The notes under the pieces: generated by a model | What the model was told of the DNA's origin: nothing | What the model saw: only the letters and a program-made list of their open reading frames with translations | Database searches by the model: none | Source of the DNA: Candidatus Saccharimonas sp. | GTDB lineage: Bacteria; Patescibacteriota; Saccharimonadia; Saccharimonadales; Saccharimonadaceae | DNA: 64,000 bases | Direction of reading: 5' to 3' | Assembly: GCA_039809225.1 (NCBI GenBank) | Contig: JBDHUN010000001.1 | Location: forward strand, 22,003-86,002 | Shown: positions 1-64,000 of the stretch, piece after piece | Layout: every line of letters begins with the position of its first letter | Position numbering within the stretch: the stretch's first letter is position 1 | Program-made: the position numbers and the translations under genes

Positions 1-339
1 ATCACTGGCGAAGAGGTGATGAGCCTGGTCGTTGCCTATGAGCCAGTCTGGGCCATTGGGACGGGTGACAGTGCCATGCCGCATGACGTCGAGGCGGCCG
101 CTAAAGCGATTCGTAGCCAAGTTACCCACCTATTCGGCGCCGAGGCAGGCAAGAAAGTGCGTGTTCTCTATGGTGGGAGTGTGACGGTTGACAATGCCGG
201 TAGTTATCTGGCAGCCGAAGGTGTCGATGGGCTATTGGTCGGTGGTGCCAGCCTCGATGTGCGAGCATTTGCATCGATTGTCAATAAAGCCAGTCAGCAG
301 GATATGGCAAAGGCAGTAGCCAAAGGGAAGAAGCGATGA
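1..339 (+). CDS. tpiA: Triose-phosphate isomerase, C-terminal part (gene begins upstream of the window)
   Basis: Frame open to the window edge. TIM active-site motif AYEPVWAIGTG and C-terminal LVGGASL. Stop TGA 337-339. Confidence 0.9.
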   Translation: MTGEEVMSLVVAYEPVWAIGTGDSAMPHDVEAAAKAIRSQVTHLFGAEAGKKVRVLYGGSVTVDNAGSYLAAEGVDGLLVGGASLDVRAFASIVNKASQQDMAKAVAKGKKR

Positions 340-1763
340 CAGATTTAGATTTTGATGAACTCGACAAAGCAGTCAATAGTTTGATGACGGGGACCTCTAA
401 CGCGACGGCTCCGGATGATACAGCTGCCAGCCCCGTAGTTACCGCACCTCCTGTACATAACGATACGTCGTCGCCTCAGGCTACACCTAGTGGTTCGTCA
501 GCTTCAACGAATACAACTTCGGCTTCACCAACTGCCGGTTCACTGGCGACTAAGCGGCGTGGGCAATTCATGGATATTGTCCGGCCGGGGAATACCGCCA
601 CGGCTGCTTCTTCTGCATCTGCACCGGCTGTGCCAGCTGCACCGGCCGCACCAGCAATGAGGCGTCAGGGAATATCGGTCCAACCCAGTGCAGAGCTCGC
701 CGCACGTGTCGAAGCAGAAGCCGAAGAGCATGCTCATAACTTGGCGATCGATATGAACCCGACGCCGGAACTTGATATGGAGGCAACGGGTACCGAACAA
801 CCCGATACGGCGGAGTCTCATGATGGCATGACGGATGCCATGAATACGACAGGTATGGATGATGCAAGCACTGACAGCGCCACTATTGCCCCGTCCGAAA
901 ATGTTGCTTTCGATGATAAGCCATCTCCCGAACAGCTTGAAGAGCCCGCGATAGCTGCTGATTCCGCCGTTGATAACGACGATCACAACAATGATAATAG
1001 CCTGAGCCAACTTGCTGATCACCCTGGTAATGAGGACACCCACCAGGTGTCACAAGCTTCTGAGGAGCCACTCTCATCGCCATTCCTCCCCAATGCTCAA
1101 GTTGAGAAACGACCGCTTGGTACCCCACCAAGTTCATCTGGGTCTACAGAGACCAACCTACCTGAAACACCTGCAGAAACGACCGAACCCAGCGACGAGC
1201 GTGCAACATCTGCGCCATCGATAGGCGAAACTACACCTGTGACTGACCCCACAAAACCCGACACACAAGCCGATATAAAAGCCGATACACCACCTGATGA
1301 GCACGGTGCTGTACCAGATTCGAAGCCAGAGACGAAGCCTAAAGAGAGCCATGAAGAGGCTCCGGTACCAGCAGCTCCCGCAGCTCCTAAGAAAGATCCA
1401 TTTGCACCCAACCTATCTGACGAGAAGCCCGATACCGGTACGCCGGACATTCCTCTCCCGGTCGAATTACGGAGTGACGTGGTAGCACTGGAATCATCAA
1501 ATACCAGTATGACGTCGACCGCTGCCCAACCCGTCTCGTCGCCAGCAGGAGGCTCAATCTCACAGCAATACACCGAGCAGCCAAGTAGCGGTGACCAAAC
1601 AAATGGCGCGATTTATGACACCGCAACGTATCACAAAGCTGTCGAACCGGTAACTCACAAAAAAGACTCGAAGAAAACAACCTGGGTTCTCTGGGCTCTG
1701 GTGCTGCTGGTGATTGGTGCGATTGCTGGTGCGGCATATTTCTACTGGTCGACGCAAGCCTAG
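336..1763 (+). CDS. Hypothetical low-complexity (P/A/T/S/D-rich) protein with C-terminal membrane anchor
   Basis: ATGA overlap with the tpiA stop. 475 aa of biased composition with one C-terminal hydrophobic helix (WVLWALVLLVIGAIAGAAYFYW). No recognisable domain. Confidence 0.6.
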   Translation: MTDLDFDELDKAVNSLMTGTSNATAPDDTAASPVVTAPPVHNDTSSPQATPSGSSASTNTTSASPTAGSLATKRRGQFMDIVRPGNTATAASSASAPAVPAAPAAPAMRRQGISVQPSAELAARVEAEAEEHAHNLAIDMNPTPELDMEATGTEQPDTAESHDGMTDAMNTTGMDDASTDSATIAPSENVAFDDKPSPEQLEEPAIAADSAVDNDDHNNDNSLSQLADHPGNEDTHQVSQASEEPLSSPFLPNAQVEKRPLGTPPSSSGSTETNLPETPAETTEPSDERATSAPSIGETTPVTDPTKPDTQADIKADTPPDEHGAVPDSKPETKPKESHEEAPVPAAPAAPKKDPFAPNLSDEKPDTGTPDIPLPVELRSDVVALESSNTSMTSTAAQPVSSPAGGSISQQYTEQPSSGDQTNGAIYDTATYHKAVEPVTHKKDSKKTTWVLWALVLLVIGAIAGAAYFYWSTQA

Positions 1764-1787
1764 CGATAAACTGATACAATAAAGAGG

Positions 1788-3950
1788 ATGGATATTCTCG
1801 AGGGGCTTAATGATGCACAACGATCGGCAGTAGTGACGACCGAGGGGCCATTATTATTGCTCGCTGGTGCCGGTAGTGGCAAAACCAAGACGTTGACACA
1901 CCGGATTGCTTACTTATTGGCACATGAGCACATCTTGCCGGATGAAATTTTGGCCGTGACGTTTACTAACAAAGCCGCCCGGGAAATGCGCGAGCGATTG
2001 TGGAAGTTGACGCAACTCTCGACCGCTGACGACAGCAGTGGTGCGGGGCAGTGGCTTCAGCAGGAGGGGCAAGCTCCTCCTCGGGCATTCATGCCATGGA
2101 TGGGTACCTTTCATAGCATCTGCATCCGGATTTTGCGTGCCGATGGACCAAGCATTGGTGTTCCGTCAAACTTTGTGATTTATGACGAAGACGATCGCCA
2201 GTCACTCATCAAACAATACATGCCGAGCGTCGACGACAAAAAGATCACCAAAGGAAAGATCTCGGGCGCAATTTCGCGGGCCAAGAACGATATGATTTAC
2301 CCCGATGAATATATGGCCAATGCTTACTCGCCTTTGCAGCAAGCCGTTCAGGAAGTCTATCCGAAATACGAGAAAGCGCGTCGCGAGGCCGGGGCGCTCG
2401 ATTTTGATGATATCTTGCTTGAAACGGTGCGACTATTTACTGAGCAACCTGAGGTACGACACAAATACCAAGAGAAATTTAAACACATCTTTATCGACGA
2501 GTATCAGGACACCAATGCCGCCCAATACGCGATTGTTAAAGCGCTCGTCAATGATCATCGCAATATTTGTGTCGTGGGGGACGACTGGCAATCGATCTAT
2601 AGTTGGCGTGGGGCGGATTTTCGTAACATTTTGCGCTTCGAACAGGATTTTCCCGGTGCGACGGTCATCAAACTCGAGCAAAATTACCGTTCGACCAGTT
2701 CGATTTTGGAAGTAGCGCAGAGGGTGATTGATCACAATATCGAGCGCACTGACAAAAAACTCTGGACAGACCAATCTGGCGGTCTTCCGGTGCAAGTAAT
2801 TGCGGCTATAAATGATGACGAAGAAGCCTACCGTGTCGCGCAAACCATCGAACAGCGGGTACGGGGCGGCAAGCATGAGTTTAGTGATGTGGCAGTGCTC
2901 TATCGTACCAACGCGCAGTCGGCCTCATTTGAACGTATGTTTAACCAATTTGGCATTCCGTTTCGCTTGATCGGCAGCCGTAGTTTCTTAGACCGCGAAG
3001 TAGTGAAAGATCTACTGGCACATTTGAAATTGATTCACCAGCCGCTAGACCGTGCTAGCTTCATGCGCATCGTCAACAAACCAAAACGCGGTGTCGGCCA
3101 GGTAACACTTGACAAATTTTTGACATGGCAAACCGCGACGCAGCGCACGATCATTGCTGCGCTGTGCGAAGCCGACGAATTATCCGGCGTATCACAAAAA
3201 GTGAAAGAAGCACTCAAGCAGCTCGGCACAACACTCGCCGGGTTTGAAGAGCGAGTGTTGGACGGTACCATCACACCAGCAGAGCTAATCGACGATATCA
3301 CCAATCGTTCGTTGTACTATCGCTATATCACCGACGACAAGCTTAAAGCAGCCGATCGACTAGAGCATGCCAACGAACTATCGACCTGGGCCAGTGAATT
3401 TAGTGATCTGGCGGAATTTTTGGCGAGTGCCATGCTGGTGTCGTCGAGCGATACGGTGAATGATCGTGGTGAAGTGGCGCTCATGACCGTGCATGCTGCC
3501 AAGGGGCTGGAATTTCCGATTGTCTTTATCGTTGGCATGGAGCAGGGGCTGTTTCCGTTGATTCGCGGTAATTATATTGAGCCGAAGGACCTCGAGGAAG
3601 AGCGTCGGCTCTGCTATGTCAGCGTTACTAGGGCGCGCGAAGAATTACTGCTCGCCTATGCTGAACAACGACGCTGGTTTGGCGGCAACATTCACCCCAG
3701 CTTGCCGTCACAATTTCTCGAGGAAATGCAGCTTACTACGCCGCGCCGGAGCGAGCCGCAGACTCGCAATCGTTCGGAAGACGATTACTTTACTGATTTT
3801 CCCGACTTTGATATTGGCGATAGGGTGCGTTCGGCACAATTTGGAATCGGTGAGATTATCGATATCGATGGACTAGCGATATCAGTGAAGTTCACCAGTG
3901 GGGCTACGAAACTGCTGAATGTTGAGTATGCTCGACTGGAAAAGCTGTAA
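1788..3950 (+). CDS. pcrA: ATP-dependent DNA helicase, UvrD/PcrA family
   Basis: Walker A AGAGSGKTKT, TFTNKAAREM, DEYQDTN and VSVTRAREEL motifs. SD-like aaagagg directly upstream of the ATG. Confidence 0.9.
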   Translation: MDILEGLNDAQRSAVVTTEGPLLLLAGAGSGKTKTLTHRIAYLLAHEHILPDEILAVTFTNKAAREMRERLWKLTQLSTADDSSGAGQWLQQEGQAPPRAFMPWMGTFHSICIRILRADGPSIGVPSNFVIYDEDDRQSLIKQYMPSVDDKKITKGKISGAISRAKNDMIYPDEYMANAYSPLQQAVQEVYPKYEKARREAGALDFDDILLETVRLFTEQPEVRHKYQEKFKHIFIDEYQDTNAAQYAIVKALVNDHRNICVVGDDWQSIYSWRGADFRNILRFEQDFPGATVIKLEQNYRSTSSILEVAQRVIDHNIERTDKKLWTDQSGGLPVQVIAAINDDEEAYRVAQTIEQRVRGGKHEFSDVAVLYRTNAQSASFERMFNQFGIPFRLIGSRSFLDREVVKDLLAHLKLIHQPLDRASFMRIVNKPKRGVGQVTLDKFLTWQTATQRTIIAALCEADELSGVSQKVKEALKQLGTTLAGFEERVLDGTITPAELIDDITNRSLYYRYITDDKLKAADRLEHANELSTWASEFSDLAEFLASAMLVSSSDTVNDRGEVALMTVHAAKGLEFPIVFIVGMEQGLFPLIRGNYIEPKDLEEERRLCYVSVTRAREELLLAYAEQRRWFGGNIHPSLPSQFLEEMQLTTPRRSEPQTRNRSEDDYFTDFPDFDIGDRVRSAQFGIGEIIDIDGLAISVKFTSGATKLLNVEYARLEKL

Positions 3951-4011
3951 TTTGCTATAAAGCATCTACTATCTTGCCAAAACCGCTTATTTTTGCTATA
4001 CTGAAAGGAAC

Positions 4012-5232
4012 GTGCTCGAGGTAGAGTTCGGAAGTATGCAAACGACTCAATTGTCACTACACCACACCCGGATTATCTCTGTTGCCGCTGCGATTGTAGC
4101 CACTGGCCTGCTTCTATTTGCAGGTCTTTCTCATAATGCGCGAGCTCAGTCACCCGATATTAGTACTGACACACACATCATTACCCTACACGATGATGGG
4201 GTTGACAGGGGCTTTATGACCAAAAAATCGACACTGCGCGAAGCGCTCGCTGAGGCTAAGATTGCAATTGATCCTAGGGACCGCACGGAGCCAGAGCTTG
4301 ACGAGAAACTTGTTTCCGGGTCGTACGAAGTCAATGTTTATCGCGCCCGCCCGGTGCTGATTCGTGACGGTGCTGCCGAAACTAAAGTCATTACCTCATA
4401 TCGGACCGGCAAGCAGATCGCTAAAGAAGCGAAGATTATTCTTCATAATGAAGATATTGCAACGCTTTCTACAGTTACCGACCTAACCACGACTGCGGGT
4501 GCCCCTGAGGTGCTAACGATTAAACGTGCGCTCAGTGTCAATTTTATCTTTTATGGCAAGCCAACTACTGTTTATACTTTTGCAAAAACGGTTGGGGAGA
4601 TGCTGCACCAAAAACGTGTCACGCCAACTGCGGATGATACTGTATCACCTGGTTTGACTACACCGATTACGGACGGTATGAAGGTAGAACTCTGGAAGAA
4701 TGGTGAGCAAGATATAGTGGTGGAAGAAGATATTGAATTTGAGGTACAAAAAATTCAAGATAGCAATAAGGAGCGCGGTTATCGCGAGGTCAAAACACCT
4801 GGCGTCAAAGGAAAGAAACTCGTTACGTACAAAATCGTCATGCAAAATGGCAAGGAAGTCGCACGCCAGGAGCTCAAAAGCGTTGTGACAAAGAGCCCAA
4901 CGAAGCAGATTGAGATTGTTGGAGCAAAAAACAACTACAGCGGAAGCCTAAATGAGTGGTTGCTAGCGCTTCGTACGTGTGAGACGCACGGGAATTATGC
5001 GGCAAACACTGGGAATGGGTTCTACGGTGCGTACCAATTCATGATAGGCACGTGGGATAATATTGCACGTAAAACAGGACGTATAGATCTGGTGGGCATA
5101 CGTCCCGACCTTGCAGCTCCGGCGGATCAAGATGCAATGGTAATTGCTAACGCAAATATGACCGCTGGATTATCCACGCAGCATCCAGGTTGCTACACAA
5201 AGCTGGGTCTGTCTAACAAGCCGCCGCTGTAG
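4012..5232 (+). CDS. Rpf-like cell-wall protein (DUF348-type repeats + G5 domain + C-terminal Rpf-type transglycosylase domain)
   Basis: N-terminal hydrophobic helix, G5-like segment (VTYKIVMQNGKEV) and C-terminal CETHGNYAANTGNGFYGAYQF motif. Alternative start ATG at 4036. Confidence 0.8.
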   Translation: MLEVEFGSMQTTQLSLHHTRIISVAAAIVATGLLLFAGLSHNARAQSPDISTDTHIITLHDDGVDRGFMTKKSTLREALAEAKIAIDPRDRTEPELDEKLVSGSYEVNVYRARPVLIRDGAAETKVITSYRTGKQIAKEAKIILHNEDIATLSTVTDLTTTAGAPEVLTIKRALSVNFIFYGKPTTVYTFAKTVGEMLHQKRVTPTADDTVSPGLTTPITDGMKVELWKNGEQDIVVEEDIEFEVQKIQDSNKERGYREVKTPGVKGKKLVTYKIVMQNGKEVARQELKSVVTKSPTKQIEIVGAKNNYSGSLNEWLLALRTCETHGNYAANTGNGFYGAYQFMIGTWDNIARKTGRIDLVGIRPDLAAPADQDAMVIANANMTAGLSTQHPGCYTKLGLSNKPPL

Positions 5233-5237
5233 GTGAT

Positions 5238-6008
5238 ATGAGTACTAACAAATCACTCGGACAACATTGGCTAAAGGACCGAGTCATATTGGAGCAAATT
5301 GCCGCTGCGGCGGAACTGGCGTCAGATGATACGGTGCTGGAGATCGGCCCCGGCCTTGGCACGCTGACCAGCGAATTATTGCGAAGTGCCGGGCGAGTCG
5401 TGGCGGTTGAGTTTGACCCTGAGCTGGCTCGGAAGCTACCCGGACAATTTCCCGGCACGATGCTTGAAGTAGTGCACGAAGATATTTTGTCGTTTGACCT
5501 CAGCTCACTACCCGCTGGCTACAAAGTGGTTGCGAATGTGCCATACTACATCACCAGCAAGATTGTCGAAAAGCTAATGACTGCGGCCAATAAACCGTCG
5601 CTCACAGTGTTGCTTGTGCAGCAAGAGGTGGCCGAGCGCATTGCCGCGCGGCCCGGTAGCATGAGTATCCTGGCGATCAGCGCTCAAGTTTATGCCGAGG
5701 CAAGCCTGGGAGTCAAGGTGCCGCGCGAGTACTTCACGCCGCCGCCAAAAGTTGATTCTCAGGTTGTGATATTAAGGAGTCGCCCCAAACCCCTCATAGC
5801 TCCCGAAGACGAGCGCGCTCTCTTTCGAGTTGTGAAAGCGGGCTTTGGTAATAAGCGTAAAAAACTGCGCAGTTCAATTGCCGCAGGCCTTGCTATCTCC
5901 AAACCAGCAGCCGAAGAGTTACTACGGCACGCCGATATCAATCCCGATGACCGTGCCGAAGGCCTTTCGATTGACGACTGGCTCCGCCTGGCTCGCCACG
6001 CGGTATAA
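5238..6008 (+). CDS. rsmA: 16S rRNA (adenine1518/1519-N6)-dimethyltransferase
   Basis: SLGQHWL N-terminus, SAM-binding VLEIGPGLGTLT and NVPYYITS motif typical of KsgA/RsmA. Confidence 0.9.
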   Translation: MSTNKSLGQHWLKDRVILEQIAAAAELASDDTVLEIGPGLGTLTSELLRSAGRVVAVEFDPELARKLPGQFPGTMLEVVHEDILSFDLSSLPAGYKVVANVPYYITSKIVEKLMTAANKPSLTVLLVQQEVAERIAARPGSMSILAISAQVYAEASLGVKVPREYFTPPPKVDSQVVILRSRPKPLIAPEDERALFRVVKAGFGNKRKKLRSSIAAGLAISKPAAEELLRHADINPDDRAEGLSIDDWLRLARHAV

Positions 6009-6017
6009 TAAACTTGT

Positions 6018-6422
6018 ATGGATCACAGTTATAACCAACTACTGCGAGAATCAAACGCGTTTTTTGGGTCATTTTTTAGTGTCACAAAGAATATCTGGTT
6101 TAGAAAATATCGCCAACAGCAACACGCACGCTACATATTTCGTGAGTTCAATGTTGTTGCTCTCTTGACGTCGGTATATTTGGTATCACTTATAGTTTTG
6201 CTACTAGTTGCCATGTTATTGATGCCTCTTTTTGTGCATTTAGTGACGTGGTTATCAGCATTGTTTTTCAGTGGCGACCGATCGTTCATTCAAGATGTGG
6301 TTGAACTAGCCATTTTAATCATACCCTTTTGCGTTATTATGCTTAGCTTTTCGAAGTATGTCGTGTGGCCATACACTTTCAAGTTCATGCTAGAGAAGGG
6401 AATGGTAAAACCAAAGTCATGA
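6018..6422 (+). CDS. Hypothetical small membrane protein
   Basis: 134 aa with 2-3 predicted hydrophobic helices. Stop overlaps the next gene's ATG (ATGA at 6419-6422). No recognisable domain. Confidence 0.5.
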   Translation: MDHSYNQLLRESNAFFGSFFSVTKNIWFRKYRQQQHARYIFREFNVVALLTSVYLVSLIVLLLVAMLLMPLFVHLVTWLSALFFSGDRSFIQDVVELAILIIPFCVIMLSFSKYVVWPYTFKFMLEKGMVKPKS

Positions 6423-7144
6423 TCCAGCAAGATCAACCAACGTGTTTTTCAGGACGGGTCGTCGCGAGAGTATCATCGCGTGAAGATGGTACAATGCTTG
6501 ACCGCACCTGTGGTAATCGCCACGAGCCGGCCGTCGTAGAGAACCGTCGTCGTTTTTGTGAGCAGGCGGGAATTGATTATGATCGATGCGTCTATCAAAT
6601 TATCACCTACGAACCCGGTACCTCATATGATGCCATTGCCGATGTCGATACACCGAATACAGACGGAATAATTGCCGATGTACTTTACACCGAAACGCCG
6701 GGACTGGGTCTTTTCTTGCCAATTGCTGATTGCGCTGGTACCGTCATCTATGATCAAGCGCGTCAGGCATTAGCACTGGCACACCTTGGTCGACATGCAT
6801 CTATTGCCGATACTGTGACAAAAACAATTCATCATTTTGTCGCTAAAGGCAGTAACCTAAAAGATTTGGTGATGTGGATGGCGCCAAGCGTCAAGCAGCC
6901 ACAGTACCGTATGGAATATTTCGATGCCAAGGATGACGAGCGCTGGAAAACGTTTGTGCAGACAACAGAAAAAGGCGTATTTCTCGATTTGCAAGGTTAC
7001 AACAAAGCTCGCGCCGAAGCCGCCGGTGTACGGCCGGAGAATATCCATATTTCACTGGTTAATACTGCCATTGATCCGCATTATTTTTCACACTCACAAG
7101 GTGACACCGCCGGTCGGTTTGCTGTCCTGGCCTTCTTAAGGTAA
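6419..7144 (+). CDS. pgeF: YfiH/PgeF family (Cu-oxidase_4, peptidoglycan editing factor-like)
   Basis: IADCAGTVIYD...LAHLGRH core and C-terminal YFSHSQGD..GRF, as in DUF152/YfiH proteins. The ORF is open from 6365, but ATG 6419 is coupled to the upstream stop. Confidence 0.8.
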   Translation: MIQQDQPTCFSGRVVARVSSREDGTMLDRTCGNRHEPAVVENRRRFCEQAGIDYDRCVYQIITYEPGTSYDAIADVDTPNTDGIIADVLYTETPGLGLFLPIADCAGTVIYDQARQALALAHLGRHASIADTVTKTIHHFVAKGSNLKDLVMWMAPSVKQPQYRMEYFDAKDDERWKTFVQTTEKGVFLDLQGYNKARAEAAGVRPENIHISLVNTAIDPHYFSHSQGDTAGRFAVLAFLR

Positions 7145-7192
7145 CGGGGATGCTATACAGGCACTTTTTACCTCTGGTATAATTAGACAGTA

Positions 7193-8680
7193 ATGGGAAA
7201 AAATCTCTACGTCACAACCGCGATTCCATACGTCAATGGTGCGCCGCACATCGGGCACGCTATGGATTATTTGTTGGCCGATATATGGGCTCGTTATCAG
7301 GTGCAAAACGGCCACAAGGTGCGATTTCAGATCGGTACTGACGAACATGGCAACAAAAATGCCATGAAAGCTGCCGAGCAAGGTGTCTCGCCCCAGGAGT
7401 TTGTCGATAAAATGTATCTGCCCTTCAAAGAAATGGCTGAGAAAGTTGGCAGCGGCTACACTGATTTTATTCGTACTACCGACCCGCATCATCGCGGCGC
7501 CGTGCAGTATATTTGGCAGCAGCTCAAGCCCCATATTTACAAAAACACCTACGAGGGCTGGTATTGTACCGGCTGCGAGCAGTTCTATACTGACAAAGAA
7601 GTCCAGATGACGAACGGTATATGCCCCAATCACCAGAAGCCGTACGAGCATCTAAGCGAAGAGAACTATTATTTGCGAGCTAGTGATTTCACCGACAAGA
7701 TTCGTGAAGCAATCGAGACCAATAAAATGCGCATTATTCCCGAATTTCGCAAAAAAGAAGTTCTCGAACTCATCAAAGACGGTGTCAAAGATGTGTCAAT
7801 TAGCCGACCGCGCAAGAGCCTCAGTTGGGGCGTGGCGGTGCCGGATGACCCCGAGCAAGTGATGTATGTGTGGCTCGATGCACTCAGTAATTATCTGACG
7901 GTAATTGGCTATCCGGACCATGAGGAGTGGCGCGAGTATTGGCCGGCTGATGTGCAGGTAGTAGGCAAGGATATTTTGCGTTTTCACGCCATTATTTGGC
8001 CAGCGATTTTACTCGGTATTGGTGTCAGTTTGCCCAAGCGCATTTTGGCGCACGGCTTTGTCAATATCGGTGGGTCAAAGATTTCCAAAAGCCTCGGCAA
8101 TGGTATCGATCCGCACGAAATTATCGACCAATATGGTGTCGATGCCTTTCGTTATTACTTTGCGCGGCATATTCCGACAACTGATGACGGTGACTTTACC
8201 TGGGAGAAGTTTGAGTTGGCTTACAACAACGAGCTAGGTAATGACCTTGGCAACCTTGTGCAACGCGTGGCGGCCATGATCACGCGCTATCAAGCTGGTG
8301 TGATTGGTGATAGTCCACAGGCTGAGCACGACATGGGTCCCTACCGCGAAGCGATCGAACAATTTCGTTTCAATGATGCGCTCAATGTCACCTGGAACAC
8401 CGTACGCTCGCTCAACCAATACCTTGATCAAGTCAAACCATGGGAAATCGCTAAAGAGCGTGATACTAATACCGAAGCCGCGCAACATCTCAGCGACGTC
8501 TTAGCACATGCCGCTAGTACACTGCTACAAGTGGCTGATTTACTAACGCCGTTTATGCCGACAACCGCTACTTCAATTCGTACGCTGTTTGAGACGAGTG
8601 TTGTACCGGCTGATGTGAAGCCGCTCTTTCCGAAGATTTATCTGCACACACCTGATCCAAAAGCACCAAAGACTACCTAG
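7193..8680 (+). CDS. metG: Methionine--tRNA ligase (short form)
   Basis: HIGH-type motif PHIGHA, KISKS (KMSKS) motif and Zn knuckle CTGCEQF..CPNH. TATAAT 7178-7183 lies only 9 nt before the ATG. Confidence 0.93.
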   Translation: MGKNLYVTTAIPYVNGAPHIGHAMDYLLADIWARYQVQNGHKVRFQIGTDEHGNKNAMKAAEQGVSPQEFVDKMYLPFKEMAEKVGSGYTDFIRTTDPHHRGAVQYIWQQLKPHIYKNTYEGWYCTGCEQFYTDKEVQMTNGICPNHQKPYEHLSEENYYLRASDFTDKIREAIETNKMRIIPEFRKKEVLELIKDGVKDVSISRPRKSLSWGVAVPDDPEQVMYVWLDALSNYLTVIGYPDHEEWREYWPADVQVVGKDILRFHAIIWPAILLGIGVSLPKRILAHGFVNIGGSKISKSLGNGIDPHEIIDQYGVDAFRYYFARHIPTTDDGDFTWEKFELAYNNELGNDLGNLVQRVAAMITRYQAGVIGDSPQAEHDMGPYREAIEQFRFNDALNVTWNTVRSLNQYLDQVKPWEIAKERDTNTEAAQHLSDVLAHAASTLLQVADLLTPFMPTTATSIRTLFETSVVPADVKPLFPKIYLHTPDPKAPKTT

Positions 8681-9180
8681 CCTGCACTGTTGATATATGA
8701 GTCTCGCGCTGCAGATTCGTCTCTTCTTCTTTTCCTATCTTCAGGTGCGGCGAAATCGTCTTCTGCTAGTACTTCTCCAGGAAAGATATCACGCTGTGGT
8801 GACATGTCCTCTTCAGCTGACAAGCTTAGCCTGAGGCCGGTAGCAGTCTTCACAAGTTCTACAAGAGATGCGCTGTCACTACGATAGTTACCCTGAGTCC
8901 ATCGCATTTCTATAACTAGGCCGCTCCAATACCGTGCATCACTTGACTGGAATGCCGCGCGCAATTCTGGGATAAATTCCTCTTGCTTACATAGACCATC
9001 TATTGTTGTCCACTCAGTCTCTTTTTTGTGAGTATCGCCAAACACAGAATCTGAGGTGCGATACAGTCTGTCGCCTAGGGCCTCAAACGCTTTTATGTAT
9101 CGTTCACGTTCGGCCCGTTCTTCGCTCGTTCGTTTCGCTTCTTCGATTTGTCGCAGGCGTTCAGCATACTCATCTTTCAC
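8677..9180 (-). CDS. Hypothetical protein
   Basis: 167-aa ORF convergent with metG (4-nt overlap of the ends). Charged N-terminus. No recognisable domain. Confidence 0.55.
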   Translation of the reverse strand: MKDEYAERLRQIEEAKRTSEERAERERYIKAFEALGDRLYRTSDSVFGDTHKKETEWTTIDGLCKQEEFIPELRAAFQSSDARYWSGLVIEMRWTQGNYRSDSASLVELVKTATGLRLSLSAEEDMSPQRDIFPGEVLAEDDFAAPEDRKRRRDESAARDSYINSAG

Positions 9181-9314
9181 TCTTGACTTGGTGCTAGTTC
9201 CATCATACCTACTTTATTTACCCTTTGTAAACGTATGTAGTGTCAATGTAAATAATCAGCACGCTATATAGAGTGATCATGGTGTTTAGAGAAAAATACC
9301 GATATACTTACGCT

Positions 9315-10097
9315 ATGCAATTAATTGATACGCATTGTCATGTGCATGACAGTGAATTTTATCCTGAAACCCGAGAAGAAGTATACCGGCAATCGCGTGC
9401 GAGCGGTGTGACAATGCTCTGCGTTGGCACAGATGTACGCTCTTCGCGCGAAGCGGTGGAGTTTGCGCGTACTCACGATGGCTGCTATGCAATCGTCGGC
9501 ATCCACCCGCATGAGGCCAAGGACAATACCGCCGGGGAGATTCGTGAGCTGCTCGAATCCGAACGCTTGAGAACGCAGCACTCAGAGCTTAGAACTATTG
9601 TCGGCATCGGCGAAATCGGCCTTGATTATTTTTATGAACACAGTCCGCGCATAATCCAGCAGCAACGATTGCGTGAACAACTAGCACTCGCGCGGGAGTT
9701 TGACTTACCTGTTAGCCTACATGTTCGTGAGGCGTATGACGATTTTTGGCCCATTTTTGATGAACTTCCTGGGGTGCGAGGGGTGATGCATAGTTTCACA
9801 GACAGTCAAGACAATTTGGATAAAGGCTTTCAGCGCGGGCTTTATGTAGGAATTAACGGTATCAGCACGTTTACAAAGGACGAAAATCAGCTACAATTGT
9901 ACAGAGAGGCGCCTCTGGAGCAAATTGTGCTCGAAACTGATGCACCATTCTTGACTCCGAAGCCTTTTCGTGGTAAAATGAATACACCAGCGTATGTGGA
10001 GTTGGTGGCACGTCATCAGGCGACGCTCAAGGGAGCGGCACCAGAGGATATTGCCGCACAGACAACACGTAACGCAAAGGAAATTTTTGGGATATAA
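9315..10097 (+). CDS. tatD: TatD family metal-dependent hydrolase/DNase
   Basis: Family-typical N-terminus MQLIDTHCHVHD and later GEIGLDY / ETDAPFL motifs. The ORF is open from 9273, but the homolog-like start is ATG 9315. Confidence 0.85.
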   Translation: MQLIDTHCHVHDSEFYPETREEVYRQSRASGVTMLCVGTDVRSSREAVEFARTHDGCYAIVGIHPHEAKDNTAGEIRELLESERLRTQHSELRTIVGIGEIGLDYFYEHSPRIIQQQRLREQLALAREFDLPVSLHVREAYDDFWPIFDELPGVRGVMHSFTDSQDNLDKGFQRGLYVGINGISTFTKDENQLQLYREAPLEQIVLETDAPFLTPKPFRGKMNTPAYVELVARHQATLKGAAPEDIAAQTTRNAKEIFGI

Positions 10098-10101
10098 ACG
10101 A

Positions 10102-10440
10102 ATGACCGACACACTCACTACACCCCGTGATACCTATCACATTCCCGGTGCTCTCGATGCTCAGGAAGTTTCTTTGGCTGCCGACCTGGACCAATATTCA
10201 CGTCAGTCAGTGCTCGACAGAATGACCAAAGATGCCGTTGATGCTGCCGCGCCACGCCATACTGTCGACCCATCTAATATTGATCATCACCGCGTAGAAT
10301 TTGGCGGAAAGGTCATCAACCTTGCGCAAGAAGCTCCCGCACCACCTGAACTCATGACACCTGAAATGATGCTAGCTATCGGTGGCCGTGTTGTCGCTAT
10401 GCGCCGATACGAGACGGAGGGGTTGCCAGAGGCTGCGTAG
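10102..10440 (+). CDS. Hypothetical protein
   Basis: ATG 10102 lies 4 nt after the tatD stop. The longer ORF from 9994 overlaps tatD out of frame. 112 aa, no recognisable domain. Confidence 0.5.
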   Translation: MTDTLTTPRDTYHIPGALDAQEVSLAADLDQYSRQSVLDRMTKDAVDAAAPRHTVDPSNIDHHRVEFGGKVINLAQEAPAPPELMTPEMMLAIGGRVVAMRRYETEGLPEAA

Positions 10441-10448
10441 CAAGTGCC

Positions 10449-10883
10449 ATGAATAACGTCTTGAAAAAAGCTCTCGTACTACTGACTGGCGACGATACGT
10501 CGCTTGATTTTTTGAAGGCGCCAATCAAGAAACGTCCGCTCAAGTCGCTCACGGAGCGTGAGCTATTGACCCTCGAGAGCGAAATTGGCGGTCAATTGTT
10601 TGGGCCAGTGCCGGAAGGGCATCGACGTGAATTTTTCTGTCTCGATGAGCGTACCTGGATCTGGTACGAAGAATGGCTCGATGAAAAAAACAAGAAACAA
10701 TCGACGACTGTGCGCTATGAAGTTGGCCCAAGCGGAGTACTGAAGGTCCAGGAAGGTGCGCGGTATAGCTACATCGAAGGCGATGAGTTACAGAATTTTG
10801 GGTTGTCACTGCGTCTTTACTACGAACAAGTAGCTCGCAAGGTCTACCACCGTGATCCGGCAACGGGTCAGAAATTGGTATAA
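10449..10883 (+). CDS. Hypothetical protein
   Basis: 144-aa ORF in the same operon-like + strand run. No recognisable domain. Confidence 0.55.
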   Translation: MNNVLKKALVLLTGDDTSLDFLKAPIKKRPLKSLTERELLTLESEIGGQLFGPVPEGHRREFFCLDERTWIWYEEWLDEKNKKQSTTVRYEVGPSGVLKVQEGARYSYIEGDELQNFGLSLRLYYEQVARKVYHRDPATGQKLV

Positions 10884-10895
10884 TACGATCTGGCG

Positions 10896-12050
10896 ATGAA
10901 TCAGGAAATGATCTATCTCGACCATGCGGCGGCGACACCGCTCGACCAACGTGTGCTGGCGGCGATGCAGCCTTTTTTTGCCGAGCAGTTCTTTAACCCA
11001 TCGAGTCCCTACGCACCTGCCGTCGAGGTGCGCCGCGCCTATGAAAATGCCAAGCATCGCTTAGCGATGTGTATTGGCGGCATGGCCGATGAAATTATCA
11101 TGACGGCTGGGGCGACGGAATCGATCAATCTCATGATTGGCAGCGCTTCGGGGCATGTAGTCACCAGTAGTATTGAACACCCGGCGGTGCTACGGGCAAC
11201 TACTCGGCATGATCATACATTGGTAAGCCCCGATCATACGGGTCTCGTCACTGCACTATCGGTTACCAAAGCGATCCGTCCTGATACGACACTGGTGAGT
11301 ATTCAGCTTGCTAACAACGAACTTGGCACGATTCAGCCGCTGCGCGACATAGCTGAAGTCGTGAAACGGGAGCGCCACCGTCGGGCCGAAGCGGGTGAAG
11401 CTGCACCGATCTATTTCCATACCGATGCATCACAGGGCGCAGGCCAGATCGACATCAATGTCGCCAGACTGGGTGTCGATGCGATGACGCTCAACGCCGG
11501 CAAAGTATATGGTCCGAAGCAAGTCGGGCTTCTTTGGGTGGCTCGCCATGTACAACTAACGCCGCTGGTAGTTGGCGGCGGTCAAGAGCGGGGACTCAGG
11601 AGTGGAACCGAAAACGTCGCCGGTACGATTGGGTTTGCGACTGCACTTGAACTTGCCGTCCAGCACCGCGCGAGTGAGGCGAAGCGTCTCATGCAGCTGC
11701 GCGATGACTTACAGTATCAGTTGACGCAAGCATTCCCTGACATGGTGGTATCGGGCAATCTCAAAAAACGTTTACCTGGGCACCTTCATATTTCATTTCC
11801 GGGCTTGGACGCCGAGCGGCTGATTTTTATGCTCGAAGCCGAATACGTACTGGTGGCAACTGGTAGCGCCTGCGCTGCAAACAAAGGCACGCGTAGTCAT
11901 GTCCTCATGGCAATTGGACTGCCGCCTGAAGTCGCTGACGGAAGCTTGCGGCTGACGTTCGGCCGTACAAATAACCATGACCAAATTAGTCAGATATTCG
12001 GTATAATAAGGACTATGGTTACCAAAGAGCAGGAGCGAGTGAATCGATGA
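10896..12050 (+). CDS. Cysteine desulfurase (class V aminotransferase, IscS/NifS-like)
   Basis: LDHAATTP N-terminus, HTDASQ, PLP-lysine region (NAGKVYGPK) and catalytic-Cys loop GSACA. Confidence 0.88.
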   Translation: MNQEMIYLDHAAATPLDQRVLAAMQPFFAEQFFNPSSPYAPAVEVRRAYENAKHRLAMCIGGMADEIIMTAGATESINLMIGSASGHVVTSSIEHPAVLRATTRHDHTLVSPDHTGLVTALSVTKAIRPDTTLVSIQLANNELGTIQPLRDIAEVVKRERHRRAEAGEAAPIYFHTDASQGAGQIDINVARLGVDAMTLNAGKVYGPKQVGLLWVARHVQLTPLVVGGGQERGLRSGTENVAGTIGFATALELAVQHRASEAKRLMQLRDDLQYQLTQAFPDMVVSGNLKKRLPGHLHISFPGLDAERLIFMLEAEYVLVATGSACAANKGTRSHVLMAIGLPPEVADGSLRLTFGRTNNHDQISQIFGIIRTMVTKEQERVNR

Positions 12051-12664
12051 AATTTTTGAAGATTTCTCTTGTCATAGTTGTGTTGTTGGGCCTATTCGCA
12101 TGGTGGGTAACGATTTTTCTCGGGCCTGATGATATTTCGCATTGCGGTGCTCGCCCTGACCCATCGAAGACTGGCTGTTTGCCAGCCGATGCCATCGTGG
12201 CAGTGAGCGGCGGCGACACCAAAGCGCGCGCCGAGGAAGCGATCAAATTATTTAAAAATAGCTGGGCACCTATCTTGATTTTCTCAGGTGCAGCGGCCGA
12301 CACGAGCGGACCGAGTAACGCAGCCGTTATGAAGCAACAAGCGATCGACGCGGGCATTGACCCCAACTCAATTATCATCGAGGATACCAGCCAGAATACC
12401 AGCCAAAATGCCGAGGCTACCACAACGATTTTCGAGCAGCAGGGCATTAAATCGGCCATTTTGGTGACGTCGGCCTATCATGAGCGTCGTGCTGGGTTGG
12501 AGTTCAAAAAGCGTGCTTCATCAGTGAGCGTGCGCCGTCACCCTGTAGCGCAGGATAAGCAATGGGGCCCGTGGTGGTGGGCAACCCCTACCGGGTGGGC
12601 ATTGGCCATTCCAGAAGTGGTAGCGTCACTGGTGCTTTCGACGGGCGGTATTGCCGAGCGATGA
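12047..12664 (+). CDS. DUF218 (YdcF/ElyC-like) domain membrane protein
   Basis: N-terminal TM helix, then DAIVAVSGGD and LVTSAYHERRA motifs typical of DUF218. Confidence 0.75.
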   Translation: MKFLKISLVIVVLLGLFAWWVTIFLGPDDISHCGARPDPSKTGCLPADAIVAVSGGDTKARAEEAIKLFKNSWAPILIFSGAAADTSGPSNAAVMKQQAIDAGIDPNSIIIEDTSQNTSQNAEATTTIFEQQGIKSAILVTSAYHERRAGLEFKKRASSVSVRRHPVAQDKQWGPWWWATPTGWALAIPEVVASLVLSTGGIAER

Positions 12665-13689
12665 GCCGCGTCTATGTTGGCATGAGCGGTGGGGTAGATA
12701 GCTCGCTCACCGCAGCGCTTTTGGTCGAGCAAGGCTATGACGTCGTTGGTGTTTACATGAAGAATTGGAGCCAAGATCTGCCCGGTATGAAATGCCCATG
12801 GGCCGAGGATTTGGCAGATGCTAAGCGTGTCGCTGTGCAGCTTGGCATTGATTTTAAAGTATTTGATTTTGAAAAAGACTACAGGCACAAAGTCGTCGAC
12901 TATATGATCGCTGAATATCAGGCCGGTCGTACGCCAAATCCCGATATTATGTGCAACCAAGAAGTGAAATTCAAACTATTTCTTGAAGCCGCACTCGCCG
13001 ATGGCGCTGATATGATTGCCACGGGCCACTACGCCTCTGTCAAAGATGGTGTGTTATTGATGGGTAAAGACAAGAACAAAGACCAGACCTATTTCCTCTA
13101 CCGCGTCACATCTGAAGCATTATCGAAAACATTGTTCCCGCTCGGCAATTACACCAAGCAAGAGGTACGGGCGATGGCGAAAGAACGCGGTCTATGGACG
13201 GCGAGCAAAAAAGAGTCAATGGGAGTTTGTTTCGTCGGTAGCGTCGGTATGCGAGATTTTCTCAGTCAATATGTAACAACTAGTCCAGGTGATGTTATCG
13301 ATAAAAAAACCGGCAAAAAACTTGGTCGTCACGATGGCGCGATTTTCTATACGCTTGGTCAGCGGCATGGTCTGAATATTGGCGGCGGATTGCCATATTA
13401 TGTTGTCGGCAAGGATATGAAAAAAAATGAAGTTCATGTCAGTACCGATCTTAACGACGATGCGATGTGGCGTCAGAAAGTGAAGTTAGAGAGTATTCAT
13501 TGGATCAATGAGCCGCCGAAACCGCACGATAAGTTGCTTGTGCGTTTACGCCATCGCGGAGCATTGCTATCATGCACGCTCAACGGTACCACGTTACGAT
13601 TAGTGCAACCTGAACGCGCTGCCACACCGGGGCAATCCGCCGTCCTATATGATGGTGATATCTGTCTCGGTGGCGGTATCGTCGCGTGA
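12661..13689 (+). CDS. mnmA: tRNA 2-thiouridine(34) synthase
   Basis: PP-loop VGMSGGVDSS directly after ATG 12661, which overlaps the upstream stop as ATGA. Sits next to the cysteine desulfurase. The ORF is open from 12562. Confidence 0.9.
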   Translation: MSRVYVGMSGGVDSSLTAALLVEQGYDVVGVYMKNWSQDLPGMKCPWAEDLADAKRVAVQLGIDFKVFDFEKDYRHKVVDYMIAEYQAGRTPNPDIMCNQEVKFKLFLEAALADGADMIATGHYASVKDGVLLMGKDKNKDQTYFLYRVTSEALSKTLFPLGNYTKQEVRAMAKERGLWTASKKESMGVCFVGSVGMRDFLSQYVTTSPGDVIDKKTGKKLGRHDGAIFYTLGQRHGLNIGGGLPYYVVGKDMKKNEVHVSTDLNDDAMWRQKVKLESIHWINEPPKPHDKLLVRLRHRGALLSCTLNGTTLRLVQPERAATPGQSAVLYDGDICLGGGIVA

Positions 13690-13766
13690 GTCACAATTGT
13701 GATATATCTCACTGTTTAAAGTCGTGAGCTTATGTATCCTATAGTCATAACGTAAAGGAGGCTGCA

Positions 13767-13952
13767 ATGGGGTTTGTAGATGATGTCAAAGATAATGTTG
13801 GTGATGCGATGAACGACGCAGAAAATAAATTCCACGAAGAGAAAGGCAAAGCCGAAGGGTATATGCAGGGTCGGCAAGATGCTGCCGATGAGAAGTGCGA
13901 CTGTGGCAAAGATGGCTGTCAGTGCAAAAAAGGCGAATGCGACTGCGAGTAA
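13767..13952 (+). CDS. Small acidic protein with Cys-rich (CxC) C-terminal tail
   Basis: Strong SD aaaggagg 6 nt upstream of the ATG. 61 aa ending CDCGKDGCQCKKGECDCE. Confidence 0.55.
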   Translation: MGFVDDVKDNVGDAMNDAENKFHEEKGKAEGYMQGRQDAADEKCDCGKDGCQCKKGECDCE

Positions 13953-14009
13953 GGATACTCCTCACAAAAAACACCTCTGATTTATCAAAGCGTTTTTTGT
14001 ATGAATGAA

Positions 14010-15011
14010 CTAAATGTTCATAATATTGAGTGTGGAATGTTTGCTGCGAACCCGAGAATAATCAAGCGCTAACGCTTCTTGTTCTCTCGTGATGCTCGGC
14101 AAATACTCGCGTTGAATTAGTGAGAGCGCAATGACGTCACTCAAGATCAATGTTGCCTGATGTGCTTGTTCGGCAAGCTGTCGAAGCGGCATACTGCGGG
14201 CAGCCGAAGCATCAATAACAGTATCTGACGCGGCTGCAGCTAGGCGCTGAAGCGAGGCGAGCTTGGCGCTTGGCTTGCGACTTTGCGCGGCGTTTCGGTC
14301 ATAACGATGGGCGAGCTCTACGAGCTGGGCGGGATCGAGATTATACTCCAAGATCTTTTCGACTATTCCACCATACATACAAGAAATCTGTGTCATGCGA
14401 TACACGACATTCTCGCGATGTTCTTTGAGGGTATTGCCGTAGGTCTGTTGCTCGCGGCGGACATGCTTTTTGGCCGCTCGACGGCCGCGCCATGAGCTAT
14501 GTGCATCAACATATGATACATGACAAGTAGTTGCAATATCACCGAAAGCTCGGTAAGCGTGGTACGTCTGGAGTAGCTCTTGCAATTCGGATGCGCTGCG
14601 GTCAGACAGCAGACTGGTGGCAAGATTGCGTAATTGCTTGGCTTCATGTGTATGCGTTGCTTGGGTGTGACTCCCAACAAACTGCTCGACAAGTGATTGA
14701 TGACGATCGTCACGTAGCGACTCGGCTATATGCTCGGCTTCGGTTTGTTCGAGCAAATAAGTATCTGCCAGACTAGAGCGAAAGGCAGCGCGGCGAGAAT
14801 TGGTCTGAATTTTGCGCAGTTTTGGCACCAACTGGCGATACGCGGCATCGAGCAGGGCGGGTGCTTTATCATCAAGTATATTGAGCTGCTCGCGCATGGC
14901 GGGCGGGAGTTCTGCTGCGAGCTCAGCGATTTCGGTACGAAACTGTTCGACATCTTGTACAAGGATGTCGAGGGCTTCACTGCGAAATGTATCATAAAGT
15001 TGACGAGTCAT
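14010..15011 (-). CDS. Hypothetical protein (mostly helical)
   Basis: 333-aa minus-strand ORF. The + strand ORFs over it are short shadows. No recognisable domain. Confidence 0.6.
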   Translation of the reverse strand: MTRQLYDTFRSEALDILVQDVEQFRTEIAELAAELPPAMREQLNILDDKAPALLDAAYRQLVPKLRKIQTNSRRAAFRSSLADTYLLEQTEAEHIAESLRDDRHQSLVEQFVGSHTQATHTHEAKQLRNLATSLLSDRSASELQELLQTYHAYRAFGDIATTCHVSYVDAHSSWRGRRAAKKHVRREQQTYGNTLKEHRENVVYRMTQISCMYGGIVEKILEYNLDPAQLVELAHRYDRNAAQSRKPSAKLASLQRLAAAASDTVIDASAARSMPLRQLAEQAHQATLILSDVIALSLIQREYLPSITREQEALALDYSRVRSKHSTLNIMNI

Positions 15012-15074
15012 ATTACGACTATTCTATCACTATTATGAAATAAAAGCAATATGATGATAGAATATTATAAAAAA

Positions 15075-15323
15075 TTACTCGTCGTCATCAGGATAGCGAT
15101 TGGTCCAGTAGATTGCACGGGTGGCTATATCATGTTTTCGTCTTTTTATATCGTGGCGTAAGCTGACGGCATCACCGCTCACAAAACGCTTATACCATGG
15201 CATCGCTTTTAGTTCTCGGTTTAGGTGGACAATTTCACGACGATCCTCGGCATCTAGCCTGTCCGCCGCCTTGCGGTCATACTCTGCCCATCGATGTTCT
15301 GCATGTTCCATATAGTAATGCAT
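15075..15323 (-). CDS. Hypothetical small protein
   Basis: 82-aa ORF upstream of, and co-oriented with, 14010..15011. Confidence 0.5.
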   Translation of the reverse strand: MHYYMEHAEHRWAEYDRKAADRLDAEDRREIVHLNRELKAMPWYKRFVSGDAVSLRHDIKRRKHDIATRAIYWTNRYPDDDE

Positions 15324-15379
15324 AGCATACTATAAAACTCATGCCGGCACAACGCGTGATTGATGGTATAATTTAACAG

Positions 15380-17374
15380 ATGAATACTCAACAAATTCGT
15401 AAAGCCTACCTAGATTTCTTTGCCCAGCGCGACCACCACATCGTCCCGCGAGCACCACTTGTGCTCCAAGATGACCCAACGACGTTGTTCACCGGGAGCG
15501 GTATGCAGCCGATGATCCCGTACCTCCTGGGAGAACCGCATCCGGACGGCGTGCGTTTGGCAGACAGCCAGACTTGCTTGCGAGCTCAAGATATCGATGA
15601 CATCGGCGACAACCGTCACACGGTGTTTTTTGAGATGCTCGGTAACTGGAGTCTCGGCGACTATTTCAAGCGAGAGCAAATCCCATGGATGTTTGAGTTT
15701 TTGACTGAAGTTGTCGGGCTCGATGCCTCTCGGCTCTATGTGACATGCTACATAGGCAACGATAAGTTTAAGATTCCGAAAGACCAAGAAGCGGCTGATA
15801 TCTGGGCCAAGTTGTTTGCCGATGTGGGTCTTTCGAATGATATGGCGGATATTGGCAGCGAAGAAGCTGGCTATGCACGCGGCGTCAAAGACGGCGAGCG
15901 AATCTTTTTCTACGATGGCAGCAAAAACTGGTGGAGTCGCAATGGCCGCGAGGATACGACACCGGTGGGTGATCCGTGTGGGCCAGATAGCGAGATGTTT
16001 TATGATTTTGGTACACCGCACAATTCTGAATTTGGTGAGCATTGCCATCCGAACTGTGATTGTGGTCGCTTCATGGAGATCGGCAACAACGTGTTTATGG
16101 CCTACAAGAAAGTCGCTGAGGGCCAATTCGAGCCGCTTGAAAAGCCGAATATTGATCAGGGTTCCGGCCTCGAGCGTATCGCTGCCGCGGTTAATAACGA
16201 TGCCGATATCTTCAAGATTAGCTTGCTCTGGCCAATCATCGAGAAATTGCAAGATTTGAGCGGCAAGAAATACGAGAGTCATACCGAAAGCATGCGCGTC
16301 ATTGCCGACCACCTGCGTGCGGCAACATTCCTCGCAGTCGACGGCTGTGTGCCGAGCAACAAAGAACAGGGCTATGTCATGCGCCGGCTGCTGCGCCGGG
16401 CTATTCGTTATAGTTTTGATCTCGGTATCGAACAAAACTTTTTACAAGAAGTTGTTCCGGTTATCGCCGATCTGTATAACAATGATTTTCCCGAAGTTGC
16501 CGAACACCGCGACGAAGTCATCGCCATTCTGGTGAAAGAGGAAAAAGCGTTTCGTCAAACCCTGCGCAAGGGTTTGAAAAAGCTGGAAGAAGCATTCGCA
16601 CCCACGCTTCGTGCGGGCGAATCTTCGTTAGCCAACGAAGATTCGGGGGAAGGCGGGCTGTCGTGCAGCGAAGCAGCGGCACCCGAGAAGGGGTTGCCCC
16701 TCTCTCATAATGGATTAAAAGATGCCGGCGCTATCCTTTTTCAACTTTATGATACCTATGGGTTCCCTGTTGAACTCTCCGTTGAAGAGTGTTTCAAACG
16801 AGGTATCGAGCTCCCCGAAAACTGGCGAGAACAATTCGACGCGAAGATGCGCGAACAGCGTGAGCGTAGCCAAACTGCTCAAAAAGGCACCTTCAAGGGC
16901 GGCCTCGAGGGTCACGACGATATTCACAAAAAATACCACACGGCGACACACCTCATGTACAAGGCGCTCCGTATGGTGCTTGGTGATCACGTGATTCAAC
17001 GCGGCAGCAATATCACTGCCGAACGATTGCGTTTTGACTTTTCTCACCCAGAGAAAGTCACGCGTGAGCAACTCGACGAGGTCGAGCGTATTGTCAATGA
17101 TGTCATCAAACAAGATCTGCCGATGACCTGGAAAGAATACCAGACTGACGAGGCTTTTGCCAAAGGTGCACTTGGTGCCTTCGGGGATAAATACGGCGAT
17201 TCAGTCAAAGTTTACTCTGCCGGCGAAGGTGACAATCTCTTTAGCTTCGAGATCTGTGGCGGCCCGCATGTCGAGCATACCGGTCAATTAGCCGAGGGCG
17301 GTAAAATCTTCAAGATCACCAAGGAAGAAGCATCCAGCGCCGGCATCCGCCGCGTTAAAGCGGTGCTAGCCTAG
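15380..17374 (+). CDS. alaS: Alanine--tRNA ligase (short form, no C-terminal DHHA1-type domain)
   Basis: TGSGMQP and FFEMLGNWSLGDYF class II core. Editing-domain motifs HTATHL and CGGPHV. TATAAT 15367-15372 lies 7 nt before the ATG. Confidence 0.92.
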   Translation: MNTQQIRKAYLDFFAQRDHHIVPRAPLVLQDDPTTLFTGSGMQPMIPYLLGEPHPDGVRLADSQTCLRAQDIDDIGDNRHTVFFEMLGNWSLGDYFKREQIPWMFEFLTEVVGLDASRLYVTCYIGNDKFKIPKDQEAADIWAKLFADVGLSNDMADIGSEEAGYARGVKDGERIFFYDGSKNWWSRNGREDTTPVGDPCGPDSEMFYDFGTPHNSEFGEHCHPNCDCGRFMEIGNNVFMAYKKVAEGQFEPLEKPNIDQGSGLERIAAAVNNDADIFKISLLWPIIEKLQDLSGKKYESHTESMRVIADHLRAATFLAVDGCVPSNKEQGYVMRRLLRRAIRYSFDLGIEQNFLQEVVPVIADLYNNDFPEVAEHRDEVIAILVKEEKAFRQTLRKGLKKLEEAFAPTLRAGESSLANEDSGEGGLSCSEAAAPEKGLPLSHNGLKDAGAILFQLYDTYGFPVELSVEECFKRGIELPENWREQFDAKMREQRERSQTAQKGTFKGGLEGHDDIHKKYHTATHLMYKALRMVLGDHVIQRGSNITAERLRFDFSHPEKVTREQLDEVERIVNDVIKQDLPMTWKEYQTDEAFAKGALGAFGDKYGDSVKVYSAGEGDNLFSFEICGGPHVEHTGQLAEGGKIFKITKEEASSAGIRRVKAVLA

Positions 17375-17382
17375 AATATCCG

Positions 17383-18222
17383 CTAAATCTTTGCAACGGG
17401 GACTTGGTATTTTTCCGAGCAGAGCATGTCGAGTGCACGGACCATAATTTCAAGGTCAACTATGTCGGCGCACTCGCGATGATCTTCAAAACCTTCATCA
17501 AGAGACAGCACAGTTTTATCAAGCCATGGTTTTCCATCGCTATTGAGCGTGAATTTCCGCCCCAGAAGACACCCTTGCTCGATAGTGCTGACATCGAGGA
17601 GCGCATGTGAAAAGATGCCGTCAGATGAGGGCACAATACCTAGTTTTGTGCTGCTATTCGTCACGACATCACCATTTTCGAGTGGAATCAATTCATGCTG
17701 TACAAATTCAGTTTTCTCGCGCCATGTATCGGCACATCCACGCAGCAAAACCTTGTAAGCCCCGAAAACGTCGTGACTATTCTGATTTTCGGTCGTATCT
17801 GGCAATAGGTCCTGCGGATAGTCGGTCGTCTGCGTCGCTTGCTCGGGGTCAAGCCGTGAGCGATCAAGAAGTGGCAGTAAAGAAGCGTCATCAATGGTCT
17901 CGTCGAGGACTTGATGTGCCCAGCCGCCCCTATTTCTACGATATATCGCTCTACCGTTTGCCGTATGTAACACAAGTTCACCGGCTAAGTTGTTCCCATG
18001 ATATGAGAGAAAAGTATCGATAGAAAAAGCACTGGCTTCGTTCCACGCCTCGGGATTGATCATTGTGGAATGTTCAGCAGAGAACGTTATGTTATCTGGC
18101 TCAGCGATAAGGTTGAGAAGCTCAACAGTATCGCGAATGACATTGCCAAAAGCACTCAACGATTCATGGGAGTAAGATTCTGCGTTGAGGCGATTTTCTG
18201 GGGTATTATCATATGATTTCAT
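17383..18222 (-). CDS. Hypothetical protein
   Basis: 279-aa ORF. Weak similarity by eye to the 19597..20418 product (shared ..W....L.E..D...LL.LL.RSR.. segment). Confidence 0.55.
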   Translation of the reverse strand: MKSYDNTPENRLNAESYSHESLSAFGNVIRDTVELLNLIAEPDNITFSAEHSTMINPEAWNEASAFSIDTFLSYHGNNLAGELVLHTANGRAIYRRNRGGWAHQVLDETIDDASLLPLLDRSRLDPEQATQTTDYPQDLLPDTTENQNSHDVFGAYKVLLRGCADTWREKTEFVQHELIPLENGDVVTNSSTKLGIVPSSDGIFSHALLDVSTIEQGCLLGRKFTLNSDGKPWLDKTVLSLDEGFEDHRECADIVDLEIMVRALDMLCSEKYQVPVAKI

Positions 18223-18383
18223 AGGCGATATGTCTTATCAACAGTCATATTATATCATATGTTCTATAAAAAAGCAATACATATATCTCAATATATTGCA
18301 GGAATACGAAATTTATGCTATAAAACTATGCAAGACTTCGAGTACACTCCCGAAGAGCTCCGTACCAAGTTAGGAGAAAAACA

Positions 18384-19511
18384 ATGTACGAGATCTGCAC
18401 GGTGAAACCCGCCGATAGTACGTTGCCGTCACAAGCGACGATCGTTGCGATACACGAAGCAGGCTTTGACGCGGTGGCCGAGCGATTCGCGTCGGATGAC
18501 GTTCAGCGTCTCGCCCGGTTGACTCAACTGTTTCACATGCTGAAACCAGGCGAGTACGACCAGTTGTTGAATACCGGTATTAAGTCACGGGGTTTGTTGG
18601 CTGAGTATGATGGCCTCAATATTCCGCAGAGTGACGACTTTCTGAACGTTGTGAAGCGGGCGGCCGGAGAGTTCACCAAAAACGAACTCTTCATTGAAAT
18701 TGTTGAGCGGAGTAGTGTACCGGAGCACATAGTTTGTGCTCATACTATGCTTGACAATGGTTATCAAACCTTCACCATCGCTCGCTGGAACGATCAAGCA
18801 ACTATCACACCGCTTGAAGAACTGCTCGGGGGGAAGCCCGCACCGGCTATCATCACGCCGCCAGAAGCGCCTTTGACAGTTTCTCCGACACCGGAGGACA
18901 CTGTGGCGACTGAGGTCACTGTAGTGGCATCCAGTACCAAGCGCCCACTGGGCCGCAAGGTCGCTGGCGTGATGACGAACCCGTGGATCTATGCAGTGCT
19001 GACTTGGGTTGTGTCCGGGTTTGTTTTAAGCGCTATGTTTCGCGGTCTGAGTGCCAGATTTGATGGAGACTGGGTAGGTCTCGCTTCAGTGACTGTGGCA
19101 TATGCTGTATTTTGGGTTGTTGCAACCAGGTATCCTGCAGTGCGTGCTTACGCTCACGGAGGCACCAAACCCGCTAGCATTTCAAGTGGGGTAATCCGCG
19201 AAGCAGAGCCTGCCGAAACTCCATCGAAGCAGCCAGCAAAAGAGGATGAACTGCGGTTTATCCCACGTAGGGCTGATAGTAAGAAACCTTGCGTGTGGGT
19301 GCGATACGACCCGGAAGGTAACTTCATGTGTTGGGGCGGCGATTATCGTCAAAGCTACAGGGATTCCTTCTGTGATGACCTCAATTGGTACCATATCCGT
19401 AGGCTTGAATGGATTCCGGCACGTGTTGACATCCCAAATGCCCGTTGGGCGACAGGGCGAAAAGGCGGACCGATCAGTGTACGCATTCCTGCTGCTGCAC
19501 AAAAGCGGTAA
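18384..19511 (+). CDS. Hypothetical membrane protein
   Basis: 375 aa with SD aggag upstream and two central hydrophobic helices (IYAVLTWVVSGFVLSAMF, VTVAYAVFWVVATRY). Confidence 0.55.
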   Translation: MYEICTVKPADSTLPSQATIVAIHEAGFDAVAERFASDDVQRLARLTQLFHMLKPGEYDQLLNTGIKSRGLLAEYDGLNIPQSDDFLNVVKRAAGEFTKNELFIEIVERSSVPEHIVCAHTMLDNGYQTFTIARWNDQATITPLEELLGGKPAPAIITPPEAPLTVSPTPEDTVATEVTVVASSTKRPLGRKVAGVMTNPWIYAVLTWVVSGFVLSAMFRGLSARFDGDWVGLASVTVAYAVFWVVATRYPAVRAYAHGGTKPASISSGVIREAEPAETPSKQPAKEDELRFIPRRADSKKPCVWVRYDPEGNFMCWGGDYRQSYRDSFCDDLNWYHIRRLEWIPARVDIPNARWATGRKGGPISVRIPAAAQKR

Positions 19512-19596
19512 CGGTGATTGTGTGCACCCCTAACTTCCACTACCTTGGTGTCGTCGCTCATGAGAGCGCCGGCACCTTTTTCATATACATACCTAT

Positions 19597-20418
19597 CTAT
19601 TGTCGTGGTGATTTTGCAAAGCGACTTAACCGCTCTAGAATGCTTTCAAATAGTTCGGCGGTGTTGGCGATTGCCAGCACAGTGGACTGCTCCGTCTCGG
19701 GATTAAATAGCATAGCCTCGTAATCTATAACTCCTAAGCCGTTACGAGACAAAGTAGCAATCGCCGACTCTCCGTCGGGACGCTCTGCATCGAGCGGCGT
19801 CTGCATGGTATAAGTATCGACGTGGTTCCTCGTATTGTCTTCAGCGTGCGAGATCACAAACCCGCTCTTGGCGGGACGAAGGTTGTATATTTCGGAGTCG
19901 GGACTCTCGCTAAAACTTTTAACATGGGTGAACGAAGGGGCGAGATGCGCGATATCTGAAATAGTAGCAAATAGCTCATTACCAGTAACAAACGGCAGTT
20001 TCACTGGTGCTGATAGGGCACCTTCAATTGGGTCATTACCAATCGGGCGACTGCGGTGGAGAAGGGCGAGAATTTCCGTGTCAGTATATTCGGGCAGTTT
20101 GTGTGATGTCCAAAGGCCGCTTGCTGTTCGAGCAAATTGAAATCCGGTAGATGGGTTGTTTGGATCGGAGAAATGGATATGACCTGAAGCAAGATGCCCG
20201 CCTATTTCGAACAACACACCGTTCAATACTGCCTCGCCAAACTTGCCATAATGTAAATTAGCAAAGTGTACTTCTTCGAATGTTGGGGTGCGACCGTCCA
20301 GAGCGAGTTTCGTGAGGTCGGCGAGTGCTTTACGGCGCTCTTCTTCGGCTGCGAATTCCTCAAAATCAAAATCATCAAATGATAAATTGCCGAAATCTTG
20401 AATGGATAATTCGCTCAT
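19597..20418 (-). CDS. Hypothetical protein
   Basis: 273-aa ORF with an acidic N-terminus. Possible distant paralog of 17383..18222. Confidence 0.55.
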   Translation of the reverse strand: MSELSIQDFGNLSFDDFDFEEFAAEEERRKALADLTKLALDGRTPTFEEVHFANLHYGKFGEAVLNGVLFEIGGHLASGHIHFSDPNNPSTGFQFARTASGLWTSHKLPEYTDTEILALLHRSRPIGNDPIEGALSAPVKLPFVTGNELFATISDIAHLAPSFTHVKSFSESPDSEIYNLRPAKSGFVISHAEDNTRNHVDTYTMQTPLDAERPDGESAIATLSRNGLGVIDYEAMLFNPETEQSTVLAIANTAELFESILERLSRFAKSPRQ

Positions 20419-20503
20419 TCTTCAATTATATCATATATAATGAAATAAATCAATACTTTCAGCTAGAAATGATGCACCCAGATGTTGTATAATAGAATCA
20501 CTT

Positions 20504-21766
20504 ATGGTTTTCGATAAATTACTGAAGCGCAACACAACGACAGATCCGGGTTATATTGTGGGGCTTGATATCGGTACTGAATACATCAAAGCTTTGATCG
20601 CACATGTCAAAGGCGATCATATCGAGATCGTCGGTGTAGGAAAGGCGCACCAAGAGTTGGCTGACATGCACCAGGGGGCAATCGCCGACATCGCGGGAGT
20701 AGTGCGCAATTGTGAAGAAGCGTTGGCGCAGGCCGAAGAACAAGCGGGATTGCAGGCCAAAAAGACGGTGATCGGGATCGCTGGCGAGTTGGTAAAGGGC
20801 GTGACAAACACCATTCGGTATCGTCGTCCGCAGCCGGATCGGCCGCTCGATGAGGCTGAGATGGAATTTATCATCGAGAAAGTGCAAGATAGGGCGGCGA
20901 TGAAAGCACAGAAACAAATCGCACTCGAAACCGGCAATGATGATGTCGAGGTCAAGCTCGTCAATTCGGCGCTCGTCAGCATCCACATCGATGGCTATAA
21001 GGTAAGCAACCCTATCGGCTTCCAGGGCAAAGATGTTGCAGTACAAATTTACACAGCCTTTGCACCCATGGTCCATATCGGAGCCTTGGAGCGTGTGGCT
21101 GATGAATTGGCGCTTGAACTGGTGGCGGTGGCGGCCGAGCCATTTGCAGTGAGTCGTAGTGTACTTGGGACCGACGCTAACAGTAGTTTCACGGCAATCC
21201 TGGCAGATGTCGGTGGCGGTACGACGGATATCGCAGTGGTGAACGACGGTGGTGTCGAGGGCACGAAGATGTTTGGGATTGGTGGCCGTAGCTTTACGAA
21301 CACTATTGCCAGCGATATGAACATTAGCTATGAAGACGCCGAGAAACTAAAGGTCAATATCGATGATCCGAAGGTGAAAGAATCGGTCAAAAAAGACGTT
21401 ACAGCGGCGGTCGACAAGACACTTGAGGTGTGGCTGGCCGGAGTTGAGCTGGCATTGTCTGAATTTGATTCGGTCGATCATTTGCCGCCGCGTATCTTGT
21501 TGTGCGGCGGTGGCGCAAGCCTCAAACTGCTCGTTGAAGCATTGAGCGCTCGCGATTGGTACAAAGAGTTGCCGTTTACCAAGCGTCCCAGCGTGCAACA
21601 TATCAAGCCAAGTGATGTTGTCGGTATCACCGACCCGAGTGGCAAGTCGAGTGACCATACCTACACCACTGCCATGGGCCTCTTGAGAGTGGGCTATGAT
21701 ACAATGATAGGCACAAGTGACGTTGATTCGATCAAAGAAAAACTAAACCGAATGCTGAGAATTTAA
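20504..21766 (+). CDS. ftsA: Cell division protein FtsA (actin-like ATPase)
   Basis: Actin-fold phosphate motifs GLDIGTEYIK and DVGGGTTDIAV, 420 aa. TATAAT 20488-20493 lies 10 nt before the ATG. Confidence 0.85.
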   Translation: MVFDKLLKRNTTTDPGYIVGLDIGTEYIKALIAHVKGDHIEIVGVGKAHQELADMHQGAIADIAGVVRNCEEALAQAEEQAGLQAKKTVIGIAGELVKGVTNTIRYRRPQPDRPLDEAEMEFIIEKVQDRAAMKAQKQIALETGNDDVEVKLVNSALVSIHIDGYKVSNPIGFQGKDVAVQIYTAFAPMVHIGALERVADELALELVAVAAEPFAVSRSVLGTDANSSFTAILADVGGGTTDIAVVNDGGVEGTKMFGIGGRSFTNTIASDMNISYEDAEKLKVNIDDPKVKESVKKDVTAAVDKTLEVWLAGVELALSEFDSVDHLPPRILLCGGGASLKLLVEALSARDWYKELPFTKRPSVQHIKPSDVVGITDPSGKSSDHTYTTAMGLLRVGYDTMIGTSDVDSIKEKLNRMLRI

Positions 21767-21767
21767 G

Positions 21768-23411
21768 ATGCAAAAAGACGTCATATACATCGATGTAGAA
21801 GATGATATCACTGCCATTATCGGCAAAGTGAAGGCTGCTGAGCATCATATCGTAGCGCTCGTACCACCCAAACGCATCGGGGCGATTCAGAGTGCCGTGA
21901 ATCTCAAACTAGTCCATCGAGCGGCCGAGCAAGTTGATAAGCGGTTGGTGATTATTAGCAACAACGCGGCGTTAATGGCGCTAGCGGGGAGTGCGGGCAT
22001 ACCTGTGGCCAAGAATTTGCAAAGTAAACCCGAACTGGCAGAAATTCCGGCACTTGATGTCGATGACGGTGAAGATATTATCGATGGGACAGATGCCCCA
22101 GGAGCAGCCGAAGGTGACGGCGACACGAGCAACGGCGAGGAACCAGTTGCAGCCGCCGCTGCAACTGATGAAACAGTCGGGAAGCCGAAGCGCGCCTCGA
22201 AAATAGCCGCACCGGCGGCAGCGCTAGGCGCGACGGCCCTGGCGGCCAAAGACAAGGTGAAAATACCAAACTTTGATAGTTTCCGCAAAAAGTTATTAAT
22301 TGGCCTAGGCGCATTAGTGTTGCTGATTGGCTTTTTGGTGTGGGCGATGGTATTTGCACCCCACGCGACAGTGGTGATCACGGCACGTACAACCGATTCG
22401 GCACTCAATAGCAATGTGACGCTTGGGCAAGCGGTGGCGACCGACCTCAAGGCCGGTACTATCAAGGCGGAAGTCAAAACGGCCAAAAAAGATGTTTCAA
22501 TACCGTTTACCGCTACAGGCAAAAAAGACGTCGGCGAAAAGTCGACGGCGACGGTAAAACTCTACAACGACTCGTTTGATGCCGTGACAGTATCGGGAGC
22601 AGTGAGTGCCGGGGGATTCAATTTCGTCCTCAGTTCCACAACTGTTCCGAAGGGTTCGTGTAGCAGGCCGAGTAGCTGTTCTCCGGGCACTGCAACAGGC
22701 ACGATAACCGCTGCAGCCTCAGGGGCAAATACGAATGGCGTTTCAGGGAGTCTTGGAGGGTTACCAACTGACATCAGCGGGTCGATCGTTTCGGCTACTA
22801 CGGGAGGAACCGACAAAACCGTTACGGTCGTACAGCAAAGCGATGTCGACGCAGTGTCGAACGATGTGCTGAGGAGCGGCGAAGCCGAGACGGCCAAGAG
22901 CGATCTCAAGAAACAATTCGGTAGCGAGTATATTGTACTTGACGGGACGTTTAAGTCTGATACCACGGGTGTTAAACCATCGCCCGCCGTTGGGAGTGAG
23001 GCGAGTGACGGTAAGGGGACGCTCGGCGGAAGTGTGACGTTCTCGCTCGTGGGCATTTCAAAGAAAGAAGCTGGCAAGTATCTCGATGCTTATTTTGCTC
23101 AACAGATTGACGGGAGGGCTGATCAGAAAGTCTATAGGAATGGTGTCGACACTGTTGCATTCACAAATTTTGTCTCGAAGGACGATCACTACACAGCAAA
23201 TATCTCGACAAATGGTAAAATTGGCCCAAAGATTGACGAAGCCGCCCTTAAGGAATTCGCCAAGGGTAAACGCTATGGCGAGATTCAATCTCATGTCCAA
23301 GCGACGAACGGCGTCGATAACGTTGATGTCAAATTCTCACCATTTTGGGTCAGTACTGCGCCTGGCGATGTCAATAAAATTTCGATCGAATTCAAGGTAA
23401 ATGGCGCATAA
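21768..23411 (+). CDS. Hypothetical single-pass membrane protein, translationally coupled to ftsA
   Basis: ATG 1 nt after the ftsA stop. About 90-aa cytoplasmic N-domain, acidic/Ala-rich linker, TM helix (LLIGLGALVLLIGFLVWAMVFA) and a large T/S/G/V-rich ectodomain. Confidence 0.6.
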   Translation: MQKDVIYIDVEDDITAIIGKVKAAEHHIVALVPPKRIGAIQSAVNLKLVHRAAEQVDKRLVIISNNAALMALAGSAGIPVAKNLQSKPELAEIPALDVDDGEDIIDGTDAPGAAEGDGDTSNGEEPVAAAAATDETVGKPKRASKIAAPAAALGATALAAKDKVKIPNFDSFRKKLLIGLGALVLLIGFLVWAMVFAPHATVVITARTTDSALNSNVTLGQAVATDLKAGTIKAEVKTAKKDVSIPFTATGKKDVGEKSTATVKLYNDSFDAVTVSGAVSAGGFNFVLSSTTVPKGSCSRPSSCSPGTATGTITAAASGANTNGVSGSLGGLPTDISGSIVSATTGGTDKTVTVVQQSDVDAVSNDVLRSGEAETAKSDLKKQFGSEYIVLDGTFKSDTTGVKPSPAVGSEASDGKGTLGGSVTFSLVGISKKEAGKYLDAYFAQQIDGRADQKVYRNGVDTVAFTNFVSKDDHYTANISTNGKIGPKIDEAALKEFAKGKRYGEIQSHVQATNGVDNVDVKFSPFWVSTAPGDVNKISIEFKVNGA

Positions 23412-23811
23412 TATTCTCGCCTTGGATGTGGGTGAGAAGCGAATCGGCGTCGCGCTTGCCGATACTTCGGTGCGCATCGCTGTTGCGTATGACACGATTG
23501 ATGTTGACGGAGATGAGTTCGCATCGCTACGCCGCATTACTGATCTCGAATCTGTTGATACGATAGTAGTGGGGTACCCGCGTAATCAGTCGGGCGAGCC
23601 AACAGCCCAGACACGTACGGTGGAATTATTTGCAGATCAGTTACGAGCACTTGTGCCGCACGTTGAATTTCAGGATGAATCAGTCACAAGTGTCAAAGCC
23701 GAAGAGTTGCTCAATGCCCAACAGAAACCATACACCAAAGGTGATGTCGATGCTCTTGCGGCAAGTTTGATCTTACAAGATTATCTGGAGGCCTCACATG
23801 GACGGCTTTAA
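23401..23811 (+). CDS. ruvX: Putative pre-16S rRNA nuclease / Holliday junction resolvase YqgF
   Basis: N-terminal ILALDVGEKRIGVALAD motif and about 136 aa, typical of YqgF/RuvX. Confidence 0.85.
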   Translation: MAHNILALDVGEKRIGVALADTSVRIAVAYDTIDVDGDEFASLRRITDLESVDTIVVGYPRNQSGEPTAQTRTVELFADQLRALVPHVEFQDESVTSVKAEELLNAQQKPYTKGDVDALAASLILQDYLEASHGRL

Positions 23812-25147
23812 GCGACCACGGCGGCCGGTGACGCCTCGACCAACACCTTCCGGGAACGTCGGGTCAGGAGGTGCGTCCGTCCGCCACGTACCGCAAGCGG
23901 CAGTGGCGCAGCCTCGGTCTGTTCAGCGCGTCGTCACTGCTCCGCCACGTCCCCAGCCCTCACGACCGGTTCAACCACCTTCATCCGCTGCTTCACAGCC
24001 GGATTCATCTCGAGAGACCTCTGCCAAAAGGTCTCGTTCAACCCGTTTCTCATGGCGTCATCGGTGGATGGTGTTAGTGGCTATCACCATTGCCTTATTT
24101 GTAGCGGCATTGGCTGCGTACGGCTGGTACCAACAGCAACTTCAGCCGGTCGATGCAACCGACAATAGCGTGCAACGGGTCGAGATCAAAGACGGTACGA
24201 CGTTTGCATTAGTTTCGAGTAGTCTAAAGGATCGGGGTTTAATTCGTAACACAACGGCGTTTGATATTTATGCTCGGCTCTCTGGTCAACGTGACAGCGT
24301 GAAGGCGGGCACCTGCAGCCTCAAGCCATCAATGCCGAGCGCTGATATTTTGAAAAAGATTGTGGCTGGCTGTCATGATTTCAAATCGATCACGTTCTTC
24401 CCTGGTGCGACGATCGAAAAGCCACTCTATAAACCAGCCAGCGCGACGCTCGATCAGACCATGTACGTCAAGTATGTGCTGAAAAGTGCTGGTTACACTG
24501 ACCAACAAATCACCGAGGCGCTCGCCAAACAATATAGTTCTCCCATCTTTGCTGGCAAACCCTCGGGGTCGACGCTCGAAGGGTATATCTTTGGTGAGAC
24601 CTACTATGTGCCGAAAGATGCTAGTGCCGAAGAAGTGCTACAGGAGACTTTTAAGCAGTTCGATAAAATTATTACACAAGATGATTTGGTAGCAAAATTT
24701 AAAGCTCTGGGTCTTGATCTGTTTCAAGGGATAACGATGGCATCAATTGTCCAGCGAGAGCTGAACTGCGAGGGCAAGCCGACACAAGCACGCAAGCTTC
24801 GTTGCTACAATTATCAACGAATGATCGCGCAGATTTTTTTGAAACGTCTCAAGGAAAATATCTCACTCGGGTCAGATGTTACGTTTATTTATGCGGCCGA
24901 CATGATGGGTGTGACGCCGAGTGTCGATCTCGATTCGCCATATAATACCCGCAAACATCCTGGTCTGCCCCCAGGACCGATTGCGGCGCCAGGTGAACTA
25001 GCGCTCAAGGCGGTGGCAAATCCTACCGACACTGATTATCTGTTCTTTATCGCTGGCGATGATGGATTGATCTATTTTGCCAAAGATCAAGCCGGCCACG
25101 AGGCGAATATCAAAAACCATTGCCAGCAGCTGTGTAACGAGCTATAG
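23798..25147 (+). CDS. mltG: Endolytic murein transglycosylase MltG (YceG-like) with Pro/Arg-rich N-terminal tail
   Basis: TM helix followed by a YceG domain with YNTRKHPGLPPGPIAAPG signature. Confidence 0.85.
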   Translation: MDGFKRPRRPVTPRPTPSGNVGSGGASVRHVPQAAVAQPRSVQRVVTAPPRPQPSRPVQPPSSAASQPDSSRETSAKRSRSTRFSWRHRWMVLVAITIALFVAALAAYGWYQQQLQPVDATDNSVQRVEIKDGTTFALVSSSLKDRGLIRNTTAFDIYARLSGQRDSVKAGTCSLKPSMPSADILKKIVAGCHDFKSITFFPGATIEKPLYKPASATLDQTMYVKYVLKSAGYTDQQITEALAKQYSSPIFAGKPSGSTLEGYIFGETYYVPKDASAEEVLQETFKQFDKIITQDDLVAKFKALGLDLFQGITMASIVQRELNCEGKPTQARKLRCYNYQRMIAQIFLKRLKENISLGSDVTFIYAADMMGVTPSVDLDSPYNTRKHPGLPPGPIAAPGELALKAVANPTDTDYLFFIAGDDGLIYFAKDQAGHEANIKNHCQQLCNEL

Positions 25148-25154
25148 AAAACCA

Positions 25155-25184
25155 TTGACTTTTTGACACCGTTTTTGCTATTAT
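25155..25184 (+). promoter_or_regulatory. Sigma-70-like promoter for the LysM-CHAP hydrolase leader
   Basis: TTGACT (25155-25160), 18-nt spacer, TATTAT (25179-25184). Confidence 0.4.
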
Positions 25185-25194
25185 GCAAAGAGCA

Positions 25195-25320
25195 CATTGA
25201 CACTGCGGGGTTACCAGCTACAGAGGTAGCATGGTGATTCGGGTGTGGAAATGAACAGTTTCAAAAGTGCCTACCTTGATAAGTCGTACGAACGCCGGAA
25301 CAGCTTTCTTTTATCTAATG
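25195..25320 (+). promoter_or_regulatory. Candidate ydaO-type (c-di-AMP) riboswitch in the hydrolase leader
   Basis: GCGGGGUUACCA, hairpin GCUAC-AGAG-GUAGC, then AUGGUGAUUC and later CGAACGCCGGAACAGCU. These resemble the ydaO blocks GGGGA.CCA / GGGGUGAAUC / CCGAA.CCG.CAGCU. The downstream gene class fits. Not verified with a covariance model. Confidence 0.35.
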
Positions 25321-25577
25321 TTATGTAATAAACCAAGGTCGACGCGTGCGTTCCGTCCCTCGCTTCATGCGCGGGAGCAAGACAAATAGGGTAGTCGCGC
25401 CTCTAGTAATAGAGTCGCAGGAGAACGATTATTCGTAATCAACCAATTGCACCGACTTCGGTCGATGCACCATCACAAACGAATCTTTCCGACGCCTCGC
25501 GTCCCTCTGTTCATCGCTCATCACAACGTGGTTCACTTTCGTGGACAACCGTTGCGTCATATTTTGGTATTTTTCTC

Positions 25578-26627
25578 TTGATTTCTTCTCTGGTGGCGAT
25601 TAGTTACCATCCTCCGGTTAAATCACCGGTGGCCACTGCCGATACGCCTATCCAGCAAGTACAGGCAGCCACTCCGGCCGCGGCTCCTGACAGCACTGTG
25701 GATCAATTAATGGCAACAAACATCGCTGCTGTTGTCTCAGAAAGTGCCGATATGCCGATTGCCAACAACGTCACCAGTCTCTCTCAATCTCTCACGGTTG
25801 AGAGTCTTTTGACCCAGACTGATACAAATATGATCAGCAAGCCGCAAATTGTTCAGCCAGCGGCCGATAGCCGGACGGCAATTTCCTATACAACGGTGGC
25901 TGGCGATACGGTACCAGCATTAGCGCAAAAATACAGCGTCTCTGCGCAGACGATCAAATGGGCAAATAAACTCACCTCTGACACTCTCGAGCCAGGTAAA
26001 CAACTGACAATTCCGCCGGTTGACGGTGTGGTATACACGGTACGAGCTGGCGATACTATCGATAGCATCGCTGCTAAGTACAAGGCCGATAAGGAACGCT
26101 TGATTGCATTTAACGACCTTGAGCTAACAACATCCCTGGCGTCTGGTGCGCAGATTACCATTCCAGGCGGTGATCTTCCGACCGAGGAACGCCCAGGCTA
26201 TGTCGCACCACGCGCTACGACAACTACAACTTCGTATGGTAGCTATAGCGGCGGCTATGGTAGCGGTTGGGATGGCGGTATGTCAGCCGGTAATCGCTAC
26301 GGTATTGGTCAATGTACCTGGTACGCCTATGAACGCCGCATGCAACTCGGTAAACCAATTGGTGGCCTCTGGGGCAATGCCAATACGTGGGCATACAGCG
26401 CTGCCGCTGCCGGATTCTTGGTGGACGGTAACCCAACGCCTGGATCGATTATGCAAAACGGTGGTGGCTATGGTCACGTGGCTGTTGTCGAAGCCGTGAA
26501 TCCCGGTGTCTCAGTCACGATCAGCGAGATGAATGGCTACCGCTTTGGCGGCGGTTGGAACCGCGTCGGCCATGGAGATATCTCATGGAGCGAAGCCACC
26601 AGTGGGATGTATAAGTATATTCATTAG
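25578..26627 (+). CDS. Peptidoglycan hydrolase, 2x LysM + C-terminal CHAP/NlpC-P60-like domain
   Basis: LysM repeats YTTVAGDTVPALAQKY.. and YTVRAGDTIDSIAAKY... Catalytic region GQCTWYAYERR ... GHVAVVE. The frame is open upstream to 25413, so the true start is probably earlier (see finding). Confidence 0.85.
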   Translation: MISSLVAISYHPPVKSPVATADTPIQQVQAATPAAAPDSTVDQLMATNIAAVVSESADMPIANNVTSLSQSLTVESLLTQTDTNMISKPQIVQPAADSRTAISYTTVAGDTVPALAQKYSVSAQTIKWANKLTSDTLEPGKQLTIPPVDGVVYTVRAGDTIDSIAAKYKADKERLIAFNDLELTTSLASGAQITIPGGDLPTEERPGYVAPRATTTTTSYGSYSGGYGSGWDGGMSAGNRYGIGQCTWYAYERRMQLGKPIGGLWGNANTWAYSAAAAGFLVDGNPTPGSIMQNGGGYGHVAVVEAVNPGVSVTISEMNGYRFGGGWNRVGHGDISWSEATSGMYKYIH

Positions 26628-26650
26628 GGGGAAGAGCTCTTAGTTCTCAT

Positions 26651-26686
26651 AAAAAACAAGCCACGACTCATCGTGGCTTGTTTTTG
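26651..26686. terminator. Rho-independent (bidirectional) terminator
   Basis: 10-bp stem CAAGCCACGA/TCGTGGCTTG with loop CTCA, flanked by an A-run and a T-run. Confidence 0.8.
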
Positions 26687-26861
26687 GTGTCTTAAGATTA
26701 AAATAAGACCCTCCTTCTTTTTATGTTAAAAAGCGGGCGTTTAGTTCTTCGCAAAGAGAACAAAATAAATTCCAACGATAAAAGAATGAAAATAAAAACC
26801 CGCCGTCAGCAGGGCTAGTTTCTTCATCACCGGATGAAACAAGCCCCGCATCGGTGCGAGT

Positions 26862-27161
26862 TTACCTGACCTTACGCCAACGGCCGCCTCCCCACATGTG
26901 AGTGATCTTGTAGTCACCCTCAGGTAGGCGTTCGAAGTAGAACAAACGCTTCCTACGGATGCGGAGCCGCCACAGATGACGTATTGGCAGGGCAGACAAG
27001 CTGATGCGAACGTGGTATGTCGGTGTCAGCTCGACAGTCATGATTGGATTCACGATATCATTTTGGTGTGAGGCTACCCCCCACGCTCCACAGTGGCTTG
27101 GTAGTCTCGCCATAGATACACCATGCACAACCGACTTCGGCACGATATTGCTGGTACTCAT
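26862..27161 (-). CDS. Hypothetical basic 99-aa protein (last larger ORF of an orphan mini-operon)
   Basis: Strong SD agaaggag 6 nt upstream of the ATG. Arg/Lys-rich C-terminus (RLRIRRKR..GGGRWRKVR). No recognisable domain. Confidence 0.5.
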   Translation of the reverse strand: MSTSNIVPKSVVHGVSMARLPSHCGAWGVASHQNDIVNPIMTVELTPTYHVRISLSALPIRHLWRLRIRRKRLFYFERLPEGDYKITHMWGGGRWRKVR

Positions 27162-27176
27162 GACTGCTCCTTCTCT

Positions 27177-27332
27177 CTAGAACTTGCTGGGCCGAGGACC
27201 GCGCTGTACGGCTGCGTTGAAGACGGCACTGTTGGTGCGCGCCATGTTCAGAAGCATTTCGCCGGGGATGTGTTTGCAACGGCCAGCTACGCGGGGTGTC
27301 GGCGCAGCGGACCTAGTTACTTCGAGTGCCAT
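27177..27332 (-). CDS. Hypothetical 51-aa ORF, start overlaps the upstream stop (TAATG)
   Basis: MALEVTRSAAPTPRVAGRCKHIPGEMLLNMARTNSAVFNAAVQRGPRPSKF. Below the 60-aa cut-off of the ORF track. Translated by hand. Confidence 0.3.
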   Translation of the reverse strand: MALEVTRSAAPTPRVAGRCKHIPGEMLLNMARTNSAVFNAAVQRGPRPSKF

Positions 27333-27388
27333 TACACGCCTCCGAAGAGACGAAACTTGGGTTTCGAGATCACACGCCTACTTGCCAT
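27332..27388 (-). CDS. Hypothetical 18-aa leader ORF
   Basis: MASRRVISKPKFRLFGGV, first ORF after the consensus promoter, with a weak SD gaaagg 8 nt upstream. Confidence 0.2.
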   Translation of the reverse strand: MASRRVISKPKFRLFGGV

Positions 27389-27442
27389 GAAATTGCCTTT
27401 CTAGGTTCGCGCGGGGACAGGCCGCGGAAGTATGTCTCTACT

Positions 27443-27471
27443 ATTATATCAAATTTGCTAATAAATGTCAA
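27443..27471 (-). promoter_or_regulatory. Perfect consensus sigma-70 promoter (minus strand)
   Basis: On the minus strand: TTGACA (27471-27466), 17-nt spacer, TATAAT (27448-27443). Confidence 0.55.
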
Positions 27472-27538
27472 AAATGCTAAGATAAATTTAGCGATTATAT
27501 CGTATTTATGCTCAAAAACTAAGAACTGATCCTGATCT

Positions 27539-28831
27539 ATGTTTGTCGACACAGCTAAAGTAACAGTCCAAGCGGGCAAAGGCGGCGATGGAGCCGTCAG
27601 TTTTCGTCATGAGATTTACGTTGACAAGGGTGGCCCGGATGGTGGTGACGGCGGACGTGGCGGTAACGTTATCTTCAAAGCCACCGAAAACCTCAATACG
27701 TTGCTCGACTTTCGCTACAAACCTGAGCTCAAGGCCGAAGATGGCGTTGCTGGTGCCAAGCGCAAAATGGCTGGCCGTAGCGGCAAAGATCTGATCGTAA
27801 AGGTGCCGGTGGGTACTCTGGTTAAAAAAGATAGCGACATCATCGCCGACCTCACTGCACACAATCAAGAAGTGGTCATCGCCAAGGGCGGCGACGGCGG
27901 GTTTGGTAACGCACACTTCAAGTCGAGCACTCGGCAAACACCGCGCATGGCGGAGCTAGGTGAACCCGGCGAAGCGTTTGAGGCAGAGCTGGAACTGAAG
28001 CTTCTGGCCGATGTCGGGCTAATCGGTTTTCCCAATGCCGGTAAATCTACCTTTCTCTCGGTGGTGACCAACGCTCGGCCGGAAATTGCCGACTATGCCT
28101 TTACAACACTGACACCAAATCTCGGCGTGGCCGATGTCGATAACGGCAGTTTATTGATCGCGGATATCCCGGGGCTAATCGAGGGCGCCAGCGAAGGCAA
28201 AGGTCTCGGTGATGCTTTTCTTCGCCATGTTGAGCGCACGGCGGTCCTCCTGCATTTGATCGATGTCTATAGTGACGACGTAGCCAAAAGCTATCAAACG
28301 ATTCGTGATGAGCTGACGAAATATAGCCCCGAGCTGGCAACTCGTCCTGAGGTGGTGGCGCTGACAAAGTGCGAAGGGCTTGATGAAGACATCATTGAGA
28401 TGCAGCGCGATGCATTGGGGAAAGCTATCGGGAAAGATACGGAGATCTTTGCTATTTCTGCGACTGCGCACCAGGGCACACTTGAGGTACTGCGCGCACT
28501 ACGTACCAAGGTGCAAGCAGTACGCATTGAAAAGACAGATGAAGACGACGCAACGGAACCGGCCATCCCAACGATTACACTGACGGGTGAACAGCTGTCG
28601 AATCACTGGGAGGCAATATACGATACGGAGGATCATCTTTATCGCGTAACAGGCGAAAAAATCGAGAAGTTTGCTCGCCGGACAAACTTTGATCAGTTTG
28701 AAGCGGTCAATCGATTGCGCGATATCATGAAACGCCTCGGCATCACGCATGAGCTAATACGGCAGGGCGCCGTTGGTGACAGCAAGGTTCAAATCGGTGA
28801 AACGACCGAATTTACCCTTGTCGAGCAATAA
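27539..28831 (+). CDS. obg: GTPase Obg/CgtA
   Basis: Gly-rich Obg fold (GKGGDGAVSFR..GGPDGGDGGRGG), G1 GFPNAGKST, G3 DIPG and a C-terminal OCT-like domain. Confidence 0.92.
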   Translation: MFVDTAKVTVQAGKGGDGAVSFRHEIYVDKGGPDGGDGGRGGNVIFKATENLNTLLDFRYKPELKAEDGVAGAKRKMAGRSGKDLIVKVPVGTLVKKDSDIIADLTAHNQEVVIAKGGDGGFGNAHFKSSTRQTPRMAELGEPGEAFEAELELKLLADVGLIGFPNAGKSTFLSVVTNARPEIADYAFTTLTPNLGVADVDNGSLLIADIPGLIEGASEGKGLGDAFLRHVERTAVLLHLIDVYSDDVAKSYQTIRDELTKYSPELATRPEVVALTKCEGLDEDIIEMQRDALGKAIGKDTEIFAISATAHQGTLEVLRALRTKVQAVRIEKTDEDDATEPAIPTITLTGEQLSNHWEAIYDTEDHLYRVTGEKIEKFARRTNFDQFEAVNRLRDIMKRLGITHELIRQGAVGDSKVQIGETTEFTLVEQ

Positions 28832-28846
28832 AGTTGATAAAAACTA

Positions 28847-28875
28847 TTGACATTATACAAATATAGTGTTATAAT
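28847..28875 (+). promoter_or_regulatory. Perfect consensus sigma-70 promoter
   Basis: TTGACA (28847-28852), 17-nt spacer, TATAAT (28870-28875). Confidence 0.55.
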
Positions 28876-28881
28876 GGAAAA

Positions 28882-29178
28882 CGGTTGTATAAACGGGAAC
28901 AAAAGTTTCCTTATACGATATACATTGACAAATCGATAGTTAGTAAATAACCATACGGGATGTGCGAGTTATCATGAGTAGCAACTTGGACACCCCGAAT
29001 GGTGCCGCAGGTGCACCCATGAGGGTTCGGGGATCCAGAGAAAACAATGTCGGCCCGCTCCCCCCAGTCCTCGAGCGGACGGGCGAGCACCCTATTTGTA
29101 AGTGTGTCTCGCATCGGTCTCTGGCCAGCCCCCTTCTATCGATTTGTCTTATTTTTTCGCCCGATGAGGGCTTTTTTT
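28882..29178 (+). ncRNA. Candidate structured ncRNA of unknown class (about 300 nt)
   Basis: Runs from the consensus promoter to a weak GC hairpin plus T7 (29159-29178). GC-rich core with nested helices (CCCCGAA..TTCGGGG, GGTGC..GCACC, CCGCTC..GAGCGG). The ORFs over it are unconvincing. Confidence 0.3.
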
Positions 29179-29219
29179 GATGGTATAATATAGAAAGTAA
29201 TAAGAGGAGAAAGTGTAAT

Positions 29220-29480
29220 ATGGCAGAGCGTGAACGGATAAATGGTGCATGGTCACAGAATATGATGAAGGCGGGAGATGATATGGATCTCCAAGTAGCG
29301 GTTGCAAAACTAGATGCAATTGAAACTATGGAAACAGAAGAGGCATCACATGCGTTTAATGAATGGGTTGGTGTGATTGCGGAAAAACTGCAACAGCATG
29401 AGCTTACCGCTGCGGAGATGGCGACGGTGATTGACGGTATCCGCGAGTCACTTGATAAGCACTATTCCGCAGATGCCTAA
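29220..29480 (+). CDS. Hypothetical acidic small protein
   Basis: 86 aa with SD aagaggag and an extended -10 (TGgTATAAT 29181-29189) upstream. Confidence 0.5.
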   Translation: MAERERINGAWSQNMMKAGDDMDLQVAVAKLDAIETMETEEASHAFNEWVGVIAEKLQQHELTAAEMATVIDGIRESLDKHYSADA

Positions 29481-30891
29481 AACATTCTTTTTCTATGATC
29501 TCGAGACCAGCGGGCTTAATCCCCGTGAGGACCGCATCATGCAGTTTGCCGGGCAGCGCACGGAAATGGATCTCAACCCGGTAGGTGAGCCATATAATAT
29601 GCTGGTGGCGCTCAACGACGACACATTGCCCAGCCCGGACGCCCTGATGGTAACCGGCATCAGCCCGCAAAAAACCCAAGATGAAGGGTACACCGAGGCG
29701 CAGTTTTGCAAGATTGTCCAGGAAGAAATCTTTACCGAGGACACGATCCTAGTAGGGTTTAACAACGTTCGGTTTGATGATGAGTTCATGCGCTATACCT
29801 TCTGGCGGAATTTTCATGACCCCTACGCCTGGGCGTGGCGTGACGGTCGGGCACGCTGGGACATGCTCGATGTCGTACGGATGACGCGGGCACTGCGACC
29901 GGACGGTATCGAATGGCCGGTTGATGGCGATGGCGTGCCGACGAATCGGCTAGAGCTCATCACGGCCGCCAATGGTATTGCTCATGAGAATGCCCATGAT
30001 GCGCTAGCGGACGTCGAAGCATTGATCGCCGTGGCAAAATTGATCAAGACCAAACAACCGCAGCTATTTGACTACCTGCTGTCGATGCGCGACAAAAAAG
30101 CCGTCCAAACACTCGTCAGCCTCGATACCAAACAGCCGTTTGTCTATGCTAGCGGCCGCTACGATAATGAATGGCAAAAGGTCACAGTGGCATTTCCGCT
30201 CACTGCTGCGGCAAATAGCAATGTATTGGTATATGACCTGCGCTATGACCCAGCCAGTGTCATTGACCTCAGCGAGAAAGAGCTGGCCGACAAAGTCTTT
30301 GCCAGCTGGGAGGAACGTCAAAAACCTGATTTTGTGAAGCTACCCGTAAAAGTGTTGCAATATAATCGCTGTCCGGCGGTAGCGCCGCTTGGTGTGCTCG
30401 CTGCTGGTGATGGTTGGCAAAAGATCGGGCTTGATCAAGCGACCATCGAACGGCATATGAAAACTCTGCTGGCTCGTCCGGATTTTGCCGAAAAACTGCA
30501 TACCATTTATGAGCGCAAAAAAGACTATGCTGCGTCGCCCGATCCTGAAGGCCAGTTATACGATGGATTTTTAACCGATCGTGACGCCCTACGCGTTGAG
30601 GCAGTACGTGGTGCCAACGAAAATGAGCTAGCTGATTTTCACCCCGAGTTTAATGATGAACGTTTAGCACCGCTGCTGCTTCACTATAAGGCGCGCAACT
30701 ATCCTCGGTCGCTGACCGAAGCCGAAGTGACTCAGTGGGAGGACTGGCGCGCGGCACGAATCAATAGGCAGCTGCCTGGATTTATGAAGTCTCTCACGCG
30801 CTTGGCATCAACAACCGACGAGAGCAAGGCGTTTATGCTCGAAGAGCTAAAATTATGGGTCGAATCAGTGATGCCAACAGATAACGACTAG
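29473..30891 (+). CDS. sbcB: Exodeoxyribonuclease I
   Basis: DEDDh motifs FFFYDLETSGLNP and HDALADV plus an SbcB-type C-terminal region. ATG 29473 overlaps the upstream stop. The ORF is open from 29431. Confidence 0.88.
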   Translation: MPKTFFFYDLETSGLNPREDRIMQFAGQRTEMDLNPVGEPYNMLVALNDDTLPSPDALMVTGISPQKTQDEGYTEAQFCKIVQEEIFTEDTILVGFNNVRFDDEFMRYTFWRNFHDPYAWAWRDGRARWDMLDVVRMTRALRPDGIEWPVDGDGVPTNRLELITAANGIAHENAHDALADVEALIAVAKLIKTKQPQLFDYLLSMRDKKAVQTLVSLDTKQPFVYASGRYDNEWQKVTVAFPLTAAANSNVLVYDLRYDPASVIDLSEKELADKVFASWEERQKPDFVKLPVKVLQYNRCPAVAPLGVLAAGDGWQKIGLDQATIERHMKTLLARPDFAEKLHTIYERKKDYAASPDPEGQLYDGFLTDRDALRVEAVRGANENELADFHPEFNDERLAPLLLHYKARNYPRSLTEAEVTQWEDWRAARINRQLPGFMKSLTRLASTTDESKAFMLEELKLWVESVMPTDND

Positions 30892-31160
30892 ATGTCGCCG
30901 TAGCGGCGGCGCGGCATGTGCCGCTTGCTGGCGAGTTTGCGGTCACGATGAGCGGCAATGAGTGCCTCGGCGTACCAGGTAACCATCAGGCTGATGGCGG
31001 TGCAGTAAAGTGCTATCATTACCCAAAATGGCATAGCGATTGACGTACCGGGTAGGCTGCCAGTAAGAATGAGATTGAGAATAGCATTCATAATCTGACC
31101 CTGGCCGAGCAGCATCAGTACAAAAACAACAGCGGTGGACGTGACGATGAAGTTTTTCAT
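30888..31160 (-). CDS. Hypothetical small membrane protein
   Basis: 90 aa with three hydrophobic helices and a basic C-terminus. Confidence 0.5.
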   Translation of the reverse strand: MKNFIVTSTAVVFVLMLLGQGQIMNAILNLILTGSLPGTSIAMPFWVMIALYCTAISLMVTWYAEALIAAHRDRKLASKRHMPRRRYGDI

Positions 31161-31433
31161 AATAGCAACCGATTACCTCAATTATATTATTACCATTATA
31201 TCACAAAAGTGATTAAAATGCAATAGTATTGGATAAACTAATTAAAATAACATGGACAATATATCCGCATGGTGGTCACATTCTATCTTCGGGCACTCTT
31301 TATGGGTGGCTGCGCCAGCTCATGGCGTTCGGCTGGCCCGCTGAGGCGGACCACAGTCCCTCGGATAGAACGCGACCAACACACGGCTTAGTCATCTAGA
31401 AAAAAATACCAAAATGCGCTATAATACATAGCC

Positions 31434-34244
31434 ATGTCAGAAGTAATTCGAGTCCAGGGGGCAAGAGAGCACAACCTCAAAGATATCGATGTGGAGATTC
31501 CGCGCGATAAATTTGTGGTAGTGACTGGCCTCAGCGGAAGCGGCAAATCAAGTTTGGTGTTTGATACGATTTATGCTGAAGGACAACGCCGCTATGTCGA
31601 ATCACTGAGTAGCTACGCGCGGCAGTTTCTTGGCATCATGGATAAGCCAGATGTCGATAGTATCGATGGTCTCAGCCCGGCGATTAGTATCGATCAAAAG
31701 TCGACTAGTCGTAACCCGCGCTCGACTGTCGCGACGGTCACGGAAATTTACGATTATCTGCGTCTGCTGTATGCTCGAATCGGTGTGCCGCATTGTCCAG
31801 TTTGCATGAAGGCCGTGCATCGTCGTACCGCTCAGGCGATCATCGATGAAATTATGAAACTACCCCAAGGTATCAAACTGATGGTGCTGGCGCCGGTAGT
31901 CAGTCAAAAGAAAGGTGAGTTCCAGCATATCCCGGAGCAGTATATGCGTACCGGGTTTGCGCGGGCGCGAGTTGATGGCGTTGTCTATGCGCTTGATGAA
32001 TTTCCCGAACTGCAAAAAAGCTACAAGCACGATATCGAAATTGTTGTTGATCGCATCGTGATGAAGCCGGATGCCCTCAGCCGTGTCACACAATCGGTCG
32101 AACAGTCGCTGGAAATTGCCGGTGGTGTGGTGCAGCTGCTCGACGTTGATTCGGGCGACATGCATACGTTTAGCCAGCGTTACGCCTGTGTTGACCACCC
32201 TGGTGAAGATATTCCCGAGCTGGAACCGCGGCTGTTTAGCTTTAACGCCCCGCAAGGCGCTTGTCCAGTTTGTACCGGGCTCGGATCGCGACTGGAAGTC
32301 GATCCTGAGTTGGTATTTAACCCAAACCTGACGATAGCCGAAGGAGCGATTCGCCCCTACAACCGAGTCAATTCCGACGCGTGGTATATGAAACGCCTAG
32401 CAGTCGTTGCGGATGAGCATCATTTTAGTATTCATACGGCGGTCAAAAACTTGCGTCCGGATGATCTCGAAAAAGTTCTCTATGGTACGGGTAGCCAAAA
32501 GTATCGCGTGCGTCTCAGCGGCGGGCGGTACTATGATTCAACCTATGAGGGTGTGATTCCAAATCTTGAGCGTCGCCACAAAGAAACCGACAGTGAGTTT
32601 ATGCGCCGTGATATCGAGCGTTTTATGCGCGAGCGTGAATGCACGGCTTGCAAAGGCGCTCGGCTCAAGCCGGTAGTACTGGCAGTCACGGTGCACGACT
32701 TGTCGATTATGGACATTTGTAATTTGGGTGTCGATGATGCGATTGATTTATTTAATAATCTCAAATTGACGGATGACGAGTTATTTATTGCCAGGCAAAT
32801 TATGAAAGAAATTATGGCGCGACTTGGGTTTATGAGCAATGTTGGTCTGAGCTATCTTGAATTGTCGCGAGCTGCCAATACGCTCAGCGGCGGGGAAGCG
32901 CAGCGCATTCGTTTAGCAACGCAAATTGGCTCGGGGCTTCAGGGTGTACTCTATGTGCTCGATGAGCCGTCGATTGGGTTACACCAGCGTGACAACGATC
33001 GGTTGATCGCAACCTTGAAGCATCTGCGTGATCTCGGCAACTCGGTGCTGGTTGTTGAGCACGACGAAGACACCATCAAGCACGCCGATTATTTGGTGGA
33101 TGTTGGCCCAGGTGCAGGGGTGCACGGCGGCAAGATCGTGGCTCACGGTACGCCTGCCGAAGTGGCAAAAAATAAAGACAGCATTACAGGTCGCTACCTG
33201 GCCGGGACTGAGAAGATTGATGTACCGAAGAAGCGCCGTGCAGTTGAAAAAGATCGCAAATTAGTTATTCGCGGTGCCCGGGAGAATAACCTGAAAAATA
33301 TCGATGTCGCTTTTCCGCTGGGTGTCATGACGCTCGTGACTGGTGTCAGTGGTAGCGGCAAATCAACACTCGTCAATGACATTCTCGCCAAAGAGCTCTC
33401 GGCTCGTCTGCATCGAGCACAGGAAGTACCGGGTGCCCATGAAAATATCGAGGGCATTGAGCATCTCGACAAAGCTATCATCATCGACCAGTCGGCGATT
33501 GGCCGCACGCCGCGTTCAAATCCCGCTACATATACCGGAGTCTTTACGCCGATCCGTGAGCTCTTTGCCGGTACGCCCGAAGCCAATATTCGCGGCTACA
33601 AAGCGGGGCGCTTTAGTTTTAATGTTAAGGGCGGCCGATGTGAGAACTGTCAGGGCGATGGCGTGATCAAAATTGAAATGCATTTCTTGCCGGACGTGTA
33701 TATCCAATGTCCGGAATGCCATGGTAAACGTTATAATCGTGAAGCGCTCGAGATTAAATACAAAGGTAAAACGATTAGCGATGTGCTAGAAATGACGGTC
33801 GAGCAAGCCTGTGGGTTCTTCGAGAATGTGCCGAGCATTTTCCGCAAACTAGCGACGATCAACGAAGTCGGGCTGGGCTACATCAAACTCGGTCAACCGG
33901 CCACGACATTTAGCGGCGGCGAAGCACAACGCATTAAACTCGCGTCAGAATTGTCGCGTCGCAGTACCGGCAAGACGCTTTACATTCTCGATGAGCCCAC
34001 GACAGGCCTACACACTGCCGATGTCAAAAAACTGCTAGAGATCTTGCAGAAGCTGGTCGAAGGCGGCAATAGCATGATTATCATCGAGCACAATCTTGAA
34101 GTCATCAAATGCGCTGACTACATCATCGACATGGGCCCTGAGGGCGGTCAAGGCGGCGGTACGGTTATTGCTGAAGGGACACCAGAAGAGATCACAAAAG
34201 TACCCGCAAGCTTTACGGGCAAGTATCTCAAGGAATTACTTTAG
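31434..34244 (+). CDS. uvrA: Excinuclease ABC subunit A
   Basis: Two ABC modules ([26 protein letters not shown] x2) and Zn-finger Cys pairs. TATAAT 31420-31425 lies 8 nt before the ATG. Confidence 0.95.
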
Positions 34245-34927
34245 CGTTTTTCTTTGCCCAGTAAGATGCGGACTTCACGCTTGGTACCTTGCCAGAGTGC
34301 TGCGCGGCGTTCCGGTTCTTTAAAGGCATGATAAAGCATTGGTGAAATACTGAGGAAGATAATGATAAGCGCGGCAACTTCGACATTGATACCCATGTCG
34401 TGCAGTACTTTTCCGGCGTAGTAGCCAAGATACGTAAATGCGTAGGTCCACGTAAAGGCGCCGATGAGGTTATATGGCAAAAACTGGCGGTACGTCATTT
34501 TACTGACTCCGGCCACGATAGGAACGAAGGTACGAACAATCGGCACAAAACAAGCGAGCACAATAGCAATCGGTCCATACTTTTCATAGAATGCTTCGGT
34601 ACGAACCAGGTTTTCTTTGCGGAAAAAACGGCTGTTGGGCCGATCGAACAATTTGCGGCCAACTTTCTTGCCAAAGAAATAGCCAGTTTGCTGACCAAGC
34701 AGCGCACAAAGAAATAGCAAAAAAGCGAATAGGTGAATGCTTATATGACCAAACGAGCCAATGCCTTGTTGCACCAAAAATCCTGCTGTAAATAGTAGGC
34801 TGTCGCCAGGGAATAAAAAGCCAATTAATAATCCTGATTCCGCATAAATAACAAACAGCACTGCGGCCACGCCGATGCCGGTAATAAAGTTAAGTAATAC
34901 TTCCATAACGTTTATTGTATCACGCAC
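34241..34927 (-). CDS. DedA family membrane protein
   Basis: ESGLLIGFLFPGDSLLFTAGFL motif and multi-pass topology typical of DedA/SNARE-associated proteins. Confidence 0.85.
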   Translation of the reverse strand: MRDTINVMEVLLNFITGIGVAAVLFVIYAESGLLIGFLFPGDSLLFTAGFLVQQGIGSFGHISIHLFAFLLFLCALLGQQTGYFFGKKVGRKLFDRPNSRFFRKENLVRTEAFYEKYGPIAIVLACFVPIVRTFVPIVAGVSKMTYRQFLPYNLIGAFTWTYAFTYLGYYAGKVLHDMGINVEVAALIIIFLSISPMLYHAFKEPERRAALWQGTKREVRILLGKEKR

Positions 34928-35128
34928 TTGATGTGGAATTGGCGCTATTCTTCTTCAATCACCAGCCAGCCGCCAACTAATTATATATCTTGGCTGGCCT
35001 TGCCAACTGCTTGAAGAAGCATCACGCCAATTCTCCACATCGAGCTAGCATTTGATAAATAAGATGAATTTATGCTATAATTACGTAGAATAATAGCTCC
35101 GTAAACGTATCCAAAGAAAGGGAGAGAG

Positions 35129-35875
35129 ATGGGAGACAAAATTAGTCTTAAAATTGATGAGCGTACGCTCCAAGGTAAAAAAGTAAAGGCACTGCGCAAG
35201 CAGGGACTGACGCCAGGTGTGGTGTATGGCCCCGGTATGGAGCCGATGGCGATTCAGGCAGATGCCGGTGAAGTTCGCAAAGTCGTGACCACAGCTGGTA
35301 AACATACGCCAGTAAACCTAACGGGCAGCAAGCGCCGCATTGCCATGATCAAAGATGTTGATTTCGATCCGACCAAACATGGTAATATTCGTCACATTTC
35401 ATTCCATGCCGTCAAGGCCGATGAGCCGGTGACGACGACAGTTCCAATTCGCCTGGTGGGTGAAGGTGAAAGCGAAGCCGAAAAAGCCGGGCTGGTCGTA
35501 CTGCAGGCGCTCGACAAGATCGAGATCAAGGCCCTGCCTATGGAATTGCCAGAAGCGCTGGAAGTTTCGATTATCGACCTTAAGGAAGCCGGTGATCGTG
35601 TCACGGTTGGTGATATTACAATGCCGGCTGGTGTTGAATTGGTTGAGCACGATGACGGTAAAGCCGACGAAGACGAGGAAGAAGAAAAACCAAAAATCAC
35701 TGACCTAATGGTTGCCAGTGTCTGGGAACCAGCGGCATTGCAAGCTGCTAACGAGGCTGCTGCTGGTGATGCAACTGACGAGTCTGAAGTTGAGGGTGCT
35801 GGTGATGATGAAGGTCAGCCTGACACCGATAAAGACGATGAAGCGCATGATGCGCCAAAATCTGAAGACAAATAA
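35129..35875 (+). CDS. rplY: 50S ribosomal protein L25/Ctc with acidic C-terminal extension
   Basis: N-terminal RKQGLTPGVVYG motif of L25/Ctc. TTGATA-18-TATAAT promoter at about 35064-35093. Confidence 0.88.
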   Translation: MGDKISLKIDERTLQGKKVKALRKQGLTPGVVYGPGMEPMAIQADAGEVRKVVTTAGKHTPVNLTGSKRRIAMIKDVDFDPTKHGNIRHISFHAVKADEPVTTTVPIRLVGEGESEAEKAGLVVLQALDKIEIKALPMELPEALEVSIIDLKEAGDRVTVGDITMPAGVELVEHDDGKADEDEEEEKPKITDLMVASVWEPAALQAANEAAAGDATDESEVEGAGDDEGQPDTDKDDEAHDAPKSEDK

Positions 35876-35927
35876 TAACGACCTTGATTGTACGATACTG
35901 CGCTACTGGTAAAAGCAGCGCAGTGTT

Positions 35928-37667
35928 TTATTCTTCCAAAAATCCGCCACTTTGGCGCTTCCATAATTTGGCGTAAATACCATCATGCGCCAGTAGTTCC
36001 TGATGAGTACCGTCTTCGACGATCTTGCCTTGATCGAGCACGATGATACGATCGAGTTTGGCAATAGTCGACAAACGGTGCGCAATGACGATGCTGGTAC
36101 GGCCTTTCATCAGATCGACGAGCGCATCTTGGATTAGCTTTTCGCTCTCGCTATCGAGCGCGCTCGTGGCTTCATCGAGCACAAGAATCGGGGCATCTTT
36201 GAGGATTGCCCTAGCGATCGCAATGCGCTGGCGCTGGCCACCCGAGAGCTTGACACCGCGCTCACCAACGACAGTATCAAGTCCCTGCGGCATCGTGTCG
36301 ATAAACTCCCACGCATTGGCGCGTTTGGCCGCTAGCACGATGTCGTCATTTGTTGCGTCTGGCATACCATACGAAATGTTCTCACGTAGTGTGCGGTGGA
36401 ACAACATTGGTTCTTGAGGCACGTACGAAATGTACGAGCGAAGCTGTGCTTGTGGAATATCGCGCAGATCGTGATTATTGATTGCAATAAAACCCTCTGT
36501 TACATCACTGAAACGCAACAACAACTGTACGATTGTTGATTTGCCAGCGCCCGAGTGTCCAACAATACCAACTTTTTGCCCAGCAGGAATACGAAGTGAG
36601 ATGTCGTGAATGACTAACTCGTTGCTGTCGGGATAATGATAGGCGACGCGGCTAAAATCAATCGATGGTTCAACCAGATCAACCTTTTGCTTAGTGCTCG
36701 TGTCAACAACCGTGTTTTTGCTTAGCAACATTTCTGTCATAGGCTGCGCGTCGAGGAATGCTTGGTCATATCCATTGATAATATCGCTGAGCGTAAACAA
36801 TTGCGAGCCAACTCGTTGCATGTAGGCCAGCACGAACACGGCGGTCGCAATCGACATAGCACCGCGCTGGATGAGCGCGGCCGAGACAATAATTGAAATA
36901 ATTTGGATGATCACCATCAGCAGGACTCGAGCAGAACCTTCACGCATAACAAATCCAATATCTTTCTGATATATACTGGTGAACCTGCTTGTTAATTTAT
37001 GCAGAGCGGCGATCTCTCGTTTTTCGCCTGCATAACTACGTACGATGAGGTTGTTGGTCAGAGCGTCAGCCACTTCACCATGAATCGTGCTGACAAGTGT
37101 TTTGCGCTCGTGACGAAGCGGCGCACGATGTTTTGCGCTCCAACGAATCTGTACGACCAGCGCGACAATCATAATAGTAATGAGCATCGCGACAATCGGC
37201 GAAGTAAAAAATAATATCGCGATACCAGTACCAACAGTCAACACAAACCCAAGTGTGCGAATAATAAATAAATCTTGGATTGTCACGTAACTGCGTACAA
37301 AATCGATATAGCGGCTTGTCATCGCTCCAATTTTTTGATTGACGAAAAATGCATGGTCTTTGTGCATAAGTGTCTCAAATACCGACTCGCGTAACTCGCG
37401 CATCATATATGACTCGTGAATCACCATAGCCCTGAACCCTGCGTAATTGAGTGCAACACCAATGAGCCCTGATATAGACGCGATTGTCAGTGTGGATTGA
37501 ATGGTTGTCGCGCCGCTTGAAAGTTGACCAATTGCCTGGCTCAAAAAATACGGCAACACACTATCGATGACTGTTGCACCAAGTGGTATACAAATAAGCA
37601 TGGTATAAAAAGTGCGCTTATGATTGCGTACGTGTTGCCAATAGAATTTTAATGTTTGACGATTCAA
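35928..37667 (-). CDS. ABC exporter, fused permease/ATP-binding protein (MsbA/LmrA-like)
   Basis: Six-TM N-domain, Walker A GHSGAGKST, signature LSGGQRQR and Walker B ILVLDEATSALD. Confidence 0.88.
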   Translation of the reverse strand: MNRQTLKFYWQHVRNHKRTFYTMLICIPLGATVIDSVLPYFLSQAIGQLSSGATTIQSTLTIASISGLIGVALNYAGFRAMVIHESYMMRELRESVFETLMHKDHAFFVNQKIGAMTSRYIDFVRSYVTIQDLFIIRTLGFVLTVGTGIAILFFTSPIVAMLITIMIVALVVQIRWSAKHRAPLRHERKTLVSTIHGEVADALTNNLIVRSYAGEKREIAALHKLTSRFTSIYQKDIGFVMREGSARVLLMVIIQIISIIVSAALIQRGAMSIATAVFVLAYMQRVGSQLFTLSDIINGYDQAFLDAQPMTEMLLSKNTVVDTSTKQKVDLVEPSIDFSRVAYHYPDSNELVIHDISLRIPAGQKVGIVGHSGAGKSTIVQLLLRFSDVTEGFIAINNHDLRDIPQAQLRSYISYVPQEPMLFHRTLRENISYGMPDATNDDIVLAAKRANAWEFIDTMPQGLDTVVGERGVKLSGGQRQRIAIARAILKDAPILVLDEATSALDSESEKLIQDALVDLMKGRTSIVIAHRLSTIAKLDRIIVLDQGKIVEDGTHQELLAHDGIYAKLWKRQSGGFLEE

Positions 37668-37796
37668 AAAACCTCCTTTTTAGAATGATATGTTAGTTGT
37701 TTATGTCGCTAGTGGTCGGGACGTCCCGACATTTTTTATGGGCGGGTAGAGGAACGGCCGGGTGGCGGTTCATAGTTTCTCTAGTATACTAAGGAC

Positions 37797-38294
37797 ATGA
37801 GCAAGTTGCAACAGTTACGAGAAAATCCATGGTACGAACGTATCTACAAAATTGGTGTCGTAGTCAAAGGCTTTGACGGCGTGATTGAGCTAGCAGCCGG
37901 GTTGTGGCTGTGGCTGGCACCTGGCTCGCTTCACGCTCTTCTTAACACCTGGCAAGGCAAGGCATTGTCGTGGCATGGCGCCATCGGCCATCACTTGGCG
38001 ACAAGTCTCGAAAAAACAAACCACGAGCTTTATGGCGGCGTGATGCTAATGGCGATCATATTTTTGCTGAGTCACGGTATTATCAAACTGGCGCTCGTGT
38101 ATGCACTCATGAAAGAGCTACTATGGGCTTACCCCTATGCATTAGTAGTGCTTGTGCTATTTCTCGCCGCTCAGATTATCGCCTTATTTCAACACCAAAG
38201 TGTCGGTATGCTCCTTCTCATGCTGTTGGATATAGTGATTATCTGGCTAGTATGGGGCGAATGGCAAAAGCTGAGCTCTAAACAAGCACATTGA
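37797..38294 (+). CDS. Membrane protein, DUF2127-like
   Basis: 165 aa, 4 TM, N-terminal YKIGVVVKGFDGVIELAAGLWLW resembling DUF2127. TATACT 37785-37790 lies 6 nt before the ATG. Confidence 0.5.
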   Translation: MSKLQQLRENPWYERIYKIGVVVKGFDGVIELAAGLWLWLAPGSLHALLNTWQGKALSWHGAIGHHLATSLEKTNHELYGGVMLMAIIFLLSHGIIKLALVYALMKELLWAYPYALVVLVLFLAAQIIALFQHQSVGMLLLMLLDIVIIWLVWGEWQKLSSKQAH

Positions 38295-38346
38295 CAAACC
38301 GGAGATTTTTTGCTATGTTGAAGTTACAGCACCTCGCTTGGTCATC

Positions 38347-38368
38347 GACCTCGCGAGGTCTTTGTTTT
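38347..38368 (+). terminator. Rho-independent terminator
   Basis: GACCT-CGCG-AGGTC hairpin followed by TTTGTTTT. Confidence 0.6.
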
Positions 38369-38383
38369 GATATAATATAAGTT

Positions 38384-38974
38384 ATGAAACGTATCGTGCT
38401 CGTCGACGGCGAGAATCTCATGTATGGCTTGCGGCATCTCTTAGGAAATGGTGATGAAAAAGCTGAACGGCTCGTGCTTCAGGGGTTTAACTTTCGCGGC
38501 TTGCTGGAAGATATTTTGCAAGATAATTTGCCGGCTGAAGTACTTTGGTTTGGTGCCAAGTTGAGAATTTATGATGAAAATAATGATATCAAGCAGAAGT
38601 CAGAGTCAGCTGTTCGCTTGCAATCACATTTTGTAAATGATATTCAAAAACAAAAGATTACTTTTATCAAAGTTGGATATCTACGCGCAAGAGAAGTTGA
38701 GTGTGAACGAGGTCATGTATCTTGGAAATTGACGGAAAAAGGTGTAGATGTGGGGATCGCTGTGCGCATCGTGATGGAAGCAAACGCTAATACTGAGATC
38801 GTAGTCGTTAGCGCTGACACGGACTTGTTACCAGCGCTACGGGCGGCTACGAAACTGGGCGCGAAAGTGCTTCACATTAGTTACGAACATCGACCAGTCG
38901 CTTCGCTATCTCGTGCAGCAAGCGCAACAAGGATAATAACTATTCCATTAGCCCAAAAATACAGAAAGCAGTGA
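38384..38974 (+). CDS. NYN (LabA-like) domain protein
   Basis: [10 protein letters not shown]-terminus, GVDVGIAV and [13 protein letters not shown] motifs of NYN/LabA nucleases. Confidence 0.7.
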
Positions 38975-38987
38975 TACAATACCAGCG

Positions 38988-39890
38988 ATGCAAAAAATTC
39001 TTCTATACTACAAATTCACGCAACTGGCCGATCCGGAGTCTGTAAAGCTATGGCAAAAGACACTATGTGATTTATTGAATTTAAAAGGACGGATTTTGGT
39101 GAGCCGTCATGGTATCAATGGCACGGTTGGTGGTGATCTCGACGATCTAAAATCGTATGTGAAGGCCACGAAACAGTACCCGGAATTCAAGGACATAGTC
39201 TGGAAATGGTCCGATGGTAGCCGCGACGATTTCCCCCGCATGAGTGTAAAAGTACGGCGTGAGTTGGTGGGTTTCAAAAATTCCGATGATGAGTTTGAAG
39301 TTGACGAACAAGGTGTCATTGGCGGCGGCAAACATCTGAAGCCGCATGAAGTCAACGAAATGGTTGAGAAGTTTGGCGACGATGTCGTATTCTTTGACGG
39401 TCGCAACGAGCACGAAGCGCGTATTGGCAAGTTTAAAAACGCGGTCGTGCCAAATACGCATACCTCACGTGACTTTATTGCCGAGCTTGAAAGCGACAAA
39501 TATGATCAGTTAAAAAATAAGAAAGTTATCACGTATTGTACGGGTGGTATTCGTTGCGAAGTGATTTCCGCCATGATGAAAAAACGTGGTTTCAAAGATG
39601 TCTACCAAATTGACGGCGGCATTGTGAAATACGGTGAAAAATACGGCGACGATGGGTTGTGGGAAGGTGCTTTGCGTGTTTTCGACAATCGTATGACGCT
39701 AAACTTTAGTGATCATACTAAAACAATTGGTGAATGTACGCACTGTCAGGGCAAAACGAGTAACTTTGAAAACTGCGCCGAGCCGAGCTGCAACGCATTG
39801 GTACTAATTTGTGAAGACTGTAAACAAAATGCCGAGTTACTCTACCATACAGAAACATGCAGAAAGGTTCATAATGCCGCACATTCATGA
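38988..39890 (+). CDS. trhO: Rhodanese-domain tRNA uridine(34) hydroxylase (UPF0176/YceA family)
   Basis: UPF0176 N-domain (ILLYYKF) and rhodanese active-site loop YCTGGIRCE, with a Cys-rich C-terminus. Confidence 0.8.
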
Positions 39891-40469
39891 CAAGCCTGGA
39901 CAACACGATGCGACGGTTAGCGGATATTTTCTGCTCCATGAGGATAATGAATAGAAGTGCCTGGTTCATTATCACAATAAGATAGATATTTTGATGCAGA
40001 TTGGCGGGCATATCAACTAGACGAAAATTCATGGCAAACAGCTTCGCATGAAATTGAAGAAGAAACTGGCTATCGCCTCGATGAAGTGACGTTACTACAA
40101 TTCACGAAAGATCATCCCAAAGAGAATGGAAACATTATGCATCCACAGGCTATTGTCAATGATACGCATAATGTTGGTAACGAACATTATCACTCTGATT
40201 TATGCTATGGATTTGTCGTAACGCATCGTCCGCGGGATACAGTACATGGTGATGAATCAAGTGATTTAAGATGGATGACATTATCTGAACTTGAGGAGGG
40301 TGCGAAGAAGGGGGGCGTGCTAAAAGACGCGGTATATATTTATCAATACATTCTAAGACACATCGACGACTTCGTGCGTGTTCCGGCCACGAGCTTTTCA
40401 TTGGAGTATTCGACTAATGGCGGAGTTACCTATAAACGTGGAATTCCTGGGAAAAACAATGCAAAATAA
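39874..40469 (+). pseudogene. NUDIX hydrolase, disrupted (in-frame TAG + 1-nt deletion)
   Basis: [19 protein letters not shown]..., then TAG at 39952-39954. The frame then continues KCLVHYHNKIDILMQIGGHIN. Around 40017 it shifts by -1 into LDENSWQTASHEIEEETGY, the Nudix box. Confidence 0.7.
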
Positions 40470-40546
40470 GGCTAACTATTATGACAAAATAATGAATCTC
40501 ACCTTACGATAAGAGAGATATCACAGGAGAACGGTATAATACATAT

Positions 40547-40879
40547 ATGACATTACATAGTTTGACTACGAAACAAGAATTTGAAGATAAAGTATTAAAG
40601 AGCGATAAAGTAGTTCTGGTAGATTTTTGGGCACAGTGGTGTCCGCCATGTCGAGCGATGGCACCGGTGCTCCATATGGTAGCGGAAAAAATGGACAAGC
40701 ACGTTGATGTCGTCAAAGTTGATATCGAAGCGACGCCCGACAATGCTGCTCTGGCTGGTGAGTACCATGTGCAGAGCATTCCAAATATGAATGTTTTTAA
40801 GAATGGTAAAGTTGTGGATACGATTGTGGGCATAGTTCCGGCCGCAGCGCTGGAAGACACGTTGAAATCATATCTGTAG
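40547..40879 (+). CDS. trxA: Thioredoxin (CPPC active-site variant)
   Basis: VLVDFWAQWCPPCRAMAP. TATAAT 40535-40540 lies 6 nt before the ATG. Confidence 0.88.
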   Translation: MTLHSLTTKQEFEDKVLKSDKVVLVDFWAQWCPPCRAMAPVLHMVAEKMDKHVDVVKVDIEATPDNAALAGEYHVQSIPNMNVFKNGKVVDTIVGIVPAAALEDTLKSYL

Positions 40880-40923
40880 CGTCATAAGTAATGAGCAGCA
40901 TGCTGTGAAAGGGGGACAAAGTC

Positions 40924-41109
40924 ATGAATAAATTTGGACCACTAGCTGGCAAAAAGGTAAAAGAAGCCGTGCACGAAATGAAACAGGGCAAACTAAAGAG
41001 TAGTAGTGGCAAGAAAGTTACTGACCGCAAACATTCGGTCGCGATCGGCCTCAGCGAAGCTCGCAAAGCAGGTGGTAAGGTTCCAAAAGAGAAGAAAACT
41101 GATTCTTAA
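40924..41109 (+). CDS. Small basic protein (DUF6496-like)
   Basis: 61 aa, Lys-rich, with a ...KKVTDRKHSVAIGLSEARKAGGK... segment resembling DUF6496. Confidence 0.5.
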   Translation: MNKFGPLAGKKVKEAVHEMKQGKLKSSSGKKVTDRKHSVAIGLSEARKAGGKVPKEKKTDS

Positions 41110-41122
41110 AAGGAGGTGATAT

Positions 41123-41542
41123 ATGGCAAATAGTGTAGTGCACTTTGAAGTTTTCGTCGATGATGTGGAGCGGGCCAAGAAATTCTACAGCGATGTCTTT
41201 GGTTGGGTGTTTCAAGACCTTGGTGAAAAATATGGCGGTTATGTGCTGGTGTATCCAAGCGGTGAAATCACGTCCGGTATGCCAAGTACAGGGATAAACG
41301 GCGGCATGATGAAACGACCTGGCCCAGCACCAAGTGACGACAAAGCCGCGCCCAATGCGTTTGTCTGTACGGTTGTGGTTGATGATGTCGATGCTATCGT
41401 CGCCAAGGCTGAAACTGCTGGCGGCCGTGTTGATATGCCGGCAGATGATGTCCCGGGTGTCGGCCGCCTGGCGTATATCCGTGATACTGAGATGAACCTC
41501 GTCGGTTTACTCAAACCTATCGAGGGCGGGGCGGGAATGTAA
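41123..41542 (+). CDS. VOC (glyoxalase/bleomycin-resistance) family protein
   Basis: SD aaggagg upstream. VHFEVFVDDVERAKKFYSDVFGW N-terminus typical of VOC proteins. Confidence 0.8.
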   Translation: MANSVVHFEVFVDDVERAKKFYSDVFGWVFQDLGEKYGGYVLVYPSGEITSGMPSTGINGGMMKRPGPAPSDDKAAPNAFVCTVVVDDVDAIVAKAETAGGRVDMPADDVPGVGRLAYIRDTEMNLVGLLKPIEGGAGM

Positions 41543-41558
41543 CGAAAGGGGGATACAT

Positions 41559-42020
41559 ATGGCAAGCAAAATAATTCCTAATTTATGGTTCAAAGGCAAT
41601 GCGCGCGAAGCGGTCGAGTACTACCTGTCAGTCTTTCCGGACGCCAAAATCACTGGCGAGAGTACATACCCCGAGAGCGCGGACGAAGGGCTGGCAGATT
41701 TTCAAGAAGATTTCGCAGGGAAAGATTTGACGATAGATTTCAACCTGCTCGGCCAGGATTTCACGGCTATCAATGCCGGACCGGAATTTACCTTCAACGA
41801 AGCGGTGTCATTTAGTGTATTTTGTAAAGACCAGGCCGAAATTGACTACTACTGGGGAAAGCTATCAGCCCACCCGGAAAATGAGCAGTGCGGCTGGTGC
41901 AAGGACAAATTCGGCCTGAGCTGGCAAATCGTGCCGGAAAACACCGAGGAGCTCATGCAAAAACCTGGCGCTTTCAAAACCATGATGAAACAAAAGAAAA
42001 TAATCATAGCAGAATATTAA
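41559..42020 (+). CDS. VOC superfamily protein (3-demethylubiquinone-9 3-methyltransferase-like domain)
   Basis: IIPNLWFKGNAREAVEYYLSVFPDAKI and CGWCKDKFGLSWQIVP motifs. Confidence 0.75.
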   Translation: MASKIIPNLWFKGNAREAVEYYLSVFPDAKITGESTYPESADEGLADFQEDFAGKDLTIDFNLLGQDFTAINAGPEFTFNEAVSFSVFCKDQAEIDYYWGKLSAHPENEQCGWCKDKFGLSWQIVPENTEELMQKPGAFKTMMKQKKIIIAEY

Positions 42021-42029
42021 GGATGAATT

Positions 42030-42479
42030 ATGGGATTATCACTCAACAGCTACATCAGCTTTGGCGGCAATGCGCGTGAAGCCATGGAGTTTTACAAATC
42101 TGTCTTTGGTGGCACGCTCGAAGCTGACACGTTCAAAAGCTTCAATGAACAATCTGGTGGTGCTATGCCAGTTGCGCCGGAAGACGAAGACAAAATCATG
42201 CACGACACGCTCAAAGGTAGTAATGGTATCGTCATCATGGCGAGCGATACGCCTAGCAGCATGCCGTACAATCCTGGCTAACAGCGGATCAGCATGGCGC
42301 TGACGGGTGATGACGAAGCGACGCTGCGCGGCTATTGGGACAAGCTCGCCGATCGCGGCAAGGTAAACATGCCGCTCGAAAAAGCCGAGTGGGGCGACAC
42401 GTTTGGTATGCTGACTGACAAATACGGTATTGATTGGATGATTGATATCAACCCCGTCGGTCAACCTGGGGTGGCGTAG
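42030..42479 (+). pseudogene. PhnB-like VOC protein with in-frame TAA
   Basis: ORFs 42030..42281 and 42294..42479 are in the same frame, separated only by TAA 42279-42281. The combined sequence (YISFGGNAREAMEFYKSVFGG ... WGDTFGMLTDKYGIDWMI) looks like one PhnB-like protein. Confidence 0.65.
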
Positions 42480-42487
42480 TACAAAGC

Positions 42488-42802
42488 TTAGCCGCGTTTC
42501 CGTTTCGCCAAAATACCCCGGACAGATGGGCTGATGGCTTTGTCGGTGCGGTGCGTGCAACCGATCCAGCAACATGGACGGCGCTCACCACGGCTGAGCT
42601 TGTCGATAGCAACAGTGATGCGTTTGGCACGGGTCTCTGGCCGTTTGGCATCGAGCACCCAGCAGATAAATTCATTACGCGCGAGCGGCGTAATGTCATT
42701 CCAACGCTCCGGGATACCTTTTGCCTGCCGAAAGGATTTGGACATGTCGCTCGGTAGTTTGTGGATTGTATCGAGACCGGGAGATAACACTGGTGTATGC
42801 AT
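42488..42802 (-). CDS. YdeI/OmpD-associated (OmdA) domain protein
   Basis: ...FICWVLDAKRPETRAKRITVAIDKLSRGE... matches the OmdA C-terminal domain pattern. Ends with a CCWIGCTHR cluster. Confidence 0.65.
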   Translation of the reverse strand: MHTPVLSPGLDTIHKLPSDMSKSFRQAKGIPERWNDITPLARNEFICWVLDAKRPETRAKRITVAIDKLSRGERRPCCWIGCTHRTDKAISPSVRGILAKRKRG

Positions 42803-42815
42803 AGTACTATTTTAG

Positions 42816-43185
42816 ATGATTGATCCGGCATATACTATATGTATGGAAGACGTTACATCTTTTATCGATAAATTAAAGCAGCCATGGCAGCAGCAGATTT
42901 GTGCGGAATTGCTGGATGTCATCAGCAAGACGGCACCTGAGATTAAAGCCTCGATCAAGTGGCAAAACCCGTTTTTTGAATATAATGGCGCAGTCCTGAA
43001 ATGATTTATCGCTAAAGAATGGATCAATGTATTTTTATAAAGGTCATGCCATGGGTGATGGTCTTGGTACGTTTGAGCCAAGTGACAATGCACGCATGCG
43101 GACAATCAAATATTATGAGGGCGATAAGGTGGATACTGAAAAGTTCGCTACGCTTCTCAAACAAGCAGTAATGCTCAACGAGTAA
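42816..43185 (+). pseudogene. DUF1801 (YdhG-like) protein, disrupted (in-frame TGA + frameshift)
   Basis: ...WQNPFFEYNGAVLK, then TGA (43002-43004), then FIAKEWINV in the same frame. A +1 shift near 43029-43031 leads into YFYKGHAMGDGLGTFEPSDNARMRTIKYYEG...MLNE, with stop at 43183-43185. Confidence 0.6.
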
Positions 43186-43267
43186 TACGCCAAGGCAATG
43201 AAACAGCTGGCGATTGTCTCGCCTGAGCCTGTGAAATTTACCGCTACATCTGTCGGGTCTGTCGCGA

Positions 43268-43711
43268 ATGGCATATAATAATATTATGCAGGTGGCCCAT
43301 ACCGTTAATACCGAAAGCGAACTAGCGCCGTATATATGGCAGCGCTGGATTGCGCCAAGCCTGTGGCCACAAGACGATCCCGATACCAAAGCGGCTGGTT
43401 TTGATGCCGACCCTGCGGTGGGCGTGACGGGATGGGTTGTGCCCAAAAGCGGACCAAAATCGCGTATGCGCGTGAGTCGGTTTGAGCCGGAAAAAACATT
43501 TTACCTACAGACCAAACTACCACTTGCGGTGATGTCGTTTGAGCACAATATGGTGCGTGACGGCGCAGACTTCACCATGACTCACAGGCTGGTGTTTAGC
43601 GGGCCACTCGGCGGATTGTTTGCGCGCTTGATTGGCAAAAAAATCGGAGCGGGTTTTCCGGGTGTCATGGAATCGATCGTCACCCATGCTCGTAGTATGA
43701 AAGATGCCTGA
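43268..43711 (+). CDS. SRPBCC (polyketide cyclase/START-like) family protein
   Basis: 147 aa with a sequence pattern (..WQRWIAPSLWP.., ..MTHRLVFSGPLGGLFARLIG..) typical of SRPBCC ligand-binding proteins. Confidence 0.7.
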   Translation: MAYNNIMQVAHTVNTESELAPYIWQRWIAPSLWPQDDPDTKAAGFDADPAVGVTGWVVPKSGPKSRMRVSRFEPEKTFYLQTKLPLAVMSFEHNMVRDGADFTMTHRLVFSGPLGGLFARLIGKKIGAGFPGVMESIVTHARSMKDA

Positions 43712-44036
43712 GCTGACACTGCCGGTTATGGCATTTCAAACTCGCGCTGAACTGCGCGCTTGGCTGGAACAAAATCATGCAGTTTCACCTGGGATCATGG
43801 TGCAGCTCTTTAAGGTTTCGTCCGGGATCAAGAGTGTAAGCTTCCACGACGTGTTGGAAGAGGGCCTGTGTTTCGGCTGGAGTGAAAGCCAGCGCTTGCC
43901 ATTTGATGCACAGTCATACTTGCAAAAATTCACGCCGCGCAAAAGTAAAGGTACGACGAGTGAACGCAACAAACGATTGGTAAAACAGCTTGAAGTAGAT
44001 GGGTTGATGACCGATGCTGGCAGGGAGAAATTATGA
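43704..44036 (+). CDS. YdeI-family protein, N-terminal half only (probably truncated)
   Basis: LPVMAFQTRAELRAWLEQNHAVSPGIMVQL...LCFGWSESQR...FTPRKSKG matches the N-half of about 195-aa YdeI-type proteins. The C-terminal OmdA part is missing after the stop. Confidence 0.6.
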   Translation: MPELTLPVMAFQTRAELRAWLEQNHAVSPGIMVQLFKVSSGIKSVSFHDVLEEGLCFGWSESQRLPFDAQSYLQKFTPRKSKGTTSERNKRLVKQLEVDGLMTDAGREKL

Positions 44037-44161
44037 GCAGCGAACCACCGAAGCGTGATTGAGCACGGAGTCGAGGCGGTCTGCGGCAAACAAATTGTAT
44101 GATTCGCTACAGCCGAGCGAAGTTGAAGTCTGTAATTTGTATAGCTACCAGTTGAAGTAAA

Positions 44162-44416
44162 TTATTTACGCTGGTTCTTTAGTTTTTCGTATTCGCTCTC
44201 AACGGAAAACGTCGATGAAGTGTAACCGATAATAGTAGCGAGTAGCCCAATACCTGTCCCAAATGTTACCCATAGCGGCCACATATAGCCGGGCTGTGTA
44301 ATGAGATAAACTGCCCAGCACACGACGTTGGCAAACACAAACCACAGAACGCTTTGGCGCAATGCAACCCGCTTCTTTGCCTGCTCATATAGTACCTTAT
44401 CCTTTTGCTCTGCCAT
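44162..44416 (-). CDS. 2TM-domain small membrane protein
   Basis: YEQAKKRVALRQSVLWFVFANVVCWAVYL, then a second helix, as in the 2TM domain family. Confidence 0.65.
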   Translation of the reverse strand: MAEQKDKVLYEQAKKRVALRQSVLWFVFANVVCWAVYLITQPGYMWPLWVTFGTGIGLLATIIGYTSSTFSVESEYEKLKNQRK

Positions 44417-44520
44417 AATGTATCTCCTTATGATTACTTGCTTTTAGTATACTATAGCTATCACATCGGTGCCACCACCACTACGCCAGTTCATTTATAG
44501 CCATAGTATAATGCAACTAT

Positions 44521-44808
44521 ATGCAGCGTGATACTACGAATGCAAAACAAACCGCGCAATGGCATCTATGGCTTATCGGCGTGACGATGTTGCTGCTCAG
44601 TCTTGTGGGGCTGGCGGATTTCGTCCTCGCAAATCTTCATAGCCAGAGTTATTTCAACTATATGCACTATGGGTCTACGCAGATTGCTTACTTCACGACG
44701 TATCCGCTTGCGCTCAAGATGCTGTGGGGAGTGGGTGTCGTGATGTCGGTCATTGCGCTGGCTATGCTGTTGCTGCAGTCACGATATACAGCGCGGGCAT
44801 TTTTGTGA
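44521..44808 (+). CDS. Hypothetical membrane protein (possibly truncated by in-frame TGA)
   Basis: 95 aa, 3 TM. The same frame stays open for 79 more codons after TGA 44806-44808, up to 45045. TATAAT 44507-44512 lies 8 nt before the ATG. Confidence 0.5.
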   Translation: MQRDTTNAKQTAQWHLWLIGVTMLLLSLVGLADFVLANLHSQSYFNYMHYGSTQIAYFTTYPLALKMLWGVGVVMSVIALAMLLLQSRYTARAFL

Positions 44809-45101
44809 GCGTTTGTGCTGCAGGTTGGGCTTGAGCTCATCACATTTGCATTTCGCCATCGTTTCGACGTGTTGGGTCCGAAGCTCGCGGCACAAGGATA
44901 TCATCGTCGTAATCACACTCGGGCTCTTGTATATGTATGCGCACCATTTGCACCGCCACGGAGTGTTCGCGCAGTCGCCCGCAATGTCGAAAAAGCGGCG
45001 ATAGCACTATCGAGCAAAAACATCCGCCAGCTTGGTAGAGAATAGTGAATGCGTAAGAGTATATTTTCAATAAATTTTTTGTAGGATGCTATTATAAACG
45101 T

Positions 45102-45431
45102 ATGGCAACAGACGCAAAAACGATGGAGGTTTTGTTGGAATCGCTTGATGGCATCCCAACTATTCGCACACGCAATATGTTTGGGGAGTATGCGGTGTAT
45201 GTGGAAGACAAGGTGGTGGGGTTTGTGTGTGATGATCGGCTGCTACTGAAAATCACCGACGCAAGCAAAACACTCGTACGCACGCAAGCGACCAGCAAGC
45301 CATATCCGAGTGCGAGGGATTATTATCATATTGATGAGAATGATTGGGATGACCGTGAGTATATGACAAGGCTCATCACGGCGACGGCCGATTCGTTGCC
45401 GGCGCCGAAGCCAAAGAAACGAAAAAGCTAG
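45102..45431 (+). CDS. TfoX/Sxy N-terminal domain protein
   Basis: ..IRTRNMFGEYAVYVEDKVVGFVCDDRLLLK.. matches the TfoX_N pattern. Confidence 0.75.
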   Translation: MATDAKTMEVLLESLDGIPTIRTRNMFGEYAVYVEDKVVGFVCDDRLLLKITDASKTLVRTQATSKPYPSARDYYHIDENDWDDREYMTRLITATADSLPAPKPKKRKS

Positions 45432-45461
45432 TAACGTATTTCATGATCGTAAACTTCAGGC

Positions 45462-45929
45462 ATGGATATTGTGGAGAGCTGCTACACTAAAGGCATGGAT
45501 AAAGCATTTTTCATCGAGACAATCAATCGGTATTTTGCAGCGCTTGACGATCGGAATTTTAGCGAGGCGACATTTAGTAAGATTTTTACGAACAATGCGA
45601 CGAATTAACGGCCGAATGGCAGTGTGATGCAGGGGGCCGATGGTATTCGGGGAAGTCACGAGCAGAGTCTCGCGCGGTTCAAAGCGACGCAGCACCTGAC
45701 TAGTAACTTTGTTGTGGACGTCGTCGACGAATCGCACGCGACGTTTCGGTTTAACTTGGTCGCAATGCACTTATGGGCCGAGGATGGGCCGGATAATTAT
45801 TTCCTGGGGGGCAATGTGCTGCGCGGTGAAGCGGTGGAAACTGAAAATGGTTGGCGCATCAGCAAGCTCAAACACCAAGACATATGGAAACGCGGCACTG
45901 GGTTTCAAAATATGGTAGCAACGAAATAG
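45462..45929 (+). pseudogene. SnoaL-like / NTF2-family protein with in-frame TAA
   Basis: ATG 45462 opens ...IETINRYFAALDDRNFSEATFSKIFTNNATN, then TAA 45606-45608. The same frame continues RPNGSVMQGADGIRGSHEQSL... (ORF 45624..45929). Confidence 0.6.
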
Positions 45930-45937
45930 GAGGATTT

Positions 45938-46527
45938 ATGGACAAGATCGATTTCAAGAAAACGCTCAAAGAACTATACGCGCCGAAGAATGTGGAGTGG
46001 GCGGAGGTGGAGGTACCGGCGCAGCAGTTTTTGATGGTTGACGGCACGGGCGACCCGAACACGAGCCAGGAATACGCCGATGCTGTCGCGGCACTCTTCG
46101 CCGTGAGCTATGTACTGAAGTTTATGAGCAAAAAAACATTGGGCAAAGATTACGGTGTAGCGCCACTGGAAGGCCTGTGGCAGAGCCGCGACCTAAGGGA
46201 TAAATGACGATGATGATTATGCAGCCGGAGTGGATCACACAAGACATGGTGCAGGATGCGCTATCGGCGACGGCAAAGAAAAAGGATCTGCCGAGCCTGT
46301 CGAAAATTAGGTTTGAGACACTGCATGAAGGCTGCAGTATGCAGCTTCTGCACATTGGAAGCTACAACGATGAAGCGCCAAAGATCGCGAAGCTGCACGA
46401 TGAGATCATGTCGGAACAAAAACTCGCAGAAAATGGCCGCCATCACGAAATCTATCTCAGCGATCCGCGCAAGACTGCCCCCGAAAAATGCAAAACTATT
46501 TTGAGGCAGCCGGTAAAGGGTGACTAG
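45938..46527 (+). pseudogene. GyrI-like small-molecule-binding domain protein, frameshifted
   Basis: SD aggagg precedes ATG 45938. MDKIDFKKTLKELYAP...PLEGLW ends at TGA 46205-46207. The rest (TMMIMQPEW...HHEIYLSDPRKTAPEKCKTILRQPV) is in another frame. Adding one G (TG-A to TGG A) restores DKWTMMIMQP. Confidence 0.7.
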
Positions 46528-46567
46528 GTATTCGTAGAAAATCAACTGATGGTATACACTAAAGATT

Positions 46568-47341
46568 ATGAAAAAATCATTTATCGAAAGACACCCGGTA
46601 ATCACAACGATTATAACCGTTGTTGTCCTCGTGTTTATGTACGGATTTTCCGGGGCCGTGCTGATGCAAACCAAAAACGAGATGATCTCACCTGTATTTG
46701 TACCAAATATCATCATCACAGTCGCTGTGCTGTTGTGGGCGTGGCTATCTAAAAAACGACAATTAATCTACCTAAATCGACCAAAACAATTTACGGGCAA
46801 GGGTGCCTTGATGCTCTACGGACCCTATGTGTTTGTCGTGTTGCTCACTGCTGTTACGTCACTATGGGTGAATAAATGGCAATTGGCATCGACGAATACC
46901 ACGACGCTCGGGTACCTTGTATTGCTGGCTATTGTTGTCGGCATGGTTGAGGAACTGATTTTCCGGGGAATTTTGCTCCGAGCTTGGTCAACCAAGGGTG
47001 TGGTGACGGCGGTTATCATCACATCGGCGCTATTTGGATTGGTACATCTGTCTCAGTTGATGGGTGAACAAACTGGCGTCATGACGTTCCTGCAAATGGC
47101 ATTTGCTGTTTTCTTTGCTGTAGTAAGTGCTCAGCTGGTATTTATCACTGGTAGCATATTGCCAACGATTTTGCTGCATATTCTTTTCGATGGTGTTCAG
47201 CTCATCACGACCGATCCAACTGCTACTAATGCTGCGGACGTGTCGCTTAATCCTATCGCACTGACGACTACAATTATCATCGTGATTACTTTTATTGCGG
47301 TAGCAGTCTACCAGCAAAAGCGCTTGCCAAAAACAGTCTGA
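46568..47341 (+). CDS. CPBP family intramembrane glutamic endopeptidase (CAAX protease/Abi)
   Basis: EELIFRG, FGLVH and HILFD motifs in a multi-pass membrane protein. Confidence 0.85.
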   Translation: MKKSFIERHPVITTIITVVVLVFMYGFSGAVLMQTKNEMISPVFVPNIIITVAVLLWAWLSKKRQLIYLNRPKQFTGKGALMLYGPYVFVVLLTAVTSLWVNKWQLASTNTTTLGYLVLLAIVVGMVEELIFRGILLRAWSTKGVVTAVIITSALFGLVHLSQLMGEQTGVMTFLQMAFAVFFAVVSAQLVFITGSILPTILLHILFDGVQLITTDPTATNAADVSLNPIALTTTIIIVITFIAVAVYQQKRLPKTV

Positions 47342-47342
47342 T

Positions 47343-48044
47343 CTAGTAGGCGCCGGTAACGGTAAACGACGGCTTGCCAACATTGGCGTACATCCAGTCG
47401 GCGTCACTGACACTCACGCGAATGCAGCCATGGCTAGCCGGATAGGTTGGTACCTGTGTCGACCCATGGACATAAATTGGACCGGTTACCTGGCGAATGT
47501 TATACATGTTACCGTAGTGAGACACATAGGCATATTGGCCTTCGGTGTGATAACTGCATGACTCCGGATAGAGCGTACTGCACCACCAGCCACGCTGAGT
47601 GTAGCCGAGGTTGTAAGTGCCGTTGGGCGTGCCGTGGCCGGACATACCGGTCGAGATGGCCATAACTCGTTTGTAGTAGCCGCCGTTGGCATAGACCATG
47701 GCCTGGCACGTTTCGTGTGCTACGAGGTATTCACTGCTGGACTTGGCACGAATTTTTTGAAGTGAACTATAGGCCGCATCGTAGCGCTGGAGGTACGTGT
47801 AGGTCGTCGAGTCGAGGTTATTGCGCGAGACGGTGATGCCCGCAATGTAGCGGAAGATACACAGACCGCGTGAGGTTTGAGCACCATTCAGCCCGTCGAT
47901 TGGTCCGGCTGGAATGCCGAATTTGGTCATGATACGCTGTGCATTGGCAACGCTTGAGCTATAAGCAGAAGCTTGTACCGGCGAAGTAAGTGACATCACG
48001 ATCCCCAGGCCCAGCGCTAACATTAGTATAATTCGTTTATTCAT
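47343..48044 (-). CDS. L,D-transpeptidase (YkuD) with N-terminal peptidoglycan-binding domain
   Basis: Signal peptide, PG_binding_1-like FGIPAGPIDGLNGAQT and catalytic HGS..(x)..SHGCIRV. Confidence 0.85.
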   Translation of the reverse strand: MNKRIILMLALGLGIVMSLTSPVQASAYSSSVANAQRIMTKFGIPAGPIDGLNGAQTSRGLCIFRYIAGITVSRNNLDSTTYTYLQRYDAAYSSLQKIRAKSSSEYLVAHETCQAMVYANGGYYKRVMAISTGMSGHGTPNGTYNLGYTQRGWWCSTLYPESCSYHTEGQYAYVSHYGNMYNIRQVTGPIYVHGSTQVPTYPASHGCIRVSVSDADWMYANVGKPSFTVTGAY

Positions 48045-48120
48045 AGAGATCCTCCCTTTATGACATTTCTATTATACCACTTGAAGTTGGGTAAATGGTG
48101 GTTATGGCTTGATATACTAA

Positions 48121-49608
48121 ATGCAGATGAACACTACACTAGAGGAAAAATTAAAAACCTTGCCGAATGCTCCAGGAGTGTATTTTCATCGATCCAGCAG
48201 CGGGGAAATCATTTATGTGGGCAAAGCTGCGGTGCTTAAAAACCGTGTGCGGCAATATTTCCAGAGCAAAAAAGATTTCGATATGAAGACGCTGGCACTG
48301 GTCAACGAAATTCACGATACTGAATGGGTCGAGACCGAGAGCGAAATCGACGCGTTATTTCTCGAAAGCGAGATGGTCAAGCGCTACATGCCGCGTTATA
48401 ACATCTTGCTGCGTGATGACAAATCACAGACATTTGTCCGCATTGACATGAAAAATGATTGGCCGTATGTCAGTTTCACGCGTAATCCGGCCGATGACGC
48501 AGCCACCTATGTCGGGCCTTTTTATAATGGCTATGCAGTCAAGAAAGCCCTGCGTTACCTGCGTAAGGTCTTTCCGTACTACACTAAGTCACCAACTGAC
48601 CGAAAACCTGATCTTGATGTCCATCTCGGCCTCAGCCCGCGTAGCGATTTAACGAGTCAAGAGTACAAAGCCAATTTGCGCAAACTACTGAGTTATATTC
48701 GCGGTGGTCGGGTGAAGATTACAAATGAGATCGAAAGAGACATGAAACGGGCGGCTCGCAACCAAGAGTTTGAGCGAGCAGCGGACTTACGCAATAAGCT
48801 GACTCATCTTAAAGAACTACAACGAAGAATTATGTTTGGCGACCGAGAATTCCTCGATATCAGTAAAGACCGCGCTTTGCAGGATTTGACGGAACTACTT
48901 CACCTGCCAAATTTGCCGGCGCGTATCGAAGGCTATGACATTAGTCACATGAGCGGCACCAATGTTGTAGCGAGCATGGTGGTGTTTACTAATGGCGTCA
49001 GTGATCGTGCGGAGTATCGTAAGTTTAAGACCAGGCGCGAACAAAATAACGACTTTGCCAACATGAGCGAGACGATCACCAGGCGATTGAGCGAAAAAAA
49101 TAGAGCAGCTTGGGGACTGCCGCAACTGTTTTTGATCGACGGCGGTAAGGGTCAACTCGATGCTGCTACATCGGCTCGTGATGAGCGTGAACAGCAAATT
49201 CCCATGATCGGGCTGGCCAAACGCGAAGAGCAAATCGTGATCCATCATGATAAATCGTTGGTGCAATTAAACAAAACGAAACTTGATGAACTGGGCGGTC
49301 ACTACATGACAAGCGATACGTTCACATTGGTAAATTTGCCCCATGACACTCATATCGTCAAATTGTTGCAACGGATTCGTGATGAATCGCACCGCTTCGC
49401 CGTCAGCTACCATACCGTATTGAAACGAAAATCTGCCACCAAAAGCAGCCTGGAAGATATTCCGGGTATCGGTCCGGCGACTCGTAAAAAATTGATCAAA
49501 ACGTTTGGTAGTTTGCGCGGCGTACAACAGGCAAGTGAAGTTGATGTCGCTGTGGCGATCGGTGACAGCAAAGCAAAAAAAGTCAAAGTGTGGCTAGCGG
49601 AACGTTGA
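48121..49608 (+). CDS. uvrC: Excinuclease ABC subunit C (short form)
   Basis: GIY-YIG N-terminus (GVYFHRSSSGEIIYVGKA..LKNRV), UVR domain and RNase H-like endonuclease region. Alternative start ATG 48127 lies 8 nt after a TATACT box. Confidence 0.9.
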   Translation: MQMNTTLEEKLKTLPNAPGVYFHRSSSGEIIYVGKAAVLKNRVRQYFQSKKDFDMKTLALVNEIHDTEWVETESEIDALFLESEMVKRYMPRYNILLRDDKSQTFVRIDMKNDWPYVSFTRNPADDAATYVGPFYNGYAVKKALRYLRKVFPYYTKSPTDRKPDLDVHLGLSPRSDLTSQEYKANLRKLLSYIRGGRVKITNEIERDMKRAARNQEFERAADLRNKLTHLKELQRRIMFGDREFLDISKDRALQDLTELLHLPNLPARIEGYDISHMSGTNVVASMVVFTNGVSDRAEYRKFKTRREQNNDFANMSETITRRLSEKNRAAWGLPQLFLIDGGKGQLDAATSARDEREQQIPMIGLAKREEQIVIHHDKSLVQLNKTKLDELGGHYMTSDTFTLVNLPHDTHIVKLLQRIRDESHRFAVSYHTVLKRKSATKSSLEDIPGIGPATRKKLIKTFGSLRGVQQASEVDVAVAIGDSKAKKVKVWLAER

Positions 49609-49631
49609 GATTCTGCCGTATACTAGGGTGC

Positions 49632-50816
49632 ATGGATGCACGATCTCACCGTGAAAAACTGACCCAGGCATTATCGGGCGGATTGATAGTCGTCTCGGCC
49701 CATGATCAGATGCAGCTAGCCGGTGATATGGCGGCACCTTTTTTGCAGGAGTCGAACTTTTTTTGGTTGACGGGCATCACGCTGCCTGGCTGGAAAGTTA
49801 TCATCGACGGTACGAGGCGACATGTGACTTTGGTACGGCCGACTCGCAGTAGGGTGGAAGAAATTTTTGATGGCGTAATCGATGACATCTCGCTGCTCAA
49901 TACGGCGGCGGCTGATGAGATTATTGACGCGAACGAATTTGAAAACTATTTACGCAAACTTGCCAAGCATCACCCCCTAGTGTATACGCCATACCACCCT
50001 GAATCGTACTCGTTTATTGTCAATCCCGCCCCAGGGAATTTATTTGCCGTCCTGGAACGCATTTTTACCAATACTGTAGATTGCACTAAGCAACTAGCTG
50101 AGCTGCGTGCCATCAAGAGTGATGAAGAAATCGCCATGATGCGAAAAGCAATCAAACTGACAACTGACGCGTTTAAGAGCGTACGTCAAAATTTGGATTC
50201 ATACCGCTACGAGTATGAAATCGAGGCCGACATGACGCAGCATTTTCGCCGGAATAACGCCACCCATGCCTATGAACCGATCATTGCGGCCGGGGCACAT
50301 GCTGTTACACTTCACTACACGGCGAATAATGCTAGCATAGCTCGGCAGCGTATGGTGCTGATCGATGTCGGGGCACGAGTTGGTGGCTATAGCGCCGATA
50401 TCACCAGGACATATTGTACCCACCCGACGAAACGCCAGCGCGAGATTCATGCTGCGGTTAAAGAAGCTCATCAACGTATCATTGCTCTGTTGAAGCCCGA
50501 CCTTCCCGTGGCGGAATATATTGCCGAGGTCGATGAGATCATGAAAGATGCACTCTCTGGCGTCAAATTGCTCAAAGACCGTAATGATATTGAAACCTAT
50601 CGAAAATACTTTCCTCATGCCATTAGCCACGGTCTTGGGATTGATCCGCATGATAACTTGGGGTCGCCGCGCTATTTCAAACCGGGCATGGTGGTTACGG
50701 TTGAGCCCGGCATATATATTCCCGAGGAAGGAATTGGTGTTAGGATCGAAGATGATATTTTGATTACAAAGACAGGGCACGAAAACCTGAGCCGCACGCT
50801 GCCGACTTCCTTATGA
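49632..50816 (+). CDS. pepP: Xaa-Pro aminopeptidase (M24B)
   Basis: Pita-bread metal ligand motifs DVGARVGGYSADITRT, HGLGIDPHD and VEPGIYIPEEGIGVRIEDD. The ORF is open from 49590, overlapping uvrC. Confidence 0.85.
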   Translation: MDARSHREKLTQALSGGLIVVSAHDQMQLAGDMAAPFLQESNFFWLTGITLPGWKVIIDGTRRHVTLVRPTRSRVEEIFDGVIDDISLLNTAAADEIIDANEFENYLRKLAKHHPLVYTPYHPESYSFIVNPAPGNLFAVLERIFTNTVDCTKQLAELRAIKSDEEIAMMRKAIKLTTDAFKSVRQNLDSYRYEYEIEADMTQHFRRNNATHAYEPIIAAGAHAVTLHYTANNASIARQRMVLIDVGARVGGYSADITRTYCTHPTKRQREIHAAVKEAHQRIIALLKPDLPVAEYIAEVDEIMKDALSGVKLLKDRNDIETYRKYFPHAISHGLGIDPHDNLGSPRYFKPGMVVTVEPGIYIPEEGIGVRIEDDILITKTGHENLSRTLPTSL

Positions 50817-50868
50817 GACGAATCCAACCTAGCTTTTTTATACCCAAACCGCTATACTTTATATCAGT

Positions 50869-51264
50869 ATGAAACGACAATTTCTGGTGTTTCTCATCCG
50901 CTGGATGCTCAACTCGTTTGGCCTATGGATCGCCGTCCGTATATTTGGAACTGGCTATAGTGATGCCGAGATCAATGCGAGTATATGGGTATTTCTCGTA
51001 GCGGGGCTGATCTTTTCTATCATCAATGGAGTGTTGCGGCCGATTGTTATCATTTTGGCACTGCCGGCTATCCTCCTCACTTTGGGGCTCTTTACTATTA
51101 TTGTCAATGGCCTAATGGTGTATGTGTCGCTAAAGCTTGCGCCGGGATTGCAAATGACATTTTGGCACTCCGTTCTTACCGGTTTGGTGCTGAGTCTGGT
51201 AAACTATATAGTGAGTAGTGCGCTAGAACTGGAGTATATGAAAGTGCGCGAGGAGAAATCATAG
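50869..51264 (+). CDS. Phage holin family 4 / DUF360 membrane protein
   Basis: LNSFGLWIAVRIF...RPIVIILALPAILLTLGLFTIIVNGLMVY... closely follows the 4-TM holin superfamily IV pattern. Confidence 0.8.
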   Translation: MKRQFLVFLIRWMLNSFGLWIAVRIFGTGYSDAEINASIWVFLVAGLIFSIINGVLRPIVIILALPAILLTLGLFTIIVNGLMVYVSLKLAPGLQMTFWHSVLTGLVLSLVNYIVSSALELEYMKVREEKS

Positions 51265-51266
51265 AG

Positions 51267-51494
51267 ATGAACACTATACTAATGGCAATTACAATTGGTT
51301 CGGCGGTCTTGATGGTGCTGGCAATCTTACTGCAGCAGCGTGGCGCAAGTCTTGGCGCAGGGTTTGGTGGTAGTAGCGAGCTTTATACCACTCGGCGCGG
51401 TCTCGACAAAAACTTATTTGAGGTCACTATTTTTCTGGCATTTGCATTTGTGCTGTCGATTCTAGCAGGGATTATCCTGCCAAACCTAACCTAG
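51267..51494 (+). CDS. secG: Preprotein translocase subunit SecG
   Basis: 75 aa, two TM helices, LLQQRGASLGAGFGG motif. Confidence 0.8.
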   Translation: MNTILMAITIGSAVLMVLAILLQQRGASLGAGFGGSSELYTTRRGLDKNLFEVTIFLAFAFVLSILAGIILPNLT

Positions 51495-51503
51495 GTACTA
51501 TGC

Positions 51504-53300
51504 GTGAACGACGATAAACAAGGGTGGAAACAATTTAAACGCATCAAGCTTGACCGCAAGCAATTAGTATCGCGTGCCAAGAAGGTTGAGAACGCGTCGC
51601 AGCGTCATGCCCATCACTTTATCGTTCGCCGACTCGATAATATCCGTATGGTATCGCATGAGGTAACGATATGGCTTCTGATAGTCGGAGCGATTATCGG
51701 AGGTCTTGGAGTCCAGCTTGTATGGAATCAGCATGAGTACACAACACAAGCCTCTGCTGCTGGAGGTACATATGTTGAAGGTGTTGTCGGGACAATCGAT
51801 ACACTCAATCCACTCTACGTCTCGACAAACTCTGAAGCCTCGGCGAGCCGTCTGTTGTTTTCATCGCTTTATAATTACGATGCGGTTGGGTCACTTCACC
51901 AAGATCTGGCTCAAGGTATGACGATCGACGATAGTCACAAAGTGTACACGGTAACGGTTCGTTCAAATGCGAGATGGCATGATGGTAAACCGGTAACGGC
52001 CAAGGATATCGTATTTACCCTGAATCTCATCAAAAATCCAGCAGTCCGTTCGCCACTGCGCGTCAACTGGACTGATGTTGCTGTGTCGGCACCCACCAAC
52101 ACAACCCTCCAATTTACATTGCCAGCTCCGTATGCGGCATTTCCCCATGCCTTGACGTTTCCGGTTCTCCCTGAGCACATATTAGGCAAGGTAAGTCCAG
52201 GTGCGCTGCGTGAAAGTACCTTTAGTCAGTCACCGCTTGGCAGCGGACCGTTTTCTTTCCGTCTTCTTCAACAAGCTGACGCAGTGAGTCATCACAAAGT
52301 TGTCCACCTTATCGCGAATCCATCGTATTATGGCGGCGCGCCAAAAATCAATCGCTTCGAGTTGCACGCTTACTCGACGAACGAGGCGATGCGTAAAGCG
52401 TTGAAAGTTGGTGAGTTAAGCGCCGGGAGCGATGTTGCGACTACTGCCCTCAACGATTTTACTGGTTCGGATTTTTCACGAATTGCGGTGCCAATTGATA
52501 GTGGGGTATATGCTCTGTTTAACCTCAATAGCCCGATCCTCAAAGAAGCTGGTGTTCGCAAAGCACTTCAGGTAGGGACGAATACTGATGCGTTGCGTCA
52601 AGCAATCGGTGGCGATCAGTTACCGCTTGGACTGCCAGTACTGAGCAATCAAATTTGGGGCAATGATGTACCGATTTCACCACCGTATGATGCCACAAAG
52701 GCCCAGGGTATACTAGACGAAGCCGGCTGGAACGTAAAAGATGGTGTGCGCGAAAAAGATGGCAAAAAACTAGAGCTAACGATTACGACCATCAAAGATA
52801 ATCAATACGAAAAAGCAGTGTCTGTGTTGGAACAGCAGTGGCAGCAACTTGGGGTTACTACCCACCATAGAGTAGTCGATACGTCTAGCGTGGCGTCGAC
52901 ATTCGTGCAAGACACTCTCCAAGCACGTAATTTCGATGTACTACTCTACGAGCTTGCTATCGGCGCTGATCCAGATATCTATGCTTATTGGCACTCATCG
53001 CAAATCGGCCAGACAGGTTATAATTTTTCAAACTACACCAATAAAACTGCTGATGCAAACCTTGCCAGCGCCAGAGCTCGTCTCGAACCAGAACTGCGTA
53101 ACGCTAAATACAAGCAGTTTGCCAGGCAGTGGTTGGCTGATGTGCCGGCAATAGGGCTGTACCAACCGGTACTCGAGTATGTCACCAACAACACCGTCAC
53201 GTCGCTCGCCGGCAATACACGTCTTGTGACGGCCGCTGATCGCTATGCGAATGTTCAGTACTGGACGGTCCATGATAGCGCAGTTTATAAAACACCGTGA
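51504..53300 (+). CDS. ABC transporter substrate-binding protein, family 5 (peptide/nickel type), membrane-anchored
   Basis: GTG start, N-terminal TM helix and SBP_bac_5-like body (..WHDGKPVTAKDIVFT.., ..ANPSYYGGAPKI..). Confidence 0.8.
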   Translation: MNDDKQGWKQFKRIKLDRKQLVSRAKKVENASQRHAHHFIVRRLDNIRMVSHEVTIWLLIVGAIIGGLGVQLVWNQHEYTTQASAAGGTYVEGVVGTIDTLNPLYVSTNSEASASRLLFSSLYNYDAVGSLHQDLAQGMTIDDSHKVYTVTVRSNARWHDGKPVTAKDIVFTLNLIKNPAVRSPLRVNWTDVAVSAPTNTTLQFTLPAPYAAFPHALTFPVLPEHILGKVSPGALRESTFSQSPLGSGPFSFRLLQQADAVSHHKVVHLIANPSYYGGAPKINRFELHAYSTNEAMRKALKVGELSAGSDVATTALNDFTGSDFSRIAVPIDSGVYALFNLNSPILKEAGVRKALQVGTNTDALRQAIGGDQLPLGLPVLSNQIWGNDVPISPPYDATKAQGILDEAGWNVKDGVREKDGKKLELTITTIKDNQYEKAVSVLEQQWQQLGVTTHHRVVDTSSVASTFVQDTLQARNFDVLLYELAIGADPDIYAYWHSSQIGQTGYNFSNYTNKTADANLASARARLEPELRNAKYKQFARQWLADVPAIGLYQPVLEYVTNNTVTSLAGNTRLVTAADRYANVQYWTVHDSAVYKTP

Positions 53301-53310
53301 GGCATGAAAC

Positions 53311-53880
53311 ATGAAGGTTACTACATACCTCGTATTGCTCCGTGGCATTAATGTTGGTGGCAAGAATAACGTACCGATGACGGTGTTAAAAGATTGTCTC
53401 GAAAAGATTGGATTCTCAAACGTAACGACATATATTGCTAGCGGTAACGTTATGCTAGATTCTGATGCATCGCCAGATGAGGTGAAGGATGCAATTGAAA
53501 AAGCACTGCCTGAAACGTTTCAGCTCGATAGCGAATTGATAAAAGTATTAGTGTTATCACGTAGACAACTCAAGAAAATTGTCGACAATAAGCCAAAAGG
53601 ATTCGGTGATCAGCCTGCGCTTTATCATAGCGACGCAATTTTTCTGATGGATGTTGTTGCTGCCGACGTTATGCCTATTTTTCGCCCGCGCGAAGGTGTC
53701 GATACGGTATGGCAAGGTGATGGAGTGGTATACTCGCAGCGTCTGAGCGCCAAGCGCAGCAAAAGTCGTCTTAGTATTATCGCCAGCACGCCATTTTATA
53801 AATCCATGACCATTCGCAGCTGGAATACGGTAGTGAAATTATTGGAGATAATGACCGATCTTGGTAGCAAAGGTAAATGA
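53311..53880 (+). CDS. DUF1697 domain protein
   Basis: YLVLLRGINVGGKNNVPMTVLKDCLEKIGFSNVTTYIASGNV is the canonical DUF1697 N-terminus. Confidence 0.8.
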   Translation: MKVTTYLVLLRGINVGGKNNVPMTVLKDCLEKIGFSNVTTYIASGNVMLDSDASPDEVKDAIEKALPETFQLDSELIKVLVLSRRQLKKIVDNKPKGFGDQPALYHSDAIFLMDVVAADVMPIFRPREGVDTVWQGDGVVYSQRLSAKRSKSRLSIIASTPFYKSMTIRSWNTVVKLLEIMTDLGSKGK

Positions 53881-53904
53881 ATGACTGATTTGAACGACCA
53901 AACT

Positions 53905-53929
53905 AAAAAGACACAAACTGTGTCTTTTT
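53905..53929 (+). terminator. Rho-independent terminator after the DUF1697 gene
   Basis: AAAAAGACACA-AAC-TGTGTCTTTTT hairpin. Confidence 0.7.
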
Positions 53930-53931
53930 AG

Positions 53932-54042
53932 TTTGGTGGACTTTAACGCGCAAGTCCGAACCTATTTTGAAGAAAGATGCTGATAAAAAACTTAGGTGCG
54001 TTGCGCCCCTGAGTTTTACTAAGAAAAAGGAATAATCGGTTT
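53932..54042. repeat. IR-A left arm (111 bp, perfect inverted repeat of 54817-54927)
   Basis: Reverse complement checked base by base against 54817-54927: 111/111 identical. Confidence 0.95.
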
Positions 54043-54154
54043 ACTAATATCAAAATTATGGAATTTTGACGATCTATTATTTACTTAAACCAGTATCGTA
54101 CAGCCACCGACAGAGATGGTAACGATGCCAAGGAAGTTATTTTTCTAAAATATA

Positions 54155-54183
54155 TTGACAAGTCAACAAACTTATGCTAATAT
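54155..54183 (+). promoter_or_regulatory. Near-consensus sigma-70 promoter with overlapping palindromes
   Basis: TTGACA (54155-54160), 17 nt, TAATAT (54178-54183). Palindrome TTGACAAGTCAA covers the -35. The perfect 16-bp palindrome TACACAAGTTTGTGTA (54191-54206) sits at about +1. Confidence 0.55.
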
Positions 54184-54321
54184 TAGATTATACACAAGTT
54201 TGTGTATGGACATTAAATAAATATCTCGGTCGGTTAAGTAAAGTTTGACTAGATTTTGTAAACTCTACTTATCCGGCTGAGATACAGGATCAAGGCCAAC
54301 GCTCTAGCAAAGGAGACTTCC

Positions 54322-54720
54322 ATGAGCGTACAGCACTACCGCCCCACCCAGACCGGTCGTCAGAGCGACAAGAAGCTGGTGGATGACATCGCGCGAGCGA
54401 TCATCCGCAATCACAATGTCGTGGCCGACCAGGTGGGCAACAACAACGGCTGGCAGGGCGATGTCGAGCAGCTTTGCCTGAAGAAGGCACTGTTGCTCAA
54501 CGGCCAGACCCTCGGTCGTGTCGTCATGGCCTTCCCGGAGGCCGACCTGTACGGAGTGCACTGCGGCACCTGGCTCGGCAAGTACGAGTCGGGGCCGTAT
54601 CTCCTCCAGCAGGTTGCGGCGACAGCTATCCTGTGGCGCATCCGGGTCATCCTCGGTGTCTGTGAGGACATCGCCGATGGCGACGACCGCCACATGGACC
54701 GCCTCCCGTGGGCGTCCTGA
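54322..54720 (+). CDS. Hypothetical 132-aa protein, compositionally foreign (high GC, strong GC3 bias)
   Basis: SD aaaggag 6 nt upstream of the ATG. Third codon positions are almost all G/C in this frame only. Several overlapping ORFs on both strands here are a high-GC artefact. No recognisable domain. Confidence 0.6.
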   Translation: MSVQHYRPTQTGRQSDKKLVDDIARAIIRNHNVVADQVGNNNGWQGDVEQLCLKKALLLNGQTLGRVVMAFPEADLYGVHCGTWLGKYESGPYLLQQVAATAILWRIRVILGVCEDIADGDDRHMDRLPWAS

Positions 54721-54816
54721 CCTTGTCCGTCCCCCAGTGTCCGCGCGAGAGCGTGGGCACTGGGGCCTACCCCAAAGGCATAAATGATTTAATGTTTTTG
54801 GGGTAGGTCTAACTTA

Positions 54817-54927
54817 AAACCGATTATTCCTTTTTCTTAGTAAAACTCAGGGGCGCAACGCACCTAAGTTTTTTATCAGCATCTTTCTTCAAAATAGGTT
54901 CGGACTTGCGCGTTAAAGTCCACCAAA
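54817..54927. repeat. IR-A right arm (111 bp)
   Basis: Perfect reverse complement of 53932-54042. Ends with hairpin GGACTT-N8-AAGTCC followed by ACCA. Confidence 0.95.
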
Positions 54928-54995
54928 AAGCGATTTTTCGGGAAATTGTCGCCCTTTCGGGCGATTTTTTCTTTGGCCGCGCAGAGCGCGAACCA
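54921..54995. repeat. IR-B left arm (75 bp, 74/75 identical to the reverse complement of 56726-56800)
   Basis: CACCAAAAAGCGAT(T/A)TTTCGGGAAATTGTCGCCCTTTCGGGCGATTTTTTCTTTGGCCGCGCAGAGCGCGAACCA. Includes a + oriented terminator hairpin (54948-54970). Similarity drops to about 65% beyond 54995. Confidence 0.9.
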
Positions 54996-55206
54996 AGGGT
55001 TTTTCAGGGAGGGAATGGAAAATTGCCACGCCGTTCGACGTGGTTTTTGTTCTTTGGTCGGCGAAAGCCGACAACTGCATTTTGTGATATTATTGAAGTG
55101 GACACAATCTAACTCGGGATAACTTTTTGTTTGGCTTTAATAGCCGTCTCGTGCAATTTGGTTATTCCGGATTGTGTCCAGCGAGGCGGCTATTTAAGTT
55201 GAGGGG

Positions 55207-56654
55207 GTGTGTATGCAACAGCCAGATCAAAAATTCACTTACTTTCTCTATGTCCGTAAATCTACCGACGTAGAGGACAAACAGGTTTTGTCCATTGAAG
55301 CGCAGATCGTGGAACTCAAAGAATTCGCACGGCGTTTGGAACTGCAAGTCGCCGGCATTTTTATAGAAAAGCAGACGGCGAAAAAGCCTGGTCGCCCTGT
55401 GTTTAATGAAATGCTACGCCGTATATCTGCCAGTAATGCTAACGGCATACTAGCATGGCTACCGGACAGGCTTTCTCGCAATTCAATAGATAGCGGGCAG
55501 ATAATCTATATGCTGGACGAAAATGTGCTAGGCGACTTGAAATTCCCGCATTTTTGGTTTGAAAACACGCCACAAGGCAAATACATGCTTGCCCACGAGT
55601 TTAACTCCTCAAAACAGTATGTAGACAATCTGTCAGTCAATACCAAGCGTGGTTTACGACAAAAAGTCCGCGCGGGTCATATTATCCAAGTATTGTGCCA
55701 TTTGGCTATTGCAACGATGTGCGGACAAAGACGGTGGCTAAAAACAAGAAAACCGCGCCGCTGGTGCGCCAATGTTTTGAGCTCTACGCCAAAGGCGACA
55801 AAACGTGTGGCGACATCGCGGACTTTTTGTTTACTAACAACGTGGCGACCAAAGGTCGCCGAAAAACCAAAAATGACCCGAAATCTGCGGGCGGTAAACG
55901 CTGGCACGAAACACGGGTCAAAAATATGCTTTCCAATATCTTTTACTACGGGCATTTTCTGTACGCTGGCGAAGTGCATGAGGGCAAACATCCACCAATA
56001 GTGGACAAAGCATTATTTGACCGCGTTCAAGTGGTTTTGGCTAGTCGCGGACGCGCCCAGAAACAAGCCACCACCCCACAACCACTCACAATGCTGGTGC
56101 GTTGCGCCAACTGTAATTGCTATGTTACTGGCTCGCACAAAGTTAAAAGCCAGAGAAATGGCAATGTGCACGAGTACACCTATTACCGATGTACGCACAA
56201 AAGTAAGACGGTGGCTTGTTCCGAACCAGAACTGCGCGAATATGCTCTTGCCAGCCAACTTGTGCCAATCGCGCGGTCATTTGCTATGCCGCAATATATG
56301 GGCGCGTTTATGCTCGCCAAACTAGACGAGGACGCACAAGTTGTCCAAGCCGACAACACCAAACTAATTGCCACGCACCGCGCCCGACTGGACGAACTGG
56401 CTGGCAAGAGTAAGCGGCTTTTTGATATTTACCTAGACGGCGACATTGACCAAAGCGATTACCAAGACCGCCGCGCCGAATTGATGAGCCGCAAAAAGTC
56501 GCTAGAGGAAAAAATAGAGCATGTCGCTGCTCGCGCTGACTTTTGGATTGAACCTATGCGCGAGTGGGTCAAAACAGCAATTTCACTCTGTGAAATTGAC
56601 GAAAAACCCCACACCAAGCCTTGCGCGAGAGTTTACGCAAAATTGACGGATTGA
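55207..56654 (+). pseudogene. Large serine recombinase, split by a -1 frameshift near 55678
   Basis: ORF1 carries the resolvase catalytic domain (YVRKSTDVEDKQVLSIEAQ, LAWLPDRLSRN). ORF2 (from 55695, frame -1) carries PFGY, the recombinase domain (W..RVKNMLSNIFYYG), a Zn-ribbon (CANCNC..YYRCTHK) and a coiled coil. Confidence 0.8.
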
Positions 56655-56725
56655 ACCTGCTGCTGAAAAACAAAAAAGTCGTTGCAAGCAACGACCAATT
56701 TCCCATCTCCCCCCAAGAAAACATC

Positions 56726-56800
56726 TGGTTCGCGCTCTGCGCGGCCAAAGAAAAAATCGCCCGAAAGGGCGACAATTTCCCGAAATATCGCTTTTTGGTG
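56726..56800. repeat. IR-B right arm (native 3' flank of tRNA-Leu(GAG))
   Basis: Reverse complement of 54921-54995 with one mismatch. Overlaps the tRNA CCA end (56796-56800). Confidence 0.9.
56751..56773 (-). terminator. Rho-independent terminator of tRNA-Leu(GAG), with a second one at 56672-56695
   Basis: Minus strand: TCGCCC-TTTC-GGGCGA then TTTTTT. Further downstream GTCGTTGC-TT-GCAACGAC then TTTTTT. Confidence 0.65.
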
Positions 56801-56883
56801 CACTGAAGAGGACTTGAACCTCCACGGCCGCAATGGCCACCAGCCCCTCAAGCTGACGCGTCTACCAATTCCGCCACCAGTGC
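56796..56883 (-). tRNA. tRNA-Leu (anticodon GAG)
   Basis: Hand-folded cloverleaf. Acceptor GCACTGG/TCAGTGC, D-arm GCG-GAATTGGTAGA-CGC, anticodon stem TCAGC/GCTGG with loop TTGAGGG. Long variable arm, T-arm GGAGG-TTCAAGT-CCTCT, encoded ACCA end. Confidence 0.9.
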
Positions 56884-56946
56884 GTGGTGTAAGGTGTGCA
56901 ATGAGCTATTGAAGTTTATTGTCATTCTCGGACGTTTATTACTCAC

Positions 56947-57006
56947 GGGCGGAATTGGTAGACGCTTTACGTCTACAATTATTTGCGTTTCACGCAGCCG
57001 CCACCA
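56947..57006 (+). other. tRNA-Leu-derived fragment / tRNA-like three-way structure ending in ACCA
   Basis: 18 nt GGCGGAATTGGTAGACGC (56947-56964) are identical to the Leu tRNA D-arm region. They form an 18-bp inverted repeat with 56858-56875. Foldable as stem GGCGG/CCGCC + 2 hairpins + ACCA. Not a full cloverleaf. Confidence 0.3.
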
Positions 57007-57083
57007 CAAAGTAGTGATCTTGTAATACAAATAAAAATTATACATGGTGAAAGGCAACTTTGTAAAGATGCAGCGCTAGTGAT

Positions 57084-57275
57084 CTAAAGGAATAGTTGGA
57101 TATGTGCAAGGATCATGATAAATGCAAGCAAACAAAAATAGAGATGCTGCATAATCCAGAATTTTTTAAATCTACGAATAATTGCAGTGATGAGTAGCAT
57201 AATAAACAGTCCCCAAATGAGCACTAGGCTGATGAGGCCAAATCTTGCTTCGTAGGCAATAACGGTTGCGTACAT
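57084..57275 (-). CDS. Hypothetical small membrane protein
   Basis: 63 aa, two hydrophobic helices. Confidence 0.4.
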   Translation of the reverse strand: MYATVIAYEARFGLISLVLIWGLFIMLLITAIIRRFKKFWIMQHLYFCLLAFIMILAHIQLFL

Positions 57276-57324
57276 AATATAAACAAGCGGCCATCAGCCA
57301 GGCAGTAATTGTGTGCGCATTAAC

Positions 57325-57639
57325 CTAGACTGTTACCACAGAGTTCTTCTTAGTAAGCGTTATCGCTTCAAACATATCAAACATACCACCAAAGACGAGC
57401 AGTACACCAGCAACGTACTGTTTACTGGGTAACAAAACCAGCAGTGAAAATACGATAAGTATGCCGGCGGCTATGATGTGAACGATTCGATGAGTGAGAA
57501 GGTCGTAAGGGCTCGATGCCGCGTGGTGGCTAATAGTATGAGGTCGATTTGTATCAGTACTGCGCCACAGCAGTACTGAATGCCAGATGTTGGCAGCTAC
57601 CAGGGCAAGTATCGATAAAAAAGAAATGATAGATATCAT
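57325..57639 (-). CDS. Hypothetical membrane protein
   Basis: 104 aa, three hydrophobic helices. Confidence 0.5.
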   Translation of the reverse strand: MISIISFLSILALVAANIWHSVLLWRSTDTNRPHTISHHAASSPYDLLTHRIVHIIAAGILIVFSLLVLLPSKQYVAGVLLVFGGMFDMFEAITLTKKNSVVTV

Positions 57640-57731
57640 ATGCCATACTATTCACTATATCAAATAAGGAATAAGTTATATTAATGCACCCATGTCATTC
57701 AAAGAGTCTATTTGTTATAATACTATCTGAT

Positions 57732-57805
57732 GGCGCGTTGGCGGAGCAGTTACGCAGAGGTCTGCAAAACCTCGTAGATGGGTGCAACTCCCATACGTGC
57801 CTCCA
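57732..57805 (+). tRNA. tRNA-Cys (anticodon GCA)
   Basis: Acceptor GGCGCGT/ACGTGCC, anticodon stem GAGGT/ACCTC with loop CTGCAAA, T-arm ATGGG-TGCAACT-CCCAT. G occupies the usually U55 position. Encoded CCA end. Confidence 0.85.
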
Positions 57806-57814
57806 TAGACTTTA

Positions 57815-57842
57815 GGAGGGCTTTGCCCTCCGTTTTGTTTTG
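57815..57842 (+). terminator. Rho-independent terminator after tRNA-Cys
   Basis: GGAGGG-CTTTG-CCCTCC followed by GTTTTGTTTT. Confidence 0.75.
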
Positions 57843-57899
57843 AAATGAATTCAAGAGCAGCCCCCCACTACAGCGAGCGCTAGCATTCGTGCTGCGCGT

Positions 57900-58490
57900 T
57901 CATTGCTGACGCAAAATTTCTATATGCTCCGGAAATGTCTCATCGAGAAAGTGGCCGCGATTTGTAAAATTATGGGTTATTGCAGTGGGCAAATCTGTCT
58001 GGTATTTGGCTAGTTCTGTAAAGGGCGCAACCGGGTCGTCTTGGCTGTGAAACAGGTGAACCTCTTTTGCACTTTTAGCTACATTTTTAGCCGAGTATAT
58101 TTTGAAGCTACCGAGATCTTCAATTGATTCGTCATCATACCCACCCGACACCAGCATGATTCGCTTTACCGGTTTCTCGAGGGGGTGTTCCTGCAAATAT
58201 TTCGTCAGAAACATTGCGCCAAGCGAATGCCCAACTATTTGCACATCATCTCCAAGAAATGGAATGAGTTTTTCGAAATAAATTACCCATTCATCAAACA
58301 CCGCATTCATACTGTTTGGCATAGTGGGATAGAGTATGTCAAATTCGGGTAAATCTTTAACTAGCCTTTCTTTCCATCGAAGCGGATGGGTGAGTTTATC
58401 GTAGGTTAGCTTCTTTTTATCAAGATACTTACGATACGATGCATATGATGAAAAACTGGTGCCGCCGTGAATAATCAGAATTTGTCGCAT
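57900..58490 (-). CDS. Alpha/beta serine hydrolase (YdeN/RBBP9-like)
   Basis: ILIIHGG N-terminus and nucleophile elbow VGHSLGA. About 196 aa, as in the Ser_hydrolase family. Confidence 0.8.
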   Translation of the reverse strand: MRQILIIHGGTSFSSYASYRKYLDKKKLTYDKLTHPLRWKERLVKDLPEFDILYPTMPNSMNAVFDEWVIYFEKLIPFLGDDVQIVGHSLGAMFLTKYLQEHPLEKPVKRIMLVSGGYDDESIEDLGSFKIYSAKNVAKSAKEVHLFHSQDDPVAPFTELAKYQTDLPTAITHNFTNRGHFLDETFPEHIEILRQQ

Positions 58491-58513
58491 ATTTTTAGTA
58501 TACTAGGGAACAG

Positions 58514-58599
58514 GCGCGGGTGGCGGAATTGGTAGACGCGAGGGACTTAAAATCCCTTGACCAAAAGTCGTGCGGGTTCGATTCCCGCTCCGCGCACCA
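58514..58599 (+). tRNA. tRNA-Leu (anticodon TAA)
   Basis: Acceptor GCGCGGG/TCCGCGC, D-arm GCG-GAATTGGTAGA-CGC, anticodon stem AGGGA/TCCCT with loop CTTAAAA. Long variable arm, T-arm GCGGG-TTCGATT-CCCGC, ACCA end. Confidence 0.92.
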
Positions 58600-58607
58600 A
58601 ATAAAAT

Positions 58608-58629
58608 GCCGTGATACTCACGGCGTTTT
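58608..58629 (+). terminator. Rho-independent terminator after tRNA-Leu(TAA)
   Basis: GCCGTGA-TAC-TCACGGC followed by GTTTT. Confidence 0.75.
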
Positions 58630-58679
58630 GTCTATTTGGTGCCTCGTTTTTAGAGGTAGAAGTTGCTATAATAGAGTGA

Positions 58680-59744
58680 ATGAAACAGCACTCGACCAAA
58701 TTAACACCAACGGTACTTCAACGACGTTTTTTGGCATGGCTAGGCAAATTCAATCAGCAACTAACTGATCGTTATCAGGCATTTTTGTCACGCCGTCCGC
58801 ATCGCAGCTTTCAGCGCACACGCCGTCGAGATTATGCACGGCCACTCCATCTGCCGAGCTACATTGCATTTACGGTCGAAGTCACGAAAAATGTTGTCGG
58901 CCATCGACGCATCTTCGTATGGTTGATGGTTCTTTACGCGCTGGTGATTTTGGTGTTAGGTGGGATCACAAATCAAGATACGTATGCTGAGATTACCACA
59001 CTCGTGAAAGGTTCTAGTAAAACCATATTCACGGATGGTATCGGGAAGCTTGGACAGGCTGGCTTGCTGCTTGTAGGTACGGTATCGGGAAGCAATAATG
59101 CGCTCTCGGCCGAACAACAGGCATATTTAGTCATCGTGATTATTTTTGTGTGGCTCACGACCGTATGGCTACTACGCGAACTGTTGTTGGGGAGACGACC
59201 GAAGCTACGTGACGGACTGTATAATGCCGGTGCACCATTTATAGCTACATTGATTGTGGTGGCGGTGCTGCTCGTACAGTTATTGCCCATTGTCGTTGTC
59301 GGTGTACTCTATGCTGGTCTATTGTCGATCGGAGTTGTGTCCGAAGGATTCGGGGCAATGCTGTTTTGGGTAGGCGCAGCAGCGGTCTCGGCTCTTGTCT
59401 TGTACTGGGTGACAAGTACGTTGATCGCGCTTGTCGTGGTGACGCTGCCAGGTATGTACCCGTTTCGGGCACTCCGCGCCGCCAGTGATCTCGTCGTCGG
59501 GTGGCGTTTGCCAATCTTGTATCGCTGGCTGTGGGGCGTCGCAGTACTGCTACTAGCGTGGATCATTATCATGCTGCCGATCATTTTGCTTGATGGGTGG
59601 CTGAAAGACACGTGGCAGCAACTCGCGATAGTGCCAGTCGTACCGGTCGCAATTGCGGTGATGATGGCAGTATCAGTAGTTTGGTTTGCTACATATGTCT
59701 ACTTGTTGTATCGAAAGGTAGTCGACGATCATGCCAGAATCTAG
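58680..59744 (+). CDS. Hypothetical polytopic membrane protein
   Basis: 354 aa, basic N-terminus, at least 6 hydrophobic helices. The end overlaps the ligA start. Confidence 0.6.
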   Translation: MKQHSTKLTPTVLQRRFLAWLGKFNQQLTDRYQAFLSRRPHRSFQRTRRRDYARPLHLPSYIAFTVEVTKNVVGHRRIFVWLMVLYALVILVLGGITNQDTYAEITTLVKGSSKTIFTDGIGKLGQAGLLLVGTVSGSNNALSAEQQAYLVIVIIFVWLTTVWLLRELLLGRRPKLRDGLYNAGAPFIATLIVVAVLLVQLLPIVVVGVLYAGLLSIGVVSEGFGAMLFWVGAAAVSALVLYWVTSTLIALVVVTLPGMYPFRALRAASDLVVGWRLPILYRWLWGVAVLLLAWIIIMLPIILLDGWLKDTWQQLAIVPVVPVAIAVMMAVSVVWFATYVYLLYRKVVDDHARI

Positions 59745-61752
59745 CGATGTATCTCCCACTGAGCGCGCTGCACAACTACGTGAGTTGATTAACGATTATC
59801 GCTACCGTTACCACGTGCTCGATGAATCAACCATGAGTGAGGCGGCAGCCGATAGTCTGAAACACGAATTGTCACAGCTTGAAGCAACGTATCCCGAACT
59901 TGTCACGCCCGATAGCCCGACACAACGTGTTGCCGGTAAGGCGCTCGATAAATTTGTCAAAGTGATGCACGGCACACCGATGATCAGCCTCGCTGATGTA
60001 TTTGACCGCGAAGAAGTCGCGGCGTGGATGGAACGCGCTCGAAAAATATTGCCGAATTTGGGCAATGAGTTTCTGTGTGACATTAAAATGGACGGCCTGG
60101 CCTGTGCGCTCATTTATGAAGATGGTGCCCTGGTGCAAGCCGTGACGCGCGGGGACAGCCGCGTGGGCGAGGACGTGACGATGAATGTGCGCACCATCGA
60201 AAATGTGCCGCTCAAACTACGTGCCAATCAGAAATTCGCACATTTTCTCCGTGGCCGCACGGAAATTCGCGGCGAAATAGTCATGTTTAAAAAAGAGTTT
60301 GCCGCACTCAATGCCGAGCGCGAAAAAGTTGGCCAACCGCTGTTTAAAAACCCGCGCAATCTCGCCGCCGGCACGATTCGTCAGCTCGATCCGTCGTTGG
60401 TGGCGGCACGGCCACTGCATTTTATTGGCTACGATATTATTCGCGATAATCCTGAAGATACACCAACCGTTGCTTTTGGCTACGCCATGATGAGTGAGCT
60501 CGGGATTGCTACCAGCAAGCTTACAAAAGTGTGTAATGGGCTCGATGAAATCATGGCGTATGTCGAGCATCTCGACGAAATTCGAGCTGGGCTGAAATTT
60601 AATACCGACGGGGCAGTGATCAAAGTCAATGACCGGGAGCAATTTGCTGAGCTTGGTGTGGTAGGCAAAACCCCGCGTGCGGCTGTTGCCTATAAGTTTG
60701 CCGCCGAGGAAGCAACAACAGTCGTGAAGGACATCGTGATTTCGATTGGCCGAACTGGTGCTGCGACGCCGGTTGCCGTGTTTGACCCTGTGCAAGTCGC
60801 CGGTACGACTGTGCAGCATGCTAGCCTGCACAATGCCGACGAAATCGCGCGGCTCGATGTCCGCATTGGCGACACGGTGATTATATTCAAGGCCGGCGAT
60901 ATCATTCCGCAGGTTCAGCAAGTGCTGACGAAACTGCGCCCGAAGGGCACAAAGCCGTTTGAGTATCAGGCAGAACTTGCGCGCCAATACCCTGAACTTG
61001 AATTTGTCCGCCCCGAAGGCGAAGTGGTGTACCGCGTGAAAGGCTTGACTGGCCCGATTATATTAAAGCGGGCGCTGCAGCACTTTGCGAGCAAGAGTGC
61101 GCTCGATATCGACACGCTTGGCGAGAAGAATGTCGAGGCATTGGTGGACGCCAGGCTCGTGAGCGACCTTGCGGATGTTTATGCATTACACAGAGGTCGG
61201 GTGGTCGATCTCGATCGGTTTGGTGATGTTTCGACTGATAAACTACTCGCGGCGATCGCTGACAAAAAATCACCCGAGCTGGCGCGGTTTATCTACGGCC
61301 TTGGTATTCGTCATGTCGGTATGCAGACGGCGATCGACCTCGCGAATCGGTTCGAGAGCCTGGATGTGCTGGCGCGTGCGACGATCGACGATTTAAAAAA
61401 CGTCGATGGTGTCGGTGAAGTCGTTGCCGAATCAATCGCGGCATGGTTTGCCGATGAAGACAACCTGGCGCTGCTCGAAAAGTTCACGTCACTCGGCGTC
61501 AGCCCGCATTTCGAAAAACGCTCAGGTAAATTGGTGGGCAAGAGCTTCGTCATCACCGGCACGCTTGAGTCGATGGGGCGCGACGAAGCGGCTGACAAAA
61601 TTCGCTCCCTCGGCGGTACTTTTCAAACTAGTGTCGGTAAAGACACCACTTATCTAGTGGTAGGCGGGAACGTCGGTGCCAGCAAGCTGAAAAAAGCCGA
61701 GCGGTATGGTACAAAGATTATTAATGAGCAACAGCTGCTGGATATGCTGTGA
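59731..61752 (+). CDS. ligA: NAD-dependent DNA ligase
   Basis: Adenylation motif CDIKMDGLA, OB fold, HhH repeats and C-terminal BRCT (FVITGTL..). Confidence 0.95.
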   Translation: MPESSDVSPTERAAQLRELINDYRYRYHVLDESTMSEAAADSLKHELSQLEATYPELVTPDSPTQRVAGKALDKFVKVMHGTPMISLADVFDREEVAAWMERARKILPNLGNEFLCDIKMDGLACALIYEDGALVQAVTRGDSRVGEDVTMNVRTIENVPLKLRANQKFAHFLRGRTEIRGEIVMFKKEFAALNAEREKVGQPLFKNPRNLAAGTIRQLDPSLVAARPLHFIGYDIIRDNPEDTPTVAFGYAMMSELGIATSKLTKVCNGLDEIMAYVEHLDEIRAGLKFNTDGAVIKVNDREQFAELGVVGKTPRAAVAYKFAAEEATTVVKDIVISIGRTGAATPVAVFDPVQVAGTTVQHASLHNADEIARLDVRIGDTVIIFKAGDIIPQVQQVLTKLRPKGTKPFEYQAELARQYPELEFVRPEGEVVYRVKGLTGPIILKRALQHFASKSALDIDTLGEKNVEALVDARLVSDLADVYALHRGRVVDLDRFGDVSTDKLLAAIADKKSPELARFIYGLGIRHVGMQTAIDLANRFESLDVLARATIDDLKNVDGVGEVVAESIAAWFADEDNLALLEKFTSLGVSPHFEKRSGKLVGKSFVITGTLESMGRDEAADKIRSLGGTFQTSVGKDTTYLVVGGNVGASKLKKAERYGTKIINEQQLLDML

Positions 61753-61964
61753 TAACAAAAGGAGTCTATCGGCATAATAAATCCGGTCAACTGTACGAAG
61801 TGATCGGGCTGGCGTTACAAACTGAGACGGAAGAAAAATTGGTAATTTATAAGCCACTTTACGAAAGCGACCATGAGTTATTTGCCAGGCCGGAAGCAAT
61901 GTTCATAGAAGTGGTTAACATCGGCGGCAAAAATGTTCCTCGGTTCGAATTTGTTCATGCTTAA
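61749..61964 (+). CDS. DUF1653 domain protein
   Basis: GVYRHNKSGQLYEVIGLALQTETEEKLVIYKPLY follows the DUF1653 pattern. 4-nt overlap with the ligA stop. Confidence 0.75.
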   Translation: MITKGVYRHNKSGQLYEVIGLALQTETEEKLVIYKPLYESDHELFARPEAMFIEVVNIGGKNVPRFEFVHA

Positions 61965-62185
61965 TTTGTGACATTATTCACAGAATTTGACGGTTAGCCC
62001 AGCATAATAAGATATGCAAGGAGCTTATCGACTCACACCACTTACAGCCCGCCCATTTCTATATCGGCCGGCACCGGTGTTAGAGCCAATGAGCGCGGAG
62101 TTGCCCATATTGGCGCCGGCATTGCTTGTAAAACAGGTGCACTGTTCTAGAAGCAAGGCTGGCGCTGATTGGTTATAATAAGGAT

Positions 62186-62893
62186 ATGAATAGCGCTATC
62201 ACTGCCCATAATCTTTCCATCAAAAAAGGTAAAAGTTTGGTGCTGGAGCACCTTTCGGTCGTCATTCCGCACGGTCAATTAACTGGTCTGATCGGTCCGA
62301 GTGGTAGCGGTAAGACGACATTGATGCGGGCCATTGTAGGTGTCCAAAAGTATAATGGCGAGTTATCCGTCCTTGGCGAAAAGGCTGGCGATGCCTGGCT
62401 AAGAAAGAAAATTGGCTATGTTACCCAAACGCCGGCCGTGTATGGTGATCTGACGGTAGGGCAGAATCTCAAGTATTTTGCTCGTATTGCTAGAGCTGAC
62501 GATAAAGCGGTCGGTGAGGTGATCGCCAAAGTTCACCTCGGTAAACAGCGAAAGCAATTGGTCGACACATTGTCCGGCGGACAGCGAGCGCGCGTCAGTT
62601 TGGCGGTGGCTTTACTGGGCAGCCCTGATGTCCTGGTGCTTGATGAGCCGACGGTCGGGCTTGATCCAATCTTGCGCGAGGAACTATGGGACATGTTTCA
62701 ACAGTTGGCCGACGAGGGCAAAACACTACTAATTTCGAGTCATGTCATGGATGAAGCTGAGCGCTGTCCGAATTTAATCTTGCTGCGCGACGGCAAAATA
62801 ATCTGGAATGACACGAGACGCAAGTTGTTGACGCATACAAAAACGCATGATGTCGGTGAGGCGTTTATTCACGCGATCAAGGAGGCAAAGTGA
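62186..62893 (+). CDS. ABC transporter ATP-binding protein (ABC-2 type)
   Basis: Walker A GPSGSGKTT, signature LSGGQRARV and Walker B VLVLDEPT. TATAAT 62174-62179 lies 6 nt before the ATG. Confidence 0.9.
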   Translation: MNSAITAHNLSIKKGKSLVLEHLSVVIPHGQLTGLIGPSGSGKTTLMRAIVGVQKYNGELSVLGEKAGDAWLRKKIGYVTQTPAVYGDLTVGQNLKYFARIARADDKAVGEVIAKVHLGKQRKQLVDTLSGGQRARVSLAVALLGSPDVLVLDEPTVGLDPILREELWDMFQQLADEGKTLLISSHVMDEAERCPNLILLRDGKIIWNDTRRKLLTHTKTHDVGEAFIHAIKEAK

Positions 62894-63633
62894 TGTATCA
62901 TCTTCGAATGACATTTGTGACCGCCGGGCGGATTATACTGCAACTGTTGCACGACAAACGCACTATCGCCCTGATGTTTCTGGCGCCTATTCTTCTCATT
63001 AGCCTGCTCTACTGGGTGTTTAGTGACGATAAAAAAATGTTTGATATGTTTGGGCCGGCGCTGCTGGGCGTTTTTCCATTTAGCGTGATGTTTCTCATCA
63101 CCAGTGTGACGACGTTGCGCGAACGGGTGACGGGCACGATGGAGCGGCTGCTCGCGATGCCGATCGGAAAGCTCGATATCATTCTCGGGTATGCGCTGGC
63201 ATTTGGGCTATTCGGCGCCATGCAGTCACTTATTACGAGTAGTGTAGCGATTTATTGGCTTGGGCTGGACGTCGCAGGTCCGCAGTGGTTTTTGGTGATC
63301 ATCGCGCTGCTCGACACATTGCTTGGGGTTGCGCTCGGGCTATTTGTCAGCGCCTTTGCGCGTACGGAATTCCAGGCGGTGCAATTTATGCCAGCACTGA
63401 TTTTTCCGCAAATTATTATTTGCGGCCTGTTCGTGCCAATTGATAAACTACCCGACTTGCTCGAACGTATTGCGTACTGGATGCCGCTCACCTACGCCGT
63501 CGAAGCCCTTAATGGTATTGCGAAACACACTGATATCACCGACGATATGTGGCGAGATGTATGGGTGGTCGGGGTGTTTATCATTGCGTCTCTCGTAATT
63601 GCCAGCCTCACTTTACGTCGCCGCACATCATGA
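62890..63633 (+). CDS. ABC-2 type transporter permease
   Basis: Six-TM protein, start overlapping the ATPase stop (GTGA). Confidence 0.85.
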   Translation: MMYHLRMTFVTAGRIILQLLHDKRTIALMFLAPILLISLLYWVFSDDKKMFDMFGPALLGVFPFSVMFLITSVTTLRERVTGTMERLLAMPIGKLDIILGYALAFGLFGAMQSLITSSVAIYWLGLDVAGPQWFLVIIALLDTLLGVALGLFVSAFARTEFQAVQFMPALIFPQIIICGLFVPIDKLPDLLERIAYWMPLTYAVEALNGIAKHTDITDDMWRDVWVVGVFIIASLVIASLTLRRRTS

Positions 63634-64000
63634 TAATCGCGCGGCTCGCACAACTTCAAATCCAAGTCGGATCAGTTCGGCGTGCGAACCGTGAAGTGTG
63701 TCAAAATCGATCTCATCAAGGCGTAGCCATTCAGCCGATCCAGGCTCCGCATCATCGCCAGCGGTGACTGGTGAGAAAGATTTGTGACGAAAAAGAATCG
63801 CCGTCGTATGCGGCCAAGCATTCAGCGTTTCGCGGTCATCACGCACCGGTCCGTCGAAGATTACTTGATGTGGATCATCAGAAATATCAAGACCGGTTTC
63901 TTCTGCCGCTTCGCGAACAGCTGCGGTGCGCGGGTTTTCATACGTATCATCAATCAGATCGACAAAGCCACCTGGCAAAGCACGCTTACCGTTGCTACGA
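63628..64000 (-). CDS. NUDIX hydrolase (N-terminus beyond window end)
   Basis: Nudix box GGFVD...ENPRTAAVREAAEETGL. The frame stays open to position 64000. Confidence 0.8.
   Translation of the reverse strand, partial: RSNGKRALPGGFVDLIDDTYENPRTAAVREAAEETGLDISDDPHQVIFDGPVRDDRETLNAWPHTTAILFRHKSFSPVTAGDDAEPGSAEWLRLDEIDFDTLHGSHAELIRLGFEVVRAARLS

Follow-up and report, generated by a model that had tools for sequence, protein, structure and literature searches.

Perfect inverted repeats around a cargo cassette and a second repeat pair around a serine recombinase gene: a probable tRNA-end element in Candidatus Saccharimonas

We analysed a 64-kb stretch of a Candidatus Saccharimonas contig (64,000 nucleotides), which is called the window in the following. 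The locus under study comprises a short gene cassette bracketed by two inverted repeats (left and right arm), a large serine recombinase gene and the gene for tRNA-Leu(GAG) (Table 1). The two arms are exact reverse complements of each other (111/111) and enclose 774 nt. Their match breaks off at both ends, the adjoining 10 bases differing outward as well as inward. When the arm was compared by BLAST with the whole window, only these two copies were obtained, and thus it is not a dispersed repeat there. The repeats reported by a first-pass annotation, which was made from the sequence alone, are therefore real. As already stated in that annotation, a target-site duplication does not exist in the window, nor was one found in the related loci L001 and L039/L041. 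On reading the junction sequences by eye, neither an inverted-duplication signature of intramolecular replicative transposition nor, at the inner arm boundaries, microhomology for fold-back priming was seen. tRNA models gave no match on the arms of the window, and an Rfam match at the arm start (psRNA14) was far below threshold. A degenerate tRNA as the origin of the arms was considered on account of the sequence GGTTCGA, which resembles a T-loop, and was rejected since these nucleotides are codons for A/V-R-T of a peptide encoded by the arm.

Table 1. Features of the locus, with positions in the window
Feature	Position	Strand	Remarks
Hairpin with perfect 19-bp stem, directly left of the element	53897-53937		inverted-repeat search
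Deletion-endpoint direct repeat, 9 nt, 8/9 identical	53902-53910 (ACTAAAAAG) and 54922-54930 (ACCAAAAAG)	+	comparison with L023
Left arm	53932-54042	+	111-bp inverted repeat
Core copy 1, TGGTG	53934-53938	+	reverse complement of the tRNA CACCA end; direct repeat of 56796-56800
Arm-encoded recombinase ending DFNAQVRTYFEERC, then stop	53939-53983	+	continues the recombinase frame if the core connects B' with the left arm
Terminator-like hairpin with T-run in the left arm	53995-54017	+	mirrored copy in the right arm faces inward
Cargo promoter, TTGACA-17-TAATAT with extended -10 TG	54155-54183	+	kept in L001, L002 and L024
Palindrome with 8-bp arms at the transcript start	54190-54207	+	one compensatory change
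Conserved 5'-UTR hairpin	54222-54284	+	G-U pairs and compensatory changes in four sequences
ORF132, cargo gene	54322-54720	+	small all-helical protein, unannotated family
Two post-ORF hairpins	54732-54765, 54766-54807	+	first one kept in all close relatives
Right arm	54817-54927	-	111-bp inverted repeat; minus strand with B gives an intact spare recombinase 3' end
B, left member of the second pair	54917-55025	+	inverted copy of the DNA for the recombinase C-terminal tail; plus-strand terminator-like hairpins
Core copy 2, CACCA	54921-54925	+	internal, inverted relative to copies 1 and 3
Large serine recombinase gene	55207-56806	+	two frameshifts, three reading frames; inactivated
B', right member of the second pair	56696-56804	-	plus strand encodes the recombinase tail (...PQENIWFALCAAKEKIARKGDNFPKYRFLV)
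Core copy 3, TGGTG	56796-56800	+	CACCA 3' end of tRNA-Leu(GAG)
tRNA-Leu(GAG), integration target	56796-56883	-	tRNA detection; B' abuts its end ...GTGCACCA

Promoter, ORF and terminators of the cassette all lie within the arms. All contents listed in the first-pass annotation (promoter, palindrome, leader hairpin, 132-aa ORF, two hairpins and terminators) were recovered in the cassette and its right flank, the two plus-oriented terminators ahead of the recombinase gene corresponding to terminator-like sites at 54948-54965 and 55025-55044. The palindrome may act as an operator or fold into a hairpin in the 5' RNA. For the leader hairpin no credible Rfam family was found, a match to mir-2797 being far below threshold, and the Rfam scan of the window disclosed three tRNAs only. 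ORF132 has a GC content of 64% (GC3 84%) as opposed to 49% for the window, which agrees with the earlier description of the cassette as a self-contained foreign module. Its AlphaFold model is all helical (pLDDT 74) and had no fold match in the PDB or among viral proteins; searches of Pfam, PHROG, PADLOC and NCBIfam with the sequence gave no match either. Scanning of a genome collection for ORF132 yielded only three loci, all of them distant, and a metagenome scan yielded eight, two of which were useful. An origin from a phage or plasmid was rejected because the phage and plasmid collections gave no DNA match; viral contigs contained no match for the leader motif (searched as a DNA pattern), ORF132 or the recombinase. 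ORF132 was also considered as a recombinase directionality factor. This assignment was discarded since the same slot holds metabolic genes in L045 and ORF132 persists without a recombinase elsewhere.

The recombinase gene encodes resolvase, recombinase and zinc-ribbon domains (PF00239, PF07508, PF13408), and its product has remote sequence matches to the A118 integrase structure. The first of its frameshifts, near 55680, is common to strain L023, whose contig stops at window position 56557, before the second one. With regard to its relatives, 7,967 of the 8,000 candidate protein clusters scored gave a match below E = 1e-40; the recombinase family is very abundant. C-terminal read-throughs place its members at the ends of many different tRNA genes. 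The gene in the window is bracketed by an inverted-repeat pair of its own, B and B' (109 nt, 89% identity; 98.7% over the first 75 nt), which the first-pass annotation had overlooked. B and the right arm have 11 nt in common (GTCCACCAAA), so that the two repeat pairs meet at a CACCA resembling the end of a tRNA.

In each arm, the outermost 45 nt extend the reading frame of the recombinase across the TGGTG core, encoding a conserved tail of 14 residues followed by a stop codon, beyond which the terminator is located. The rebuilt junction of B', core and left arm reads ...KYRFLVDFNAQVRTYFEERC, then two stops, and the internal copy on the minus strand has the same open tail. Similarly, the recombinase rebuilt for L040 ends with ...FLVDFYNQARTHFERNC, an ending of 14 arm-encoded residues which is shared by database proteins, e.g., P0120. 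Peptides of this class form the C-terminus in 10 of the 120 closest recombinase clusters. Differences between arms often affect third codon positions and are synonymous, and the motif ARTxF is retained even in the very divergent arm of L045. The continuous reading frame and the conserved peptide indicate that each arm duplicates the 3' end of the recombinase gene together with its terminator, the hairpin of the left arm probably being the natural terminator of this gene. The relevance of the recombinase to the cassette, which had been suspected from its proximity, is corroborated by these data. Arm-joined recombinase endings, as in P0120, P0133, P0150, P0177 and P0234 (the last on a contig of 5,086 nt), are known only from proteins encoded on contigs of up to 5.1 kb; they could stem from an excised circle, a flipped isomer or a mis-join through the repeat.

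In the window as well as in L040 and L045 the target is the 3' end of a tRNA gene. In two of these a short identical core was found in direct orientation at both ends of the element (TGGTG in the window, TGGCT in L045, where the shared AGCCA matches the end of tRNA-Gln, ...AGCCA). Core copy 1 would accordingly mark the attL crossover region and core copy 3 attR. Dyad symmetry typical of serine-integrase att sites was not detected at the core beyond chance. Among the related loci examined there was no uninterrupted tRNA-Leu(GAG) site (empty attB), and the outer boundaries thus rest on the core repeat and on analogy. The hairpin directly left of the element is presumably the displaced native trailer and terminator of tRNA-Leu(GAG), which would also terminate the DUF1697 gene. 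Similar terminator-like hairpins are located directly outside the left arm in L039, L024, L041 and L045.

At least four other assemblies contain the same cassette flanked by near-perfect arms. Complete elements with both repeat pairs were compared in three cases, out of a recombinase family of thousands of clusters. In L040, the arms (107 nt, 99%) and B/B' (138 nt, 100%) accompany an intact recombinase of 519 aa at tRNA-Gly(GCC). L045 possesses arms of 167 nt and a B/B' pair of 132 nt, both 100% identical, and carries genes for a short-chain dehydrogenase and a protein of the ornithine-cyclodeaminase family in place of ORF132. The double-repeat design is thus kept where the recombinases are only 66-72% identical and the cargo differs. 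An intact recombinase goes along with B/B' copies of 100% identity, a broken one with decayed copies. B of L040 is 78% identical to B of the window despite the different tRNA, which shows that B/B' belongs to the element. Cassettes with ORF132 were also found that have no recombinase within 6 kb (L001, L002, L032), and L023 contains the recombinase without arms. These partial forms are probably decay products, but they could represent independent states.

Identity of the two arms within one element amounts to 98-100%, whereas arms of different elements are far less similar (84-85% between L001 and L024, 61-63% between the window and L001/L024). This pattern indicates that the arms evolve in concert, in line with the earlier proposal that their perfect identity is upheld by an active process. 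Copy correction (gene conversion) between the two copies probably keeps them identical. The arms of the window are perfect although the recombinase gene there is dead. Since the spacer between left arm and promoter in the window cannot be aligned with that of L001/L024, it is unproven that all left arms go back to one origin; a common origin does hold for L001, L024 and L032.

Strain L023 is about 99.9% identical to the window on both sides, apart from a divergent patch of about 100 nt in the recombinase gene, and lacks the cargo module. The gap comprises 1,020 bp and ends in the 9-nt repeats given in Table 1. It takes the 3' half of the 19/19 hairpin and leaves the 5' half in the flank, which is consistent with a deletion in L023 and not with a pre-insertion site. 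The 8/9 direct repeat is better explained by deletion endpoints than by a target-site duplication. Sequence from SRR27379524, the source sample, matches the window at 100%. It has been reported that inverted repeats together with short direct repeats drive efficient spontaneous excision in bacteria (PMC5576700).

Taken together, the locus is probably a large-serine-recombinase element of 2,862 bp (53939-56800) in the 3' CCA end of tRNA-Leu(GAG), in which an internal inverted copy of the attachment region separates a cargo from a recombinase segment. From left to right it would be composed of the native tRNA trailer, the left arm, the cargo (promoter, leader, ORF132, hairpins), the right arm, CACCA, B, the large-serine-recombinase gene, B', TGGTG and the tRNA body. 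The attachment core would lie within the recombinase reading frame, 15 codons ahead of the natural stop. Because of this position, B' would encode the tail of the protein, its final 14 residues, stop codon and terminator would come from the arm, and integration with crossover at the CCA core would exchange the native ending for tRNA-derived codons. A second intact copy of arm, core and B, inverted and internal, would create two compartments bracketed by inverted repeats; these compartments are the cargo slot and the recombinase gene. Inward-facing terminators would shield both of them from outside transcription, and owing to the long repeats each could readily be lost by precise deletion between short direct repeats at its flanks. 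As the recombinase in the window is a pseudogene, the element there is probably a recent fossil.

The long perfect repeats next to a recombinase gene had initially been taken as a possible sign of a recombinase- or RecA-driven invertible segment, i.e., a phase-variation switch in which flipping within the population alters expression. Indeed, the concerted evolution of the arms implies that the two copies do recombine, the core copies on either side of each compartment are mutually inverted, and recombination between terminal inverted repeats has been documented to cause inversion of bacterial insertion sequences (PMC3004938). We nevertheless regard a switch as unlikely. Cargo and recombinase are co-oriented in all five readable layouts (window, L039, L040, L025, L045), the orientation of the cargo relative to recombinase or tRNA is the same in the window, L001, L025, L039, L040 and L045, and ORF132 is convergent with the tRNA wherever a tRNA is seen; both orientations of the cassette were not found among the assembled loci compared. 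A flip would also alter little, since the arms enclose promoter, ORF and terminators, and each arm has a terminator-like hairpin facing inward. Moreover, the arms are still perfect next to a dead recombinase, and recombination between two attP-type sites is not a usual activity of serine integrases (PMC3783163). On the recombinase side, inversion or excision may account for those public recombinase genes that read into the arm instead of a tRNA. That the repeats originate from a chimeric fold-back join during assembly has a negligible probability. Some assemblers create perfect long inverted repeats, and the short-read contig L022 breaks off 30 nt into the left arm, but the DNA between the repeats is unique, and so are the flanks on either side. 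In addition, independent assemblies of different samples share this layout while differing in arm sequence, and two of them show 1-2 mismatches between the arms; the artefact envisaged in the first-pass annotation is thereby refuted.

The same annotation had offered a foldback passenger of 996 bp. This proposal is too narrow, the cassette being the cargo compartment of a larger element. A non-autonomous transposon of about 1 kb with terminal inverted repeats, moved by an unlinked transposase (e.g., IS200-like Y1) and with the recombinase as a bystander, would agree with the end of homology at the outer arm ends in copies at different loci, with the strain lacking the cassette, with the Y1_Tnp genes beside L024 and inside L039, and with the palindromic hairpins that the window, L024 and L039 have at their arm ends. 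We consider it very doubtful, because the arms correspond to the 3' end of the recombinase gene, L045 combines the same kind of arms and an adjoining recombinase of the same family with different cargo, and in place of a target-site duplication there is the 8/9 repeat, which fits deletion endpoints better. Neither are arms and hairpins dispersed, nor is a Y1 transposase encoded in the 64-kb window. A REP/REPIN-RAYT or IS200/IS605 element was rejected likewise, as the window contains no Y1 HUH transposase and the hairpin motif only once. Finally, the repeats might be a neutral by-product without biological role, descending from a single ancestral inverted duplication of the recombinase 3' region and gene-converted since. 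Gene conversion alone can maintain inverted repeats, as exemplified by organelle and sex-chromosome palindromes. The perfect arms beside a dead recombinase are in accordance with this, as is the decayed left arm of L032, of which only the inner 41 nt remain (90%). Yet this explanation, too, is improbable in view of the persistence of the double-repeat design with diverged recombinases and different cargo, the state of B/B' that follows the integrity of the recombinase, and the tail reading frame kept open in the internal copy.

Beyond the tRNA-end element with cargo slot, a more far-reaching reading is conceivable, which we put forward only tentatively. The internal inverted arm, core and B may be a spare recombinase 3' end by which the enzyme toggles between its own isoforms, the arm-bounded cargo slot being general in the family. 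Integration would replace the 14-residue C-terminus (...FYNQARTHF...) by tRNA-derived codons, whereas the native ending would return once the gene body is linked to an arm again, either by excision or by an inversion at B and B' that turns the recombinase compartment. The isoform would then follow the state of the element, giving a built-in control of directionality or activity without a separate directionality factor. Cargo in general could be plugged into the compartment between the arms, within a very large and as yet undescribed family of tRNA-end-hopping elements of Saccharibacteria.

To our knowledge, mobile elements have seldom been described in ultra-small episymbiotic bacteria, Saccharibacteria included, and genetic tools for them are very scarce. 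If a compact element (about 3 kb) provides a defined cargo slot and attachment sites recognisable from the sequence, it would account for some of the gene turnover between strains with such reduced genomes and would serve as a natural integration vector for Saccharibacteria. It would also add serine integrases whose core resides in their own gene and which keep a spare inverted gene end. The design illustrates how perfect identity of long inverted repeats can persist for a long time while the compartments between them are easily deleted.

We found no description of this layout, which recurs in other Saccharibacteria genomes, in the literature. Serine-integrase islands targeting tRNA genes include the tycheposons. 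Large-serine-recombinase elements, prophages and tycheposons share with the element the enzyme family (resolvase, recombinase and zinc-ribbon domains), insertion at tRNA 3' ends, identical cores at both ends, cargo genes and the restoration of the tRNA end. Here, in contrast, the core sits inside the recombinase reading frame, a second, inverted attachment region of about 210-295 bp results in two pairs of long perfect inverted repeats, the elements are very small (about 2.9-3.9 kb), one recombinase lineage occupies many different tRNAs, and no directionality factor was identified. In archaeal elements of the SSV1 type, attP is located within the integrase gene. Both kinds of element interrupt the integrase frame on integration, so that integrated and free forms encode different proteins; in SSV1-type elements, though, the enzymes are tyrosine recombinases and the gene is split near the middle, whereas here the exchange would concern only the last 15 codons, and the element retains a spare inverted end of the gene.

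C-termini are swapped by inversion in the Mu Gin/G segment, P1 Cin and R64 shufflon systems. As in these, inversion at the repeats would join a gene body to alternative 3' ends, and a serine recombinase is encoded at the locus. The element differs in that the gene body and not the variable ends lies between the repeats, that the affected gene is the recombinase itself, and that the enzyme is of the large integrase type instead of a small invertase. In the yeast 2-micron plasmid and in chloroplast genomes, two long inverted repeats part two unique segments. As a circle, the element would likewise consist of two inverted copies dividing two unique segments, one of which encodes a site-specific recombinase with its site in the repeat, but it has no replication functions, its recombinase is of the serine type, it is integrative, and its isomerisation is hypothetical. 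Precise excision of Tn10 and Tn5 is stimulated by inverted repeats plus short direct repeats. The clean loss of a repeat-bounded segment, as in the 1,020-bp gap of L023, resembles this process as well as DIRex (PMC5576700), with the difference that the direct repeats are fortuitous here (8/9) and not a duplication made by a transposase.

The exact 111-nt inverted repeat described by the first-pass annotation, two reverse-complementary arms 774 nt apart, was reproduced, and the match stopped sharply at either end. A search of the whole 64-kb window disclosed no third copy; with only two copies there, the arms are not the common dispersed repeat that had been considered. A further pair of inverted repeats, B and B′, had been missed. 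It belongs to the gene 280 bp right of the cassette, which encodes a large serine recombinase (LSR) with resolvase, recombinase and zinc-ribbon domains. B and B′ match over 109 nt at 89%, and at 98.7% in the first 75 nt. The right arm and B share 11 nt (GTCCACCAAA), and B′ lies directly against the 3′ end of tRNA-Leu(GAG) (...GTGCACCA). The two overlapping pairs thus delimit two adjacent compartments, each within long inverted repeats, and their meeting point resembles the CCA end of a tRNA. All parts earlier listed for the cassette interior (promoter, palindrome, leader hairpin, ORF and two hairpins) were present.

Features of the cassette, the recombinase gene and the proposed element (window coordinates)
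Feature	Position	Remarks
Hairpin, putative displaced tRNA trailer	53897-53937	
Left arm	53932-54042	
Core TGGTG, left end	53934-53938	direct orientation
Proposed element	53939-56800	2,862 bp
Promoter		AT-rich; TTGACA, 17 nt, TAATAT, TG upstream
Palindrome		at transcript start
Leader hairpin	54222-54284	63 nt
ORF132 (cargo gene)	54322-54720	132 codons; 64% GC, 84% GC3; window GC 49%
Two hairpins		3′ of ORF132
Right arm	54817-54927	
B	54917-55025	
Core CACCA, internal	54921-54925	inverted
Inverted repeat upstream of LSR start	55101-55113 / 55173-55185	10 nt, ~60 nt apart; GGACACAATC / GATTGTGTCC
LSR gene	55207-56806	broken by two frameshifts
Patch divergent from strain L023	56427-56531	C-terminal coiled region of LSR
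B′	56696-56804	
Core TGGTG, right end	56796-56800	direct orientation

The last ~45 residues of the LSR are coded within B′. When B′ and the left arm's outer end were connected through the core TGGTG, reading stayed in frame over 14 more codons up to a double stop, yielding the ending ...KYRFLV-DFNAQVRTYFEERC; the same open tail was found on the minus strand of the internal copy formed by the right arm and B. The corresponding reconstruction (B′.core.arm) of the related locus L040 ended with ...FLVDFYNQARTHFERNC, and its 14-residue arm-encoded ending is exactly that of public recombinase proteins, e.g., P0120. Peptides of the class F-Y-x-x-[A/V]-R-T-x-F terminate 10 of the 120 closest recombinase clusters; in most of the others the frame enters a reverse-complemented tRNA, and the tRNAs concerned are of many kinds. 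Where arms differ, the change is often synonymous and at a third codon position, ARTYF is kept even in the very divergent arm of locus L045, and a terminator-like hairpin follows the arm-encoded stop codon. The continuity of the frame, the public endings, the synonymous changes and the hairpin together argue that the arm supplies the LSR gene with its natural 3′ end and its terminator when the ends of the element are joined.

Near-identical recombinases (P0142-P0154 and others) run on into the reverse complements of at least six different tRNA sequences; one element lineage thus sits at many different tRNA genes. Many of their contigs are only ~2-3 kb long, as expected for a repeated element. 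Upstream of the LSR start, the window's short inverted repeat gives way in L025 and L039 to another complementary pair (GCAACCAAC / GTTGGTTGC), which flanks a conserved GGCTTTAATRGCCGTCT; this suggests a structured leader or a binding site.

We propose that the element, which carries directly oriented cores at both ends and an inverted one within, integrated by recombination at the CCA end of tRNA-Leu(GAG), whose displaced trailer would be the hairpin left of the cassette. Terminator-like hairpins occupy the equivalent position in L039, L024, L041 and L045. Integration would have split one copy of arm, core and B, whose parts would now be the element's ends; a further copy, internal and inverted, would separate the cargo from the recombinase compartment. 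No unoccupied target site was found among the related loci examined, and the core has no obvious dyad symmetry.

The design of the window recurs in L040 with an intact 519-aa recombinase. There the arms are followed by B/B′ (138 nt, 100%) and tRNA-Gly(GCC), the two pairs overlapping by 7 nt. Since B of L040 is 78% identical to that of the window despite the different tRNA, B/B′ is part of the element and not of the tRNA trailer. In L045, whose recombinase shares no more than 66% identity with that of L040, arms of 167 nt (100%) enclose a short-chain dehydrogenase gene and one of the ornithine-cyclodeaminase family, both metabolic, and B/B′ (132 nt, 100%) abuts tRNA-Gln(TTG); the 5-nt overlap of the pairs, AGCCA, is the own end of this tRNA. 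The ORF132 cassettes of L025 and L039 are likewise followed by the recombinase or by the region upstream of it. Cassette and recombinase are therefore not linked by chance, and the compartment between the arms is a cargo slot.

The same arms were present in close relatives of the cassette: 105 nt at 98% in L001, at least 98 nt at 100% in L024/L025 (178 nt at 97% with both contigs joined), 105 nt at 100% in L039, and 107 nt at 99% in L040 and L041. This ruled out an assembly artefact, one of the readings of the first-pass annotation. The arms show concerted evolution: their identity was 98-100% within an element but only 84-85% for L001 against L024, and the window's arms match those of these two at 61-63%. 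The ORFs are 89-95% identical. Decay has left only the inner 41 nt of the left arm in L032 (90%), and in L002 the right arm alone is present. Gene conversion implies that the arms recombine, and the cassette might flip between them, as recombination between terminal inverted repeats is documented to invert bacterial insertion sequences (PMC3004938). However, the cargo has the orientation of the recombinase in all readable layouts, ORF132 and the tRNA converge wherever a tRNA is seen, and a flip of the cassette would affect nothing beyond the arms. On the recombinase side, proteins reading from B′ into an arm reveal an alternative junction; all are encoded on contigs no longer than 5.1 kb, and the junction may stem from excision as a circle, from a flipped recombinase compartment or from a mis-join.

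The near-identical strain L023 lacks 1,020 bp including the cargo module. It is 99.9% identical to the window left of the cassette and ~99.9% to the right, except for a divergent patch of 100 nt, and its recombinase carries the window's first frameshift, the contig ending before the second. The gap ends in ACTAAAAAG and ACCAAAAAG. A perfect hairpin of 19 bp is split by the gap: its 5′ half stays in the flank, and its 3′ half is part of the missing DNA. As an insertion would need 14 nt exactly complementary to its target, the gap is far more likely a deletion than the pre-insertion state. Efficient spontaneous excision is a known effect of long inverted repeats combined with short direct ones (PMC5576700). 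In L001 the right arm directly abuts tRNA-Gly(CCC), which looks like the converse loss, that of the recombinase compartment.

The patch contains 31 of the 33 differences between window and L023 within ~100 nt, with conservative amino-acid changes, and resembles a recombination patch from a divergent allele. Upstream of window position ~53192, an Amidase_2 gene (L023:1-601) replaces the window's solute-binding-protein gene, either another rearrangement breakpoint between the strains or a chimeric contig of low coverage. Fragments of tRNA-Gly(GCC), oriented both ways, occur to the right of the L024/L025 cassette (L025:740-860): on the minus strand a 19-nt piece of the T-arm, and on the plus strand, directly before the B-like terminators, a 3′ half that ends with CGCACCA. 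They resemble scars left by recurrent recombination at this tRNA. Genes for IS200-like Y1 transposases were seen directly beside the left arm of L024 (62-652) and within the recombinase gene of L039 (3855-4427), which is interrupted there. Here a second kind of mobile element is striking both loci.

By its enzyme, tRNA target and carriage of cargo, the element belongs among the integrative elements with serine integrases. Unlike these, it has its attachment core inside the recombinase gene, retains a second, inverted attachment region as a spare and has a pair of long, perfect inverted-repeat brackets, the latter being the consequence of the other two. Such a design was not found in the literature on Saccharibacteria or serine recombinases, which is weak evidence of its absence.

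ORF132 is a member of a small, unannotated protein family present in Saccharimonadales assemblies. An exhaustive profile search yielded 83 cluster representatives, and ten of them, scanned against Pfam, gave no match. The profile matched P0024 (2155 aa) in 14 separate stretches and P0082 (1063 aa) in seven, so that the small domain also exists as a tandem repeat. Four diverged cassettes conserve the leader hairpin, its pairing upheld by G-U pairs and compensatory changes; it matches no Rfam family and may be a regulatory RNA element. GC contents were compared for the window gene and for L001, L002, L006, L010, L014 and L016. In six of these seven loci, the genes had 61-66% GC and 78-87% GC3, the exception being L016 (56% and 64%). 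These GC and GC3 values are kept at any GC content of the host locus (45-57%) and even between homologues only ~50% identical, and the genes always stand downstream of an AT-rich leader.

What the first reader, a model, noticed from the sequence alone, without database searches (positions are those of the whole stretch)
53932..56883. 2.9-kb island integrated at the 3' end of tRNA-Leu(GAG), bounded by a 10/11 direct repeat of the acceptor end
TTTGGTGgACT (53932-53942) and TTTGGTGcACT (56794-56804) are co-oriented at the two edges. The second is the complement of the tRNA acceptor/CCA end, AGTGCACCAAA.

Everything between them is non-housekeeping: the IR cassette and a large serine recombinase. 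The left edge starts 2 nt after the DUF1697 terminator. This is the classical footprint of site-specific integration into a tRNA 3' end.

The enzyme is unexpected, because tRNA-end targeting is established mainly for tyrosine integrases rather than large serine recombinases. The element is also unusually small. A third, inverted copy of the motif (AGTCCACCAAA, 54917-54927) sits exactly at the junction of the two IR systems.
Basis: partly seen in the sequence, partly recalled or inferred. Interest (0 to 1): 0.65.

Follow-up and report, generated by a model that had tools for sequence, protein, structure and literature searches.

The report
Serine-recombinase island at tRNA end
This is a small, now disabled mobile island sitting at the end of a tRNA gene in a Saccharibacteria genome; it belongs to a large and apparently undescribed family whose serine recombinase targets the ends of many different tRNA genes and whose two halves (cargo and recombinase) are each framed by long inverted repeats.

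Summary
TTTGGTGSACT occurs three times in 64 kb (0.05 expected), at the coordinates given. The right copy is the 3' end of tRNA-Leu(GAG).

The three copies are the outer tips of two abutting inverted-repeat systems. IR1 (111 nt, 100%) frames a one-gene cargo. IR2 (109 nt, 89%) frames a large serine recombinase (LSR) gene.

The same layout recurs in about 90 related loci (LSR 40-90% identical). In 55 of 64 informative loci the gene abuts the 3' end of a tRNA, across 18 tRNA species. A conserved T-loop-like box lies 4 bp further from the crossover than in the tRNA, which matches attP/attB geometry.

Evidence of mobility:
- one unit 99.9% identical in different flanks;
- an empty site for a relative's island;
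- a distant syntenic genome without any island.

In this species the LSR carries a fixed 2-nt frameshift. Public runs still show the cargo segment flipped, the recombinase segment flipped, and the cargo deleted at the core.

Verdict: a real, decayed member of a new variant of LSR integrative element. The role of the internal inverted attP-like site is unexplained.

The parts
53897..53937 (.). Native bidirectional terminator hairpin (19-nt arms ACCAAACTAAAAAGACACA / TGTGTCTTTTTAGTTTGGT). It is the original downstream flank of tRNA-Leu, now the left chromosomal flank (x'/d'). It contains the pseudo-site (AC at 53902-53903) used in the cargo-less variant.
   Evidence: I3. The empty site in L007 has the same kind of hairpin starting in the ACCA end. 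Deletion joint 53901->54922.
53932..53942 (+). Site S1 core (attL-like): TTTGGTG shared crossover region, plus GACT, the first bases of the 'a' arm.
53932..54042 (+). IR1 left arm ('a' arm), 111 nt. It carries the inverted T-loop-like box (TCCGAACC) and a terminator-like hairpin.
   Evidence: The arm's contig has twice the depth of its neighbours in run X1.
54155..54183 (+). Promoter-like site of the cargo gene (TTGACA, 17 nt, TG-TAATAT).
   Evidence: The block 54140-54772 is conserved at 85-87% nt with other ORF132 cassettes.
54322..54720 (+). Cargo gene ORF132: a small all-helical protein of unknown function, GC 64% in a 49% GC window.
54732..54807 (+). Two hairpins behind ORF132 (54732-54765 and 54766-54807), probable terminators of the cargo.
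   Evidence: I14, I7.
54817..54927 (-). IR1 right arm (a'), ending in the inverted core AGTCCACCAAA.
54917..55025 (+). IR2 left arm ('b' arm). Together with a' it forms the internal attP-like site S2 (a'|core'|b). It contains an intrinsic terminator (54948-54965) and, on the minus strand, a copy of the recombinase C-terminal tail.
55213..56806 (+). Large serine recombinase gene, disrupted. Catalytic domain 55213-55680. A 2-nt insertion (AT, about 55681-55682) shifts the frame. The A-run 56602-56606 is 1 nt shorter than in runs X1 and X2. The tail runs through the b' arm, and the stop codon TGA 56804-56806 lies inside the tRNA.
56696..56804 (-). IR2 right arm (b'). It supplies the terminator behind the tRNA (56773-56756 on the minus strand) and encodes the recombinase tail.
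56794..56804 (+). Site S3 core (attR-like): TTTGGTG plus CACT of the tRNA acceptor stem.
56796..56883 (-). tRNA-Leu(GAG), the target gene, intact.

Best explanation
Window 53932-56804 (2,873 nt) is an integrated and now immobilised copy of a family of small integrative elements of Saccharibacteria/Patescibacteria. These elements are moved by a divergent large serine recombinase (LSR).

Proposed mechanism:
1. The LSR recombines an element site, attP = b'|TGGTG|a, with attB, the 3' end of a tRNA gene (x'|TGGTG|t).
2. The crossover lies in the discriminator/CCA nucleotides, probably the dinucleotide GT (AC on the tRNA strand).
3. The tRNA half of attB is read through the universal T-loop box (GGTTCRA) and the CCA end. 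The element's 'a' arm carries the same box 4 bp further out, as expected of an attP half-site.
4. Integration gives S1 (x'|a, attL) and S3 (b'|t, attR). The b' arm restores a terminator behind the tRNA and holds the 3' end of the recombinase gene.

Every copy also keeps an inverted attP-like site, S2 (a'|b), between cargo and recombinase. The element is therefore two segments, each framed by 100-180-nt inverted repeats. Each segment can flip, and cargo can be lost or differ between copies.

In this species the recombinase carries a fixed +2 frameshift. The flips still seen are therefore most likely made by homologous recombination between the arms, or by a paralogue in trans.

Shown: the anatomy, its recurrence, the tRNA association, the orientation isomers, the cargo-less variant, an empty site for a relative, and the frameshift.

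Inferred: the crossover position, the reading of the T-loop box by the zinc-ribbon domain, who catalyses the flips, and the purpose of S2.
For: Anatomy.

LSR domains. There are 3,614 homologues, and the intact ones are 530-570 aa.

The same two-repeat layout next to tRNA-Leu is seen in L025-L032 and in metagenome loci L033-L112.

Family statistics:
- 55 of 64 loci have a convergent tRNA at the gene's 3' end, 5 more at its 5' end, across 18 tRNA species.
- IR2: n=52, median 105.5 nt, 27 perfect.
- IR1: n=21, median 180 nt, 11 perfect.
- Cargo is 755-6,275 nt.
- An a' arm precedes IR2 in every locus examined.

The GGTTCRA box lies 24 nt from the CCA end in the tRNAs and 28 nt in the a' arms. Compare the 5-bp shift of the zinc-ribbon motif between attB and attP (PMC3783163).

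Mobility:
- L055 and L057 share a 6,361-nt unit at 99.89%, bounded exactly by the outer repeat ends, in different flanks.
- An X10 contig joins the 23-nt left flank of the L033 island directly to a tRNA-Leu(GAG) 3' end.
- L007 is syntenic (holin-like gene, solute-binding protein, tRNA-Leu) without an island.

Isomers:
- L079 against L080/L084/L086, and L067/L068 against L070, at 99.3% identity or more.
- In this species: cargo flipped in X10, recombinase flipped in X3 and X7.
- Cargo deleted with a 2-nt junction inside the core, in X5 and L114.

Cargo of relatives is accessory or defence-like: ThsB_TIR, methylase + RAMA, M78 + DUF4411, reverse transcriptase, NUDIX, HAD.
Against: - No empty site and no unambiguous circular junction was found for this island in its own species. 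The X7 contig that joins 56793 to 53932 is equally explained by the doubly flipped isomer.
- The recombinase here is frameshifted in every sample seen. Nothing in this window can be attributed to its current activity.
- The one informative SNP in the IR2 arms (54935 T / 56786 A) stays with the outer flank in both orientations. This places the flip crossover inside the arm, not at the core.
- A canonical LSR needs neither S2 nor 100-180-nt arms, so that part is unexplained.
- The left half of attB is not conserved.
- All comparative evidence comes from metagenome contigs, some at 2-5x depth.
- The shift of the box is 4 bp, not 5.
Confidence: 0.75

Rival explanations
1. Programmed double inversion switch. 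The recombinase's main job is to flip the two segments between the three sites, which would be phase variation of cargo or recombinase expression. The tRNA association would be secondary.
For: Both orientations of the recombinase segment and of the cargo segment exist in nature. The repeats are long and mostly perfect. The three sites alternate in orientation.
Against: - Both b arms are identical, and each carries a terminator between the outside and the gene. Flipping therefore changes no promoter-gene or gene-gene junction.
- The cargo has its own promoter and terminators.
- Flips persist where the recombinase is frameshifted, and the arm SNP does not travel with the segment.
- Under the known rules for LSRs, attP x attR or attP x attL pairs are not recombined (PMC3783163, abstract).
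- This rival does not explain 18 target tRNAs or the same unit in different flanks.
Confidence: 0.15
2. Ordinary one-step island. A circle with one attP entered the tRNA. The inverted repeats are later, incidental duplications kept alike by gene conversion.
For: The direct repeat at both ends matches the tRNA 3' end. Homologous recombination does seem to act on the arms.
Against: S2 (a'|core'|b) is present in every locus examined, across 40-90% recombinase identity and 18 tRNA targets. It was inherited as part of the element and was not acquired locally.
Confidence: 0.07
3. Not mobile. The block is a conserved chromosomal feature of the tRNA-Leu locus, and the 11-mer is a chance or structural repeat.
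For: The relative L025/L026 has the recombinase at the same tRNA-Leu(GAG) in the same synteny.
Against: - 3 matches against 0.05 expected.
- The cargo differs between the window and L025.
- L007 has the same synteny without an island.
- The cargo-less variant exists.
- An identical unit sits in other flanks.
- An empty site exists for L033.
- 18 target tRNAs are used.
Confidence: 0.03

Closest known systems
Large serine integrases of temperate phages (A118/LI, SPbeta SprA, Bxb1, phiC31)
   Same: Same domain order: Resolvase, Recombinase, zinc ribbon. Weak but significant sequence matches to SprA and A118 integrase (E about 1e-8). One conserved motif sits further out in the element half-site than in the host half-site, as in attP against attB.
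   Different: At most 27% identical to any phage or plasmid LSR, and absent from IMG/VR. The target is a tRNA 3' end rather than a protein gene. The element is 3-9 kb with no phage genes and no candidate directionality factor. An intact inverted attP-like site stays inside the integrated element.
tRNA-gene islands of tyrosine integrases (Islander definition)
   Same: The island abuts an intact tRNA gene whose 3' end is supplied by the element. A short copy of that end marks the far side. The cargo is accessory or defence genes.
   Different: The enzyme is a serine recombinase, which Islander states is not known for tRNA targets. The repeated tRNA piece is only 5-11 nt. The recombinase gene points into the tRNA and overlaps it.
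Tycheposons of Prochlorococcus
   Same: Small cargo-carrying elements at tRNA genes. A minority (27 of 937) carry an LSR.
   Different: A different phylum. No report there of paired long inverted repeats or of an internal attP. Relatedness of the LSRs was not tested here.
LSR transposons and cassettes (Tn4451 TnpX, Tn5397 TndX, SCCmec CcrAB)
   Same: Small elements moved by an LSR without phage functions (from general knowledge, not tested here).
   Different: Those use other targets and have short imperfect end repeats. No two-segment layout is known to me.
Serine invertase switches (Hin, Gin, Cin, Pin) and the yeast 2-micron plasmid
   Same: A segment between inverted repeats exists in both orientations. 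If excised, the element would be a circle cut into two unique parts by a pair of inverted repeats, like the 2-micron circle.
   Different: Invertases are small serine recombinases with 26-bp sites and a Fis enhancer. The 2-micron plasmid uses a tyrosine recombinase and replicates. Here the flips change no junction of function, and they persist with a broken recombinase gene.

Membership tests
Large serine recombinase (LSR) family | N-terminal resolvase catalytic domain with the serine nucleophile | tested here: met
   PF00239 E=6e-15 on residues 11-156. The motif YVRKSTD is invariant in the family alignment (R17 K18 S19).
Large serine recombinase (LSR) family | Recombinase domain followed by a zinc-ribbon domain with cysteine ligands | tested here: met
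   PF07508 E=8.6e-15 and PF13408 E=3.5e-6. Invariant C299, C302, C328, C337.
Large serine recombinase (LSR) family | One uninterrupted reading frame (a working enzyme) | tested here: not met
   The window has GGTCAT[AT]TATCCA against GGTCATTATCCA in intact relatives. The same frameshift is in X1, X2, X3, X5, X10 and L114. A second 1-nt shift at 56602-56606 is seen only in the window.
Large serine recombinase (LSR) family | Coiled-coil motif inserted in the zinc-ribbon domain | not tested
   The region 370-440 looks helical by eye. No structure was predicted for the LSR.
Canonical LSR integrative element (attP x attB gives attL + attR) | The two ends share only the short crossover region, and the hybrid sites combine host and element half-sites | tested here: met
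   S1 = x'|a and S3 = b'|t share TTTGGTG here, and only TGGTG in L046, L049 and L056.
Canonical LSR integrative element (attP x attB gives attL + attR) | Empty attB in relatives, or an excised circle | tested here: inconclusive
   An empty site was found for the related L033 island, and in the distant syntenic L007. None was found for this island. The X7 junction 56793->53932 is ambiguous.
Canonical LSR integrative element (attP x attB gives attL + attR) | Same binding motif about 5 bp further from the centre in attP than in attB half-sites | tested here: met
   The GGTTCRA box lies at 28 nt in a' arms against 24 nt in tRNAs in nearly all loci, a 4-bp shift. The rule is taken from PMC3783163. 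That the zinc ribbon reads this box is an inference.
Canonical LSR integrative element (attP x attB gives attL + attR) | No attP remains after integration | tested here: not met
   S2 = a'|core'|b, the reverse complement of b'|a, is present in every integrated copy.
tRNA-gene genomic island (Islander signature) | Intact tRNA gene at one end and a displaced tRNA fragment as a direct repeat at the other | tested here: met
   tRNA-Leu(GAG) at 56796-56883. A 10/11 repeat of its last 9 nt plus 2. The fragment is much shorter than is usual.
tRNA-gene genomic island (Islander signature) | Tyrosine-family integrase on board | tested here: not met
   The only recombinase is of the serine family. No other ORF of 50 aa or more in the island has such a domain.
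Serine invertase switch (Hin/Gin type) | Small (about 190 aa) serine recombinase acting on about 26-bp inverted sites that flank a promoter or alternative gene ends | tested here: not met
   The enzyme is about 530 aa with LSR domains. The arms are 100-180 nt. The junctions are identical in both orientations.

The most novel reading that the evidence does not exclude
A natural 'flip-and-swap' integration platform. An LSR clade uses the universal T-loop box and CCA end of tRNA genes as its attB, so it can colonise almost any tRNA. It keeps a spare, inverted attP inside each integrated copy.

Pairs of inverted sites would then allow cassette exchange between elements, as in recombinase-mediated cassette exchange. 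They would also allow capture of further tRNA sites without a directionality factor. This would explain three observations:
- different cargo behind near-identical recombinase modules;
- solo cassettes at tRNA ends (L115);
- flanks that are re-associated between tRNA loci (L055/L056; L041 against X7).
Probability: 0.3. Interest if true: 0.85.

Novelty: new variant of a known kind. Interest (0 to 1): 0.72.

Why it matters
- Serine integrases are the main tools for inserting large DNA, and their natural targets are almost always unique protein-coding sites. A clade that reads conserved tRNA features (T-loop box plus CCA end) would be a new kind of target recognition. It would come with ready-made natural att-site series across 18 tRNAs.
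- For the biology of Saccharibacteria and other Patescibacteria, which have tiny genomes and few known mobile elements, this family looks like a main vehicle for accessory and defence genes.
- The constant internal attP-like site and the perfect long repeats pose a concrete mechanistic question that simple plasmid assays could answer.

Tried and rejected
- Chance repeat: rejected.
- Known RNA element in the cargo leader or arms: only sub-threshold Rfam hits.
- Function of ORF132: no Pfam family, only 16 homologues, and no fold match to the PDB with an AF2 model of pLDDT 75.
- Exact-protein look-ups gave nothing useful. ORF132 is not on record. The 104-aa right-hand neighbour gave one 956-nt contig.
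- Phage origin: no relatives in IMG/VR with one protein or with a profile. Phage and plasmid LSRs are at most 27% identical.
- Second LSR in the window that could act in trans: none.
- Transcription: the one RNA run shows only a contig over 53821-53994 and conserved recombinase words.
- Dyad symmetry between the b' and a half-sites: none seen by eye.
- Literature: seven full-text searches found no description of this family.
- The X7 'goes back 2862' contig was first read as a circle junction. It was then recognised as equally the S2 site of the doubly flipped isomer.
Full report
**1. What is in the window**

ARAGORN finds tRNA-Leu(GAG) at 56796-56883 on the minus strand. Rfam agrees at 47 bits.

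The pattern TTTGGTGSACT matches three times:
- 53932-53942 (+);
- 54917-54927 (-);
- 56794-56804 (+).

Dinucleotide-preserving shuffles give 0.05 matches on average.

The repeat finder shows that these 11-mers are the tips of two abutting inverted-repeat systems:
- IR1 = 53932-54042 / 54817-54927, 111 nt, 100% complementary;
- IR2 = 54917-55025 / 56696-56804, 109 nt, 89% complementary. Its outer 79 nt carry only two mismatches.

IR1 frames a 774-nt cargo segment. It holds a good promoter-like site (54155-54183), a 132-codon ORF (54322-54720) and two hairpins. The ORF has 59-66% GC in a window of about 49%.

IR2 frames a gene with Resolvase, Recombinase and Zn_ribbon_recom domains. This is a large serine recombinase (LSR). 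Its reading frame continues through the right arm and stops at TGA 56804-56806, inside the tRNA.

In run X1, which holds 95% of the region's words, the IR1 arm has twice the depth of its neighbours. This is as expected for two copies per genome.

**2. The recombinase gene is broken here**

The gene reads in three frames. Against intact relatives the window has GGTCAT[AT]TATCCA where they have GGTCATTATCCA. This 2-nt insertion sits between the catalytic and recombinase domains.

The same sequence is in contigs of runs X1, X2, X3, X5 and X10 and in L114. The frameshift is therefore real and fixed in this species.

The second shift is an A-run at 56602-56606 that is one base shorter. It is absent from X1 and X2, so it is private to this assembly or an error.

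**3. The layout is a family trait**

A read-through version of the protein finds 3,614 homologues. The intact ones are 530-570 aa, and those that carry names are from Saccharibacteria or Patescibacteria.

The closest contexts show the same layout:
- In L025 (CP064995.1, a complete 1.01-Mb genome syntenic with the window) a 182-nt perfect IR1 frames NUDIX + HAD genes.
- A 105-nt perfect IR2 frames the recombinase.
- The right arm ends 9 nt inside tRNA-Leu(GAG).
- L027-L032 show the same next to tRNA-Leu(CAG).

A metagenome scan added 80 loci with 40-70% identical enzymes. Statistics over all 88 loci:
- 64 have sequence beyond the gene's 3' end, and 55 of these have a convergent tRNA abutting it.
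- 5 more have the tRNA 3' end at the gene's 5' side.
- 18 tRNA species are used: Leu x4, Gly x3, Glu x2, Thr x2, Lys x2, Arg, Val, Cys, Gln, Phe, Ser.
- IR2 was found in 52 loci, median 105.5 nt, 27 perfect.
- IR1 was found in 21 loci, median 180 nt, 11 perfect.
- Cargo is 755-6,275 nt.
- An a'-type arm precedes IR2 in every locus examined, also where the far IR1 arm lies beyond the contig.

Cargo genes are accessory or defence-like: ThsB-type TIR, N6/N4 methylase with RAMA, M78 peptidase + DUF4411, a reverse transcriptase, UDG, NUDIX, HAD, inositol phosphatase and ABC transporters.

**4. Site algebra**

Write the core as TGGTG (TTTGGTG in the window). Left-type arms are x' (chromosome) and b' (element). 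Right-type arms are t (tRNA) and a (element). Then:
- S1 = x'|a;
- the reverse complement of S2 = b'|a;
- S3 = b'|t.

This is what attB (x'|t) x attP (b'|a) would give, plus one extra inverted attP.

The left flank x' in the window is a 19-bp-stem hairpin that begins with ACCAAA. The native terminator behind tRNA-Leu(GAG) in the island-free relative L007 has the same form. So S1 carries the original downstream flank of the tRNA.

In loci such as L046, L049 and L056 the three sites share only TGGTG. This confines the crossover to those five bases.

**5. How the target may be read**

The tRNA halves share only universal features: GGTTCRA of the T-loop, and the discriminator plus CCA.

All a' arms carry AAAATAGGTTCGAGC-like sequence. 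The box starts 28 nt from the end of CCA in the a' arms and 24 nt in the tRNAs, in nearly all loci.

For LI/A118 integrase the zinc-ribbon motif lies at bp 16-24 of attP half-sites. It is shifted 5 bp towards the centre in attB (PMC3783163).

The 4-bp shift seen here fits that geometry. It suggests, as an inference, that the zinc-ribbon domain reads the T-loop box. That would explain how one enzyme clade has spread over 18 tRNAs.

The b arm is conserved as well. It holds a terminator that replaces the displaced native one, and it encodes a conserved C-terminal tail of the enzyme, W-x-A-L-R-A...E-K...G-D...L-V.

**6. Mobility**

- L055 and L057 share 6,361 nt at 99.89%. The shared stretch starts at the outer end of IR1 and ends at the outer end of IR2. 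Their flanks are unrelated on the right and about 90% alike, at a different distance, on the left.
- A contig of run X10 reads TTGTATTGTCTGGAACGTCTTCA followed by 81 nt of a tRNA-Leu(GAG) 3' end. Those 23 nt are identical to the left flank of the L033 island. This is the predicted empty attB.
- L007 has holin-like gene, solute-binding protein, then tRNA-Leu(GAG), with no island. L008 has DUF1697 directly before tRNA-Cys.
- Runs X2, X4 and X7 hold further unoccupied tRNA-Leu(GAG) ends.

**7. Rearrangements**

Between metagenome contigs that are at least 99.9% identical (L079 against L080/L084/L086), the tRNA flank is attached to opposite IR2 arms. The same holds for L067/L068 against L070, at 99.3-99.9%. 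So the recombinase segment exists in both orientations.

In the window's own species:
- An X10 contig joins the DUF1697 flank through the 'a' arm to the right end of the cargo, so the cargo is flipped.
- In X3 and X7 the only contig over the recombinase 3' side runs through b' into 'a', so the recombinase is flipped.
- In X7 that contig continues into the left end of the cargo. It is therefore either the doubly flipped isomer or an excised circle, which are indistinguishable.
- X5 (and X6, whose read laying figures are the same as X5's throughout) and L114 lack 1,020 nt (53902-54921), which covers the cargo, IR1 and the native terminator. The junction has a 2-nt overlap (AC) that falls inside the S2 core, consistent with a GT/AC crossover.

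**8. Who makes the flips**

The IR2 arms differ at position 19 (54935 T, 56786 A).
- In the flipped contigs of X3 and X7, the distal sequence is that of the right arm. Position 19 is still T next to 'a'.
- The exchange therefore lay inside the 60-nt identical block and not at the core.
- Together with the fixed frameshift, this favours homologous recombination between the arms in this species.
- It rests on one SNP and a few low-depth contigs.
- For the family at large, the catalyst of the flips is open.

**9. What remains unexplained**

A canonical LSR element needs no internal attP and no 100-180-nt arms. Yet S2 is universal and the arms are mostly perfect. Observations that may bear on this:
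- Cargo differs behind similar recombinase modules (window against L025 and L114; L056 against L057).
- A solo ORF132 cassette with its own 105-nt repeats abuts tRNA-Gly(CCC) without a recombinase (L115).
- L055 and L056 share the S1 flank but not the S3 flank.

These fit exchange of segments between pairs of inverted sites, or capture of other tRNA sites by the internal attP. Neither is shown.

**10. Comparison with the known**

- The enzyme is an LSR by domains. It is remote from studied ones: SPbeta SprA E=1.7e-8 and A118 integrase E=3.5e-8. It is at most 27% identical to phage and plasmid LSRs and absent from IMG/VR.
- In tycheposons 27 of 937 elements carry an LSR.
- Seven literature searches found no account of this family.

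I file it as a new variant of a known kind: an LSR integrative element with a new target class and a new two-segment layout. The copy in this window is a decayed member.

Noticed in passing
window 53311-53880: The DUF1697 gene starts 10 nt after the solute-binding protein gene. Its best relatives (at most 67% identical) are spread over Actinomycetota, Chloroflexota and Saccharibacteria. It is absent from this position in the syntenic L007 and L025, and it sits directly before tRNA-Cys in L008. It looks like an earlier horizontal acquisition at the same hot spot.
   Followed up: partly
window 56948-56976: An 18-nt copy of the tRNA-Leu D-arm region (GGCGGAATTGGTAGACGC) lies on the plus strand, inverted relative to tRNA-Leu(GAG). 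It overlaps a terminator-like hairpin (56958-56976). It may be a relic of a rearrangement at this tRNA.
   Followed up: partly
window 56884-57730: Contigs in X3 and X4 join 56883 directly to 57730/57731. Other strains therefore seem to have tRNA-Leu(GAG) next to tRNA-Cys without the 850 nt that hold two small membrane ORFs. L025 has only 232 nt there.
   Followed up: no
window 54322-54720; L115, L116, L118: The ORF132 family always has 61-66% GC inside 45-52% GC genomes. Only 16 homologues were found, and no fold match. L118 holds three paralogues in a row. Runs X7, X8 and X9 carry an in-frame CGA insertion behind 54425.
   Followed up: partly
L114 1-598: In the cargo-less contig L114 (about 2x coverage), a GC-rich Amidase_2 gene is joined inside the solute-binding protein gene at window 53192. 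This is either an assembly chimera or a real rearrangement.
   Followed up: no
L063 10077-11942: A second cassette framed by 104-nt perfect a-like repeats lies beyond tRNA-Leu(TAA)/tRNA-Cys, on the far side from the recombinase. One locus can therefore hold several cassettes.
   Followed up: no
run X10, contig of 711 nt over window 56651-56803: The recombinase 3' side and b' arm continue after TTTGGTGCAC into CTATACGACCTATCGTGGAACC..., a different a-like arm. Another cassette is therefore attached to the same recombinase module in that sample.
   Followed up: no
window 56696-56806; L025 7493-7629: The last 35 or so codons of the recombinase are encoded in the b' arm, on the strand opposite the tRNA's terminator. 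The stop codon lies inside the tRNA gene, with a 41-nt overlap in L025. The enzyme's C-terminus therefore depends on the site it sits in.
   Followed up: partly
L041 against run X7: The left flank of the L041 island reappears in X7 with 2 mismatches, directly joined to a tRNA-Leu(GAG) end. The L041 island itself ends at tRNA-Leu(TAG). This hints at exchange between two tRNA-Leu loci.
   Followed up: no

Follow-up and report, generated by a model that had tools for sequence, protein, structure and literature searches.

A gene with GC-rich wobble positions in a variable inverted-repeat cassette of Saccharibacteria: a possible role for mRNA structure

In a stretch of 64,000 nucleotides from a Candidatus Saccharimonas sp., referred to here as the window, one short open reading frame (ORF) is far richer in G and C at its third codon positions (GC3) than the ORFs around it. 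This raises the question of whether the sequence was recently captured from a high-GC donor, perhaps an actinobacterial host, and placed under a local promoter, as the initial annotation had proposed, or whether its composition has another cause. The reading favoured in this article, with a probability of roughly 0.55, is that the ORF forms the coding part of a self-contained cassette belonging to an old gene family, that its GC3 is kept high by selection for mRNA pairing, and that its translation is gated.

Composition of the ORF, its product and its family

54322-54720, + strand: GC-rich ORF of 132 aa, ATG to TGA, GC3 0.85, motif LYGVHCGTWLGKYESGPYLLQQ

The GC content of the ORF is 0.637, and its third codon positions comprise 66 C, 46 G, 15 T and 5 A, so that 112 of the 132 codons end in G or C; AAG, CAG and GAG are the only codons used for their respective residues. 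As a comparison, the window contains 61 other ORFs that do not overlap and that encode 100 aa or more, for which GC3 averages 0.52 (SD 0.07) and reaches a maximum of 0.63, making the ORF an outlier by about 4.5 SD. With GC1 at 0.67 and GC2 at 0.39, the GC excess resides mainly at the wobble position. The foreign look first ascribed to the ORF is thus borne out, as is the description of an AT-rich upstream region with a good Shine-Dalgarno (SD) sequence: the 279 bp separating the ATG from the left repeat arm described below contain 34% GC, and AAAGGAG lies 7 nt before the start codon. The ORF does stand out from its surroundings, although calling these an AT-rich island overstated the case, since at a GC content of 0.40-0.46 versus 0.49 for the window they are only mildly AT-rich.

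Several features of the substitutions among homologs bear on whether the ORF encodes a protein. The dN/dS ratio is 0.25-0.45 for close pairs of homologs, differences are most frequent at codon position 3, followed by positions 1 and 2, and length differences consist of whole-codon indels, while synonymous divergence between clades is saturated (dS of about 0.9-1.3). On the evidence of these sequence comparisons, the ORF is a genuine protein-coding gene, as had been supposed.

The AF2 model of the 132-aa product is all-helical (pLDDT 74, pTM 0.71), and according to this model the product is a small, cytoplasmic, soluble helical bundle. An invariant His lies within a highly conserved V-H-C-G-T-W-L-G-K-Y loop, and the motif of the family is kept down to 25-35% identity across 83 profile matches. 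As originally stated, the product has neither a predicted signal peptide nor a TM helix, and no recognised domain: searches of Pfam, PHROG, PADLOC and PDB sequences returned no match, a PADLOC hit to REase_II (E = 0.037) being dismissed as noise, and Foldseek comparison of the model with PDB and BFVD found no matching fold. A literature search likewise yielded no account of the protein family, the leader or the cassette. The roles first proposed for the product, in anti-defence, immunity or host interaction, are no more than candidates.

Approximately 100 relatives of the product were found, 83 of them by profile search at E ≤ 0.001, and the closest share 74-90% aa identity. Every relative that carries a name or whose genomic context was examined occurs in a setting resembling Saccharibacteria or other CPR bacteria, apart from one metagenome-assembled genome (MAG) labelled Methylomirabilota, in keeping with the earlier suggestion of a Saccharibacteria-like organism. 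That MAG, which is not CPR, and a Candidatus Taylorbacteria (CPR) account for the organism-named distant relatives. Exact peptide words searched across 185,579 species genomes of GTDB, a pattern scan that could miss distant actinobacterial relatives, matched three loci: two are titled Saccharimonadales or Saccharibacteria, and the third comes from a MAG recorded as "uncultured bacterium" without classification. No relative was returned from phage and plasmid collections, queried with both DNA and protein, or from scans of IMG/VR. The gene family to which the ORF belongs is uncharacterised, occurs in Saccharibacteria and other CPR bacteria, and has no known domain or fold; a restriction to CPR is suggested by the sampled loci, most of the 83 profile matches being without context.

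The compositional anomaly is not confined to the window. At all 13 homologous loci of Saccharibacteria type, the family gene has a GC3 of 0.79-0.92, while that of neighbouring genes ranges from 0.47 to 0.74. As the value is high at each of these loci whatever the GC3 of the host, this branch of the family must have acquired the anomaly long ago, which counts against the proposal of recent capture. In L005 and L015, hosts of higher GC whose neighbouring genes have a GC3 of 0.71-0.74, the gene does not stand out (z = 1.3), and the distant homologs L018 and L029 lack high GC3. Paralogy of the family gene with GC-rich neighbours in L013, L015 and L012 was considered and rejected.

A cassette between inverted repeats

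The ORF lies within a unit of 1,020 bp, the elements of which are listed below.

53897-53937: perfect 19+19-nt palindrome, ACCAAACTAAAAAGACACA-aac-TGTGTCTTTTTAGTTTGGT, spanning the left cassette junction
53902-53910, + strand: left copy of a 9-bp direct repeat, ACTAAAAAG, bounding the 1,020-bp unit
53932-54042: left arm of an inverted repeat, 111 nt long and complementary to the right arm at 100% of positions
54155-54183, + strand: near-consensus sigma-70-type promoter, TTGACA-17-TAATAT with TG extension, 10/12 matches
54188-54321, + strand: structured 5' leader of about 130 nt, recognised by fold, covariation and covariance model R1
about 54188-54209, + strand: 5' hairpin of the leader
54205-54213, + strand: leader linker UAUGGACAU, with predicted pairing to the post-stop segment
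54222-54284, + strand: long leader hairpin P2, with covariation
54299-54328, + strand: leader hairpin P3, enclosing SD and AUG
54721-54807, + strand: conserved 3' UTR, made up of the post-stop segment and two hairpins
54723-54731, + strand: post-stop segment UUGUCCGUC, complementary to the leader linker
54732-54765, + strand: GC-rich 15-bp hairpin in the 3' UTR
54766-54807, + strand: second hairpin in the 3' UTR
54817-54927: right arm of the 111-nt inverted repeat, with an outer end GGTTCG...CCACCA resembling a tRNA 3' end
about 54848-54876: bidirectional terminator-like hairpin in the right arm, GGGGCGCAACGCACC followed by a T-run
54922-54930, + strand: right copy of the 9-bp direct repeat, ACCAAAAAG, bounding the 1,020-bp unit

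Strain L027, whose flanks are 99.86% identical to those of the window, lacks exactly the 1,020-bp unit carrying the ORF. Positions 599-1317 of L027 correspond to window positions 53192-53910 and positions 1309-2787 to 54922-56400, and the empty site contains ACCAAAAAG once. Given its absence from a near-identical strain, the cassette was recently gained or lost as a block. Because the junction between right arm and flank is common to the window and L006, a deletion in L027 is favoured over a fresh insertion, a mode of movement that we infer. The earlier notion of mosaic, recently mobile DNA accordingly holds insofar as the ORF lies in recently variable DNA, but not as regards capture from a high-GC donor. 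The two direct repeats are identical at 8 of 9 positions, the left one lying 22 nt outside its arm and the right one overlapping its arm. The palindrome at the left junction is a terminator-like hairpin 3' of a DUF1697 gene, and an analogous hairpin (ACCAAAGTAAAA...TTTTACTTTGGT) occurs outside the arms in L019/L020.

Homologous arms are present in L001 (105 nt at 98%) and L019/L020 (178 nt at 97%), and right-arm homologs in L006 and L020. Arms are only about 70% alike between genomes, while those within one genome are 97-100% identical; in this genome and its closest relatives, they evolve in concert. Their GC content is 40%. The homologs without arms (L002, L005, L006, L012 and L013) have the same high GC3.

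A single copy of the cassette is present in the 64-kb window, the assemblies compared show it in one orientation only, and no transposase is encoded inside the 1,020-bp unit. A large serine-type recombinase gene lies 280 bp from the inverted-repeat segment; a 1-nt frameshift within a run of G divides its ORF in two, the same sequence being found in the independent assembly L027. A tRNA-Leu(GAG) gene occupies 56796-56883; an inverted duplicate of its 3' flank, 89% identical, lies at 54917-55025. In L001, an arm abuts the CCA end of tRNA-Gly(CCC), and no flanking duplication was found there. The possibility that the arms are degenerate tRNA genes was rejected, as neither ARAGORN nor the Rfam tRNA model found a tRNA in them.

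The transcribed part of the cassette is predicted to be structured from its 5' end. The leader folds with an MFE z of -5.35, and in hairpin P2 89% of cells are paired versus 33-41% in slid controls, with compensatory changes at 11 pairs and none of 500 shuffles performing as well. A hairpin around SD and AUG (ACGCUC...GAGCGU) occurs in 11 of 13 leaders; L024 and L026 possess an alternative GGCC...GGCC pairing around the AUG. Covariance model R1 gives a single match at each locus, invariably just 5' of the family gene, and has no other match in the window. A search of the 53.5-57.5 kb region with Rfam 15 at E values up to 1 returned the true tRNA and noise, and no leader family. Downstream, five homologs share the segment CTGACCTT behind the stop codon without any change.

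Promoter, leader, SD and 3' hairpins are kept together with the ORF at loci where the proteins are 35-55% identical and the flanking genes unrelated. Such joint conservation of promoter and leader across unrelated contexts indicates that the promoter belongs to the module, and the idea of an ORF placed under a local promoter is abandoned.

RNA structure and the origin of the high GC3

Folding of the coding sequence (CDS) was assessed against synonymous-codon shuffles that preserve the protein and the codon usage. The CDS of the window is more stable than its shuffles (z = -3.2), and values of -2.4 to -7.1 were obtained for 13 other homologs; 17 control genes of the window gave a mean of -0.43 (SD 1.64) in the same test. 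Overall, 14 of the 16 homologs tested display a structure excess, including distant members with low GC3. The two properties are not strictly coupled: L012 and L015 have high GC3 without a significant excess (z = -1.1 and -0.8), and the distant L018 and L029 have the excess without high GC3. For a codon alignment of eight homologs, RNAalifold gave a consensus of -64.2 versus -39.8 ± 5.4 for codon-column shuffles (z = -4.6), with 0 of 200 shuffles as good. Compensatory changes are seen in 24 of the 87 consensus pairs; most of these compensatory pairs separate just two clades and hence represent few independent events.

The fold of the whole transcript reaches z = -11.9. It includes a predicted closure between the two ends, in which 6-10 bp join the leader linker to the first ~20 nt after the stop codon in all 11 homologs tested, and in L013 both sides of the pairing have changed (GAACACGAGG / CCUCGUGUUU). 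Individually, these pairings are weak (z = -1.2 to -3.8), and non-cognate combinations from other clades score nearly as well as cognate ones, a comparison that does not discriminate because a GACAU/AUGUC core is common to most clades.

Based on these observations, the cassette would consist of a promoter, a structured leader of ~130 nt, the 132-aa ORF and a structured 3' UTR, situated in a 1,020-bp unit with inverted repeats that is gained or lost as a block. Its transcript of ~0.7 kb is predicted to adopt a compact and very stable fold composed of the 5' hairpin, the covarying leader hairpin, the SD/AUG hairpin, helices in the CDS, the pairing of leader and post-stop segment, and two or three 3' hairpins. 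The high GC3 is best explained, in all likelihood, by selection for this pairing. Translation is probably gated: the mRNA would be long-lived, and its translation may be held off until some signal opens the structure, with a logic akin to that of hok-type toxin mRNAs or leader-controlled genes.

A possible but less probable explanation is that the GC3 is a historical residue combined with mobility, whereby the family would have originated in a higher-GC CPR lineage and spread laterally among Saccharibacteria faster than its composition ameliorates, so that the GC3 seen today is fading and is not itself under selection. Polarised third-position changes indeed run from G/C to A/T in 27 cases versus 7 in the reverse direction (the window clade contributes 16:4, of which 9:0 fall on its window branch, and the L002 clade 11:3), a bias that could mean that GC3 is decaying rather than maintained; calculated per site, though, changes from A/T to G/C are no less frequent, and an AT bias is general among tip branches. 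Mobility is consistent with the presence or absence of the cassette between 99.86%-identical strains, with flanking genes that are wholly different among copies 74-90% identical, and with integrase or transposase genes that adjoin the family gene in the window, L005 and L029; and the gene is unremarkable in the higher-GC hosts L005 and L015. Against a residue stands the uniform GC3 of the 13 loci, which include deep clades in hosts of ~45-50% GC at saturated dS, as well as the absence of copies from the viral and plasmid sequences searched. Nor does a residue account for the structure excess of the CDS, which survives controls preserving GC3 and codon usage.

GC-biased gene conversion, either between strains or between the inverted repeats, could raise wobble GC without selection on RNA, and the concerted evolution of the arms does point to ongoing conversion in the immediate vicinity of a recombinationally active cassette. 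This explanation is nevertheless improbable: the single-copy ORF is itself no conversion partner, the homogenised arms have just 40% GC, homologs lacking arms share the same GC3, and the observed substitutions are not GC-biased in count. Moreover, conversion does not predict structure beyond that of synonymous shuffles.

It is more improbable still that the region primarily encodes a structured non-coding RNA, its high GC having left the ORF open by chance. The extreme fold of the transcript, the conserved structure of the CDS, a dN/dS that is only moderately low and an antisense (-1) frame that is open in 6 of 8 homologs might be read in this way, but the substitutions show codon periodicity with dN/dS below 1, length differences comprise whole codons, the motif persists to 25-35% identity, SD and AUG are conserved, and AF2 predicts the fold with confidence. 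In L012 and L013 the antisense frame is interrupted; the idea that an antisense gene overlapping the ORF accounts for its GC3 was likewise rejected on this ground. An open -1 frame is an expected by-product of avoiding codons ending in A.

That the CDS was recently acquired from an actinobacterial host or another donor of high GC and fused to a resident AT-rich promoter is scarcely credible even though the exclusive use of AAG, CAG and GAG resembles high-GC codon usage and the indel between near-identical strains lies beside serine recombinase and tRNA genes, for promoter and leader are kept with the ORF across the family, homologs only 35-55% identical carry the same anomaly, the named or context-checked relatives, including the closest, are CPR-like with the one Methylomirabilota exception, and the searches of phages, plasmids and IMG/VR turned up none.

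Likeness to known systems and significance

In the hok mRNA, a fold-back inhibition element provides 5'-3' pairing, and type I toxins are small hydrophobic peptides, typically under 60 aa. The cassette resembles hok/sok in being a small autonomous gene, driven by a strong promoter of its own and with a heavily folded mRNA (predicted), in having its SD and start codon inside a predicted hairpin, in its predicted 5'-3' closure, and in its association with mobile or variable DNA. It differs in its soluble, all-helical product of 132 aa and in lacking a leader ORF. A scan for consensus promoters detected none in antisense orientation, either inside the ORF or beyond its end. A covarying 5' UTR hairpin and an SD-occluding helix associated with one gene family only are also reminiscent of cis-regulatory leaders and riboswitches; unlike in typical riboswitches, the predicted RNA structure of the cassette continues through the CDS and 3' UTR and corresponds to no Rfam 15 class.

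As a strain-variable GC3 outlier beside recombinase and tRNA genes, the ORF looks like the ameliorating genes of Lawrence and Ochman, yet its anomaly persists over saturated synonymous divergence independently of host GC, regulatory DNA travels with the ORF, and the searches revealed no donor of high GC. The long inverted repeats at its ends, the direct repeat of 9 bp at its boundaries, and its occupied and empty sites recall passenger MITEs and excision units of the Tn10/Tn5 style, whereas the direct repeats, at 8/9 identity and not abutting the arm ends, depart from those of TIR transposons and MITEs. A segment of ~0.8 kb that is enclosed by perfect inverted repeats and has a serine recombinase gene nearby is likewise suggestive of invertons, but as both promoter and ORF lie inside the segment, flipping would not switch the gene, and the nearby recombinase is of the large serine type and frameshifted. 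In contrast to a tRNA-targeting island, the 3' flank of tRNA-Leu(GAG) is duplicated in inverted rather than direct orientation, and the likeness of the arm ends to a tRNA 3' end does not extend to a match with the tRNA model.

A rather speculative extension is that the cassette is a new kind of selfish or conditional module of CPR bacteria producing a locked, dual-purpose RNA of ~0.7 kb, the fold of which, running from the leader across the CDS into the 3' UTR, would be as much a selected product as the protein. An example would be a toxin or addiction gene of hok-like character, silenced after transcription, whose soluble effector would be unusually large and whose carrier, an inverted-repeat unit capable of excision, would insert beside tRNA genes.

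The locus offers a caution for genome scans, in that a GC3 outlier near recombinase and tRNA genes mimics textbook recent horizontal transfer, while the anomaly here is a stable trait of a family branch, better explained by a constraint of mRNA structure. It adds to what has been described in CPR bacteria a protein family without a Pfam model, PDB relative or known fold, a covarying leader RNA absent from Rfam, and an inverted-repeat cassette of ~1 kb that is variable between near-identical strains. If the fold of the whole message does gate translation or stabilise the RNA, this family would provide a clear bacterial case of RNA structure driving the composition of synonymous sites.

Composition of the gene across its family

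The open reading frame (ORF) at 54322-54720 is a genuine and strong compositional outlier, with a GC content of 0.637 and a third-position GC content (GC3) of 0.85 (C66, G46, T15, A5), against a mean of 0.52 (SD 0.07, maximum 0.63) for the 61 other long ORFs of the window; the initial annotation had singled it out for this contrast. Its description of an AT-rich upstream region with a good Shine-Dalgarno sequence holds for the 279 bp before the ORF (34% GC), whereas farther out the DNA is just slightly AT-rich (GC 0.40-0.46 vs 0.49 for the window).

Features of the gene region
54155-54183, +, near-consensus promoter TTGACA-17-TAATAT
within the 279 bp upstream of the ORF, +, Shine-Dalgarno sequence AAAGGAG
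54322-54720, +, ORF of 132 aa
54304-54693, opposite strand, long antisense ORF

On comparative grounds, the ORF is protein-coding: pairwise codon comparisons yield a dN/dS of 0.25-0.45 in close pairs and differences ordered codon position 3 > 1 > 2, homolog lengths differ by whole codons, and the Shine-Dalgarno sequence and ATG are kept. The antisense ORF, open in 6/8 homologs, was rejected as a gene, being a side effect of the avoidance of A-ending codons and interrupted in L012 and L013 (L numbers denote loci of other assemblies, most of which carry a family member).

The anomaly is a trait of the family, and regulatory DNA moves together with the gene. GC3 is 0.79-0.92 in 13 homologous loci whose neighbouring genes average 0.47-0.74, and only very distant members are relaxed (L018, 0.45 with a host value of 0.35; L029, 0.54 with 0.41-0.50). 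Since dS between clades is saturated (approximately 0.9-1.3), third positions have turned over yet remained G/C. Flanking genes are unrelated even between copies 74-90% identical, despite which every copy carries the same promoter, a leader of approximately 130 nt and GC-rich 3' hairpins, contradicting the proposal that a coding sequence was recently captured from a high-GC donor and dropped behind a local promoter. The original explanation is largely wrong, while the observation itself is confirmed.

RNA structure as a candidate cause of high GC3

The leader is predicted to be a conserved structured RNA (z = -5.35 against shuffles). Its long hairpin, P2 (54222-54284), is 89% paired over 13 sequences, compared with 33-41% in slid controls, and has eleven pairs changed on both sides, a covariation reached by 0/500 column shuffles. 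A second helix, ACGCUC...GAGCGU (54299-54328), surrounds the Shine-Dalgarno sequence and AUG and is found in 11/13 leaders, being replaced in L024 and L026 by a GGCC pairing around the AUG. The leader covariance model gives one match per locus, each directly 5' of the family gene, with no other in the 64-kb window. The motif is new here, with no match in Rfam 15.

The coding region was compared with synonymous-codon shuffles that preserve protein, codon usage and GC3.

Folding z-scores of coding regions against synonymous-codon shuffles
Window: -3.2
L001: -6.0
L019: -5.4
L006: -3.2
L002: -2.9
L011: -2.6
L022: -2.9
L005: -4.0
L013: -2.35
L024: -7.1
L026: -6.5
L017: -5.1
L029: -5.4
L018: -3.9
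L012: -1.1
L015: -0.8
17 window control genes: mean -0.43, SD 1.64

Among the control genes, one with a TfoX_N domain (45102-45431) scored -4.75 at an ordinary GC3 of 0.56 and may likewise have conserved mRNA structure.

Consensus folding of a codon-aware alignment of eight homologs with RNAalifold gave -64.2 kcal/mol vs -39.8 ± 5.4 for codon-column shuffles (z = -4.6, 0/200 as good), with 24/87 pairs compensatory, and the predicted full transcript (54190-54875) has a minimum free energy of -314.8 vs -239.3 ± 6.4 (z = -11.9). This fold has UAUGGACAU (54205-54213), the linker of the leader, paired with the post-stop sequence UUGUCCGUC (54723-54731); an equivalent pairing of 6-10 bp occurs in 11/11 homologs examined, altered on both sides in L013, although each is weak and the cross-clade control is non-discriminating. 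This family-wide surplus of structure in the mRNA, together with a GC3 that does not follow the host, is new here, and excess structure in the coding region at present explains the high GC3 best.

That reading is tempered by the direction of polarised third-position changes, mostly from G/C to A/T (window clade, 16:4, with 9:0 on the window branch; L002 clade, 11:3), which fits slow decay and also the rival reading of a cassette spreading laterally out of higher-GC lineages of the CPR (ultra-small bacteria including Saccharibacteria) more quickly than it is ameliorated. The gene is also not an outlier in L005 and L015 (neighbour GC3 0.71-0.74). Counted per site, however, the rates show no AT bias (about 0.12 for G/C to A/T vs about 0.20 for the reverse), tip branches in general are enriched in G/C to A/T changes, and lateral spread leaves the surplus structure unexplained.

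An inverted-repeat cassette beside a tRNA gene

Repeats flanking the gene and the recombinase
53932-54042 and 54817-54927, perfect inverted-repeat arms of 111 nt, 774 bp between them
54917-55025 and 56696-56804, second inverted repeat (109 nt, 89%), bracketing the recombinase gene

Arms homologous to these are present in the nearest relatives (L001, 105 nt at 98%; L019/L020, 178 nt at 97%), whereas L006 (74% amino acid identity) has right-arm sequence only. Near-identity within genomes and only approximately 70% similarity between them indicate concerted evolution. L027, a near-identical strain, matches window 53192-53910 and 54922-56400 at 99.86% and lacks the intervening 1,020 bp, indicating that this unit was acquired or lost in one piece; L028, a 100% match to the window, breaks off inside the left arm. 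The unit is bounded by a 9-bp direct repeat, ACTAAAAAG and ACCAAAAAG, present as a single copy at the empty site. The right-arm/flank junction …CACCAAAAA-GCGATTTTTC… is common to the window and L006, which favours deletion in L027 by slippage between short repeats across a long palindrome, a process paralleled by the transposase-independent precise excision of Tn10/Tn5. That the same unit with its arms recurs in other surroundings (L001, L019), in turn, favours mobility.

At their ends the arms read GGTTCG…CCACCA, and these ends abut tRNA 3' termini or look like them: the arm of L001 adjoins the CCA end of tRNA-Gly(CCC), and the outer repeat ends of L019/L020 are fragments resembling a tRNA-Gly T-arm. 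In the higher-GC relative L015, one and the same GC-rich terminator-type hairpin, followed by CC(C/T)ACCC, flanks the family gene on both sides (2595-2627 and 3466-3498), suggesting a duplicated module boundary.

Both copies of the 109-nt repeat open with ...CACCA and a terminator hairpin. Because the genuine 3' flank of tRNA-Leu(GAG) (56796-56883) is the right copy, the tRNA downstream region has been duplicated in inverted rather than direct orientation; the same kind of flank separates the module from tRNA-Leu(CAA) in L006. Separately, a tRNA-Leu 5'-half fragment, GGCGGAATTGGTAGACGC (56944-56975, + strand), lies 60-80 nt past the intact tRNA-Leu. It repeats 56858-56875 perfectly over 18 nt in inverted orientation and runs into a small fold-back, GTAGACGC-ttta-CGTCTAC, making a further palindromic junction of the region.

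The large serine recombinase gene (55207-56654; Resolvase, Recombinase and Zn_ribbon_recom domains) consists of two overlapping ORFs, with a frameshift at 55674-55676 where a G-run is one nucleotide short (GGG, while GGGG would restore the frame). As the independent assembly of L027 has the identical sequence, this is a real pseudogene or slippery site and no sequencing error. Upstream of 53192, where the match to L027 begins, L027 carries an Amidase_2 gene and the window SBP_bac_5; given this switch, and that the next-best relatives of the DUF1697 protein are only approximately 73% identical and carry names from Chloroflexi and Actinobacteria, the block of DUF1697 and recombinase genes may itself be an exchanged island.

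Loose synteny links L012 2715-7868 with window 48121-53300. The family gene of L012 lies between UvrC and a holin_4_2/SecG/SBP_bac_5 block, and that of the window approximately 3.5 kb beyond the order UvrC, M24 peptidase, holin_4_2 and SBP_bac_5, thus in the same neighbourhood and a different slot. Elsewhere, tRNA genes adjoin family members (tRNA-Gly(GCC) directly upstream in L002, L011 and L022), as often do mobile or addiction genes, including an IS110 transposase, a tyrosine integrase, and HicB/PIN and RelB/YafQ pairs.

Regions in which family members adjoin such genes
L005, 6497-7468
L029, 1061-1912
L002, 1654-2343
L017, 2380-2915

The protein family and its likeness to known systems

A word-indexed protein search found 16 close relatives (47-90% identity), and an HMM run in full against 1.84 billion representative proteins yielded 83 at E ≤ 0.001, all of 77-199 aa save two repetitive proteins of more than 1,000 aa, which are probably spurious. 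The 77-199-aa relatives have in common the motif TLGR...LYxVHCGTWLGKYxSGxxLLxxIAATAI. The few named members come from metagenome-assembled genomes (MAGs) of Candidatus Saccharimonadales and Candidatus Taylorbacteria and one labelled Methylomirabilota. Among 185,579 GTDB species genomes, three loci were found, one in an unclassified 'uncultured bacterium' MAG and two titled Saccharimonadales/Saccharibacteria, which, with the absence of the block from L027, bears out the early suspicion of a Saccharibacteria-like organism carrying unusual mobile DNA. Phage, plasmid and IMG/VR collections gave no family match. As first noted, the product has no recognised domain; neither it nor 45 family members had a match in Pfam, PHROG, PADLOC or PDB sequences. 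AlphaFold2 on the family alignment produced a confident all-helical model (pLDDT 74, pTM 0.71) for which Foldseek against PDB and BFVD gave no neighbour under E = 2; the lowest-confidence part of the model is the most conserved loop, V-H-C-G-T-W-L-G-K-Y. The protein family is new here, with no model of it anywhere.

The transcript would be a compact, stable mRNA whose ribosome-binding site, kept inside a helix, may render translation conditional. Hok-type toxin mRNAs are alike in this logic but not in membership, since the present protein has 132 aa and is soluble; a promoter scan found no antisense promoter at the gene, and testing by family criteria placed it in none of the families considered. 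By analogy, the nearest functional parallel to the mRNA appears to be a locked message of the leader-controlled or hok-like kind, and the DNA that carries it behaves like an excisable inverted-repeat cassette.
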